A stretch of 50,201 nt of DNA, counting the filler, from Sphacelaria rigidula (lineage: Eukaryota), in the NCBI GenBank assembly GCA_964200075.2. It is 3 parts of 3 records of this genome, joined end to end, with 100 filler letters (N's around TTAATTAATTAA, not from the genome) between each part and the next. Parts side by side here need not be neighbours in the genome. Positions count along the whole stretch, not along the records: positions 33,537 to 50,201 come from CAXNAA020001284.1; 2 more parts are not named here. One strand, written 5' to 3'. A program made the translations under genes and the position numbers. Below are positions 1-50,201 of the stretch, in pieces. The number at the start of each line of letters is the position of its first letter. The stretch's first letter is position 1. The notes under the pieces were generated by a model. That model made no database searches and was not told the origin of the DNA. It worked only from the letters and a program-made list of their open reading frames with translations.

Positions 1-679
1 ATGTATCACTATAACGAACGCTACTGCACTCTCCTAGCTGTTGTCGCTGTGCTTGAGGGGTGATGTGCGGCACTGCACTTTTGAACTCTGCTCGCGCACT
101 GTTGTTTGTTCTCGCAACATCGACTGTACCATCATGTACTACCACATGGAATCATCATATACTGTACTGATGAAGTGTCCTACACGGTATTACCCCTAGG
201 GTATCAAGGTACGACACTGTACTCGAAAGATTGTTTACCGCCTGCCTGTTCTTCGCCTTCATGCACGAGAACGCAGTACCACTCTCATGCAAAAAATGAC
301 CGTCTGTGTACAGAACAGTTTCACAAATCTGTGATACTGTACCGTCTGTGCCATGAAATGGTCTCCCCGACTTTTTCAAAATCGGGGTCCAAAAAATCGG
401 GATTTGTTTCCATAAAAGTGGGTTTGATACGCGATTTGGCTTCACTAGAGCTAAGAAATACATCAAATTTGGGCCAATGTACAAGGGCTGGATGTAGCAT
501 ACGTAGCCGGTAACGGCTACGTATGGTTTGAAACCATTATGCAAAATTCTCATGTAACCATTACCATTGTTGTCATGATGGTGATAATGGCCAGTTATAA
601 CTGGTACTATTTCCAAGCTGTAAATATAGTGGATAATTATAGTGGAGTGTTAGGCTCGAACTTGACAACGTCTGGATGC

Positions 680-1180
680 GGGAAAGGACTGTTGGACGAA
701 CGCATACTAGCGCCGATCGGCGCCCTACAGCAACACTGGCATCGGGCAAACGAGAATCAGACCACCGTCACAAACGAGAGGCTGCTGCGTCGAGGGCCCC
801 ATCGAAGAACTCCGTCTGCTCATTTTGGTCCTTGATTATGCCCTTAGTCGGTGACTGCGATGCCCAGTGGTGTGTGTCTGTATTTACTCTGCTGCCCTGA
901 ATCCCGAGGGCTTGCTCCGTTTTATTCTTTTCTTCCTTCTTTACTCCTTTTTTTTGCTCTGGATCGACAATTTTGTCCTGTGGGTTGCTTTTGTTTGTTT
1001 TCATTTCTCATCCTGTCGTAGTCTACTATGTCGTCCTGTTTGACGTTCGCTGTTCCGTATTTTTCTTCAGCAAGTGATTTTAGTTTTGCTTATTCTTGGG
1101 TTCGTCCATCATGTGACCACGGCCGGATCCTTGCGGGGGTCAGTTAAAGTACGATAACCAATCAATCAAATCAATCAATA
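680..1180 (+). mobile_element. 3' end of a non-LTR retrotransposon (RTE-like) with (AATC)n tail
   Basis: T-rich 3' UTR ending CATGTGACCACGG...GTCAGTTAAAGTACGATAAC, then an (AATC)n tail at ~1160-1180. A related end lies at ~16830-16990. The RTE label is an inference from the microsatellite tail. Confidence 0.55.
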
Positions 1181-3350
1181 ATGCGAGACAGGGGTTTGCA
1201 GTGGGCCATGCGGACCGTGAACGTGCGCAGCTGTGCATCTTCAGAAACGTAGGTAGCTGTGGCCCGTGAGTCGTTTCCTCACGCAGTGCGGTCAAGAAGC
1301 AAGGGCTTAGTTTCTCGCAATCGGGACTGCTCCGGGTCAAATGTGTGATGCGTACACGCAAAGCTCGAAATTCCTCACCATGCCCCTCGGACATGACAAT
1401 ACCCTGGCGTGGCGCAATAATTTGAGGGGGGATTTTGAGGAAAGCATACATGATGGAAACGCATTAATGCCTCTCGTATTTCGTGTACACCAGGAGTGAT
1501 ACTCGGGGCCATGAAATAAGTAATGGAAGAAAGTGCACGGAACTGTCGAGGCCTAAACACGACGTGCTAGACGGTATCTGCATTAATACAGAAGTGAACC
1601 CATAGAAGTTTGCGACTCTCAAGACTACTGTAGAGTAAAACGGAAGACTATGCGGAAGGAGGAGTTGGGTTATTTTATCAAAGAGATAACGAAGCGATCG
1701 AGTGAATTCACGAGCATCAATCGACATTACAGGATAATGAGCTAGGTTGCTGTGAGCGACACGCACGGGAAGTATTGTACCGAGGAAGAATAATTTAAGC
1801 ACCAACAGATACATGGGGGGAAATTTACGCGGGAAGACGGGTCTTGGAAAGCAGCAATAGAAGCAGTAGAACACCTACGTTCCGTCAGACGGACACGAAA
1901 CATTCTACAATATAAAAAATATATGCTAGAGATTGTTGGCCCCGCCGTTGGGTGAGGCCTGGGACTACCAACGCGAGAACATAAACCAGGCAGGGCTCTC
2001 CATCGCCCAGATTATTCCCAGCGTTGAATTACTGCATGTTTGATTTTTTCGTCGTTCCCGAACGAATATGCAAATCCGGCATCGTACCATACCGCGGAAA
2101 TGCAATACGGTAGATTTATATACGACCGTATCACGAATCTCCGGTACCGCGCCGTACCATTTCGTACCACGGATTACGCGTACTTGATTTAATGCACTTC
2201 ATGTGCGAAACAGCGTTTGCTGTACTGTCCCTTGTCTTTAGTCATGTACTGCACTTGAAACGTGCTCAGTATGTAGGGCTGCACTGCAAATACCATACAG
2301 TATGCTGCTGGCGTTTGTGTATTCATGTATTCACTGCATAGCTATGGGCTACGGCTATGCGTACTGCCTGTGCGATTGAACAGCGGTACTGACTGCATCG
2401 TAATGTTGCTGCATCGCACGTTGTGTGATGTCTGTTCTACCATGCTTAGCTTTCCTTCGTGTTGTTTCTGTCTGTGCAGCTGGTTGCACCATTCTCGACG
2501 GGGGCATACTAAGAATCTCCTGTTCCGATGAACTTTGACTTCACCGAGAGCAGTACACATTTCTCACCGATATGGGCGTGGAAGGAACTGCTCGGGAGAG
2601 AACTTCACATCTGATAAAAGTGGTGTTTCTGAAAAATCTCATCAGGAACTGTTGAAGAAAATTCATCTGAAAAATAACTCCCGACCGTTTTTCAAAGAGT
2701 TCATTTACGAATTGAAAAAAGTGGTGTTGAAGTTTTGTTGCATCTTGTGTTTGCCTTTGAGCATCTGGCCGCAGATTTCAGCACAAGATATCTTTGTCGC
2801 ATAAAGCAACAGCAAATGCGCGAAGAAACCTCCCGACGTGCAAGGGAGCAGCCGGCGAGATGATGGAGCATCTTGTTCAGCACAACAGCCTTTGCCCGCC
2901 AAAGCAACTCGTTCCTTGTCCCTGCGGATTACGTTCGGGTGTAGTGACGGCACAGTGGTACTGCAGGAAATGTTTTTCATGTGGAATGACAGAAGCGCTC
3001 GTCTTCGTGTCTGGTTTGGTGAGCTAGGCAATCTTTATGTCTTGCAAATTGTGTTGCAAATTTTGTTCACCATGGTGCTGCATGTATTCATCCATATCTT
3101 TCCTGTACGGTATGTGCGTTATCTCTTGTTTCTCATTTTAGTCTCCACTATCGCACTTGTGAAGGTGCATACGCTACGGCTGTCGGGGTCGCATTCTATT
3201 CATCCACTCCCCATCCATACATGTCATACGAGATGGTGCAGTGCAGCTCAGTACCATGCGGTGCGATGCAATATCGTTGTACATGGGGAACGCCGACAGC
3301 GGCGATTTTTCGCAGTAGGGTACCAAGGTGTTCGATTCCATCATGACTGC

Positions 3351-3571
3351 AAAGGTTTCAAGGGCAGGTCGAGTAGAGTATAGTCAAACGCGGGATATTT
3401 CGAAAGACGTATTTGGGATACTCAAGTTAAGGTAAAGTGTTGGGAGTCGTACCCAAACAAAAGCTGGGAAGCGATTCCTGTAACCCTGCCACCACGTTGT
3501 GTACTTCAAGTACGACTTTCGAAATACCCCGCGATTGAGTATACTCAACTCGACCTATCCTTGAAAGCTTT
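3351..3571. mobile_element. MITE-like element with ~75-bp imperfect terminal inverted repeats
   Basis: 3351-3426 (AAAGGTTTCAAGGGCAGGTCGAGTAGAGTATAGTCAAACGCGGGATATTTCGAAAG...) pairs with the reverse complement of ~3497-3571. Confidence 0.7.
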
Positions 3572-6500
3572 CACACTGTAGATGGGTCGACGCCTTCGCA
3601 ATACATCTCGTGTAAAAGACAGCACATTATCGACTCTTGGTTACTTCTTGCCGGTGTGTGCTCTAATCAAAACTCTTGCAGCCGCACTCTGCATCGTCAA
3701 GGTGGAAGGTGGAAGGTGGAAGTGGAGAGGAATCGTGCCGGCGCACGAGATTTCTCCCCGAACATGGTACAAGCCGTACTGCACCTGCCAGCAGTGGATA
3801 TCTTGAATAAACAGAAAATACGACGTCTTGCGACGATACATGTCAAACACAAATATATTTTTTCATAAGACGTGGGATTGTACGCAGCGGGTCGTTCAAA
3901 TGTTGCTGGAACAAGATATATCGGAGATGTACCGCGGGAAAATGTTGGAGGTGCTATGCATCTGGTACTATGTTGTCAAATAGCACCGGCAAGCCTAGGA
4001 GTGCTATTCATACTTATGTAGTTGCCACATACGTTACGATATGTTGAATGAAACACACGGCATGTAGTGCAAGTAAGTATATTGTAGCTGTTGGCCTATC
4101 CGTATATTGCACGCTCGATATATGTTTTACTCATTTACACACATTGCGCTGACACATATGTTTCTCCTGTACGCTGTGAAATACGTTGCACAGTTATTGG
4201 TGCGCCTGACCCCCCAAAATGAGCCCAAACAGTGTCACCGACCACAAGCAAGAACATACCGGAGATATCGTTCATCCCCTGATTATCTACGCCGTAAATC
4301 CCCAAAAGTACTTGTGATTTGACTGGGGTTTCCACTCGACGTTTTCCCCCTTCGTCGCCCGGACTACCACGGCGTGCCCGGCTACTCACCGGCGTGTATT
4401 TCTCCAAGCTACAATCTGACTGGATGAGTTTACTAAAGAAGTTACGGTGATCGAGAGATCGCACAAACAAATGTTTTTTTACTTCATTCGTTATAAAACT
4501 CGCATCCTGATGATAAAAAAAAAACTCGGGTCAGATTGTAGCTGTCGCCTTGACGCGGATGATGCAGAAACTCGCATCCCAATCGATGGCCTTGGCGATG
4601 AGTAATCGGCCCAGCAGTTTGGGCTATGATCGGAACTAAGCGCCTTTAACCCTCGCCGAAATCCACAAAACGCGAAAACCTCACCCCTGTCCAACGGCCT
4701 TAGAATAGATGACACCCATGAATGACACTCTTGATGGTGCCGATAGTTGATACATCGGATATGTGGAATGTTCGATAGATGTAGAATTTGAACCTTCGAC
4801 CGAGACACCAGAAGCTGTGTCTAGGAGACAATTGCGGCACTGGGCCCGCAGATAGCGGCAAGATTGAAGAGTTGCAAAGTTTCTCGACCGATCAGACTCT
4901 CTAAATACACAGAATGCGGCGACCTTTCTTCAATCAGATGAGAGATATGAGTAGTAGATAGGTCGAAAAGCAGCTTTGATTGGTCCACACATTGCGCCGC
5001 TGCGACACAGACAGCTGCTACCGATAATCAACGAGGATACAGCAGCTCCGTGCTGGCTCAGTTTGTTTGTCCCACCCTGCACGCACCCGCCTGGAGTGTC
5101 TTCCCCGATCACAGCACGCGACTATAATTGATCTACCAGAGAAGACTCAACAGACAGCTGTACAGCCGTCATGTGACGATTGTTTCAACCTTGCTTTGTT
5201 CCGACAGCACCTTGATCCCATCCCAATTTTGTGCAGCCCGAAACACGGCATGCAGTAGTACGCACTCTCAAGTGCACATCGCACCTTGATCGTAGAGTGT
5301 TCAGATGCCCAACAGCACAGCGAGATGGGTTCGGGGAGCGCCACTTTCCTTTGACTCGAGACGAAGCAGCCAACACACCATGAACGTTTCAACGGTGTGT
5401 AGAGAGCACTGCGTGCCGACGACATTATTCTTTATAGAGACGTACGAAATTACAGTATAAAGCAACTCAGGCACTCCCAGCGGAGATCAAACCGTCTCCA
5501 CGAAGGCCTGAAGACGCCACAGCGCAGCGACACCTACAACACACAAGACAGAGCATGAGTGTGTTTGTGCTGCAGCACAGTGGTACAGGGCATGTCTCAT
5601 TCGATACTTTTTTCACTGATTTCAGGTGGGTCCTCGATTTTTGCCCAAAGGCGATTTTCAAACGCTCGGCCATAATCGCGCTTCGCGCGAGAATATTTTA
5701 ATTCACTTTGGGTTACCCCTATCTGTGGGAGGTGAGCCAGATATGCCCCCCTCTGTGCATCGCTCGTGTAAGTGGCAAGAGTAGCACTCGTTCTCCTGCA
5801 CCCGGTGTCATCACTACGCCACCATCGATAGCGTAGCTCAGTATCCAATCTCACCGCGCGGTAAGTATGGGGAAACCCTGAACTGAAAGAGAAACGAAAG
5901 TCACAGAGCAAGCTGGCGTTCAAGAAGAGAAGAGCAACACACTCCAACAGCCGCCAATAACATGATAATGAGTCGCACGAACGAAAGTAAGAATCATCTT
6001 CGCAACATCGCAGCAGCGAAGAGAACAAGTTAGAACACAAACCACAAAGGAGGCATACCGAGAACCCTCGGGCAAGGGGGGTGCAATGTGTTCTCTAGGC
6101 GGAGGGTGCGTTGATAGACCTCAGATCGGCGCCCCAGTTGCTGATTAGACAAAAACGCGTTTTGGGCACGCTAGGCGCATGCTAGGAGCACAGCCGCCAT
6201 GAAAGGTCCGGATTTTGGTTTCCACACTAAGATCAACATGGACCAACTTACCCTCCCGAATGATGAACTATGCTGCGTGAAGACGACACAAAAGGCAGCA
6301 TGACGTCGTCGGCCCACTTTCGCTGAAGCCACATGGCACCGAAGCCCCATTCTTATCTTACAGTGGACCCACCGGTCCAAAGACACGCATATGTTGTACT
6401 GGCACTGGTGGGTGACGGCCGACGGTTTGTTTTCATTCTCTCTTCGAGCACAAGTTTACTTTTCCATCGCGATCACTATTCGATCTCGATCTGCATCGAC

Positions 6501-9500
6501 CACTGCACATGCCCGTGTCATGAGACCGTGTCTTTTCGCGGCGGAGATCTCCGTCGCAACCGCTGCGGCGTATGCGAACGTGTGAAACAGAATCCAACAC
6601 GGTTCATGAGCCTGGGAACCATACTACACCGATGAACAAAACCACATGGAGCTCAAGCTGTAGCCACTGATCAGCGCAGCACGCTCTGCTTTGCTCTGGT
6701 CAAATCGAATCAGATATCGACGAGTAACAGTAGTTTATGTGAGATGCTCGCCAAAAACAACCACATGGGAGGGTCAGCAACGGCACGGTTTCGGTCGAAA
6801 TTGACATGCACGTGGACACCCTTCCTACAACATTGGACTGATCTTATTGAGACGGGTACTGCTGTGTGTGGATGACCACGAGCTAGCGGTGCAGCTAACC
6901 CGTATGAGCAGTGTGTGTCTGTGAATGTCTTTCGGGACTCGATGTATGGCTGTTGTGGTCCTTTGTCGCGCGTTTCCTGTACCAGCACAGACTAGTTCGG
7001 CCAACGACCACTGCTAGAACCGCCGCATGTTTCGAATCTGTGCTCAGATCCGGCTTGCATCTGGGAAAAAAATGTTCTTTTGTTTTGAAGGTGCCTGTAG
7101 CACGTTATCTCGAAGTTGGCCGCCATAGTGTGTGGTGTGGTTGAGGTCATAGGCCGCGCTCATCGTGCAGCGGCACTGCACACGTTTAGCGGACGGCGGC
7201 GACAGTGAGAGTAGACGGGCCCATGTGATGGACAGGGCCATTGCACTCGTTGCAGTACCAATGCGGTACAGTGCACCGCAGCAACGTTGGATACAGCGAA
7301 CAATCCCTGACCGGCTGTTGTGCAAGTCGGGAAAACTTTGAGACATGGATGCGAATGTCAGTCCCTGGCTCACCACAACCACCCTACATCATCATCACGT
7401 TAAACAGCACACCGCCCACCGTACAGACTGTTATTTGTACAGGATGGGTCGTCCACTCGTACAGCCCTGTGCTGCTCGTGTGTAGACTACTTCCTCTCAC
7501 TTCTCCCGTGCCTTGTCTTAGCTAAGCACGCTCAGATTCGCTTCGTTGTGCCGCGACAGATAAGGGGGGTTGGGAAGAAATACCAGCCGTGCACCGAATC
7601 AGCCAAGACATGAACCTGCTCAGTCGGGAAAGGGCGGGGATAAAGGGGCGAAGTACTTACAGCAAAGTAGCCGAGACAGACGAGCGGTGCTATAGCGACA
7701 GTCTACAGCCCCCTTCACACAAACAGCAGCCAGCAGCCAGCAATTTGCTATTCGACTCGATAATGACGTGAGGCGGGAACTGATGTTCCCAATCAGTGAT
7801 GAAGTTTCGCCGTATATGCGCGACTGCTGGTCAGGGACCCGTTGCCATCATCCTCAATGGTGCTGCAGTGCAGCATAGCACTACATATGCACAATGCTAG
7901 CCGGTGGTATGATATACATCGCATGTCACGTCGTCTTTCACCGCCTGAGAGGTCCGCTAAAGGAGTGCAGTACCGCTGCACCACGAGCGCTGCGTATACC
8001 GCATGCAGCGCAGACTGTACCGTTTCATACGTTCGAGAAAGAAGGGGAAATCTGCTAGTATATTGGCATGACAAACCACCCTAGCCCCTTCGATCGCCTA
8101 CCAACGGCAATGATTCATGTCAAACATAAGGGGATGAAACTCGTAAGATAGTCGACGGAATGACAACGGAACCAAAAACACAACTGCCTGAAAGAAAACT
8201 GGCATACATTTCGTTGTCTTTGGACGTATTACGGAAGCACCCCCATGGTACCAGTACGTGCAAATGTTGATGCAACTTCAAAATTGAGCCACCCGTCTCG
8301 GTCGAATATGTGTGTGCTTGACTTGTACAGCCAAAGGGTATTCGTGCACTGGAAGCTTGAATAACTGGGCACCCGCCCCCTCGCCGCCCAGAGGAAATTT
8401 AGTCTGTCGGGCACTCAAAATTTGACATTTCCGAGAACAGCACCGGTCAGTATGCGAGTGATGCACGTATTCCATTGCTTTTTCTTCCATTTTCTCGTGG
8501 GCCGTTTGCTTTCCTTGCGTGACACCAGCTTGTTGCCGTTGATGATGACCGTGAAGTGGAACTCTGGATGCCAACCCCTGAAAAATCCCTTCAACATGCC
8601 ATCCTCGAATGCTAAACATGCTAGTGTCGAGTGAACAAACTAGGACGCACAAGAAAGCCAAGCAGGGGTTGGCATCCACATGCTCCTTTCATGTGCGCGC
8701 GACGCAAACCACGCTACTTACTTGCATCGGCCCATATGTAGTTGGCACAATACATGTCAAACCGCATCTTGCATCATACGATTGTTCGGCCAATACATGC
8801 TGTACCCCTCGGGCTGTCGACATATGTAAGGGAAAATATATACTGCACAAGGAGCTCCGCCGGACAGCGCGGATGCCCCGTCGGCCCCTCTCCGCCTTGC
8901 GTGGGGTGAAGGATCGTTACACTTGAGGGTGTCCAGTGGTGACATCTGAGATCCGCATCCAAGACTTTCAAGGAGTGATTCGGGCAGCGAGGGGTTGATG
9001 GTTCAAGAAGGGGAGCATGCATGCCTGTCCGTGTTCCTTCGGGGGTTAGTGTGTGCGTCGGTATGTTTTTCCGTGGGCTCTCCCGTTGTTTTCCTTGCAC
9101 CACGAACATGCCCAACCGACAACGATTGCAAGAACTGCCCACACGTCTGTCCGCATACCTGGCAGATAAAACATAGACCCAGGGCCTTCAAGGAAAGGCA
9201 TCACACATTATTTTGTTAACGGCCACTACAAGCACCATGGCATCCTTGAACCCGTCAATTATGTGAGCCACGAAAAGATCAGATAGTTTCATTTTGATTT
9301 CGAGTGAGGACGCTGTCCTCAATGGAATCCGAACTCGTCTAGTCTATTTCAATGAGCGAATGAGGCACATAATGAACGGATGCGACCTATGCGTGTAGTC
9401 ACGCTCGGAAAGGTATCCTCGACACCTGCCACACTGCCGTTGCCCGATAGTTCACGACCAGTCTCTCTTTTGTGGAGAGTTCGGGTCAGCATTGCAAACA

Positions 9501-9794
9501 ATTGTTTCCCTTACAAATTGCAATCCAAGGTCGGGTTCATTTCACCACGCTATTCGAATGCTTGGGAATTCGTCTCAATCCGAGATTCCAAGAGGTCAGG
9601 GGTTGAGTAAGTGTTTTCGGTTTCCTCACAAGATGCAGATCAAGATAGGGGCTCGGGATGTTGGCTGATGCCACGCTCAGAGCGACTTCCGAGGTCCATA
9701 ATCTTTATTTCTATGGTTGAAGGGGCTTCGGCGGAGGGGACGATCGCCTGTTCCGCTTCGCGCGCGGGGTGGGCGCGGCGGGTTACACTTGCGG

Positions 9795-10035
9795 GGGGGG
9801 GGGTCCTCATGACCATGCTTGCCATAGCCGTCAGACCATTGACCTCGCATCCCTACAAAGCCGGAACGGAGCACGCCGGGTTTTCGCCGGACCAGGCTCG
9901 CACTCAGTCACCAAGCGCCGTGGTGTGTTCGGCGAGTCGCATGAAGGGTGAGCAGCATCCTGCCAAGATTATTCGACCCGAAGCCTACTCATTACCTGGC
10001 ATTTGGATGACAGCCTGCACTGAGCCGCTTATTTT
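9795..10035 (+). repeat. Dispersed repeat, copy of 49870-50100
   Basis: Shares TTGACCTCGCATCCCTACAAAGC, CCGGACCAGGCTCGCACTCAGTCACCAAG, GTGTTCGGCGAGTCGCATGAA and GCATTTGGATGACAGCCT. A partial, internally duplicated copy lies at ~10310-10380. Confidence 0.9.
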
Positions 10036-10873
10036 TCTGATATCGACACTTCTAGAGACAGCCACGTCTGATACGTTTCTTCATGGGTGTCTCAACATTT
10101 GAACACTACGTAGTGCGACCATCCCCTTTGTGTGGAGTTGAGGTTCTTGCACGTCGCACAACGTGATCTAGCTCGACTACCATCACAGTTACAGCAAATA
10201 AAACGCAAGCGCGCAAACCAAATCGGTAACCTGGTTGCTCAGCTTACGCAGTTAGTGGCGTGTTCTACAGCGACATCGCCATCCGACGCCAACCCCAACG
10301 GGGGTCCGTCCGTACAAAGCCGGGACGGAGCACGCCGGGTTGTCGCCGGACGGAGCACGCCGGGTTGTCGCCGGACCAGACGGGGTACTCCTGGGAGGGT
10401 CTGAAAGCAAAAGATGAGATCCGCTTCTGAGCCGTTGGAAGTGATTTGGGTGGGTAGGAACGAATACAGAGACACGTGGCTGTGTGGCGGGTGTTTTAGA
10501 GTGTTTTCATAGGGGTCGGTCGGTAAGCTCTGTGTTGCTTTGTCGCGTCTTTGCTGCATCAGCGTAAACATTTTTGACTTCTGTTCACTACAAGAACGAT
10601 CAAATTTTTCAAACTGTCTTCAGATGCGGCGGACAAAAGCATCGACCGCTGTTGTTTGTTGTCAACTGAGGTTTACCACCGAGTAACCGACAACGCTTGC
10701 AAAGGCCACCATAATATTCAATCGCTCTGCAGATGCAATGAACAAAGGGAAAACGCTTTATCTTGCTTCCAAGGAAGGAGGTTGAGCACAAACCTTATCT
10801 CAAACTTGCTCCAGTTGTTCCCGCGTGACAGGCCACTTACTCCATTTGAAAGTCCGGTACAGCTGACTCATTT

Positions 10874-10931
10874 GCGTGTGCGTGTGCGTGTGCGTGCGTG
10901 CGTGCGTGCGTGTGTGTGTGTGTGTGTGTGT
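10874..10931. repeat. Compound (GCGT)n/(GT)n microsatellite
   Basis: Seen directly in the sequence. Confidence 0.95.
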
Positions 10932-13900
10932 TACGTGTTTGTACGGGGGTCGGTGTGTACGTGTTGTGTTTCCTTTTCGCGCCCATTTTGCACCAGCGCC
11001 AAGTTGTCGAATGAACTCTCACCTGCTTACCCATAGATATAGTAATGAAAGTGAGGTCAGGCACTAGATTACCAACCATCGCTTCGAAACCACGGCATTT
11101 TCACATCCGTCAGTAGATCTAGAGAACAAAAACATTGCTCTACTTGTTTCCAAGAGAGGATGTTGTACGAATTGGATTCCAGCTTCCTTTTAGCCTGTAT
11201 CAAGTGAGAAATATCGACGCTTGATTTCAAAAAGCGACAAATGCGTGCAGCCACGCTCGAAAAGACATCTTCGACGCTCGGGCACACAGCAACCCCCTAC
11301 GCCAAAGTCCACGGCCTGTCTCCTTTGGGTTGGAGTGACTTTGGGAATCATCGTTTCTCTTACGTGTTTCAAATCAACGTCGGGTTCGCTTCATTATCTC
11401 CCCTTTGACTGCAACTCGCGTCCTCTCCAACTTGAAAATCACGATCGTGGGTAGGGCAGTAAACTTGGCTTCGAAACAACGTCGAAATCAAGGTGAAGGC
11501 TAGGGGTATTCTGTTATGCCACGCTCTGCTGTTTTTGCGAATATTCTTGTGCCAGTGCGCAGATGCTTGGCCAACAACCACACGAAGAATTGTGGTCATC
11601 ATTTCCTGCCTGCAGAAGAATATATCAAAGGAAATTTCGTCTCTTTAACCTCATTTTGAAGGTATCAACCCTTAGACAGCGATCCCCCCGTAAGTGGACT
11701 GAGATGGACTACGCCACATTTGGGGTTCACAGCAACTCCTTCCTCGCTACACGGAAAAGCGTATTTTCATAATCATGTCGATGTTGGGTATTTATGTAGA
11801 AAATAGTGCCGGAGGACTCCTGACCGGTTTTGACCCCCCAGTCTTAATCCGTGCACAGTCAGTACGTGTGATATATGCCTTCGCTAGACACAACGGCAAG
11901 ACACAGCGGCGAGAAGCAGCCAGCGTGCCATCGCTTTCCACTAAACATAGTGCACTGCATACTGCTGATGCCCATGTTCGGTGTTCCACAACAACACTAC
12001 CGACAATGTGAAGCTATGCTAGCAACGCAGGAGAGGTCAGGCAGGCGGCAAGGACCACGAACAAAGCAAAAGGTACGTGTATTCTTGACGTGCCATCTAT
12101 GGTTGAGACCAAAATGAGAAATAAGGCTAGACAACAAAGTGCACATCCTACAGTCCAACCTGTAGGAGAACGAAGTGATCGTTCAGATGGCCGTGATTGG
12201 TCAGAATGGTCCCTTCGTTCCTCTCGGGCCCCGTTCCTGACTTGTGATTTTCTGTGTGAAGCTTCCAAACACACATGGCTGACTCGGTGAGCTTTTCGGC
12301 CGTTTCGCGAACAAGCCCCCACCCACCTGTCAAACACCACCCTGCCCGCTCCCTAGAATCCCCCCGAATGTCCCTGGATTGTCAGCCTGGGAAATTGTTC
12401 CGAGGGTCACGTTTCGCTCCACAGGTTTCAAACTCGCTCCATCGCATTTTAAAGTGCTTTGATTTTTCAAGTGACAAAGTTGAGAGCAGTGAATTCCACA
12501 TTCTCCCCAGTTTTTCTTCGGCGGAGGAGATTTTGGATTTTCTTCCAAAAGCGACAAATGCTGCCGTGTATGTAGAGACGAGAGCAACGGCTTGTGGGGG
12601 TGGAGTTGATGCTCGTGCGGGGGCACTTCTACACCCCCTTCGCGCTCTAACAATAGGGCACTACTCTTGGCTGTTGTTGGGACGAACCATCACTGAAAGC
12701 TCGCCTCAATAGAAAAACGGGAAACAGCGTGAATAACACCGTTCTATTTCAACATTAGCGCGGGATCCCGTTGTCTTGTTCGCATTTTTCACGTGTCCAA
12801 CAGAACATAGCACAGCTTATAATATGACGGCCTCAACATGGCGTTCTAGAACATATTCGAGATCGGTTCATTCTATCGCAGCAATCATCGGCAAGAGGGA
12901 TTTTTTCTGATTGCTCTGCTTTCGTTGCTGGTGGAATCGAGCCTCTGGGCCTCACACTGCACTTCTTGTATGCTTTTCCATCGTACGTTGCAAGTGAGGC
13001 AGATGCCACGTCATTTGATCACCTCTTCGCGATTTTCATGCAGTCGGACAACTCTGTTTTGTGAAAGCCAGCACAACAATGTACAGTCAGTGTTGGATGA
13101 GGGCTATGTACAAACGCGAAGTCAAATAAGGTTCCATATCCTGGCATTTACAAGGTTGGGCAACCTCTGCCGCGTTGCTTCATTTTCAGCATGCATGCAC
13201 TCCCGTAAAACATTTGCGATGGAGATATCATGGCCTGTGCTCTACGCACATCCTTATTGCTTCAAGATACCTCAAAGCAGGAGAGTGCTGCATCTGATGT
13301 GAGCACAGTGTTCTTCAAAACGTAGCTATCCAGACATAGTTTCGACGGGAGTCAGGTCATGTGGTACTCTGAGCAATATTATTTCGGCAAGATATCAACC
13401 ACTAACCAAGGTGTTTCATCGACGAGGTATACGTATAGTAGCATACGCCTTCGGAATACTGTAGAAAGTCGATGATGCAAAGGTTGTATGCGTTGCCTTC
13501 GTGAAGTAGAAAGCTGTGTAGCACGACAAAAGCAGCCCCTCGCAAGGGCACGGAGCTGGTTTTTGCAGGGATCGGAGTGTGAACACTTCAGCAGCGACAC
13601 CTTCCACCCGCTCTCGACCTACACAATCTCAAACCGCTGCGAATTGCCAACCATGCACTGCCCCTCGAATATGTCGTGCATTTCAATCGTTCTAACAATC
13701 GGTCACATTCACCGCGTGTTAGAGTCAGCCCAGATGAGATGGGGGTCAAGTGTGCAGCGGACAGCTCCAAAGCCCGCGATATTTGTCACCATCCACCGAC
13801 ATGCCGAGGCGTTCAAAAAGGTTGAATGAACAAATGAACGACCGGCAGACCGCTGTCAGTTAATTGGTCGTGGGCGTTGAGTATGGTCCACACCCACTTG

Positions 13901-15100
13901 ACCTTTTGGGGCCGCATTCCGTGTTATTACTCCATGGAGGTGTTGTTGACACCCATATTTGAATATCCTACCCTTGTCAAGATAATCACATTAGCAAACG
14001 GTGGAACGATCAAGCGGCCGGCGAGCAAGAGCGGGCAAATCATCCCACGTTTATACAGAGAAAGAGAGTGCGAGGAAATATGCCTTGATATAATAATGAC
14101 GTAATTCCACAGAGAGAGGCCAACGAAACCTCGGGAACGTGTTTGGATGGCCTGGGTAATTCCTCGATGTGTTTCAATCGATGTTCTTCAGAAAATACTT
14201 CACCATTTGCTGTGCTCGCTCATCGTTGGAATTCAGAGTAGGCAATTTTATATGAAACCTCCCAGACAAACTGTCTACTCCTCCAAAGCCACAACATATG
14301 GCCAGCCCGTCGAATGTTTCTGACACCAACAAGCAGCTGGGACATCATGCGAAACAAGTGTGCGCGATAGCTTCGATACGCAGCAATGGCCGAGGCTGGC
14401 ACTCCTGCTTACCCCCTCCAGCGACTGCTGGCAGCAGCGTGGCCGAGAGTTCAAGTCGCCAGAAACTACTACACACAAACAAACTGTTGCGCACCTGGCT
14501 TGGGTTGGCACATCTCCCCCCTTATTTAGCGTCCCGTACCGTACTGTTTGCGGCCCATGTATACTCGCATTTCGCCATCACTCCCCAAGACACGTCGTTG
14601 CTGCCCTGACCTCGAACTGGTAAAAACGTCTACTGGCGATAGGGATAGATTCCTGATTGGCAAATGACTCGCCAGTGCAATACGGTGCAATGCGATTATG
14701 TGCTAGCGCTGAGCTGTGCTACCCCTCCCGCACTGCACTCCTGTCGTAGTACTGACCTTGACCGGCGAAGCATGCATGGGCTGGATGCACTCTTTCGACT
14801 CTCCACAAGCTGCGTGGTTGATTTCGAGAATGCGTGTTGTCTGCGCAAAAATGACCAGCTAGTGGAACGCGCTTTTGGTCGGTCGTAGGGCTAGCATGTC
14901 ACTGCGTAGTTCGGAAGCGCGTAATAAACGAAAAACATCCTCAACTCGAATTCACGACAAAATTGGCACTGTGTTCCGAGCTGACGGTACCGTACAAACT
15001 GCAGGACGTGAGCCACGTCTCCATAGTGCTGGAATATCGGTGATCTATCCGTGAGAATTGAACATTCAAACTGTTCTCTGTCGCATTGGGGGAACAAAAT

Positions 15101-15450
15101 TGTGTATGTGTGTTGTCGTCCCATCTATTCTGGACGCCGGTCTACACTTTTCGGTATATATGGGCGCACCAGCCGGGGTCACACAGGAGGAACGCCAACG
15201 CAGGAGTTTCTTTTTGTTTGTTCTCAACCTTCCTTCTGAGGTGCTTGATTTTATTGTTTTTCGCGAGAAGGGTTCAGTAGTCCCTTTCCCTCGTCGACCG
15301 CCAAGTCGGATTTTGTGTACCCACGACATAGTCGCTCTCCACTGTTACCCATTGTGTGAGATAAAATCCAAGATCACTCTGAGATTCGAACCCGCCACCC
15401 AATTGTCAAAAGGTTTGGATGTTTCCAACTGAGCCACCGGGGCGACCGGC
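15101..15450 (-). mobile_element. tRNA-derived SINE
   Basis: The minus-strand 5' head GGTCGCCCCGGTGGCTCAGTTGG...GGGTTCGAATCTC carries Pol III A and B boxes. The tail is CA-rich. The 3' part recurs at 45111-45226. Confidence 0.8.
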
Positions 15451-16669
15451 CCTGCAGGTGACAGGGTGAAACACTCCACAAAAGGTCGTTCAGGTGAATG
15501 TCGGCTGAAGCTCAGGATGATCACGAAGGAGCACAGTCAAAAAAATCAAGGGCTGATGCGAATACAAGGCAAGAGCAACCGCCTCCATCATGCTCAACCT
15601 GTCGTGATGTCGGCTACCCAAGCTCTGGTGCTGTCTATAGGGGGACGTTGTCCCCTTCCCGAACAGCCTCACAGTGGCTCTGGACAGAAGGTACAGCTTT
15701 CTTCGACTCGGCTGTATGGCCACGTTTTGCGCGAGGCGCCGTATGACTAAGGGCATCAACCTCATAGATACGAGGAAGGTTGAACGGCGGCTATCTGTGT
15801 CACTGCGGGGGTCGACCGATAAGCGGGTTGAGTTTAGCGACCATACTGGCAAGATCTGCCGCTGCCTCCGCGCAGGTTTCAAGTCGTACCCTGTATATTC
15901 ACGCCCTGGACAACAGAATACACAGTCAAAAAATGTACTGCGTACAGTATCGACTATTACGCCTCATGCAACAGACAATAGATTCCATACTATACGCAGT
16001 ATATTGTTTGACAAAAGGATATGTTGTCCAGGGTGTGGTGTAATTCCCGTCAGAAAGTGAAAAGGCTTCCGAAAATCATCATTTTACCCCACGCAGCGCA
16101 CGAACGCCGTGGGTCGCCGATACTCTTGCATCACTACGCACCTGCGGCCTCAAACTACACATACGTGAAGTTTCGGCATCATGAAACGCCAGGTGCCACG
16201 TTTGGACACCTAACCTTTCAAAGGATCACATCCTTATTATTGGACAGGAAGGACTCTGGACGAAGCATCGGGATCGTCCGCTTCAGTTTTCCGAACACTT
16301 TCTTCTTCGCTTCGGCTGGAAACAGTGTAACGGCGCGACCCATTTTCAGGTGATGTACGCAAGTAAGAGCGAGCGAGCAGGTCGCGAACGCCTTCAGAGC
16401 CAAATTCGCAAGAAACCCAATTTTAGATGCTTCATACGAGCTGGGCCAGCCTAAAGACGGATGTGAGCTCTTGAAGCAATATCTCATCGACACAGACGAG
16501 TTGGGCCGTGATCCGCGTATCGTATTGATGGTCAAATCAAGGGGGAGATGCCCATCTGCTCAAAAATCTGGGTCAATAGTTTTTCGTTGATCAAACCCCA
16601 ACATAGTTATGCGTGGAGTGATGTTCGACGGGAAGATGAAGGCAGGCCGACCCGCAAGGCGCCTACAAC

Positions 16670-16769
16670 NNNNNNNNNNNNNNNNNNNNNNNNNNNNNNN
16701 NNNNNNNNNNNNNTTAATTAATTAANNNNNNNNNNNNNNNNNNNNNNNNNNNNNNNNNNNNNNNNNNNN
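16670..16769. other. Artificial contig spacer
   Basis: 44 N + TTAATTAATTAA (stops in all six frames) + 44 N. Confidence 0.98.
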
Positions 16770-16829
16770 GGCGCTGTATGGCCATTGTTTTCGGGACACT
16801 TTTAGCTGGTTTTGGGGGGGGGGCTATCG

Positions 16830-16990
16830 TAGAAAGTGTCTTTCTGTTTTTTTTTCACTTTCCTTCAGCGAGTGTTTCAGCTTGTTCTGTCCCGTTTGCT
16901 CTATCATGTGGATAATGATCATGACTGCATCCCTGGGGGATATGTTGAAGTGCGACGGCAATCGATCAATCAATCAATCAATCGATCGAT
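16830..16990 (+). mobile_element. Second LINE-type 3' end with (AATC)n tail
   Basis: TCATGTG...CATCCCTGGGGGATATGTTGAAGTGCGACGGC followed by AATC repeats, resembling 1108-1180. Confidence 0.5.
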
Positions 16991-17021
16991 TCCCGTCGTG
17001 TCTGTGGTCTGCGCCCGTTAG

Positions 17022-20000
17022 GCTGAGGTAGAAAAAGACACGGTCATCACGGGACGATACATGATCGAGTGGGACGTGGCAGGAGACACGACGGTGGACC
17101 TTCTCCACTACGCCTTACCGCACCATCAGGTAATTCTTCGACCTACCCTTGGCCTTTCTACTTCTGATGTACTCGGATAAGTAATACCACACGTCTGCTG
17201 ATCGACATGAAGCAAAAGAAGAACTTGCGTGCAGCTCATCAACTTTGCGTAAACGTATATTTACTTGATCTAGACGCACAGTTCCTGTTTCCCCTCTTCT
17301 AATGGAACACGCAAACCAAGATCAATTTTTACGGCGTCGTGCACCATGCAGGTAAACACGGAGACATAACTGGTATTGACCTCGTATCGCCCTTCCAATT
17401 CAGCGTAGATGTTCATCCAACGCTTTCTTACACCGACCAAACTGCTGTTCCATTGCTTTGTGCGCAGGATTTGTTGGCGTCAGCTCACAAGACGAATATC
17501 TACCTGAGCAGCCCAACCAAGGGTGACATGATGCTCGTAAAATCCAGCACTTGGGAGTTCTACGAGAACGATATGACGGATATGGACTTCCTTCCATCGG
17601 CGACAGCAGTCACGAATGATTTAGAACTGTAAGTATATCAAGAGTCAAGTTATTCAGCACAGTGTCACGGACTAGTCACGCATGCTGGTAGCTATCGTAG
17701 ACGTGATCCGGTTCCCTGCATTTCGTCAGGTACACCGTCCCCGAAATCGCGCTCTCAACCCTTAGCTCCTTGGACCAGATGCAAGGAATGTTCCTGACGA
17801 ACGCAATCGATCGGAAAGTGGAATCCTCCCACGCGAATTTCCACGTGCGTCCATTCGTCCGAATTCTAGGTATCAGATTCCGCGTATGTTTGCAGATTTA
17901 TCATGATGTTGGTCCTATGACACTGAAGACCGCCCGCTGAGCAAGACAAATTATCCTGAAAGCTCATTCAGCCGCGGCGGAGGTTTACTCATATTCCAGG
18001 CGCGCAGTTTGAACATGAACGCTCATGGGCATTTCAACTCTAGTTTTGTTAGGAGGAGATAAGAGTTGTGTTTCATATCTTTTTACGGACTCGTCGACTC
18101 GACCCGCGTGTTTTTGATCAGCGAACGATCTCTAAGTTAACCTTGCGTGCCTTGCTGCGTGTTGCATCGGCTGCGACTTGCCATGGGTGCAGCGAGTGGG
18201 TCACCTACTACCTAGAACGAGAGATATCGGCAACACTGGACAACTATGCTGGATCGAGTGTGTACTTTGGGGGCAAGAACCTCATGGCATACGCACAGCT
18301 CTGCCTGATTGCGGACGAGCTCAACATGTGAGAGTCTAGTTTCCGCTTGTTATCGGTGTGATTATCTTCTGTTCAACTCTTTAACTACGATGATATTCGT
18401 GGATATTCACCACAGGAGCATCTGCTCAGTCACTCGATGTAAACACAAAGGTATCGTGGCTTCATGTGCTCAAAGTGACTAGGTGCACGTGAAAATTACG
18501 AATCTGTGTGAATGACGACAATTATCAAGATTACCAGGAAAAATGGAAAAACATCGAATAGCATTATTTATGCACTCGTTCAAGTGGCAACGCGACGCAA
18601 GTGGTTCTCGTTGCTATGACGCATTTTTTTTGTCCACATTGGTGTCTGGACCCTCGTGTGGCAACCATAAACCCGTGCATGGTGGCTTTACGTAGAGGCC
18701 TGGCTTGAATGTGCAACCGATATCCAAGTTGCTGCCTCTTCATCTTGATAACACGAAACGCCGGTTTTCACTTCAATACTTATTTTCAGCTGGAAATGGA
18801 TTTGTAAAGCCGCCCTTTGTCCACTACGAATCACGGTCATGAGCATCCTCACTTTTTTCGCTGTGTACGTCGTTTTCAAAGATACCTGCGTCGATTCCTC
18901 TTTGATCGTTCGGACGCGTTTGATTTGAACCTCGAAGGAGCGACTTGACGGAGACGTGCCTGGATCAAGTAGAGTCTGCCTTCTCCGAGTATGTGGAGGG
19001 AATAAACGGTAACCCGCTCGTCATAGACACGGTGAGGCTATTGATGCAGGAACACAAGATAACACCATTCGGATGGTGTGCGGTATAGTCAGGATCGAGG
19101 GTCGACGGTGTTTCCATATGGTGTGGCAAAGCGGCAGTGCTGCAGGCTGACAAACATAGCTGTTGAGCAATTCAAGCCGGTCTGTCTCCCACAAATTCTA
19201 GTGTCATACACAAGAGCGCACGTGGCTGTTCCTGCAGTTGTTCAAAACGTGCAGTGTCACCTTCTCTTTCACGTTCTCAGTGCCTTGCAATTGACGTACC
19301 ACCGAAGAAGATTCATTGCCGCCGAACCGGTAATTCAGAGACGCTTGGGATATTTCGAGTATTTATCTGCATGGTTCATGGCAAAAACGAATGAGCGTGC
19401 CGATTTGGGAACGTTACTACACGACTTCGGTGATCGAACTGGGTCTCCCCGACATAAATCGGGTCCGCTCAAGGCTAGACCTTCATATCTTTTCCAAAAT
19501 ATTCGCGCTTGAGGGCTCGTCCTCTCTCCACAATGCGCAGCGAAGAACGTGTTTGTACTATAATACAACAACTAGTCTCTATCAACGACACGGTCGGCTG
19601 AGGATACTGTTGTGGTCGTTATTTCATCTGCTACAAGAGTGTTGTATCGAGTGCCAGTGCTTGCTTCAGGAGTAACACCACGAACCTTATCCTATCCCTT
19701 TTTTCAGACCTGGGGAGGCTTGATCGGATCTGCCGGCCTGGAGGAGGACAACGGCGGTGCAGACTTTTATGCAGTATACTACAACGACCACGTGAGTATG
19801 ATGAGTGCCCCGGGCACATGACACAAATTTCACAACCACATTGATGGATGAAATTGACGAATTTAGCTTGCAATGGTGCACGTTTCATTTTAGGATGGCG
19901 GTGACCCTAAATGCCAACCCTGGCACAAACTCGTGTGGAATATATGCTGTATCATCAACCCAACTGGGTTGTCGTATATGGTCCGTGGGACCACCTGATA

Positions 20001-23000
20001 GCTCAAGACTTACATTATGTGACTTATGTAGAATGCAAAACAACACCTTGACTGTTCTGCGGAAACATCTTTCTATGCCCTCGTGCGCTTCTCTTCAGCA
20101 CTTCCACTACTCGTACTTGGTGAATGCGGCGGCTGTGCTTGCCAAAATGAGACCGGCATGGGCTACGGGCGACAACAAAGACTTCGTGGAAACGCTCATT
20201 CGTGACGTCAACTCCCCTTCAACGGTAAGCAGTATATTCAAGCGGCATATATTCTCTTACGAGGTTGCAGCTTGGTAGCATAACACTACCATGAGGCGAC
20301 AAGTTTCGGCGTGGACCGAAGTGTGGCATATATATCTTGCTCAACATTTTGGCCCCGCTTCTCGATTTGGATGCAATATTTACCGTAGTCTAGATCGTAA
20401 ACCCTACGAGCTAAACATTGGGAGTCGAACTCACGAACTATGAATGCCCCGACACTAGTGGACACAATGTAAAGACGGATGATCATGGTGCTGCCACAGC
20501 CATACCGCCGTCCGTACTCCCACACCGAAGAGCGTGCGCATTCACTTTCATATCCACTTGCGTTCGTTTGCAACTGATCGGTGATCGCATGGCATCCCGG
20601 GCGAAGAATGACGACCACTTCCCTGCATTCCGGAGTTTTGATTGGTTCAGCGGCCACAGCTGGGCCAGGGGGTTACTGTTTGCGTTCGACGGAAAAGATC
20701 AGGTACAGCTGTCGGGGGCTAGGAGCACAGTAGGTTGGGTTTAACCCATCATCAAATTTGACATGTTTGGATTTCGCTACTTTGTCTCGCCTCCCTCTCA
20801 ACATTGCTGTACCGAATTCGGTGATGGAATCAATGTTTTTTACATGCTACGGGGGGGGGGGTAGTCGAAACTGCCCATCTCATTTATCTGAAGCCTGGTG
20901 AATGACTGGAGCAGCCTGATGTGGCCCAGCGCACCGAGGTCTCGTGACACTGACACGTAGTACAAGCTTTCGCACCCTCGACCACGATGAGAAGTAATCG
21001 TCGGATTGATGATCTAGCAAAGCATGATAGACCGCTCTGCCCCCGCTAACCGCCGATCTAACTGGTACTGTACACCAATAGCCACTAGCCAGCTGGGGCG
21101 GAAGGTTGCGAGTTCAAATCCCGATAAAAACGTTCTTTTCGAGCAGAATCTTGTTTCTGTAGTTGAAAGCGTGACGTTGCGAGTAGTAAGGAACAGTCAG
21201 CGACAACTTACTGATGCAGTCCACGATAGCTAAATGTCAGACGGATACCAGGGGAGATATGTGTCGGTCCTTAGACTGAGAACTCGCCCCAAGAGCGGGG
21301 AGGGACAAAAAGGATGGCCATGAATGACACCAGAAACGATGGTGATGTTTGGGTGTTGTGTTTTGGCAGTCAAGCTCATGTTCAATCGACGCTCTGGTTG
21401 TGCCACATTGTCATTATCTTCGGATGGTGTGTCATGGTGAAAATACTATGTGATGCTGCGAAGTAGCAATACGGCTTTTGTTCACAGATATTTCCTCCTT
21501 TTTGGTGTGACAGGAGTCGACATCGGAGGACGTGAACTTTTACTACGCCATGACCATGTGGGCCATCGCCACGGGTAACTCAAAGCTGGAAGGGTTGGGC
21601 AGGTTGCAGACGGCCATGGTAGCCCGTTCTATCCAACGCTACTTCTTGCTCAAGGACGACAATGATGTCCACCCTCCAGACTTCGTCAGAAACAAGGTTT
21701 GTGCAAAATAACGCTCGGATGCTTCGTTCTGTTTCCTGCACTTCTCACGAAGAATCGTATGTCCATCAAGTGTCATTTGTGGCGGTGAAGAGATCTTACA
21801 AGTCGGTTTGTCGGAGACAGACCGATCCTGGAATAATGGGGAAAATGCCTCAGTAGTTCTCAGTTGATCTAGCCTAGGCTGTTTATAGTCGACTGATGCC
21901 GAGACACGCCCTATTCAGTTTTTCAGTGGTTGCACCTCGCACCTGGCATCTCTCTGCACATATTGATCAGGTTACGGGAATATTCTTTGAGAGCAAGATC
22001 GACTACACCACTTGGTTCGGAGACAACGTTGAATACATCCACGGAATCCAGGTGCGAAAAGGGATGCGTATGTCTCCATCGTCTAGGGTTACACGGTGAA
22101 TGCAATTGCGCGGTAGCATTCATGGGGATACTACCGAATATTGAACAAGCCTATCCGACGATATTGGAACGCCATGGAGTGTCGATCATACCCGTGGTAG
22201 AATATTCCTTTTTCAATACTCTATTTTTGGAACAGTTGTTGGCGATTTGCCCAATAAAACAGTTATAGAAACACCGTGAGTGCGTCAAATTGTTGCGCGC
22301 CCTGTATCTAAACTCTTTTATACAAAGGTGAGCCATATCTGTCTCTGATAGCATGCTTCAATAATTTTACGAGGGCCAAAACTGTCGATCAAGGTGTTGG
22401 CCACTACGCGCTCGAACGGGCAAGCATCTACCGTGAGCACTGATTGCCCGTATCGATGGTGTAGAGCATGACAATAAATATCGAGCGCAATGATTTTCAC
22501 GGGACTTTACTGTACCAATTCCCAAGAGCGACAACCAAGGTGTTTTGAGTCCGTATACTTGAAGGGTAAGACCACTATAGGTAGCCACGGCGGCTGTGTC
22601 CAGATCTTTTTCTTGCTCCAGTCGGTGTCACCCTCGACCAGTACCAAGCGCCATCGTGGGCGAGTACCTGATTTACCCAAATGTTGTCGCACTTAACGGT
22701 CTCTCTCCGTGCTGCTGTACTCATCGCATACAACACCTACAGAACATCCCGGTGACGGCCATCACCGAGTACGTTCGCGACCCTCAATTCTGCAAGGAGG
22801 AGTGGGACCAGGTGCGATGTTCTGCGATGTGTAATGCACCGTTACCTTTGAGCGTAATCACATTCGTCCATCCGACGTCTCCGAAGAGGAACCGAGCTCA
22901 ACGTGGCAATTGTTGTGGCATACACTCGAATGGATGCCCATCCAGGTCGCAGCGATGCCTATTTGTCTCTCAGTCTCTCAGAGGGAGGGTTGATGTCTGG

Positions 23001-23992
23001 AACGCTCGTGATCCGTTTGCGTGCATGTGTACGTCAGCCTAATTTTGTTGAGCTAAACACGAGCGAGTGTTAATCATATAAGCAGGTCCCCGTTTACAAA
23101 ATGAACCCTGGGACGTTCGAAATTTTGGGAGGATTCCGGGGGGATGTATCGCCTTTACGCTCTGAGCTTGTGGCATCTCTCCGCTTTTCTTGATATTTTG
23201 TATTAAGGTTCAATAGACTAGAGAGAAAGACCTGCTTGAATTCTTGAGGGATAACTCAAACGTTTCCAATGCCATGATCTCAAGCAGGCCGACGTCGCAT
23301 GCGCTCCTTTCCAAGTGTCGTGTAATCCTCGATGGCTTGGTACTGAAAGTGGAAACGAAGGGAGACTGACATTTTCCCAACACGTTATCATGAAATGTTT
23401 TGACAGAGACTTGCGGGAGTGGTTGGCGAGACATCAGGCTCCTGGACGACTGTCCTGTACATGAGTTTCGCTACCATGGAGCGTCACTTGGCCTTCCAAC
23501 AGATGCTGTGAGTTCACAATGTGCTGTTACGCCACGGATACTCTCGGGGAGGCGATTGGCCTCGTCGCATTACTGTCCAACATTGTTCCGCTGTTGTTCG
23601 CCATGATAGCATCCTATGCAATGTGCACTGCAGCCAACGGATACTGGCGACGACTCCGTTGGTATCGCCCGTTGAATTTTGTCCTACTTCTGTCCTGCTC
23701 TTGCTCGTCGGCTTCCCACGCCTGCCGTGCCGCACGCTAAGTTACATCTATCGTTGTGCATACTATTTTGCGACAATCTCGGTCGCCAAACACTGTTCCT
23801 TGCTGCAGGTGCCTCGCACTTGCTTCCCGTTGTTCTCTCACTCTTTTCCTGGCTCATGCATTCGTGCCCGACTTTGTTCTGAACGTCGGATTCTATAGCA
23901 CGAGTGGAGTGGACGACGGACTGTCCCGGGCGTGGGCGCTTTACTGGGCGGCAACCCGACCGGACTGCGATGAGTACTGCCCTCATGTGGAG
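17022..23992 (+). other. GH81 region of the above gene (12 exons, including the catalytic barrel)
   Basis: The NDHHFHY motif is split across exons 19708-19791 and 20099-20224. The catalytic Q-ESTSE motif is split across exons 20607-20702 and 21514-21696. The catalytic residues are intact. Confidence 0.92.
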
Positions 23993-26900
23993 GTATCGAT
24001 AACTACGCCACCGACATTTCTTGGAATCGGAAGACCTTCACCATATTAGGTTACACCCTACCGGCATCACACACTATAGGAGAGCGACGTGAATGGGACA
24101 GACACATTTAGACCACTCACTCATTCACGCACTCGATACGTGCTATTTGTTAAGGGATTTTTTCTGATGAAATCTATACCCAATCTGTATTTCGTGGCTG
24201 GGTGAAACGCGAATGAAAGCAATGGCGCTCGCAACCCCCGACAAGCACTCACTCCCTCGACGAAGCTGCACTGTGCGCACAAAAAGGATATTACAAGGTT
24301 TCAAATAACCACCTCCCTCGTGACGAAACGTCAAAACAGGTCGACCTCGAGAACGTCCCACTTCCAACCCCTGCGCCAACTGTCCCTACTGGTGGATTCG
24401 GAGGAGAAGCGAGCATCCCGGGGCTTATTCAAGCGGAAGAGTACGACTACGGCGGGAACGGCGTTGGCTATGGGGACACAACTCCAGGAAACAGCGGCGG
24501 GGTAAGTTCGACTGTGGAGCCAGCATGCAAACTCTTACAACTACCGTGCCAGGGCTCTTGCACTGTATTATATCGCATGGCCAGGAAATAGGTACTCAGC
24601 GTACAACAAACGTAGTGTGGTGGTTTTCGTACGCTTTGCCGCTTTGCCAGGTCGGCACACGCACTAGCCCAGTGATGTAGGGATTGCTTCTTTTCATGGC
24701 TTTTACAGCTAAAAAAATCGCGATATAGTTGACCCCTGGTGTTGCAGACGATATTTTGACATGGAATCGTGCCGACCGCGATGTGGCAGGCTGTTGTGCG
24801 TTTCGGGGGCTTTGATTAGGCACGTAGGGTCTGACATTCAGCGCCGGCAACAACATTGCTCAACGGTAAACCTTTGAAATTCTCTCTGTATTTCAGTTCA
24901 AGTGCTCTGTATTCCCGTTCAAGTGAACCCTTGATCACAAGGCCGCAAGTTGCGAAACCACTCAAAACTAGGACGAAATATTGATCCGCCATCCCGTGTC
25001 TTGATGATGATTCACGTCGTTATTCGACGTGGATAGTTGAGAATAAACAACCGCGGGTGCTGCCGACCCGTTAAAGGGTAAATCGCCGGATCGAGGCAAC
25101 GTTAATCCTGCTGCCATGAAAACCGAAACTGCTGACTCGTCGCTTTACCACACCACACGTGTGCCGAGAAACGACCAAAGAGCGAACATTTCCAGCCGAC
25201 CAAAAGGCAGCCGCAGCGAATCCAGATCGGCCGAGCAACGTGGTGTTGTTTCATCGTGTATGCCATCGTCGCACAATGAGTTCTTTCGACCTCGTGGCCT
25301 CTTTTTCTTGTTTTTGTTATTTCTCGTATCGCGGCAGTTCTTCCGAACGGACGACGTTGACGTGAACGAAATTGAAACCGGTCTCTTCTACGTGGGCTGG
25401 ACAGAACCTACGGAGTATCTGCGGTACAGCGTGGATGTTGCCATCGACGGTAAATGACAGCCTTTGATCCTTGAAACGGCAAAGTATCAGTACCGAGTAT
25501 GTATACGTTTCATGCATACGGGACGGGGAACGGTGACAGAGTGTACAACTGAGTTGCGACGATACCGTGTTCAAGATGACCACGGGGACGGCGAATTTTT
25601 CGACAGCAGTTGAATTTAGATTTCACATGTGCAAAATTCCACAATAAGGAAGGGCACTGGCCCAGCTGTACCACGTGATAGCACTTTATCCGGGCGCATC
25701 CATATTCTCCCCATGACTACAATTGTTTCGCATGCGATCTAGCGCCAACTTTGCAGCAGGGGGACGCTGCAGTGTCACGGCTGATCGAGCGCGACCTTCT
25801 CCTTTTTTGCCGACGCAGGAGGCACGTACATCTTCGACTTCAGCGTGGCGTCTCCCGGGGTGTCGCCTCCCGGATCTTTCAGGGTAGTCGCCGGCGGTAC
25901 TGACTGCACAGATTACGATACGGATCTGACTGGTTTGGTCGAGGTCCCGTTCACTGGCGGCTGGCGCGAGTTTGCGACAATGTCAATGTAAGAACTGGGT
26001 GACGTACGGGCCGATGAAAATTGGCTCTCTGAGGTTTGGTCCGCAGCGAGCAGAAGGCAGTGATGGGACGAACGCATGAACCGCGCACAACTATCCCACG
26101 ACGAACGACCAGTATGCGTATTTTGCATGCGTTGCTAACGGCGATGGCGTGTACTCATCAGCGACTGGGGTACACCGAGCATGTGGTTGAGGTTCAAGCC
26201 AGCAGCGGCATAAAGATCCATGCCCTTTAGCTGCCTCATCTGCACGCGTTCCTAGTTGTTCCTTTACGTGAAGCGGAAAGTACGTCGTGCGACTACACTC
26301 ACATGCGTAAGCACATGTTCGTGTTGATCGATATTCTACCTCCCCAGCGTTACAAAAAGGACACCGCCCATAACACTGCCACTCTCGCTTTTCTCGCAAC
26401 ATATCATCAGGCCCGGACGGGAAGGGGCGAGCCTAGCAGCAGGTCCTGCGCACCTGTTCATATGTATCGAATCCTCAGGCTTCAACATCGACTCCTTCTC
26501 TATGAACGCCGTTTTGACGCCGACCCCTACGCCAGTGGATCAGCTGGAGGGTGGGTTTGAAGGAGGTGTCGAAATTCCCGGCAAAATCGAAGCGGAAAAG
26601 TTCGATTACGGGGGCCCTGGTGTCGCTTATAGCGATGTGGACAGCGGTAACAATGGCGGGGTGAGTGTACACGGTGTATCGCCGAACACGCAGCTTACTA
26701 GTCTCTTGACAGTGGTGTTTCGAACGGTAGATGGAGCGCTCGCCTATGCGCTTGAAACCTCAAGCCTTTCCGGGAAACTCCATTTATTGGTATATGCGAT
26801 ACTACCTTCACACAGATATCAATACGAACGGAACATTAGTGGGAGCCAGCGCGGATAACAAGGGTTTTGGCGTTGCTTCTTCTCCCTATTTATCTGTGTG

Positions 26901-29900
26901 GCATGAATGACATGTGATGACACGGTGAAAATTGAGTTTGGTAGCTAAGGTGATCATACGACCTTGTAGGCACAAGAGTGCCGACTGAAACCATTTCAAC
27001 GCGAACGTTTACCCAGTCAAACTCTACCGATTTCGTTCCATGTTACAGGAGTTCAGATTGGACGAGGGCGTGGATATCGACACCACAGACGATGGCTACT
27101 ACGTCGGCTGGACGGCTTCCTCGGAGTACATGCGGTACACCGTCGACGTCACAGAAGCTGGTGAGGGTCGGAAGTATAGATCGATATCGGTAACGACGCA
27201 GCGCATCGTCGATGTTTTGTGTCGCTGCACGCCGAATGCCGAGCATGCAAGACAGACCACATCGTGACCATATTGACACTACACACAGCCTTCAGCTCTC
27301 GCGTATCGTACTCGATGCGCCATGTGTATGCGTGTCCTCCATGTATCTGGATGCTCACGCCTTGCCGCACGTCACGAGAATCGAATCTCTGTTCGCCTTC
27401 CACCGATGGTCACCGATGGTGTAACTTGAATGCAGCGGACGCTTTCGACTTCGAGTTCGTGGTGGCAGTTCCTCGCAACCGTAGCCCGGCCTTTCGAGTA
27501 GTCGCCGGTGGCTCTGATTGCACGGACTATGACACGGACCTGAGCGGCGTCGTGCAGCCGTCGACCACGGGCCCATCATGGTATGGATTCGAGTCATTCT
27601 CAGTGTGAGTGGCTGGAACGACGGGTCAGCACGTGGCACGTTTCCCCCAGATTTGGGGTCTTGGAGTTGGTTTGTACATACAGATGCCCCTGCTCTATCG
27701 TGGGGGTAGTATGTAACGTGTAGCTGTGCACCATTTCTCGTCATCGCGAGTGTCTTGGCCATATTTCGACTGGTGGGCCGGACGCGATCATCAGCTACTT
27801 CTCGTTCATGCGCTGGGTACTCGGTTGGGGTATCTAGGCGGTGTCGTGAGCGGGGCAGAGGCGCTACTCACTGTCAGCAGTGTGCCTATTTCGGCTACAC
27901 ATGTCACCAACACAGCATGTGTGCCTCAGATATCGAGGGAGAAATAGGTTGATGCCGTGAGATCATGACCTCGTCCCGATGAAGGCGAGGTGTTCGAATT
28001 CTGGTAGTTTAGTGTTAGTGCTAGCTCCCGAGCACACCCTCGCGTTCACCTCGACTCTCGAGCATCAAAAACACATTTCCAATATCCTCAAGCGTTACTG
28101 TTCGCTGCTATTCCTCTCGTCAGACAAGCTGGAGGGGACGGCGGTCTACCGGCCGGTCCCGCCGTCCTGTTCTTCTGTACCGAGTCCTCCGGCTTCAACA
28201 TCGATTCGTTCACGATGACCGTCTCTAGCGATGATGACGGTAGTGCATACGAGGGAGGGGCCGATGTTCCCGGTACAATCGAAGCGGAGAGGTTCGACAA
28301 CGGCGGACAAGGCGTTGCATACAGTGATACCGACAGCAGCAACAAAGGCAGGGTGAGTTCGCGGTAGGACTTCAACGGCGCAATAAATATATCGCTCAAA
28401 CGCGGGGTCATCTTGCTATTACCTGGCAAAGGCGCTCACGATAAGGCAAAGTCCGAATAGGGACGATTTGGGGAGTTGATACTGCAGGCGCTCTGTAGTA
28501 TCTAGACCTCTGGGGTAACCTGGTGTAGTGAGTACTCTGGAGTATTCAGTACTTCAGGTGATCTGAAATAATCAGGATTTGGGCAGTCGATATTTCGGGT
28601 AGTCAGGAGTATCCGGTATCTTCGGCAATCGAGTGCTCTGGGTGCTCTGGAATACCCAGTATGTTGGGCCGTTGATACTCCAGATACTCGGGAATGCTCA
28701 AAATTTGTATTTAGCAAATAATACTGGAGGTACTCGAGGATATTCGGTATTCCGGCACTCGATACTTCAGGTACTCTGAAGTACAGTATGCGAGATATAG
28801 TAGTTTATATCTGAAATAGGAGATGCTTTTAATTGTTTTCGTAGTCAGCGATTTTGAATGTTTTTTCGCGTGCCACCGCTCATCCCAGCAAGCCGTTGAT
28901 CCAAACGCTTGGGATTCGGGAGATACGAGGCATCTGCTCCACATTCCGAAACATAAATCGTCTCTGCGCTCAATGTTGAATGACTTCCGAAATGAGTCGA
29001 AATGGGATGTTATAGACCGTTTTTGGTCCAAGATACATTTCTTTTCGATTGTAACGCAATGCATAGGTGGGAAAAAATGATAGAGGGTCCGTAAAATCAT
29101 TCATGAGAGTGATTGAAATCGGTGTACTCTCGTCTGTGCAATGCAGAGCTCGGTTGAGCAACCTTCGTTTTTGGGTTCTTTCCTGAATTTTCTCGTGTAG
29201 TACCCGTCCTTAACGCTCAAAAGTCCTAGCGTCGATATGTATTGCGAAGAGAAGCGGGTCGTGCTCGGAACACAATCCTCCATTGTTGTTGTCGGGGTGA
29301 TACGACGTAAATACCTTGTTCATGAAGGGGTGTTGTGGACCATCACTGGTTAAAAATAGACAGTTTTTTGGCTCTAGCGCAATAAAAAGGTGGAAATTGA
29401 TAGAAGCAGTCATTTTGATTTGTTCATGAAAACGATTGGGGTTGCTTCAATCGAGAATGAATACTCGAGGGTCAGAACCTGGCGCAGGGAAGTCACAGGA
29501 CCCCCGAAAACCGGTCAGCCCGTCAGTCCTTCCAAAATGAGCCCAGGTGTGATGTTATTTCGGAATGAGGAGGGGAAACGTAGTACCTCCCGATCCCCAA
29601 ACTTTGGGATCAAACGTTCCCTGGGATGAGCGGTGGCATGCGCAAACACTTACGAATATCCCCGACTACGAAATAACTACGAAAATCTCCTACTTCCTCT
29701 GTCCGAAAGTAAAGGTCCTAATGGGGGGCACATCATATCTCGCCACTTGAGTTGCCTACGGTGCTAACGTTAGGTTCGCTGAAAAGCTATTTATACGGTG
29801 ATGCTCGTGAAACAAATCCGACTCGAACTTACCGAGAAGTAGTGGGTCAAAAAGTGGGAAATTTGGCGGGTTTTGGGGATTTTGTTCATGTCGATGGGCG

Positions 29901-31692
29901 ATAACGACCTGGGGTGTGGAGCATACCGTGGTATCGGCGGAGCAGAAGGCAGGAACGTTTGAAAGGGTGGTGAAATATGATCAGCGGGCCTTTACGAAGG
30001 CCTGGAACTATCTAGCATCAAGCCCCAGTGACGGCGGAGACGATTAGCGAAACTGTTTTTTTTGTTTTTTCTCGACATTTTTTCGCTGCTCTGTTTTCGG
30101 CCGTTCATACATGCAGGGTGGTATGCGCAAAAACAAATATATACGGGTTCCTACTAAAAAACACTGCCGAAGGTTGTAACGAAATTACCGCCTACGGTGC
30201 GGGACACCGTCAAAGGTCTGTGTAATCATCAGGATCTTTACTGATGGGACATATGAAGTATTTAATATGCAAACTGCTGCATCCAAAGCACCTATTGTGT
30301 CCCCCACCAGGGCGTTTTCGCACAGGTAGAGACACAGTTGATGCCGAGGCCTATATCTGCGATCTGGACTACATCGCTTTTCTATTGATCATTTCATTCA
30401 ACGGCGGTTTACTTTTTATGAGAGAATGTTGCTCTGAAGTATCGCATCGTTTCGTTCCATGTTACAGGAGTTCAGATTGGACGAGGGCGTGGATATCGAC
30501 ACCACAGACGACGGCTACTACGTCGGCTGGACGGCTTCCTCGGAGTACATGCGGTACACCGTCGACGTCACAGAAGCTGGTGAGGGTCGGAAGTATAGAT
30601 CGATATCGGTAACGACGCAGCGCATCGTCGATGTTTTGTGTCGCTGCACGCCGAATGCCGAGCATGCAAGACAAATCACATCGTGACCACGTTGACACTA
30701 CACACAGCCTTCAGCTCTCGCGTATCGTACTCGATGCGCCATGTGTATGCGTGTCCTCCATGTATCTGGCTGCTCACACCTTGCCGCACGTCACGAGAAT
30801 CGAATCTCTGTTCGCCTTCCACCGATGGTCACCGATGGTGTAACTTGAATGCAGCGGACGCTTTCGACTTCGAGTTCGTGGTGGCAGTTCCTCGCAACCG
30901 TAGCCCGGCCTTTCGAGTAGTCGCCGGTGGCTCTGATTGCACGGACTATGACACGGACCTGAGCGGCGTCGTGCAGCCGTCAGCCACGGGCCCATCATGG
31001 TATAGATTCGAGTCATTCTCAGTGTGAGTGGCTGGAACGACGGGTCAGCACGTGGCACGTTTCCCCCAGATTTGGGGTCTTGGAGTTGGTTTGTACATAC
31101 AGGTCTTCATACTCTGAATCTCCAGCAAAGTGGTTTGCGGGATGTTACGCGGCAGTTTTGTTTCGGCTGCTGATAGGGGTTCTTGGATCGTGTTGTGCTG
31201 GGCACAATCTTTGTCCGTTTTCCGCGGCAGGACCCAGATCGTGTTGTGAGCAAGGGCTGGAAATGCTCGCGTTGCTGGCGTTTGATCTTCCTCACAAAAT
31301 ATGCTTGCCCCGAAGACGGGTGTGAGATGCCCAATGGTGAAAGCTAGACTCCCTTTCGACTTTACACGTGTGAGCTCTTGAAATCATGCGCGTGAACGCT
31401 CGTCCGCCAGAGTAGCTGTCAAGATACTTTCGTCAGCCATGAGTCACTTCCTTACATTTCATCCTTGTTGCCGTTCCCACACAGCGGAGGGGGGAATTTC
31501 GTCAAGAACTTGCTTTTGTGCATCTTCGCCATAGCCGGGCCACTTTGACGGATCGCCTTGAAATTGTTTTTCCCCCCACGCAGACTGGCAGGGGGCACTG
31601 GTGGTCTCCCGGAGGGTCCTGCTACCTTGTTCTTCTGCACAGAATCTCCTGGCTTCAACATCGACTCCTTCACCATGACTGTTGCTACGTGA
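17022..31692 (+). CDS. Endo-1,3-beta-glucanase (glycoside hydrolase family 81) with three C-terminal CBM6-like modules; spliced gene, 5'-partial (N-terminus runs off the contig edge)
   Basis: Manually spliced GT-AG exons in consistent phase: 17022-17129, 17468-17628, 18193-18327, 18938-19031, 19708-19791, 20099-20224, 20607-20702, 21514-21696, 21971-22051, 22743-22811, 23407-23507, 23899-23992, 24340-24501, 25338-25449, 25819-25987, 26411-26660, 27049-27160, 27436-27604, 28124-28352, 30468-30579, 30855-31023, 31584-31692 (TGA). They sum to 2925 nt, an open frame of 974 aa. GH81 motifs seen: LLHYALPHH, SVYFGGK, YYNDHHFHYSY, FRSFDWFSGHSWARG, DQESTSEDVN, DYTTWFG, EYIHGIQ, DDGLSRAWAL. Confidence 0.93.
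27031..27683 (+). repeat. Intragenic duplicated block, copy 1 (two exons plus intron sequence)
   Basis: Nearly identical to 30450-31102 (offset 3419 nt), with about 10 substitutions counted by eye. Confidence 0.97.
28480..28800. repeat. Degenerate GAGTA(C/T)/TACTC-rich low-complexity repeat
   Basis: Recurrent short motifs GAGTAC, GATACTC and GGTACTC across ~320 bp of intron. Confidence 0.55.
28819..29690. mobile_element. Non-autonomous TIR DNA transposon in an intron of the GH81 gene
   Basis: Imperfect inverted repeats of ~140 bp (28819-~28958 vs ~29551-29690; shared core TGCCACCGCTCATCCCAG). The termini GGAGAT...ATCTCC are flanked by TA on both sides. Confidence 0.75.
30450..31102 (+). repeat. 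Intragenic duplicated block, copy 2
   Basis: Nearly identical to 27031-27683. Confidence 0.97.
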
Positions 31693-33436
31693 ACGAGAAC
31701 GCCTGGTGAGACTAACGCTATACGGACGAAGAACAAAGCATGAAACTCGCCCCTTGGAAAATTTCGTCGGTTGCCGAATGCAATAATCAGGACGATGTCG
31801 AGCCATGGTTTCCTTTCAAAACGAGGAGTAATCTTTGACATACATATGTTGTGCTCGCTGCCTTATTCAATGGGGGCCACTTGACGTTTGGTGTTTCAAA
31901 GTACACTTTTGTGTCCAGTGTCTCAGTGAAACGAAACACGGTTGGTTGGCGGTCGATCGAAGTTGACACTGCAGCGGGTCGACTACGAGACACACGAATC
32001 CTCTTGGTAATTCAGCGTCTCTCAAAACTCAAAGACTGGATTTCGTTGCCAATCTGCCCCAGATTTCTTGTGGCAGTTTCGAGTTACGCTGAATTCTTAG
32101 CCACGGCAACGCAATAGGCACTCCGACCCCCACATAATCGTTCGAAATTTTGTGACCATCCTACCCGTACCCCACTCCGCGCAGGGGAGACAAAACGCTG
32201 TGAGAGATGGTAGCCTTGGAAAGCATCCCAGAGGGTTTTGTCACTGATCGCGGACACCGATCGACGTTTGGTTTCGAGGTCCGGATTGGCGTCTCTGGTG
32301 TGACGTAGCACGTGAACTACTCGGAGCATCTCTCTTGCCGTTCATGTGAAACTGGAGTGTACTAGGACCTGCGGCCGTACGACGACATTGTATTTATAGT
32401 GTATAGTCTATGTTTTTCACGTCTATGGGAGGACGAAAGGCATTGGACATGCTGCTTCGGTTTGTTTTCGTTAGAGTGAGGAATGATCATTGAGCTACCG
32501 ACCGTGCGCTCCGGGGAATACGAGAATGGTGATGGGGCACGTAAAACTGCACTGCTCTATATGCCAGTATTATTGTATGTATGCGTAGAACGCCTCTCGG
32601 TTAGTCAGGAGGTTGCAATCCGGTGACGGGCTTCCCTTTTGTATTTCATATCCTGTCATGGTAAATGTGGTCAGTTGGTTTGTCTTGTCTCCTCTCTCGT
32701 GTTGTGGTGTGTTCACCTGTAAGGAATGTATTCTTTTTTGTAGTAGGCTGCCTGACTCTGCAGCTGTTGTATCGGTGAGTAGCTTGTTGAGTGACACCTT
32801 GGTACGCTCGCGACCTCTGGCGACAGTTAGTAGAGTGGGAAGCCTGTGAGTCCCCGCATGTAAGTCTGCACACAAACAGTATCGGCCGGAAATGAGACGT
32901 AGGACTAGAGCTCCCGGTCTGAGATTGTTGAGGAGGGTAGCCGCACTGTGCGCCTTTAGCATTCAATTGCGTGGTCCAAAGACTTCTGTATCTTTCGCAA
33001 GACAGTTAGATGTAGGTAGAATGTTTTCTGGCATGAATTTGGTCGGAAAGGTTGTTTGTTTTTGCATGCACAGGAACTAAATACTGTACCTTGGAGCTTC
33101 CGCACTATGACATACTTCGATCGTGCCATATGAATCGAAAGTATTTGAAGCAATGAAGGCTCTTCTGAGTCCCGATGGAATCAAGTGAGGTCTTGTCGCT
33201 CATGCGTTCGGGGCACCCCCAAAAACTGAGCCGTGAGAATTTCACACGACGCATGCCCCTTTTTCTTGTCGGTAGACAGGTGAGTGGTGATGCTTCCTGC
33301 ATCTCCCTTCAACATGCGCGCAGGCGATGCACGAGGACTCTCTGTACACTGATGAGTCATCCTACGATAGGGGGGGGGGTATTCTGGGCCATTTGTTGCT
33401 CGAAATTTGGAGTCAGATCGTCGTTGAAAGCAGCAA

Positions 33437-33536
33437 NNNNNNNNNNNNNNNNNNNNNNNNNNNNNNNNNNNNNNNNNNNNTTAATTAATTAANNNNNNNN
33501 NNNNNNNNNNNNNNNNNNNNNNNNNNNNNNNNNNNN
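33437..33536. other. Artificial contig spacer
   Basis: Identical 100-nt N44-TTAATTAATTAA-N44 structure. Confidence 0.98.
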
Positions 33537-35644
33537 GATTTTTACGCGCAGATTTTTGTTCCGCGGCCTATTTCGAACCGCGGAGCCAAGCGAATCTGAA
33601 AGGCAGACTAGGCTCCTCTCTGTGAGGTGTTGCGAAGTGTCCGAGACGTATGTTGGCAGTTTTCTCGGCTTGGGGGTCAAAAGTTGGGTCAAACGTCATA
33701 AAAGTGAACAATCCGTGGGCCAAAAATCTGTTTGCCGTAACATCCGGCCTCAGTATTATTTCTGGAAATCACCAGTACCGTTTCCCATCGTGATAGTATC
33801 CTGGATCTTACATTTACCATGAGTGAAATCACACGATTAACAGGTTGTACTGCATTATCGATCAATTTGCACACACGATGCGGGCAGACCCCTGCCAATT
33901 GCCCCGCACTTGCGTGTAGGCAAACTGATCATGTGCGTATACCACACCGAGTTGACACACGATGATTGAGTGCGACTGAGCTGTATTGAACTGTACTGCG
34001 GTTTGGTACAGCTGCACTCGATTAGCTTCACGACGCAAGTAGTGTATCGAGGCTGGCCGTCAGGTCTTGGTGTTCCGGTTCGTTCACCAACACCAGCCAC
34101 GCTTGAAATTGCTGATTACCTCAAAACCTGGCATGCTGACCGTAATGCAGCTTCACAACGCCGCCACGTACTGTTATCCGTCATGATCCTGCAGCTTCAA
34201 AATCCTGTCGCGTATTCGGTAAAAATGATGTTGAGAAGGATGGTGGTTAAGCGAACGATACGCAGTGGTGTTGGATGTTTGCGTCTATCAACCCCGAAAA
34301 CGCACTGTAGTGAATCTCGATTGAACCACGAATCACGCATGCTACCAGACTAAGCAGCCAATTTATCGTGAACAGAAATTGCGAGGTTGGAATGGACGAA
34401 ACATGAGGCATTTACCCTACTCCCTGGTCAGGGGGGGGCAGGTCATTGATATTCGGAATGATTACTGTAAGGGAAAATGGAGGTAGCCTCAACGTGGTTC
34501 TCCCTGTAGGATAGCTCGAGGCTGTGGGATATCTGCTCCGATTTTGAATAAACCAGACCGAACCGTTCATGTTTAGTTAGCTCACGACTTTCAATACATT
34601 GACGGATCGTATCCAAGTGCACTCCTGCACTAACCGTAATATTGTTCTTTCTTCCGCAGTGTTGGATCAACGATCCCCGGGGCTGCGGATGATCAACCAT
34701 CAGCCATTGATAAATCATGTCTTTCACCCATGGCTGGGATGATCAATTCAACACTGCCACGATTGGGCAGCTACTGAAAGTGTTGCGAGCCAAGAGACCT
34801 GCACGGGGCTACCCGACGGATACTACACCAACTCCCGTTGTCTGTCTACTCTGCGCGCACCGACAACCAACCCCAAAAATTGATCGTCTACCCGTGCATG
34901 CTATGACCACTATCGGGACACGGTTGCGGTCTTCTGGGCAGGACTTCTGGTCTTGAGGGTCTACGGGTTCCACGCATTATTTTGCCGAAATATAAATCAA
35001 GAAAGAAACCGACAGGGTGGTTGGCTGGTACTGAACGACGAGAGTAATAATTGTGGACATTATGCACTTTGCTAGCATGTAAGCCGACGTGTGAATGAGT
35101 TGGAAGATTCGTATGAGTCCGGAGTATGCGTGCATTATACAAAAAGCTCATACAACAAGCAGGCGGGAGATCGCCACATACAGGGATATGAAGGAAAATG
35201 AAGGCCCAAGATAGCAAGACCTTGCTTGTCCGAACAGGTTTATGGGAGCCACAGTTCTCATGCGTGCCCTTACAGGTTGACAGGAGGCCAGGGTCGAGGG
35301 GAATATCCTTGATTATTTCCCACAAGGGAAAACCTGGGCCGAATGCTCACATGAACCTGTCTTGCTCGATCAAATTCCTGTTCTCCCCCTGTTCGCGTTC
35401 CTTTTCTGGTGTCCACTTTCGTATCATGATGGAAAAGCGATGCTGTCCGTTCTATCCCATCGTGTCCTCTCGCCGTTGAGTTAAAAACATTTCCAACCCC
35501 AGTCCGCCCAATGAGCACACGAAGGAGGTGAGGTACTGTGTTAATTCCGAAGTACGTTTAACTGGTGTTATTATACCCGTGTGACATATGCGTGCAGGTT
35601 ATGGTTTCAAGTACCGCGTAGCCAACTCGAAACTCGGCGAAAAG

Positions 35645-37771
35645 ATGAGCGGAAACCCCCTGAACCCGCAAGCACAACCCGCAAGCTTTCGCCCCTGTTC
35701 AGCAACAGCATGCTGCCGCACCCCCTCAGCAACAGGTTGTTGGACCTTTTCTGCAACAGCAGGTTGCCACACCCCCTCAGCAACAGATTGTTGGACCTCT
35801 TTTGCAGCAGCAGGTAGCCGCGCATCCTCGTCAACAAGTTGTTGCATCCCTCCTACCGCAACAAGCGGCTGCGCCGCAGCAGCAGCAGATTCTGCAACAG
35901 CAACAGGAAGGGCACCTTGGTCCGATGCCCCAGCACGTCCCGCCGTCTGTTCCTCCGCCTCCTCAGCCGGCAATGCCAGTCTCTGTACCTCAGGGGGTCC
36001 CTCAACCACCGGCCGCCGGCAATTTCACTCATTCCCAGCTGCCACCTCCACCGCCGTTGCCCCCGCGGCGCCGCTCTAGGTTTATGGTTGCGCCAGACGC
36101 GGTTAGTCTGTACTGCAGTCCATTCTATGGATCCCTCAATCCCTCTGGTGCAACCCTGGCAGCCCAATCCAGGTTGAACGGGTTGACTCCGTGTGGGGCC
36201 ACGTACCCTAGTATTCTCGCACCATTTGCTCAGCCGTTTAATCGCAACTGGTCGGCGGGGCCGAAACACCAGGAATCGGTGTCCCGTCAAGCAAACACTT
36301 TAGCCAAGCTTCTAGCTTCCAAGGATGCTGACGCTATTGTTTACAAGGGACGGTCTGTAGACCACACTGCAGAGCTGACTTATCGCAACTCCGCAGTTCT
36401 GTTCTCGAACCATTTTCGTACCACGTTAGCGGCGTATGAGGGGGGAAACTGGAGGGTGCCCACCGACGCACACATGACAAGTAAAACCACAAGCGGATCA
36501 GTATACGGATAGGCGTAGGGACATCCTGATGCGCGTAATGGCTCACTTCAGCGACATACACGGAGATGACAAGTTGGAGAGAAGCTCAGATCTCGGTACC
36601 CGGGGGAGCGGGAGATATCACGCGCGTACCGTTTGGTGACGTAACCGCCCTAGAGTGGCTCAGGAACCTAGTCACAGAAAAGACGAGAATGGGTACAAGC
36701 CATGCAGAAGCTGCACTACAAAACGTGAAGCTACTGAAAAACGAGAGCTTCGTAGCGGCCGTTCACTGTCTGATACTTTTGACCATGGCGGCCACGATCT
36801 CTCCAGCTTCTCCACACCTCGCGGAGGAGGAATATTTCTAGAGGACGGCCTCAGAACGTTTAGTCTTACGGATGTGTGGCAGTTTCCATAAGTTGGTAAT
36901 CCCTGACCCGATTGCACAATTGGTATCGCATACGCTACTACAAGTACCCAACAAAGCCTTGGAGGACGAAGTCCCCTCGTTACCAGTTCACCACGGAAAC
37001 CCGTGCAGCCCCGATATGAAGAAGCGAGGACGCGTCACGTACCGTATATGTGGTGAATTCGTATCTGTCATCCAACGCCACTGCGAGTGTGCTAAAACGG
37101 CTGCAGAAGCGAGGAGTAACGCCACTGCAGCCCTAGCACGCCCGGTGCACAAGGCCATATGCGCGGGGTTGGTAGAGACCAAGAAGTGACTCATTTGAGA
37201 AGCAGAGGAAACGACCCCAGAACGAGACTTTGACTCCGTTGCCGCCTTCAGCAAACAAAAGGCGTCAACACCACACGGCGGCACGTCTTGCGGGGCATCC
37301 CCATCTGCTCGTGAAGCGCGGAAGCGTCCGCGGGAATAGTCAACCAAGCAAACCAAGCGTGTCAAGTTCGACACGCGAGGAGAAGCACCGGCGACCGGGT
37401 TCCTTCCCGCCCGCAATGCACCCAAAGGGGAGCGTGACGTCGCCATACGATTGCTGGGAGTGTGCTTTAACCACGCGTACGGACGAGACTGCAGCAGCAA
37501 GGACGCAGGTGGCTGCACCTACTCCCATGACAAAGACCGCATTCCCTTCGGTTATTACAAGCAGCCGGAGCAGACCCAAGCAAAGCCCAAGACAAAGAGG
37601 GATAGGCTGATGAGCCTACAGCTGGGGGAGTTGTTCGGGCTAATAGACAGCCAGAACGAAGATCGGGGGTTCGACCACAACCTGGACAAACCGGAAAGCG
37701 CCGACGAGGAGGAGGGGGTCGAGACGGTTGATGCGCTGAGCAACCGTTTCGACGTCACAGGCGAGGAATGA
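35645..37771 (+). pseudogene. gag-like ORF (Q/P-rich N-terminus, C-terminal CCCH zinc finger), disrupted
   Basis: It lies upstream of the protease. ATG at 35645. Fragments 35802-36512, 36566-36841, 36872-37189 and 37451-37771. CFNHAYGRDCSSKDAGGCTYSH at 37463-37528. Confidence 0.65.
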
Positions 37772-37849
37772 AGGCGCGCCCTGGGGCCGCAGTCCCCCGG
37801 GGACAGCGTAGAGGTGGATAGCTTAGCAGCAGTGAAAAATAATGATGCA

Positions 37850-38260
37850 CAGCAACTGTGGGTGCAAGCTAGAGTTTGGCACCACAGTAAAAGTAGCCTC
37901 GGTTTACCAGTAATGGTTTTACTGTACACCGGGGCGGGGGGGGGGTAGCTATGCATCAAAACAGTGGTGGAAGTCGTTAGTAACTCGGGGTAACATAACA
38001 GGCAAGCTGCAGCGACAAGGAGCAGGATTTCTGAAGGCAGCAAACCCTAGTGACAGCCGGACGCTACCGATGAAGATTCTGGGGTCAGCGGTAAACCCGA
38101 TTCGGTTCCACCCACAGGACAGAGTAAGGAAAGTATGGGTTAGGGTGGTAGATGGATTGCCGTACGGATTCATTTTAGGGGCAAGTTTCTTTAAAAGGAA
38201 CGAGAGTACACTGTCTTTTGAAGGTCGATCAGGATTTCGACCTTCGCCGAAGGCCCCGTG
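37850..38260 (+). pseudogene. Retroviral-type aspartic protease domain, inactivated
   Basis: VMVLLYTGAGGGSYAS at ~37910-37957 corresponds to the LLDTGA motif with D replaced by Y (TAC at 37925-37927). Downstream LPYGFILGASFF matches the ILGxxF motif. Confidence 0.8.
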
Positions 38261-38889
38261 GGTAAAATTCGTGTCTAATGGTTCACCAAAACTCGGAGCT
38301 GTTGACACCGATCACCTCACCGGCCAAGGAGATTCGGCAAGTTGGGATCTCTTCTGTGCTGTCAATCCAAGTGCGCTCAGTGACGACCCGACGGGTGTGT
38401 TGTCGGGAGAGAGCGATCTGGCAGCATGGGATGAGGTGTGGAAGAGCCTTGGAGCGGCGTGGGAGGACGACGCTACACGTCAGTGGCTTCTACGGCTGAC
38501 GGAGGACGCACGGTTAGAAGGCTTCGTTAGCGAGCTAGTTCCAGGCTACGTGCGAGGTCCTCAACCGCAGGAACGTCAACTCGTGTTGATCAAACCTCGA
38601 AAGTTGTTCGATTTAGATGGGGAAGCCGAGATAGGGGTAGCCAGGGGAGAGCAGTGCCGTTAGTATGTAAGGTGGTCAACACGGCTAAGAGTGCTCGCCT
38701 TGTGAAGAAAGGTATTGTAGTGGCGAAGGTGGGGGCCATGAATGTTCGAGATCGCGAGCGGTTGCAAAATCTGCACGCGTCAGACTCGGGCACCACGCTT
38801 AAGTCGAGGCTGGAGGATCGAGGGACTGCGCCAGCGCCTGCCCAACCGCCGCCGGAAGCGACGGAAGTGGAGGAAAAGGACACCACGGA

Positions 38890-39913
38890 GGCCACAAGAG
38901 TAGATCTCACGGAGGCGAACATGGGTCAGTTGGGTTCGGCGCAGAAGACCCAGCTGTTATCCGTGTTAAGAGACTTCAACGAAGCAGGTCTTCTCGCGGT
39001 GGATCCCAAGCGGGTGAAAGCCGCGCGTGGGGAACCGTTGCGTCTACGACTGAAAGATCCCCGATGCCGGCCATTCGCTGCCGGTACTGGGCGGTACTCG
39101 CCAGGACAAGAAACAGCTATACAAGACGAGGTCCGGAAACTCGCGGAGCGGGGGATCATTGAGCCGTCGACGTCCGCATGGGCAGCTGCTTGCGTCACGG
39201 TGTGGAAGAAGGACGGTAGTTTACAGTTGTGTCAAGATTATCGTGGACTAAACGAACTTCTCGAGTCGTATAGCGGTGGTTTGGGGGATATGCAGACCAT
39301 GTATAGTGGCCTAGCGGGATCAAAGTACTTTACGAGAGTGGATTTAGCGAGTGGGTTTTTCCAGTTGGAAGTGGCGAAAGAGGACCGACACCTTACCGCC
39401 TTTCGCGATGCGAGGGAGCACTTATGGCAATATCAACGTTGTGGATTCGGACTCAAGGTATCACCAGCGACATTTCACCGAACAGTATCCGAAGCGTTGT
39501 TGCCGGCGCGGGGTGTCAAAAATTGATTGGATGATATCTTGTGGCCTAGTGCGACTTTCGCCAGCCACATGACGGGGTTGAGAGTTGTCCTCTATTGCCT
39601 GCTGAAGGCCGGCCTCACCGTGAATTTCCATAAATCACAATGGTGCACCCAGCAGCAGGACTTCGTAGGGATGACGATCGATGCGTCGGGAATACGACCT
39701 TCCCAGTCTAAGATCGAAGCTATCGCTCAGTTGAAGGAGACGCGGAGAGTAGAGGAGCTAAGGTGGTTTCTAGGTATGACTGGATATCTGCGGAGGTACA
39801 TAAAGGAGTACAGTAACACGGCAGCACCGCTCACAGACTTGCTGAGAGACCCGCGATTCGCCTTCAACCGAGCGCGGAGGATGGGGATTGCATGGGGGGG
39901 GCAGCAGCGATAA
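38890..39913 (+). pseudogene. Reverse transcriptase domain (Gypsy type), disrupted
   Basis: GIIEPSTSAWAA, KKDGSLQLCQDYRGLN, YFTRVDLASGFFQL, TAFRD, GFGLKVSPATF, N*LDDIL (stop at 39524-39526), FLGMTGYLRRYI. Confidence 0.95.
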
Positions 39914-39925
39914 GCATTCCTAGAC

Positions 39926-40342
39926 TTGAAGAGCGCTCTGATGTTGTATCCGATCTTGGCGTACCCGGATTGGAATGAACGATTCATGCTACACTCAGAC
40001 GCTTCAGAGTTTGCAGCAGGGGCCGCCCTGGCCCAAAAGGCGGATGAGAGGGAATTGATCATCGAATATGCTAGTCATAGATGGTCGCGGGCAGATGAAG
40101 AAAGATCAGCATCAGAGAGAGAAGTAGTCGCTGTTTTGTGATCCGTGGAGCGATTCAGATCGTATCTATGGGGACGAGACTTTACGCTAGTCACATATTG
40201 CAGTGCGTTGACGTGGCTGTTCCGTAGTTAAAACTTGTCGCCTAAGTTCCACCGGTGGGCGCTGAGATTGATGGAGTATGATATGGTCCTCAAGTGGAGA
40301 GCTGAACGCGAACACCAGTTGCCGGACGCCCTGTCCCGGCTG
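39926..40342 (+). pseudogene. RNase H domain (Ty3/Gypsy), disrupted
   Basis: FMLHSDASEFAAGAALAQ, EYASHRW, SEREVVAVL*SVERFRSYLWG, RWALRLMEYD, PDALSRL. Stops at 40139 and 40229. Confidence 0.93.
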
Positions 40343-40603
40343 CAAGGGAGCCAACCCAGGGGAAGTGACATTGACGTGTCATTCCCTAACGATGATACTG
40401 AAGCTGGACCAGGCGGAGAAGGAGGACCGCAAGGACCCAAACTGGGCGGGATGTTACTGAAGGAATAGGAGGCTGAGTATCCGAAAGAATCCGCAGACGT
40501 GATGGCATTAGCGTTGGAGGAGGCCAGCGCGTTGTATTCACCGGAAACCAGGGACGGGGTTACTATTAACTCGGAGAATCCTGTGACTGGACCGGTTAAG
40601 CAA

Positions 40604-41497
40604 CGACCTCCCGCTTTGATTGTCCATTGTGGAAGCGAGGGAAGCATTCTGACCGCGGAGAAGTTCTTGGAGGTGGTAGCAGCCACCGATGCAGATTGGA
40701 AGGCGTTGGATTGTGTCAGGATGAACCAAATTGGATAGGGAGTCAAGCTTGTACGTACGACTCCAGCGCGCCCTTCTTTCCACAACTTGGTGGAGGAGGT
40801 GCAACCAGAAGTGCTGGTAGGAGATACGAGTAGGGTTGCCTCCGTTGATAAAGGTGCGGGGGAGTCGGAATCCGTAGACGGTGTCCGAGAACTGGTCGAG
40901 TCGTTCCTCTTCTTAGTCTCGGCGACAACTCTGATCTTGGAGAGTACGGGTGTCAAGGTGCACTCTCCGGGTTGGAATGAGAGCGTGACTCCGTTGCTGA
41001 GAGGAGTCGGCTGCTGTATCCAGCAGGCATCCATCTCCGCCGTGCAGGTGGGCGCCCCGTACTGAAAGGAACGGACCTATGTGGTCGCTCTGAAGGCTGG
41101 TTGGCAAGGAGAAGAACCACTGCGCGCATGGAGGCAGCGAGTGGAAGCGTATGCTGTTACCTGCCCCCCGTTGGGTCAGCTCTTGGGGCGGACTGGCACC
41201 TATTTCTTGGAGCCGACAGGGCAAGACAAGGCTATTCACAGTTTCGAAGATCCGATGCCCAGGTTAACTCGTCCTCGGCTGACGAGAGGGAAACCGCGAC
41301 GCGAGGATTTCACACCCCACAGGGCGGACGCAGGGGTATGGGAGGAAGCAGCAGAGCTGGAAAGAGTCGACTTTGTGAGAGTCGCGACCAACCTCGACCA
41401 CTACGAGACCTAACCCACGGTGAACCCCGACGCTATGCCAGATATTGTTGCTAGTTTCGTCCATCCGTGGATGATGGGGGTGGTTATATCAAGCTTG
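40604..41497 (+). pseudogene. C5 cytosine DNA methyltransferase-like domain inserted in frame in pol between RNase H and integrase
   Basis: Ordered motif equivalents: I LIVHCGSEG; II EVVAATDADWKALDCVRMN; IV PEVLVGDT (no PC); VI TLILEST; VII LLRGVGC; VIII ISAVQVGAPY*KERTYVVA; IX ELERVDFVRVATNLDHY; X DIVASFVHPWMMGVVISSL. Same frame as RT and RNase H. Stops at 40736, 41063 and 41411. Recognised by eye only. Confidence 0.68.
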
Positions 41498-41914
41498 GAA
41501 GTGGAAGGTTTGTTGAGCTCGACTCAGATTCGGAGTGAGGACATAGGTCTAAGTGCGCTAGCGACGATATGGCCGCATGAGGATGAGTTGCCAGAGACTT
41601 GGGGAGCCGCCGTAACTCGCACGTCGGTTCCCGAAGCGGAACATAAGTCGGACCAGGACTCTGGTGGGGGAGAAGCTTCAGCTGAGGAGCCAATACCAGG
41701 TACAGGTAACCCTAGAACCGTTCTCGAACAAGCGAGGGCGATCCTGATGGACAAACCACAACTCGTTTTATTACAAGAGCGGGACTTCCGTCTTGGACCC
41801 ATCAAGGATAGGTTAAGAGAGGGGCTCAAGGATGAAGGAGCTGGCAAGGGGCGGGATGCGTACGTGCTAGATGAGAATAATCTTTCATGGTACACCTCCC
41901 CTAAGGAGCCAGCC

Positions 41915-43056
41915 AAGTCAGCTATCCCACGCAGCCTAGTGCCAGGGCTGCTGGCGTGGGTGCACACTATGCACGGGCACGCTGGAGTAATGAGGACGAC
42001 TGCAGTAGTCAACGCAAGGTACGAATGGTCTGGTCTTTTCGCCGATACTCCCAAATACGTGTTGTCTTGTGGATGTCGCCGACGCAAGCGTATCAACAGT
42101 CACACCCTAGCGATGCGGCCCGCCCGATTCCTGCGGGCATGGGGGAGATGTTAGAGATGGACATACCGGACATGAAGCAGGTTTCCGCCTCGGGCAACAG
42201 ATACTTGCTGATCATCGTGGATCGAGCAACCAAGTTTTTCTTCGCTTCCCCATTGGCTGCCAAGCTCACGGTGCCCGTTGCGAAATGTCTGCTGAAGCTC
42301 TTCTTGACGTTTGTGGTACCCTACTTTTTAAGGAGTGACGCTGGGGGGGAGTTCACGTCGGAGGTAGTGAACCATGTATGCCAGTGGATGAAGGTGAAGC
42401 CGGATCATGGTCCGGCAGAGCACCCTCGCGGTCAGGGCGCGATAGAGAGGTACGGGGGATGGTTGCACAACGTTTTAGTCGAGCTCTGTAAGCAGTGGCC
42501 AGAAAGGTGGGATGAGTACGTAGACCCCGCTGTGTGGGTTCACCGTACTACTCCCGACCCGGCATTGCCTAATAACCCGACTCTATTTAAGCTGCTTTTG
42601 GGGCGCGAGCCACGCACCCAAATAGACGCTGTGTCACCTGAAGCGGAGTCTCCACCGTTGAACAATACGGTGGAACAACAGCGCCAAAACCTGAAGGAGG
42701 TTCACGAGCTGTTGGCCCAATGCCACAAGCAAAGGGAAGAGGTAAGATCGGCTAGAAATGCCGAGCTGAGTCGCCAGTCGGCGGGGTCGCGAGCTCAGGT
42801 AGGGGATCTGATGTTAGTGAAGGAGTCCCACAGCTCCCTTGTACACGAAGATGTGCTGACTAAACTAGTGCACGACTTGTGGACGGAACCATGGATTGTA
42901 CAGCAAGTGGTGATACCCGGTCTTAGCCTTAAGGTCAGCATGCAGGGGCGCAAGGTACGAGAACGGACGGTGTCGGCAGCCAATGTAAAGAAATTTCATG
43001 TGCGCCCTGAACAGCTGCGACATCCGTTTCCGGACGAGTACTCTCATTTAGCATGA
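41915..43056 (+). pseudogene. Integrase (HHCC zinc finger, DDE core, GPY/F-like tail), frameshifted
   Basis: VHTMHGHAG...YVLSCGCRRRK (HHCC). Frameshift near 42140-42146. EMD...NRYLLIIVDRATK, LRSDAGGEF, HPRGQGAIER, QVGDLMLVKE...WTEPWIV. Confidence 0.93.
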
Positions 43057-43101
43057 GGGGATGATTTGGGGTTGGCTGAGGAGATCGCATCCGTCCCGCA
43101 A

Positions 43102-43272
43102 CTGTACACATTGACAGATAGGAAGGTGGTGCTAGGATCAGGATCGTCATGGGAGTGGGCCTATCGGGGGTTATTTCATGACGGAGACAAATCTCACTGG
43201 CTTTCTGAGGAAGTGTTGGATAGGTTCACTGGGTTACAACTGGATGTGTTTCATGCTTTGTGGGAACTATAT
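43102..43272 (+). other. Chromodomain-like module C-terminal to integrase
   Basis: LYTLTDRKVV...WEWAYRGLFHDGDKSHWLSEEVLDRF...LDVFHALW follows the chromodomain pattern (Y-x-hydrophobic-x-D-R...Y-x-x-x-F/W-x-G...W...helix) at the position used by chromoviruses. It is divergent. Confidence 0.55.
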
Positions 43273-43365
43273 CACCCGCAAGCCAAACCACGCCCATCCG
43301 TTACGCCATCTCAAACAGAAAGAGACCCTATTGCTCGGGATAAAGCTTTGCGACAGATTTCCCGA

Positions 43366-43518
43366 GGGACTAAAATCCGTAAACGGTTTGTGGACAGCCA
43401 AGGTGAGCAGCAGGAGTTCGACGGGGTGGTGTTCGATTTCCGTCAGCCGTATTTTCGTATCAAGTATGAGGATGGGGATTGGGAAGAGATGACGCCGTTA
43501 GAGGTGCGGAAATATGCG
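43366..43518 (+). other. Tudor-like (PTM/DIR17-type) module at the polyprotein C-terminus
   Basis: GTKIRKRF...EFDGVVFDFRQPYFRIKYEDGDWEEMTPLEVRKY matches the GxxVxKxF...FxGxV...YxVxYEDGDxEEL signature. Confidence 0.75.
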
Positions 43519-43572
43519 GTGAATGGGCAGGGTACCGGAACAGTTTCGGGGTTTAACTGGCGGAGAAAAGGG

Positions 43573-43730
43573 ATCGTTTCTGCACGGTGTTTAAATTCCC
43601 TACGTGGTCTAACCCGGCAGAGCGGTCAGCAAGACAGCGGATCCCCCCCGGGCGGGATAAAATCGTTCTTGCGCGGTGTTGAAATGCCCTACGCGGTCTA
43701 ACCCGGCAGAACGGTTATCAAGATCGACGG
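43573..43730 (+). repeat. Two ~68-nt direct repeats (period 89 nt) at the 3' end of the Gypsy internal region
   Basis: ATCGTT..TGC.CGGTGTT.AAAT.CCCTACG.GGTCTAACCCGGCAGA.CGGT.A.CAAGA at 43573 and 43662. Confidence 0.85.
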
Positions 43731-45110
43731 CTACACCAAGACGCCGAGTACTCGGGAAGAGGGACATGGTAACGCGGTGATCCATCGTGTGAACCCCGGT
43801 CAGTCCCAGGGTTTTTCAATCCCAGGAGTGAGCGGGGGTATTACGGATCGCGGCGTGGAGTGGTGGATAAGGGTAGTACGATGATGGGCCGTCGATTTCA
43901 AAACGACACTACGCGCCCGGAGGGCTGATTGCGGGAACTGGCCAGTACCGCAATCAGAGGTGAGGATGATGTAATCCGTCAAGAGACGGAATACATCAAC
44001 ATGCCTCTTTACATCCGGTTGGATTCGGTTCTTTCCAGGGATCGATTCAATCAGATGTCACCCTGGTGTTCACTTCTCTGAAGTGCGAGTCAATACCACC
44101 AAGAGAAAAAGTGAAATCGAATCGGCGTGAAGCTATGATCAAGAATATCCTGACGCTTGGCTTGTATCGTTCTGCGTTGGACTTTCCCCACGTGCTGTGA
44201 GCCTACGATTGTTTCAGGAATAGCGGTAAGACTGTAACGATGTTTGATTCAAGCAGCAGATGCAAGGGGGTCGAAATGATAGTAGAACGAGCTATGTGCA
44301 CAAATGAAATGGTGGAATATGTAGTCAGATAGTGAGAATAAGTCGTATCGGCATAAGGTAGCGAAACTTCGTGACTTGCATGACCGAAATTCTGCCGTTG
44401 CTTCGCCGTAGTACTCGGCTTGCACAGTAGATATACGCAAGGTGGACAACAACTATGACCAACACTATTCTGTTTGTATCGGAGACAACTTCAAGCGTCA
44501 AGCAGCTGCATGCTGCACCGAGGGGCCCCATATCGGGATATGACGGCACAACCCCCCCCCCCCCAGGTCGCCCGAACCTGATTTTTGGGCCATAGGAGGG
44601 GAGGGGGGGAGAGAAACCCGGTTACCCTATTTGAGGAGGGGGGGTACCCCCCTGATCGATGGATGATGGTAATGATAGTTGCTGTGTGTGCGCACAGCGG
44701 TCCTAGAACATAAGTCCATGCATTGAAAGTATGCTGCTTGCTGCTGTCTTCGACACTGCGTACACTGCGTACCAGCCGCAGCGTGACACCTTCGGTGGTA
44801 CTACCTGCGCTCACTGCACAGCGGCAGGGCGCAGGGTGACCAAACACACCGTAGGACGTCAGATCCTTAGCCTATTCTTGCCCTGCATTGATTCCGCGGT
44901 ATCCTGTGCAGTTCGCCATATCATGGACGCAGCCACTTGTACGTGCGGCCAACGTGTACGCAGAATATCACCCCTCCCTGCGCGCTATATCGCCACGTCA
45001 CATTTTGTAAAGGTGCATATCCGTGTTGCAGCTACAGCGTGCGTTTGCCCCAGGGGGCGCACACAGGAGTGAAAGGCCGCCTCCGCCGCTGTTATGGCTA
45101 CCTACCTAGG

Positions 45111-45226
45111 AAAACTCCTGTGTTGGCCGTTCTCCTGTGTGATCCCTGCTGGTGCGCCCACATACACCGAAAGATGGAGACCGGCGTCCAAAATAAATAG
45201 ATGGGACGACAACACACACAACACAC
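45111..45226 (+). mobile_element. 5'-truncated copy of the same SINE
   Basis: Matches the reverse complement of ~15101-15210 (AAACTCCTG...GACCGGCGTCCA...ATAGATGGGACGACAACACACA). Confidence 0.8.
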
Positions 45227-45560
45227 TGTGCGCAGTAACCTTTTAGCATCGTGTTCGTGCTGACTATAGGAATCTTTGTCGAGGGTCTGGTACATTTCCA
45301 CATGTATATAATGCAACATCCGGGCGAACTGTGGGTGAGGCAATTGTCAAAATATTCACCTGCAAACTCTGCTCTAGTGCCCTGTAAGTTGATATCGCTA
45401 GAAGGACACTACCTTAACCATGTTGCCGGCTGCCAGACTATCAGGACGTAGAATCCGCTAGCATTGCTACTGTCTGTACGGGGATGTTGCCCCCTTTATG
45501 GGGTACGTGGGGAAGGGTCCGTGGCAAAACGCAGTGGTCGCGTCAAGCAGCTGCACGCCG

Positions 45561-45941
45561 GGCGTTCTCACTCAAGACTTCGATTTGGAGGATGATCCTA
45601 GGTAGGCAGCGGCAACTTCTCTGTGTCCAGGTGCCCCTTGGAGCAGGATGCGTTTGGTTTCTGTTTGAGAAAGTTATCCCCCCCAAAACGAAGTCAATAG
45701 GGGTTCTACAGAGGGGATATATAGCAGAAGAAAAAGTCGAAAAAATCGCTGGGCGTTCTCACTCAAGACTTCGTTCGATGTGGAGGATGATACTTGGTAG
45801 GCAGCGGCAACTGCTGTGCGTCCAGGTGCCCCTTGGATTAAGATGCGTTTGGTTTCTGTTCGAGAAGGTTATCCCCCAAAAAACGAAATCAACAAGGGTT
45901 TTAGAGTGGAAAAATATAGCAAAAGAAAGTCGCAAAAATCG
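45561..45941. repeat. Tandem duplication, two ~191-bp units
   Basis: Units start GGCGTTCTCACTCAAGACTTCG at 45561 and 45752. Confidence 0.92.
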
Positions 45942-46504
45942 AGTCGCGAAAAACCGGTTAGTCGGATTTGTTTTATCCGGAGCAGAAACCAAATTCACTG
46001 ACTGAACTTGGAATTTGACGTGTCAGTGTGGTGGGCTGGCTCAAGGGTGAGGAACGCGTATTACGTGTACTCTCGTTAGCGTGTTACTATCCATCGCGGA
46101 AAATGGAGAGCCATGGCTCGAAAAGAACGTTTGTGGTAAAATGCAGCTCACATATATCTTACAGTTTTTGACTGCTGGGTGACAGGGGAAATCCTTGGGT
46201 GTTCAACTCGTCAAGAAGACAAGGTGATCGGGCTAGTTACTCCGTAGCAATTCAGCTCTCTCTGACAGCGTTCCAAGGTCATAGTAAAGCAACGTCGACG
46301 AACACTGCACCGGCATACAGCTTGGCGCTGTCCACCACTCGGCGTGTCTATTTAATTTACCCCTCCCATAAAACACGGAAGGGGAGCAACACGCCTCGAC
46401 TGTTACGAACATTAAATATTTCATAATGGATGCGCAACAACAACTGAACAATGTCATCTACAAATAGTATTGACACACTTTATTTTTCTCGTATTATCAT
46501 TTCT

Positions 46505-46650
46505 AACCTCTCTCCTTCCTGAGGACGAGTGCGTGGTCTCCAGCAATCAACTTATCTCTCGAGCAATCAACCTATCTCGTGGATTGGATCATCTCCAACA
46601 CTCTCGCACCGTATCGACTCTCGCCAAGCGGACTCAGCCGAGCAGGTACA
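46505..46650 (-). repeat. Fragment of the same dispersed repeat (inverted)
   Basis: GGACGAGTGCGTGGT...CACTCTCGCACCGTATCGACTCTCGCCAAGCGGACTCAG resembles the reverse complement of 49720-49870. Confidence 0.75.
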
Positions 46651-49532
46651 TTCTGCTACTACTCACGTACATCATCGCACACTCAGCGACAGAAACCAAA
46701 CACCATTAGCAGTACTTGTCAGAAAAAAAAAAGTGAAACTAGACGAACGCATCTGGCGGGACCAGAACCTGTGTTATTCCCGCACTATTACCTATTGATA
46801 ATGGAATCGGTTGTACCATTACCTTCACGTCACCCGGGCGCGGCGACAACTGCCCCAAGTGGTGAAACATATGGACATCCCTTACTAAACTATACCTACA
46901 GGATGAAACCCCGCAAACACCACGACAGAGGACGCCGACTAGGGGCTCAAGAGACCGGGGACGAACGTGCCAAGCGCCAACGCGCTCGGAGATGACACCG
47001 GAACCAACGAGCGTGGCGGTGACTTAAGATGGAGCGACGGAGAACACCATGTCACGCGAGTACACGTACAAGCAGTTCGGGGTGAAGGCACACCAGGCGC
47101 AGGTCTTGTCGGCACCGGTCGTAACAAGACGGTAAGCCTCCTGCACACCGACCATGACAACGAAATAAGTCATCTACGTCGTCACCGTCGCATGTCCAAC
47201 ATCTCCACACTCTCACCGGCAACACTGACGGAGCAGCGCCACCAGCTACATCTGTGTCCCCCAGCCCGTGGATTCGTACCCGCTGTGCTCCCGCACCCAT
47301 CAGGACGTCGTCTTCTTCGTCCTCGCTCAACTTGCCTACCCCTCTGTTGATACTGGAGCCGTCTCCAGGCTCCTCGACGCCTTACATATTTCCCCCGGTG
47401 ATCTCTTCCACCCCTCCTCTTCAGTGTCGTCGCTGTGCATGCCTTCAATACGTCTTGAAGTTCCAAAGATAACTGTGTGCGATCCCCCCCCTCCTCCCCC
47501 CCATTTATCCCCCCTCTTCCCTCCCTCGAGCCTTCGGCGTAGAGTCCTCTACGTGATGACTTGTGCACCAAACAAAATCGTTAAAAAAACATACATATAT
47601 CCCACTGAGTCCGCGAAACGGACGAGAAAATCTACATGAAAGCTGATGCACCCTTTCGGCCGCAGCTTGTGCTACTAAAAAAAAATGACCCTGCCCAAAA
47701 GCAGGATATGCTTCATATAAACGAAAATAAAATTACGTCGTATAACATGTGCTAATATATGTATAATTTTTTGTATACATACTCCAAGGTGCCCAAAATC
47801 AAAACTGGTTGGTCTACATCGGACGAAGCGTCTCTAGCACGGTGTTGGTATACAACAACCGTACAGTCCTACACCAGGAAAGCTAAATCGGCGATAGGCA
47901 CGCGGAATCATTGCTATGCAGCCGAGAACTACGCATTCCGTCAACCCGTTGAGCACCGGCATGCGATATCCGTACTACAGTAAGTCGCAGTGAGCAGCTG
48001 CTTTGCCCGCCGACTTCAAGCGACCAGTGTCAGTTAGCATTGCCTCCTGCGGTGTCAAGCCTAGGTGGAGTAATGGCAAAATACTGGCACTGACCAAAAC
48101 GATTGTTTCACCATCCATACATCTCGGTCGAGAACCCTACACCTTGCTCGAACAAAGACAAAACAAGAAAAAAAAACATGATATGTGCTACTCCGCCCCG
48201 GCGTTACCAAGAATATAATACTATTACTTTTTAACTGAGTCCCACGGTGAACATCTACGAGTTAATTACCACTAAGCGTACACAGGAATCTATTACACCG
48301 CCAACGCGCGCAGTAAATCTCGCTATTATCCGAGCTAAAGGCTTGAAAATATCACAATACGATGTCACCGAAGAGCACGAGCTACCGGACGGTTTGTACG
48401 TCTTCACCTGTAACAATTCACCCGTCACCCGCGGTCGGGTAAGAGGTTGTCCATCCCTTAATTTGGAAGCGGGACGCCAAAAAGTGTTACACACTTCCAG
48501 AGTACAGCCACGGGCGCAAAATGGACTCAGGATAACGACCCGCGAAGTGAAAGAACGCGTACAATAACTACAAACCAACTGAATTAACAGGTGAACCTCT
48601 CCTACCCTATCCTATCGACTGAACGAACACGCGACCCCACCGGTGCACTCTCGGCCTTGCGTTGCAGTACACCGAGCGAAGGTCTCCAAATATTAATAAC
48701 AAGAATGACAGCACGCCGCTAGCTTAACGAGTACCACAATAATTATGCACACGAAGGAACAGACCCCCGACGAGGAGGAGGAAGGGGTGCCGAGGGGGAT
48801 CATACCAGCCGAAGCCTCATTCCAGTCTGGCCCCGGGACAAACTATCGTATCCCTCCTGCTTGCTCATTGCCCAACCCTCGAGGGCGGAGAAACACTGCT
48901 GAGGCGGAAGCCACGGCCTACCAAGCTCTCGCTGGACATGGGCCATCCTATCCATTGACCACAATCGCACTGCACCCTCTCCGCATTATTCTCATCGCTC
49001 GACATATATCACTTGAGCTATTCTCTACTCTCGACACTCCATGAATCAAGTCCATACTTCGCATATCGTACGCCATACGGCAGTTTGCCTTGCGCAAGGC
49101 AACGCCCGCCACGGTGCCCCCTTCCTCACGTCTTTGGAAGAAACGTGTAACCCCGCTGCCCGGTCCTCGCTTCCTCCCTGCCCGAATTCAGCCAATTGAG
49201 CCATACCCGCCCGGGAAAAATAAACCCAGGTCTTCACGCTTTCGATTCACCAGAACATGATGGCGAAACGCGGAAAGAAAAGCAAAAGAGGCTGGCGGTA
49301 GCCCATGTCCACAACCTGCTGGCAGCACCGTTCTGTGGTCCTGAATACACTATCAACGTCCCTGTGAGGCAGGGCAGAAAAGAGGGAGGAGTCCACAGGA
49401 GAGGATAGAGCGAAACATGTTCCGTCACTATAAAATGATACAAGCAACATAGTATGCGTAAAGAATTGAAACCCTGATACAAATTTGATGTACGGTTCCA
49501 ATGCGGCGCCCCGTCGGTCTGACGGTCCAAGC

Positions 49533-49533
<1 letters not shown>

Positions 49534-49582
<49 letters not shown>
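49534..49582. repeat. (CA)n microsatellite
   Basis: Seen directly in the sequence. Confidence 0.97.
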
Positions 49583-49586
<4 letters not shown>

Positions 49587-49719
49587 AGCGGAGAGAACGA
49601 CGGTTCGATTCCGGCATGACTAACATAACCAGCATGACGCGTTTGGGTTCTTTGTTCCAAATTGTTCAAATTTCATGATTTCCGCAGTTGAAAACGCAAG
49701 GACGTAACTAGAAAAAAAG

Positions 49720-50100
49720 AGGTACACTGACTCTGCTTGACGAGGGTTGACACGGTGCGGGAGTGCTGTTGATCATGACCCAATCCGCGACACGGAAATG
49801 TAAGACGAATACCATACCTAGGGAGAGATAGGTTAATCCCCTGATACCACGGACTCGTCCCGAGGAGTGAGGGGGGACGCGTACTCATGATCTTGCATGC
49901 CATAGTCATGAGACTATTGACCTCGCATCCCTACAAAGCGGGACGGAGCACGTCGGGTTTCCCCCGGACCAGGCTCGCACTCAGTCACCAAGAGCAAAGC
50001 GCCGTGGCGTGTTCGGCGAGTCGCATGAACGAAGATTGTTCGGTCCGAAGCCTACTGATTATCTTGCATTTGGATGACAGCCTCCAATGAGTTGATTTAT
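49720..50100 (+). repeat. Longer copy of the dispersed repeat family
   Basis: 49870-50100 matches 9795-10035 directly. 49720-49870 matches 46505-46650 in inverted orientation. Confidence 0.85.
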
Positions 50101-50201
50101 TCTCTCACCATGGAGGGGTTCCGCCTCCCCCCCCCCCCCCCCCCCCTAAAGGCGAGGCCCCCCCCCCGACCCAAGGGGGGGGGGGGGGGGGTGGTGGGGG
50201 G

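Follow-up and report, generated by a model that had tools for sequence, protein, structure and literature searches.

A predicted cytosine-5 methyltransferase-fold domain with non-canonical motifs inside the pol of a brown-algal Ty3/Gypsy retrotransposon

A dead copy of a Ty3/Gypsy pol with a C-terminal Tudor domain is found in Sphacelaria rigidula, and between its RNase H and its integrase lies a stretch that resembles a DNA methyltransferase, although several of its catalytic motifs do not read as those of active cytosine-5 (C5) enzymes. The question raised by this locus is whether these unusual motifs are a property of the element family, which could have kept the domain for another use, or are only the product of decay in one dead copy. 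The analysis of the window (the whole stretch of DNA that was analysed, 50,201 nucleotides) points to a selected and rewired module with a DNA methyltransferase (DNMT) fold that is probably no classical C5 methylase in the clade of the window copy and has been kept there as a binding module, a reading to which we give a probability of about one half.

Element architecture and fold of the inserted domain

In the window lies a dead copy of an algal Ty3/Gypsy retrotransposon of high copy number; all the features described here are on the plus strand. The reverse transcriptase (RT) and RNase H of the decayed pol occupy positions 38870-40120 in frame 2, with in-frame stops at 39524 and 39911 (Pfam matches RVT_1 at 39236-39508 and 39527-39679, and RT_RNaseH_2 at 39914-40135). 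They are followed by the methyltransferase-like domain (40601-41521) and by the integrase (41924-42426), in which a frameshift separates the zinc-binding domain (41924-42088, frame 2; Pfam Integrase_H2C2, 4.8e-08) from the catalytic core (42142-42426, frame 1; Pfam rve, 9.8e-08). A C-terminal Tudor domain is fused to the integrase (43366-43509); it scores 27.4 bits with the Pfam model PTM_DIR17_Tudor, whose cut-off is 27.2, and matches the C-terminus of P0006, from a Cladosiphon element, at 39.7% over 58 amino acids (tblastn). The methyltransferase-like domain shares its reading frame with RNase H and with the zinc domain of the integrase, which places it inside pol, and a single tblastn HSP to P0006 spans 40601-41521, the frame running from RNase H into the domain without a shift. 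P0006 itself is an uninterrupted gene model of 1169 amino acids with the identical domain order, and the Pol of the element would read protease, RT, RNase H, C5-DNA-methyltransferase-fold domain, integrase and Tudor.

Relatives of the methyltransferase-like domain number 131 at E≤1e-3; the named ones belong to brown algae, and many are short ORF fragments of unclear integrity. Other copies in the same organism were compared as 369, 332 and 334 contig pieces from three sequencing runs. One further sequencing run, presumed to be of RNA, contained 18 pieces at 80-95% likeness, which are indistinguishable from DNA.

A possible relation of this element is Gypsy-10_Ec32, a Tudor-carrying Ty3/Gypsy lineage of Ectocarpus with a length of 11,528 bp and LTRs of about 636 bp (PMC12477816). 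Both have a Gypsy pol, a Tudor domain C-terminal of the integrase and a brown-algal host, and it is this architecture and host group only that suggest their kinship. The unusual length of Gypsy-10_Ec32 leaves room for an extra domain, and term searches of the text of PMC12477816 and its supplements returned no mention of a methyltransferase in it. The window copy differs from it in that no flanking LTR pair was found by a repeat search and a self-BLAST of the window.

The methyltransferase-like nature of the domain, which the first-pass annotation had guessed, is backed by structure prediction and by several weaker sequence comparisons. An AlphaFold model with a 66-sequence alignment as input reached a pLDDT of 80.8 and a pTM of 0.79; within the core, confidence is lowest in the catalytic loop (residues 121-130, mean pLDDT 61). 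Foldseek gave at least 500 matches at E≤0.001 (best E 1.5e-10), and those listed (ranks 1-50) were all C5 methyltransferases, Dnmt2, DNMT1/3/5, MET1 or DIM2. In VIA-align, residues 47-347 of the model superposed on residues 1-324 of the M.HaeIII chain (1dct_A) with a Z of 22.8 and an rmsd of 3.1 over 266 residues, and M.HhaI was matched with a Z of 22.1 over about 266 residues, both lobes being spanned. The two-lobe C5-methyltransferase fold, composed of a Rossmann catalytic lobe and a target-recognition lobe, is present in the model according to both programs, which also place Dnmt2, a tRNA enzyme, among the best structural matches.

Sequence identity to the solved C5 enzymes is 7-15%. The C5 family PF00145 was weakly matched by 7 of the 66 alignment members (E≤1) and, in scans of single proteins, by 9 of 52, with only P0029 above the cut-off (23.2 vs 22 bits), and PF00145 clusters made up 29 of 30 ESM-feature matches. 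Profile alignments with hhalign were all weak (E 0.43 with Dcm alone, 0.0025 with a six-enzyme profile, and 0.0014 at a probability of 17% with Dcm-type enzymes), and they map G-D-T-S-R onto G-F-P-C-Q, E-S onto E-N and K-E-R onto R-E-R of the Dcm-type enzymes. Among longer proteins a word-indexed homologue search found no homologue, and its alignment-seeded version found two, both known before; scans of metagenome contigs for DNA of relatives, with a domain alignment and with the 108-amino-acid ORF of the window confirmed no relative. Judged by the modelled fold, the inserted domain is a descendant of a cytosine-5 methyltransferase.

A different origin, from some other Rossmann-fold protein such as the adenine methyltransferase (DAM) of LTR elements, is hardly credible. 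It could be suspected because the window copy, scanned in pieces and as a read-through, has no methyltransferase match in Pfam, because searches of the PDB sequences with the domain (phmmer) and with the 66-sequence profile (hmmsearch) gave no match at E≤10, and because a DAM is described between RT and integrase in LTR elements of chlorophytes and ochrophytes (bioRxiv 10.64898/2026.05.21.726589). However, both C5 lobes are matched at a Z of about 22, no other family occurs among the Foldseek matches listed, PF00145 is the only methyltransferase family matched by more than one relative (Methyltransf_34 was matched by one member, at E 0.33), and the conserved columns of the family do not include the Asn-Pro-Pro that the same preprint gives as the signature of DAM. 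Chance resemblance of the motifs was also considered and, like DAM identity, rejected.

Family states and private lesions in the catalytic motifs

Residue counts were taken by column from an HMM-anchored alignment. The AdoMet glycine loop, motif I (40625-40645), reads HCGSEGS in the window and G-C-G-G-G-G-S in the family, with its glycines present in 30/39, 33/41 and 35/42 relatives, and the profile alignment sets it against DLFAGIGG of Dcm-type enzymes. Motif II is conserved as D-x-D-W...R-x-N, aligned to E-W/N of the same enzymes, and the conservation of these two pocket motifs in the family suggests that AdoMet may still be bound. Motif VIII (41057-41074), aligned by hhalign to PQHRER of Dcm, reads P-Y-stop-K-E-R in the window; the Gln of QxRxR is absent, and its two Arg positions are occupied by Lys (43 of 58 relatives) and Arg (43 of 57).

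Motifs IV, VI and X had been reported as PEVLVGDTSR, LEST and VAS by the first-pass annotation, and the three strings are present in the frame 2 read-through (with X at stops). PEVLVGDTSR (40805-40834), preceded by a Gln codon at 40802, carries Thr-Ser at the place of the Pro-Cys that provides the nucleophile in active enzymes of the PF00145 superfamily. With a residue mapping that depends on the weak profile alignment (E 0.0014, probability 17%) and on the strand topology of the model, the Pro of Pro-Cys (position 120) is found in 0/64 relatives, and the nucleophile place (position 121) is Cys, in an Ala-Cys context, in 27 of 59 and Ser in 17 of 59. The five close relatives of the window copy that cover motif IV (P0003, P0013, P0032, P0047 and P0065) have Ser or Thr, never Cys.

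LEST (40937-40948) is aligned to ENV by hhalign and, in relatives, also by the Pfam profile (positions 95-189). The window reads Glu-Ser where the superfamily has Glu-Asn-Val, i.e., the Glu is kept and the Asn replaced. This Glu is present in 49 of 62 relatives, and the next residue is Cys in 31/62, Ser in 17/62 and Asn in one, varying among Ser, Cys, Phe, Asp and Gly within the clade of the window copy. The motif X position (41447-41455), placed provisionally by motif order and by a fold alignment that extends to model residue 347-356, reads VAS instead of I-G-N; position 328 is Ala in 16, Glu in 10 and Val in 10, and position 329 is Asp in 15, Glu in 11 and Asn in 6, of 40 sequences. In active C5 methyltransferases the Pro, the Asn of ENV and the Gly-Asn are near-universal.

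The window copy is clearly dead, with six stops (40139, 40229, 40466, 40736, 41063 and 41411) in addition to the two in RT and RNase H, eight altogether, and with the frameshift in its integrase. Three of them (40736, 41063 and 41411) fall within the domain and that at 40466 at its N-terminal edge. Comparison with the other copies of the organism, for which 40 of 390 differences are listed, gave near-fixed differences at all four domain-region stops and at two motif I codons; the stop at 41063-41065, in motif VIII, is private to the window copy, and at T62, three residues past motif I, nearly all other copies differ from it. The 40 listed differences are spread 14/17/9 over codon positions 1/2/3, the pattern expected for random private decay, and comprise 27 non-synonymous and 8 synonymous changes together with 5 in stop codons. 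The in-frame stops and the two motif I lesions are private decay of this copy.

It might be supposed that the odd motifs have the same origin, and that PC, ENV and GN were all canonical in the element while it was still alive. The stops, the frameshift and the two private lesions in motif I would agree with this, but as an account of motifs IV, VI and X it is very improbable. No near-fixed difference falls in the motif IV codons or in the Glu-Ser codons of motif VI (among the 40 of 390 differences listed), no relative has the Pro, and Ser or Thr at the Cys position is common to the relatives of the clade. The loss of Pro-Cys is not decay of this copy, because the Pro is absent from all 64 relatives, the Cys from five of five clade members, and near-fixed differences from motif IV; the lost Pro-Cys, Asn of ENV and Gly-Asn are, as far as these comparisons go, the state of the family. 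With 40 of the 390 differences listed, minority copies carrying a motif IV Cys may exist in the same organism. The idea that the domain is "dead by design" is thereby partly upheld: its motif losses extend through the family and the clade of the window copy has no Cys, but 27 of 59 relatives keep the Cys, and the Glu and motifs I, II and VIII are conserved.

Constraint on the domain and its possible roles

Compared with P0006 by tblastn, the domain reaches 29.3% over 314 amino acids, and RT/RNase H 29.5% over 421. Of 70 family-conserved residues, 53 are still present in the window, and the members of its clade, which are about 42-64% identical to it, retain 60% of the cells at family-conserved columns (228 of 380), against 25% at other columns (347 of 1381). 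These protein-level proxies indicate that the domain is conserved as well as RT/RNase H and is under constraint; neutral evolution, which the first-pass annotation had named as an outcome that would speak against its proposal, is not seen at the protein level. A neutrally drifting relic in this clade, left over since the loss of the Cys and still recognisable for lack of time, would account for the variability of the residue after the motif VI Glu and for the family-conserved columns that are altered clade-wide (e.g., positions 249, 271, 324 and 327). Such a relic is quite unlikely, however, in view of the retention of conserved columns at this degree of divergence and of the nature of the clade-wide changes, which are shared substitutions with no scatter; moreover, the clade sits on a long branch (98 SH-aLRT), suggesting that much time has passed.

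For a selected, rewired module, the following reading can be proposed. The active site is rewired throughout the family, which lacks a Pro ahead of the nucleophile position, an Asn behind the Glu and the motif X Gly-Asn but retains motifs I and II of the AdoMet pocket, the motif VI Glu and the basic pair of motif VIII. In the clade of the window copy, Ser or Thr replaces the nucleophilic Cys as a state of the element family, and classical covalent C5 methylation was probably given up. Selection would keep the domain as a cofactor-binding, DNA-engaging module (of the base-flipping type) of the Pol/integrase complex, where it would probably cooperate with the C-terminal Tudor reader in holding or choosing the target chromatin or cDNA, and could in this way take part in integration. 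In principle, DNA could be bound even without the Cys, since M.HaeIII carrying a Cys71Ser mutation has been crystallised in complex with DNA (title of entry 3ubt).

Against a mere binder stands the conservation of the AdoMet pocket together with the Glu and the Arg, a combination that would suit an enzyme better. With a Cys retained in 27 of 59 relatives, the entire family may be active, and a deeper ancestor may have been an unconventional enzyme. The proposal of a non-catalytic ancestor is supported in part: the clade of the window copy has no Cys, and the wider family, to judge from its Cys, its Glu (49/62) and its motifs I, II and VIII, is not clearly dead.

Alternatively, the domain may still be an enzyme, namely an AdoMet-dependent methyltransferase of an unconventional kind, whose rewired active site would act on the cDNA of the element, on RNA, on a hybrid of RNA and DNA or on a tRNA primer. 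This would hold for the Ala-Cys/Glu-Cys lineages at least and perhaps for the Ser lineages too, and it is a possibility to be taken seriously, if a clearly less probable one than a binding module. In its favour are the conserved motif I glycines, motif II, Glu, Lys and Arg, the Cys at the nucleophile position and the second Cys right after the Glu, and the structural likeness to Dnmt2. Reither et al. (2003) also reportedly found some activity left in a Dnmt3a variant that lacks the motif IV Cys. The two Cys tend to co-occur among relatives (both in 12, one only in 6 and 3, neither in 15; Fisher p 0.006, uncorrected), and RNA m5C methyltransferases use two Cys, from motif IV and motif VI (PMC2836557).

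Several observations weigh on the other side. All five clade members that cover motif IV are without its Cys, and their post-Glu residue is variable; Pro, the Asn of ENV and Gly-Asn are absent across the family; and cytosine methylation is reported to be absent in brown algae (PMC12477816, PMC13076208). The association between the two Cys loses its significance when kinship is taken into account by independent pairs from the tree (4 pairs, median p 0.5), and it can alternatively be explained by the known contact between motifs IV and VI, that of N120 with P80 in M.HhaI (PMC4802922). A coupled loss of both Cys is retained only as a lead.

A more specific version of this enzyme, which seems unlikely, is that the high-copy brown-algal Tudor-Gypsy lineage carries a cryptic C5-fold enzyme with a hybrid site, in which a motif IV Cys is joined by a motif VI Glu-Cys, composed of a DNA-type Glu and an RNA-type second Cys, alongside inactivated Ser lineages. 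Brown algae are held to retain DNMT2 as their sole DNA methyltransferase. If true, the Ala-Cys/Glu-Cys lineages would be active on element cDNA, RNA-DNA hybrid or RNA, and might be the source of the low-level 5mC outside CG that is reported in kelp, whereas the Ser lineages, including that of the window copy, would be inactivated DNA binders, with the two Cys tending toward joint loss.

Two further suggestions had been attached to a non-catalytic domain, and neither is supported. The CpG content of the element had been taken as a sign of absent self-methylation, and the observed/expected ratio is indeed 0.93 in the element (0.87 in the domain), but the rest of the window, at 1.01, is undepleted too, so that CpG richness is a property of the genome and not of the element. 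A role as a decoy is unsupported because published surveys report brown algae to be without DNMT1/3/5 (PMC13076208).

Relation to known systems and significance

Methyltransferases of the DNMT type have been described in retrotransposons as KnitGypsy-Dnmt3 of Klebsormidium nitens and as SymbioLINE-DNMT and SymbioDIRS-DNMT3 of dinoflagellates (PMC5890265), and in the EpiLTRs of Cymbomonas and Euglena (bioRxiv 10.64898/2026.05.21.726589). The domains of PMC5890265 are reported there to keep the key functional residues, to have a Ka/Ks below 0.2 and to have methylated CG in yeast. The domain of the window is similar to these in being a C5-fold domain inside Pol, and its host element is a Ty3/Gypsy as in K. 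nitens; with the EpiLTRs it shares a chromatin-reader domain alongside, which here is a Tudor and not a chromo domain. It differs from them in that ordinary DNMT profiles reportedly found the known domains, whereas the window copy escapes Pfam, in that Pro-Cys, the Asn of ENV and Gly-Asn are missing family-wide and the Cys from the clade of the window copy, and in that its host group is reported to be without DNMT1/3/5 and 5mC.

With the C5 methyltransferases and Dnmt2 in general (M.HaeIII, M.HhaI, DNMT1/3/5), the family shares the two-lobe fold, the motif order I, II, IV, VI, VIII, X, the glycine loop, the acidic motif II, the motif VI Glu and the basic residues of motif VIII. It departs from them by having Thr-Ser or Ala-Cys for Pro-Cys, Glu-Ser or Glu-Cys for Glu-Asn, Lys-x-Arg without the Gln, and no Gly-Asn. 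Among the inactive paralogues that serve as partners or binders, DNMT3L also lacks the cofactor-binding motifs, unlike the present family, which keeps motifs I and II. The likeness to DNMT3L and NSUN7 (PMC12804707) lies in a methyltransferase fold that is selected in the absence of the catalytic nucleophile, although those two are host genes and the domain described here is part of a transposon polyprotein.

The domain appears to be unreported in the literature searched (including PMC12477816, PMC13076208, PMC3145265 and PMC5890265, apart from figures and Repbase entries), where no mention of it was found. The earlier retrotransposon cytosine methyltransferases come from a few DNA-methylating lineages and are canonical and active, whereas here the hosts of the Gypsy lineage are reported to be free of DNMT1/3/5 and 5mC, and the module has its catalytic signature rewired and a conservation like that of RT/RNase H. 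If the domain is a non-catalytic binder, it would be a natural case of an enzyme that a transposon has converted to targeting or to the holding of DNA, beside a Tudor reader; if some of its lineages are active, the surveys that call brown algae DNA-methyltransferase-free would need to be revisited.

An insert in a decayed Ty3/Gypsy pol

The methyltransferase-like stretch (40601-41521, plus strand) is an insert in a dead Ty3/Gypsy pol, between RNase H and integrase, as seen from the Pfam domains on both sides of it: the reverse transcriptase (RT, 39236-39679) and RNase H (39914-40135) precede it, and the integrase zinc domain (41924-42088), the integrase core (42142-42426, beyond a frameshift) and a Tudor domain (43366-43509) follow, all on the plus strand. 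Translation of plus-strand frame 2 gives a single reading frame from about 38531 to 42154, interrupted by stop codons alone. Read through, with X at stops, it contains the strings quoted by the first-pass annotation: PEVLVGDTSR at motif IV (40805-40834, within Q-PEVLVGDTSR-VAS, 40802-40843), LEST at motif VI (40937-40948) and VAS at the motif X position (41447-41455).

A repeat search and a self-comparison of the window revealed no LTR pair flanking the element. A 62-bp unit, present at 43573-43634 and 43662-43723 (89-bp spacing, copies 85% identical), overlaps the last part of the reading frame that carries the Tudor domain, extends slightly beyond its stop codon and may belong to the 3' UTR of the element. 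Downstream of the element, a unit of about 195 bp is duplicated in tandem at 45556-45941 (84-85% identical). GC skew on the coding strand is strongly positive over 38001-44000 (0.14-0.17, with GC of 54-55%), while in the flanks GC is about 50% and the skew around zero or negative. Elsewhere in the window, two direct repeats of 653 bp (27031-27683 and 30450-31102), which lie 3.4 kb from each other and share 98.5% identity, resemble the LTR pair of another LTR element, which would be short and younger; a dispersed repeat of about 235 bp (9790-10024 and 49868-50091, 79% identical) lies close to each window end; and four 44-N runs, in two pairs at 16670-16769 and 33437-33536, are masked or withheld stretches.

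Fold and motif register

The domain has a C5-methyltransferase fold, with conserved cofactor-pocket motifs and the Glu/Arg cage. Pfam gave no methyltransferase match on the window copy, and neither the window domain (phmmer) nor a 66-member family profile matched any PDB sequence at E<=10. With the relatives supplied as alignment, AlphaFold modelled the domain confidently (pLDDT 80.8, pTM 0.79), and the Foldseek matches listed for the model consist entirely of C5 DNA methyltransferases, Dnmt2 and eukaryotic DNMTs (best E 1.5e-10). VIA-align superposed model residues 47-347 on chain residues 1-324 of M.HaeIII (Z 22.8, rmsd 3.1 over 266 residues) and scored Z 22.1 against M.HhaI, the match taking in the catalytic as well as the target-recognition lobe. 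PF00145 clusters made up 29 of 30 matches in an ESM-feature search; PF00145 itself was weakly matched by 7 of the 66 alignment members and by 9 of 52 proteins in single scans, always within profile positions 79-189, one relative (P0029) passing the curated cut-off.

The family profile was aligned by hhalign with E. coli Dcm alone, with six Dcm-type enzymes and with the N-terminal halves of those six. Despite weak E-values (0.43, 0.0025 and 0.0014, respectively), all three runs gave an identical register, which agrees with the strand order of the AlphaFold model and is the one used in the first-pass annotation. The glycine loop falls on DLFAGIGG, D-x-D-W...N on motif II, G118-D-T-S121-R on G-F-P-C-Q, E158-S159 on E-N and K200-E-R202 on R-E-R.

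Family state and constraint

An exhaustive search of 1.84 billion representatives yielded 131 relatives at E<=1e-3 (49 at E<=1e-10), most of them short ORF fragments and every named one from a brown alga. P0006, a 1169-aa uninterrupted gene model of Cladosiphon okamuranus, has the order RT, RNase H, methyltransferase-fold domain, integrase and Tudor; P0082, P0115 and P0125 come from Nemacystus decipiens and C. okamuranus. In P0125, an N. decipiens gene model, residues ~870-987 match profile positions 40-124 and then 318-352, so that the core of the domain seems to be missing, either through a natural deletion or because of an artefact in the gene model.

Columns were counted in an HMM-anchored alignment of the 131 relatives, over those covering each column. 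The Pro position of Pro-Cys holds Ala in 33/64, Thr in 12/64 and Pro in 0/64, and the Cys position Cys in 27/59 and Ser in 17/59. The motif VI Glu is present in 49/62 and is followed by Cys (31/62) or Ser (17/62); the two motif VIII Arg positions carry Lys in 43/58 and Arg in 43/57, and the Gly-Asn positions of motif X Ala/Glu/Val and then Asp/Glu/Asn. On these counts, the loss of Pro, Asn and Gly-Asn is family-wide, Cys remaining in about half of the relatives. The clade of the window copy comprises 20 relatives, each at least 42% identical, and has a support of 98 SH-aLRT in a tree of 36 rows; all five of its members that cover motif IV have Ser or Thr at the Cys position.

Other copies were collected, as pieces of at least 80% likeness, from contigs of three DNA sequencing runs, of which two carry the code of the same organism and one that of an algae metagenome; the 369, 332 and 334 pieces make this a high-copy element family. 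The best-supported 40 of 390 differences are sites where nearly all other copies depart from the window. Among them are every one of the four in-frame stops within the domain or at its edge and two codons of the motif I loop, at which the other copies match the family's glycine pattern; none falls in the motif IV or Glu-Ser codons. Their spread over codon positions 1/2/3 (14/17/9; 27 non-synonymous, 8 synonymous, 5 in stop codons) is as expected of random private decay. Relatives, clade and other copies together show Thr-Ser and Glu-Ser to be the state of the element family rather than lesions of the window copy, in keeping with the earlier view of the odd motifs as design, although, with only the best 40 of 390 differences considered, rare copies may carry Cys.

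Two protein-level proxies speak for constraint on the domain. Its identity to P0006 (29.3% over 314 residues, tblastn) is close to that of RT/RNase H (29.5% over 421 residues), with integrase at 41.3% and Tudor at 39.7%. Outside the window's clade there are 111 relatives, and 70 columns are conserved in at least 70% of them; at these columns the window retains 53 residues, and the clade's 20 relatives keep 228/380 cells versus 347/1381 at other columns. Among the residues so retained are the motif II pattern, the Glu, Trp169, Lys200 and Arg202; from this retention, the Cys-less clade appears to have stayed under much the same constraint as the rest of the family.

Possible function and place among retrotransposon DNMTs

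In C5 methyltransferases the motif IV Cys is reported to attack C6, the Glu to protonate N3 and the motif VIII arginines to position the flipped base (PMC4802922). The family lacks Pro-Cys, Asn and Gly-Asn, and the window's clade also has no Cys in the nucleophile position, so that classical covalent C5 methylation would not be expected of it. The description of the domain as catalytically dead thus holds, with some confidence, for this clade and this reaction; it does not extend to the wider family, and the functional ancestor need not have been a pseudo-methyltransferase, since Cys survives in about half of the relatives. M.HaeIII with a Cys71Ser substitution has nevertheless been crystallised bound to DNA (3ubt), so DNA engagement can outlast loss of the Cys. 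The clade's domain is therefore best read as a cofactor-binding, DNA-engaging module retained in Pol/integrase, which would probably act together with the Tudor reader to hold target chromatin or select it, a function to which we give a probability of about one half.

The main rival, that the family (at least its lineages with Ala-Cys and Glu-Cys) is an unconventional enzyme, is less likely, although the conserved cofactor pocket fits it better. The Cys following the Glu is reminiscent of RNA m5C methyltransferases, which are reported to use two Cys, one of them in motif VI (PMC2836557), and raw counts show the two family Cys occurring together (12/6/3/15 for both/one only/one only/neither; p 0.006, kinship ignored), but significance is lost once kinship is allowed for. 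The sister sequences P0018 and P0037 (96 SH-aLRT) exemplify joint change in a close pair, one having Cys at both positions and the other Ser at both; such change has a simpler structural explanation in the hydrogen bond that is known to link the ENV Asn to the PCQ Pro (PMC4802922).

The first-pass annotation had also suggested a decoy and taken CG richness as a sign of no self-methylation. The element has a CpG observed/expected ratio of 0.93 (0.87 within the domain), against 1.01 for the remainder of the window. All full 2-kb bins lie between 0.85 and 1.18; the one value outside this range, 0.52, comes from the last bin, which is incomplete (50001-50201, 201 bases). CpG depletion is absent from the genome as a whole, which fits the reported absence of cytosine methylation and of DNMT1/3/5 in brown algae (PMC12477816, PMC13076208); this removes the rationale for a decoy, and the CpG level is not informative on self-methylation specifically.

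Gypsy-10_Ec32 of Ectocarpus (11,528 bp, 87 copies, with a Tribonema homologue) is, like the window's element, a Gypsy with a Tudor domain, and the text passages and supplements of its description (PMC12477816) make no mention of a methyltransferase; no description of the methyltransferase-fold domain was found in the text of the literature searched. Retrotransposon-borne DNMTs have been reported from dinoflagellates and Klebsormidium, with canonical key residues, Ka/Ks <0.2 and activity in yeast (PMC5890265), and from EpiLTRs of Cymbomonas and Euglena (bioRxiv 10.64898/2026.05.21.726589). Whereas those of dinoflagellates and Klebsormidium are canonical and active, the domain described here is a cryptic retrotransposon DNMT module with rewired motifs, which in the window's clade has no nucleophile.
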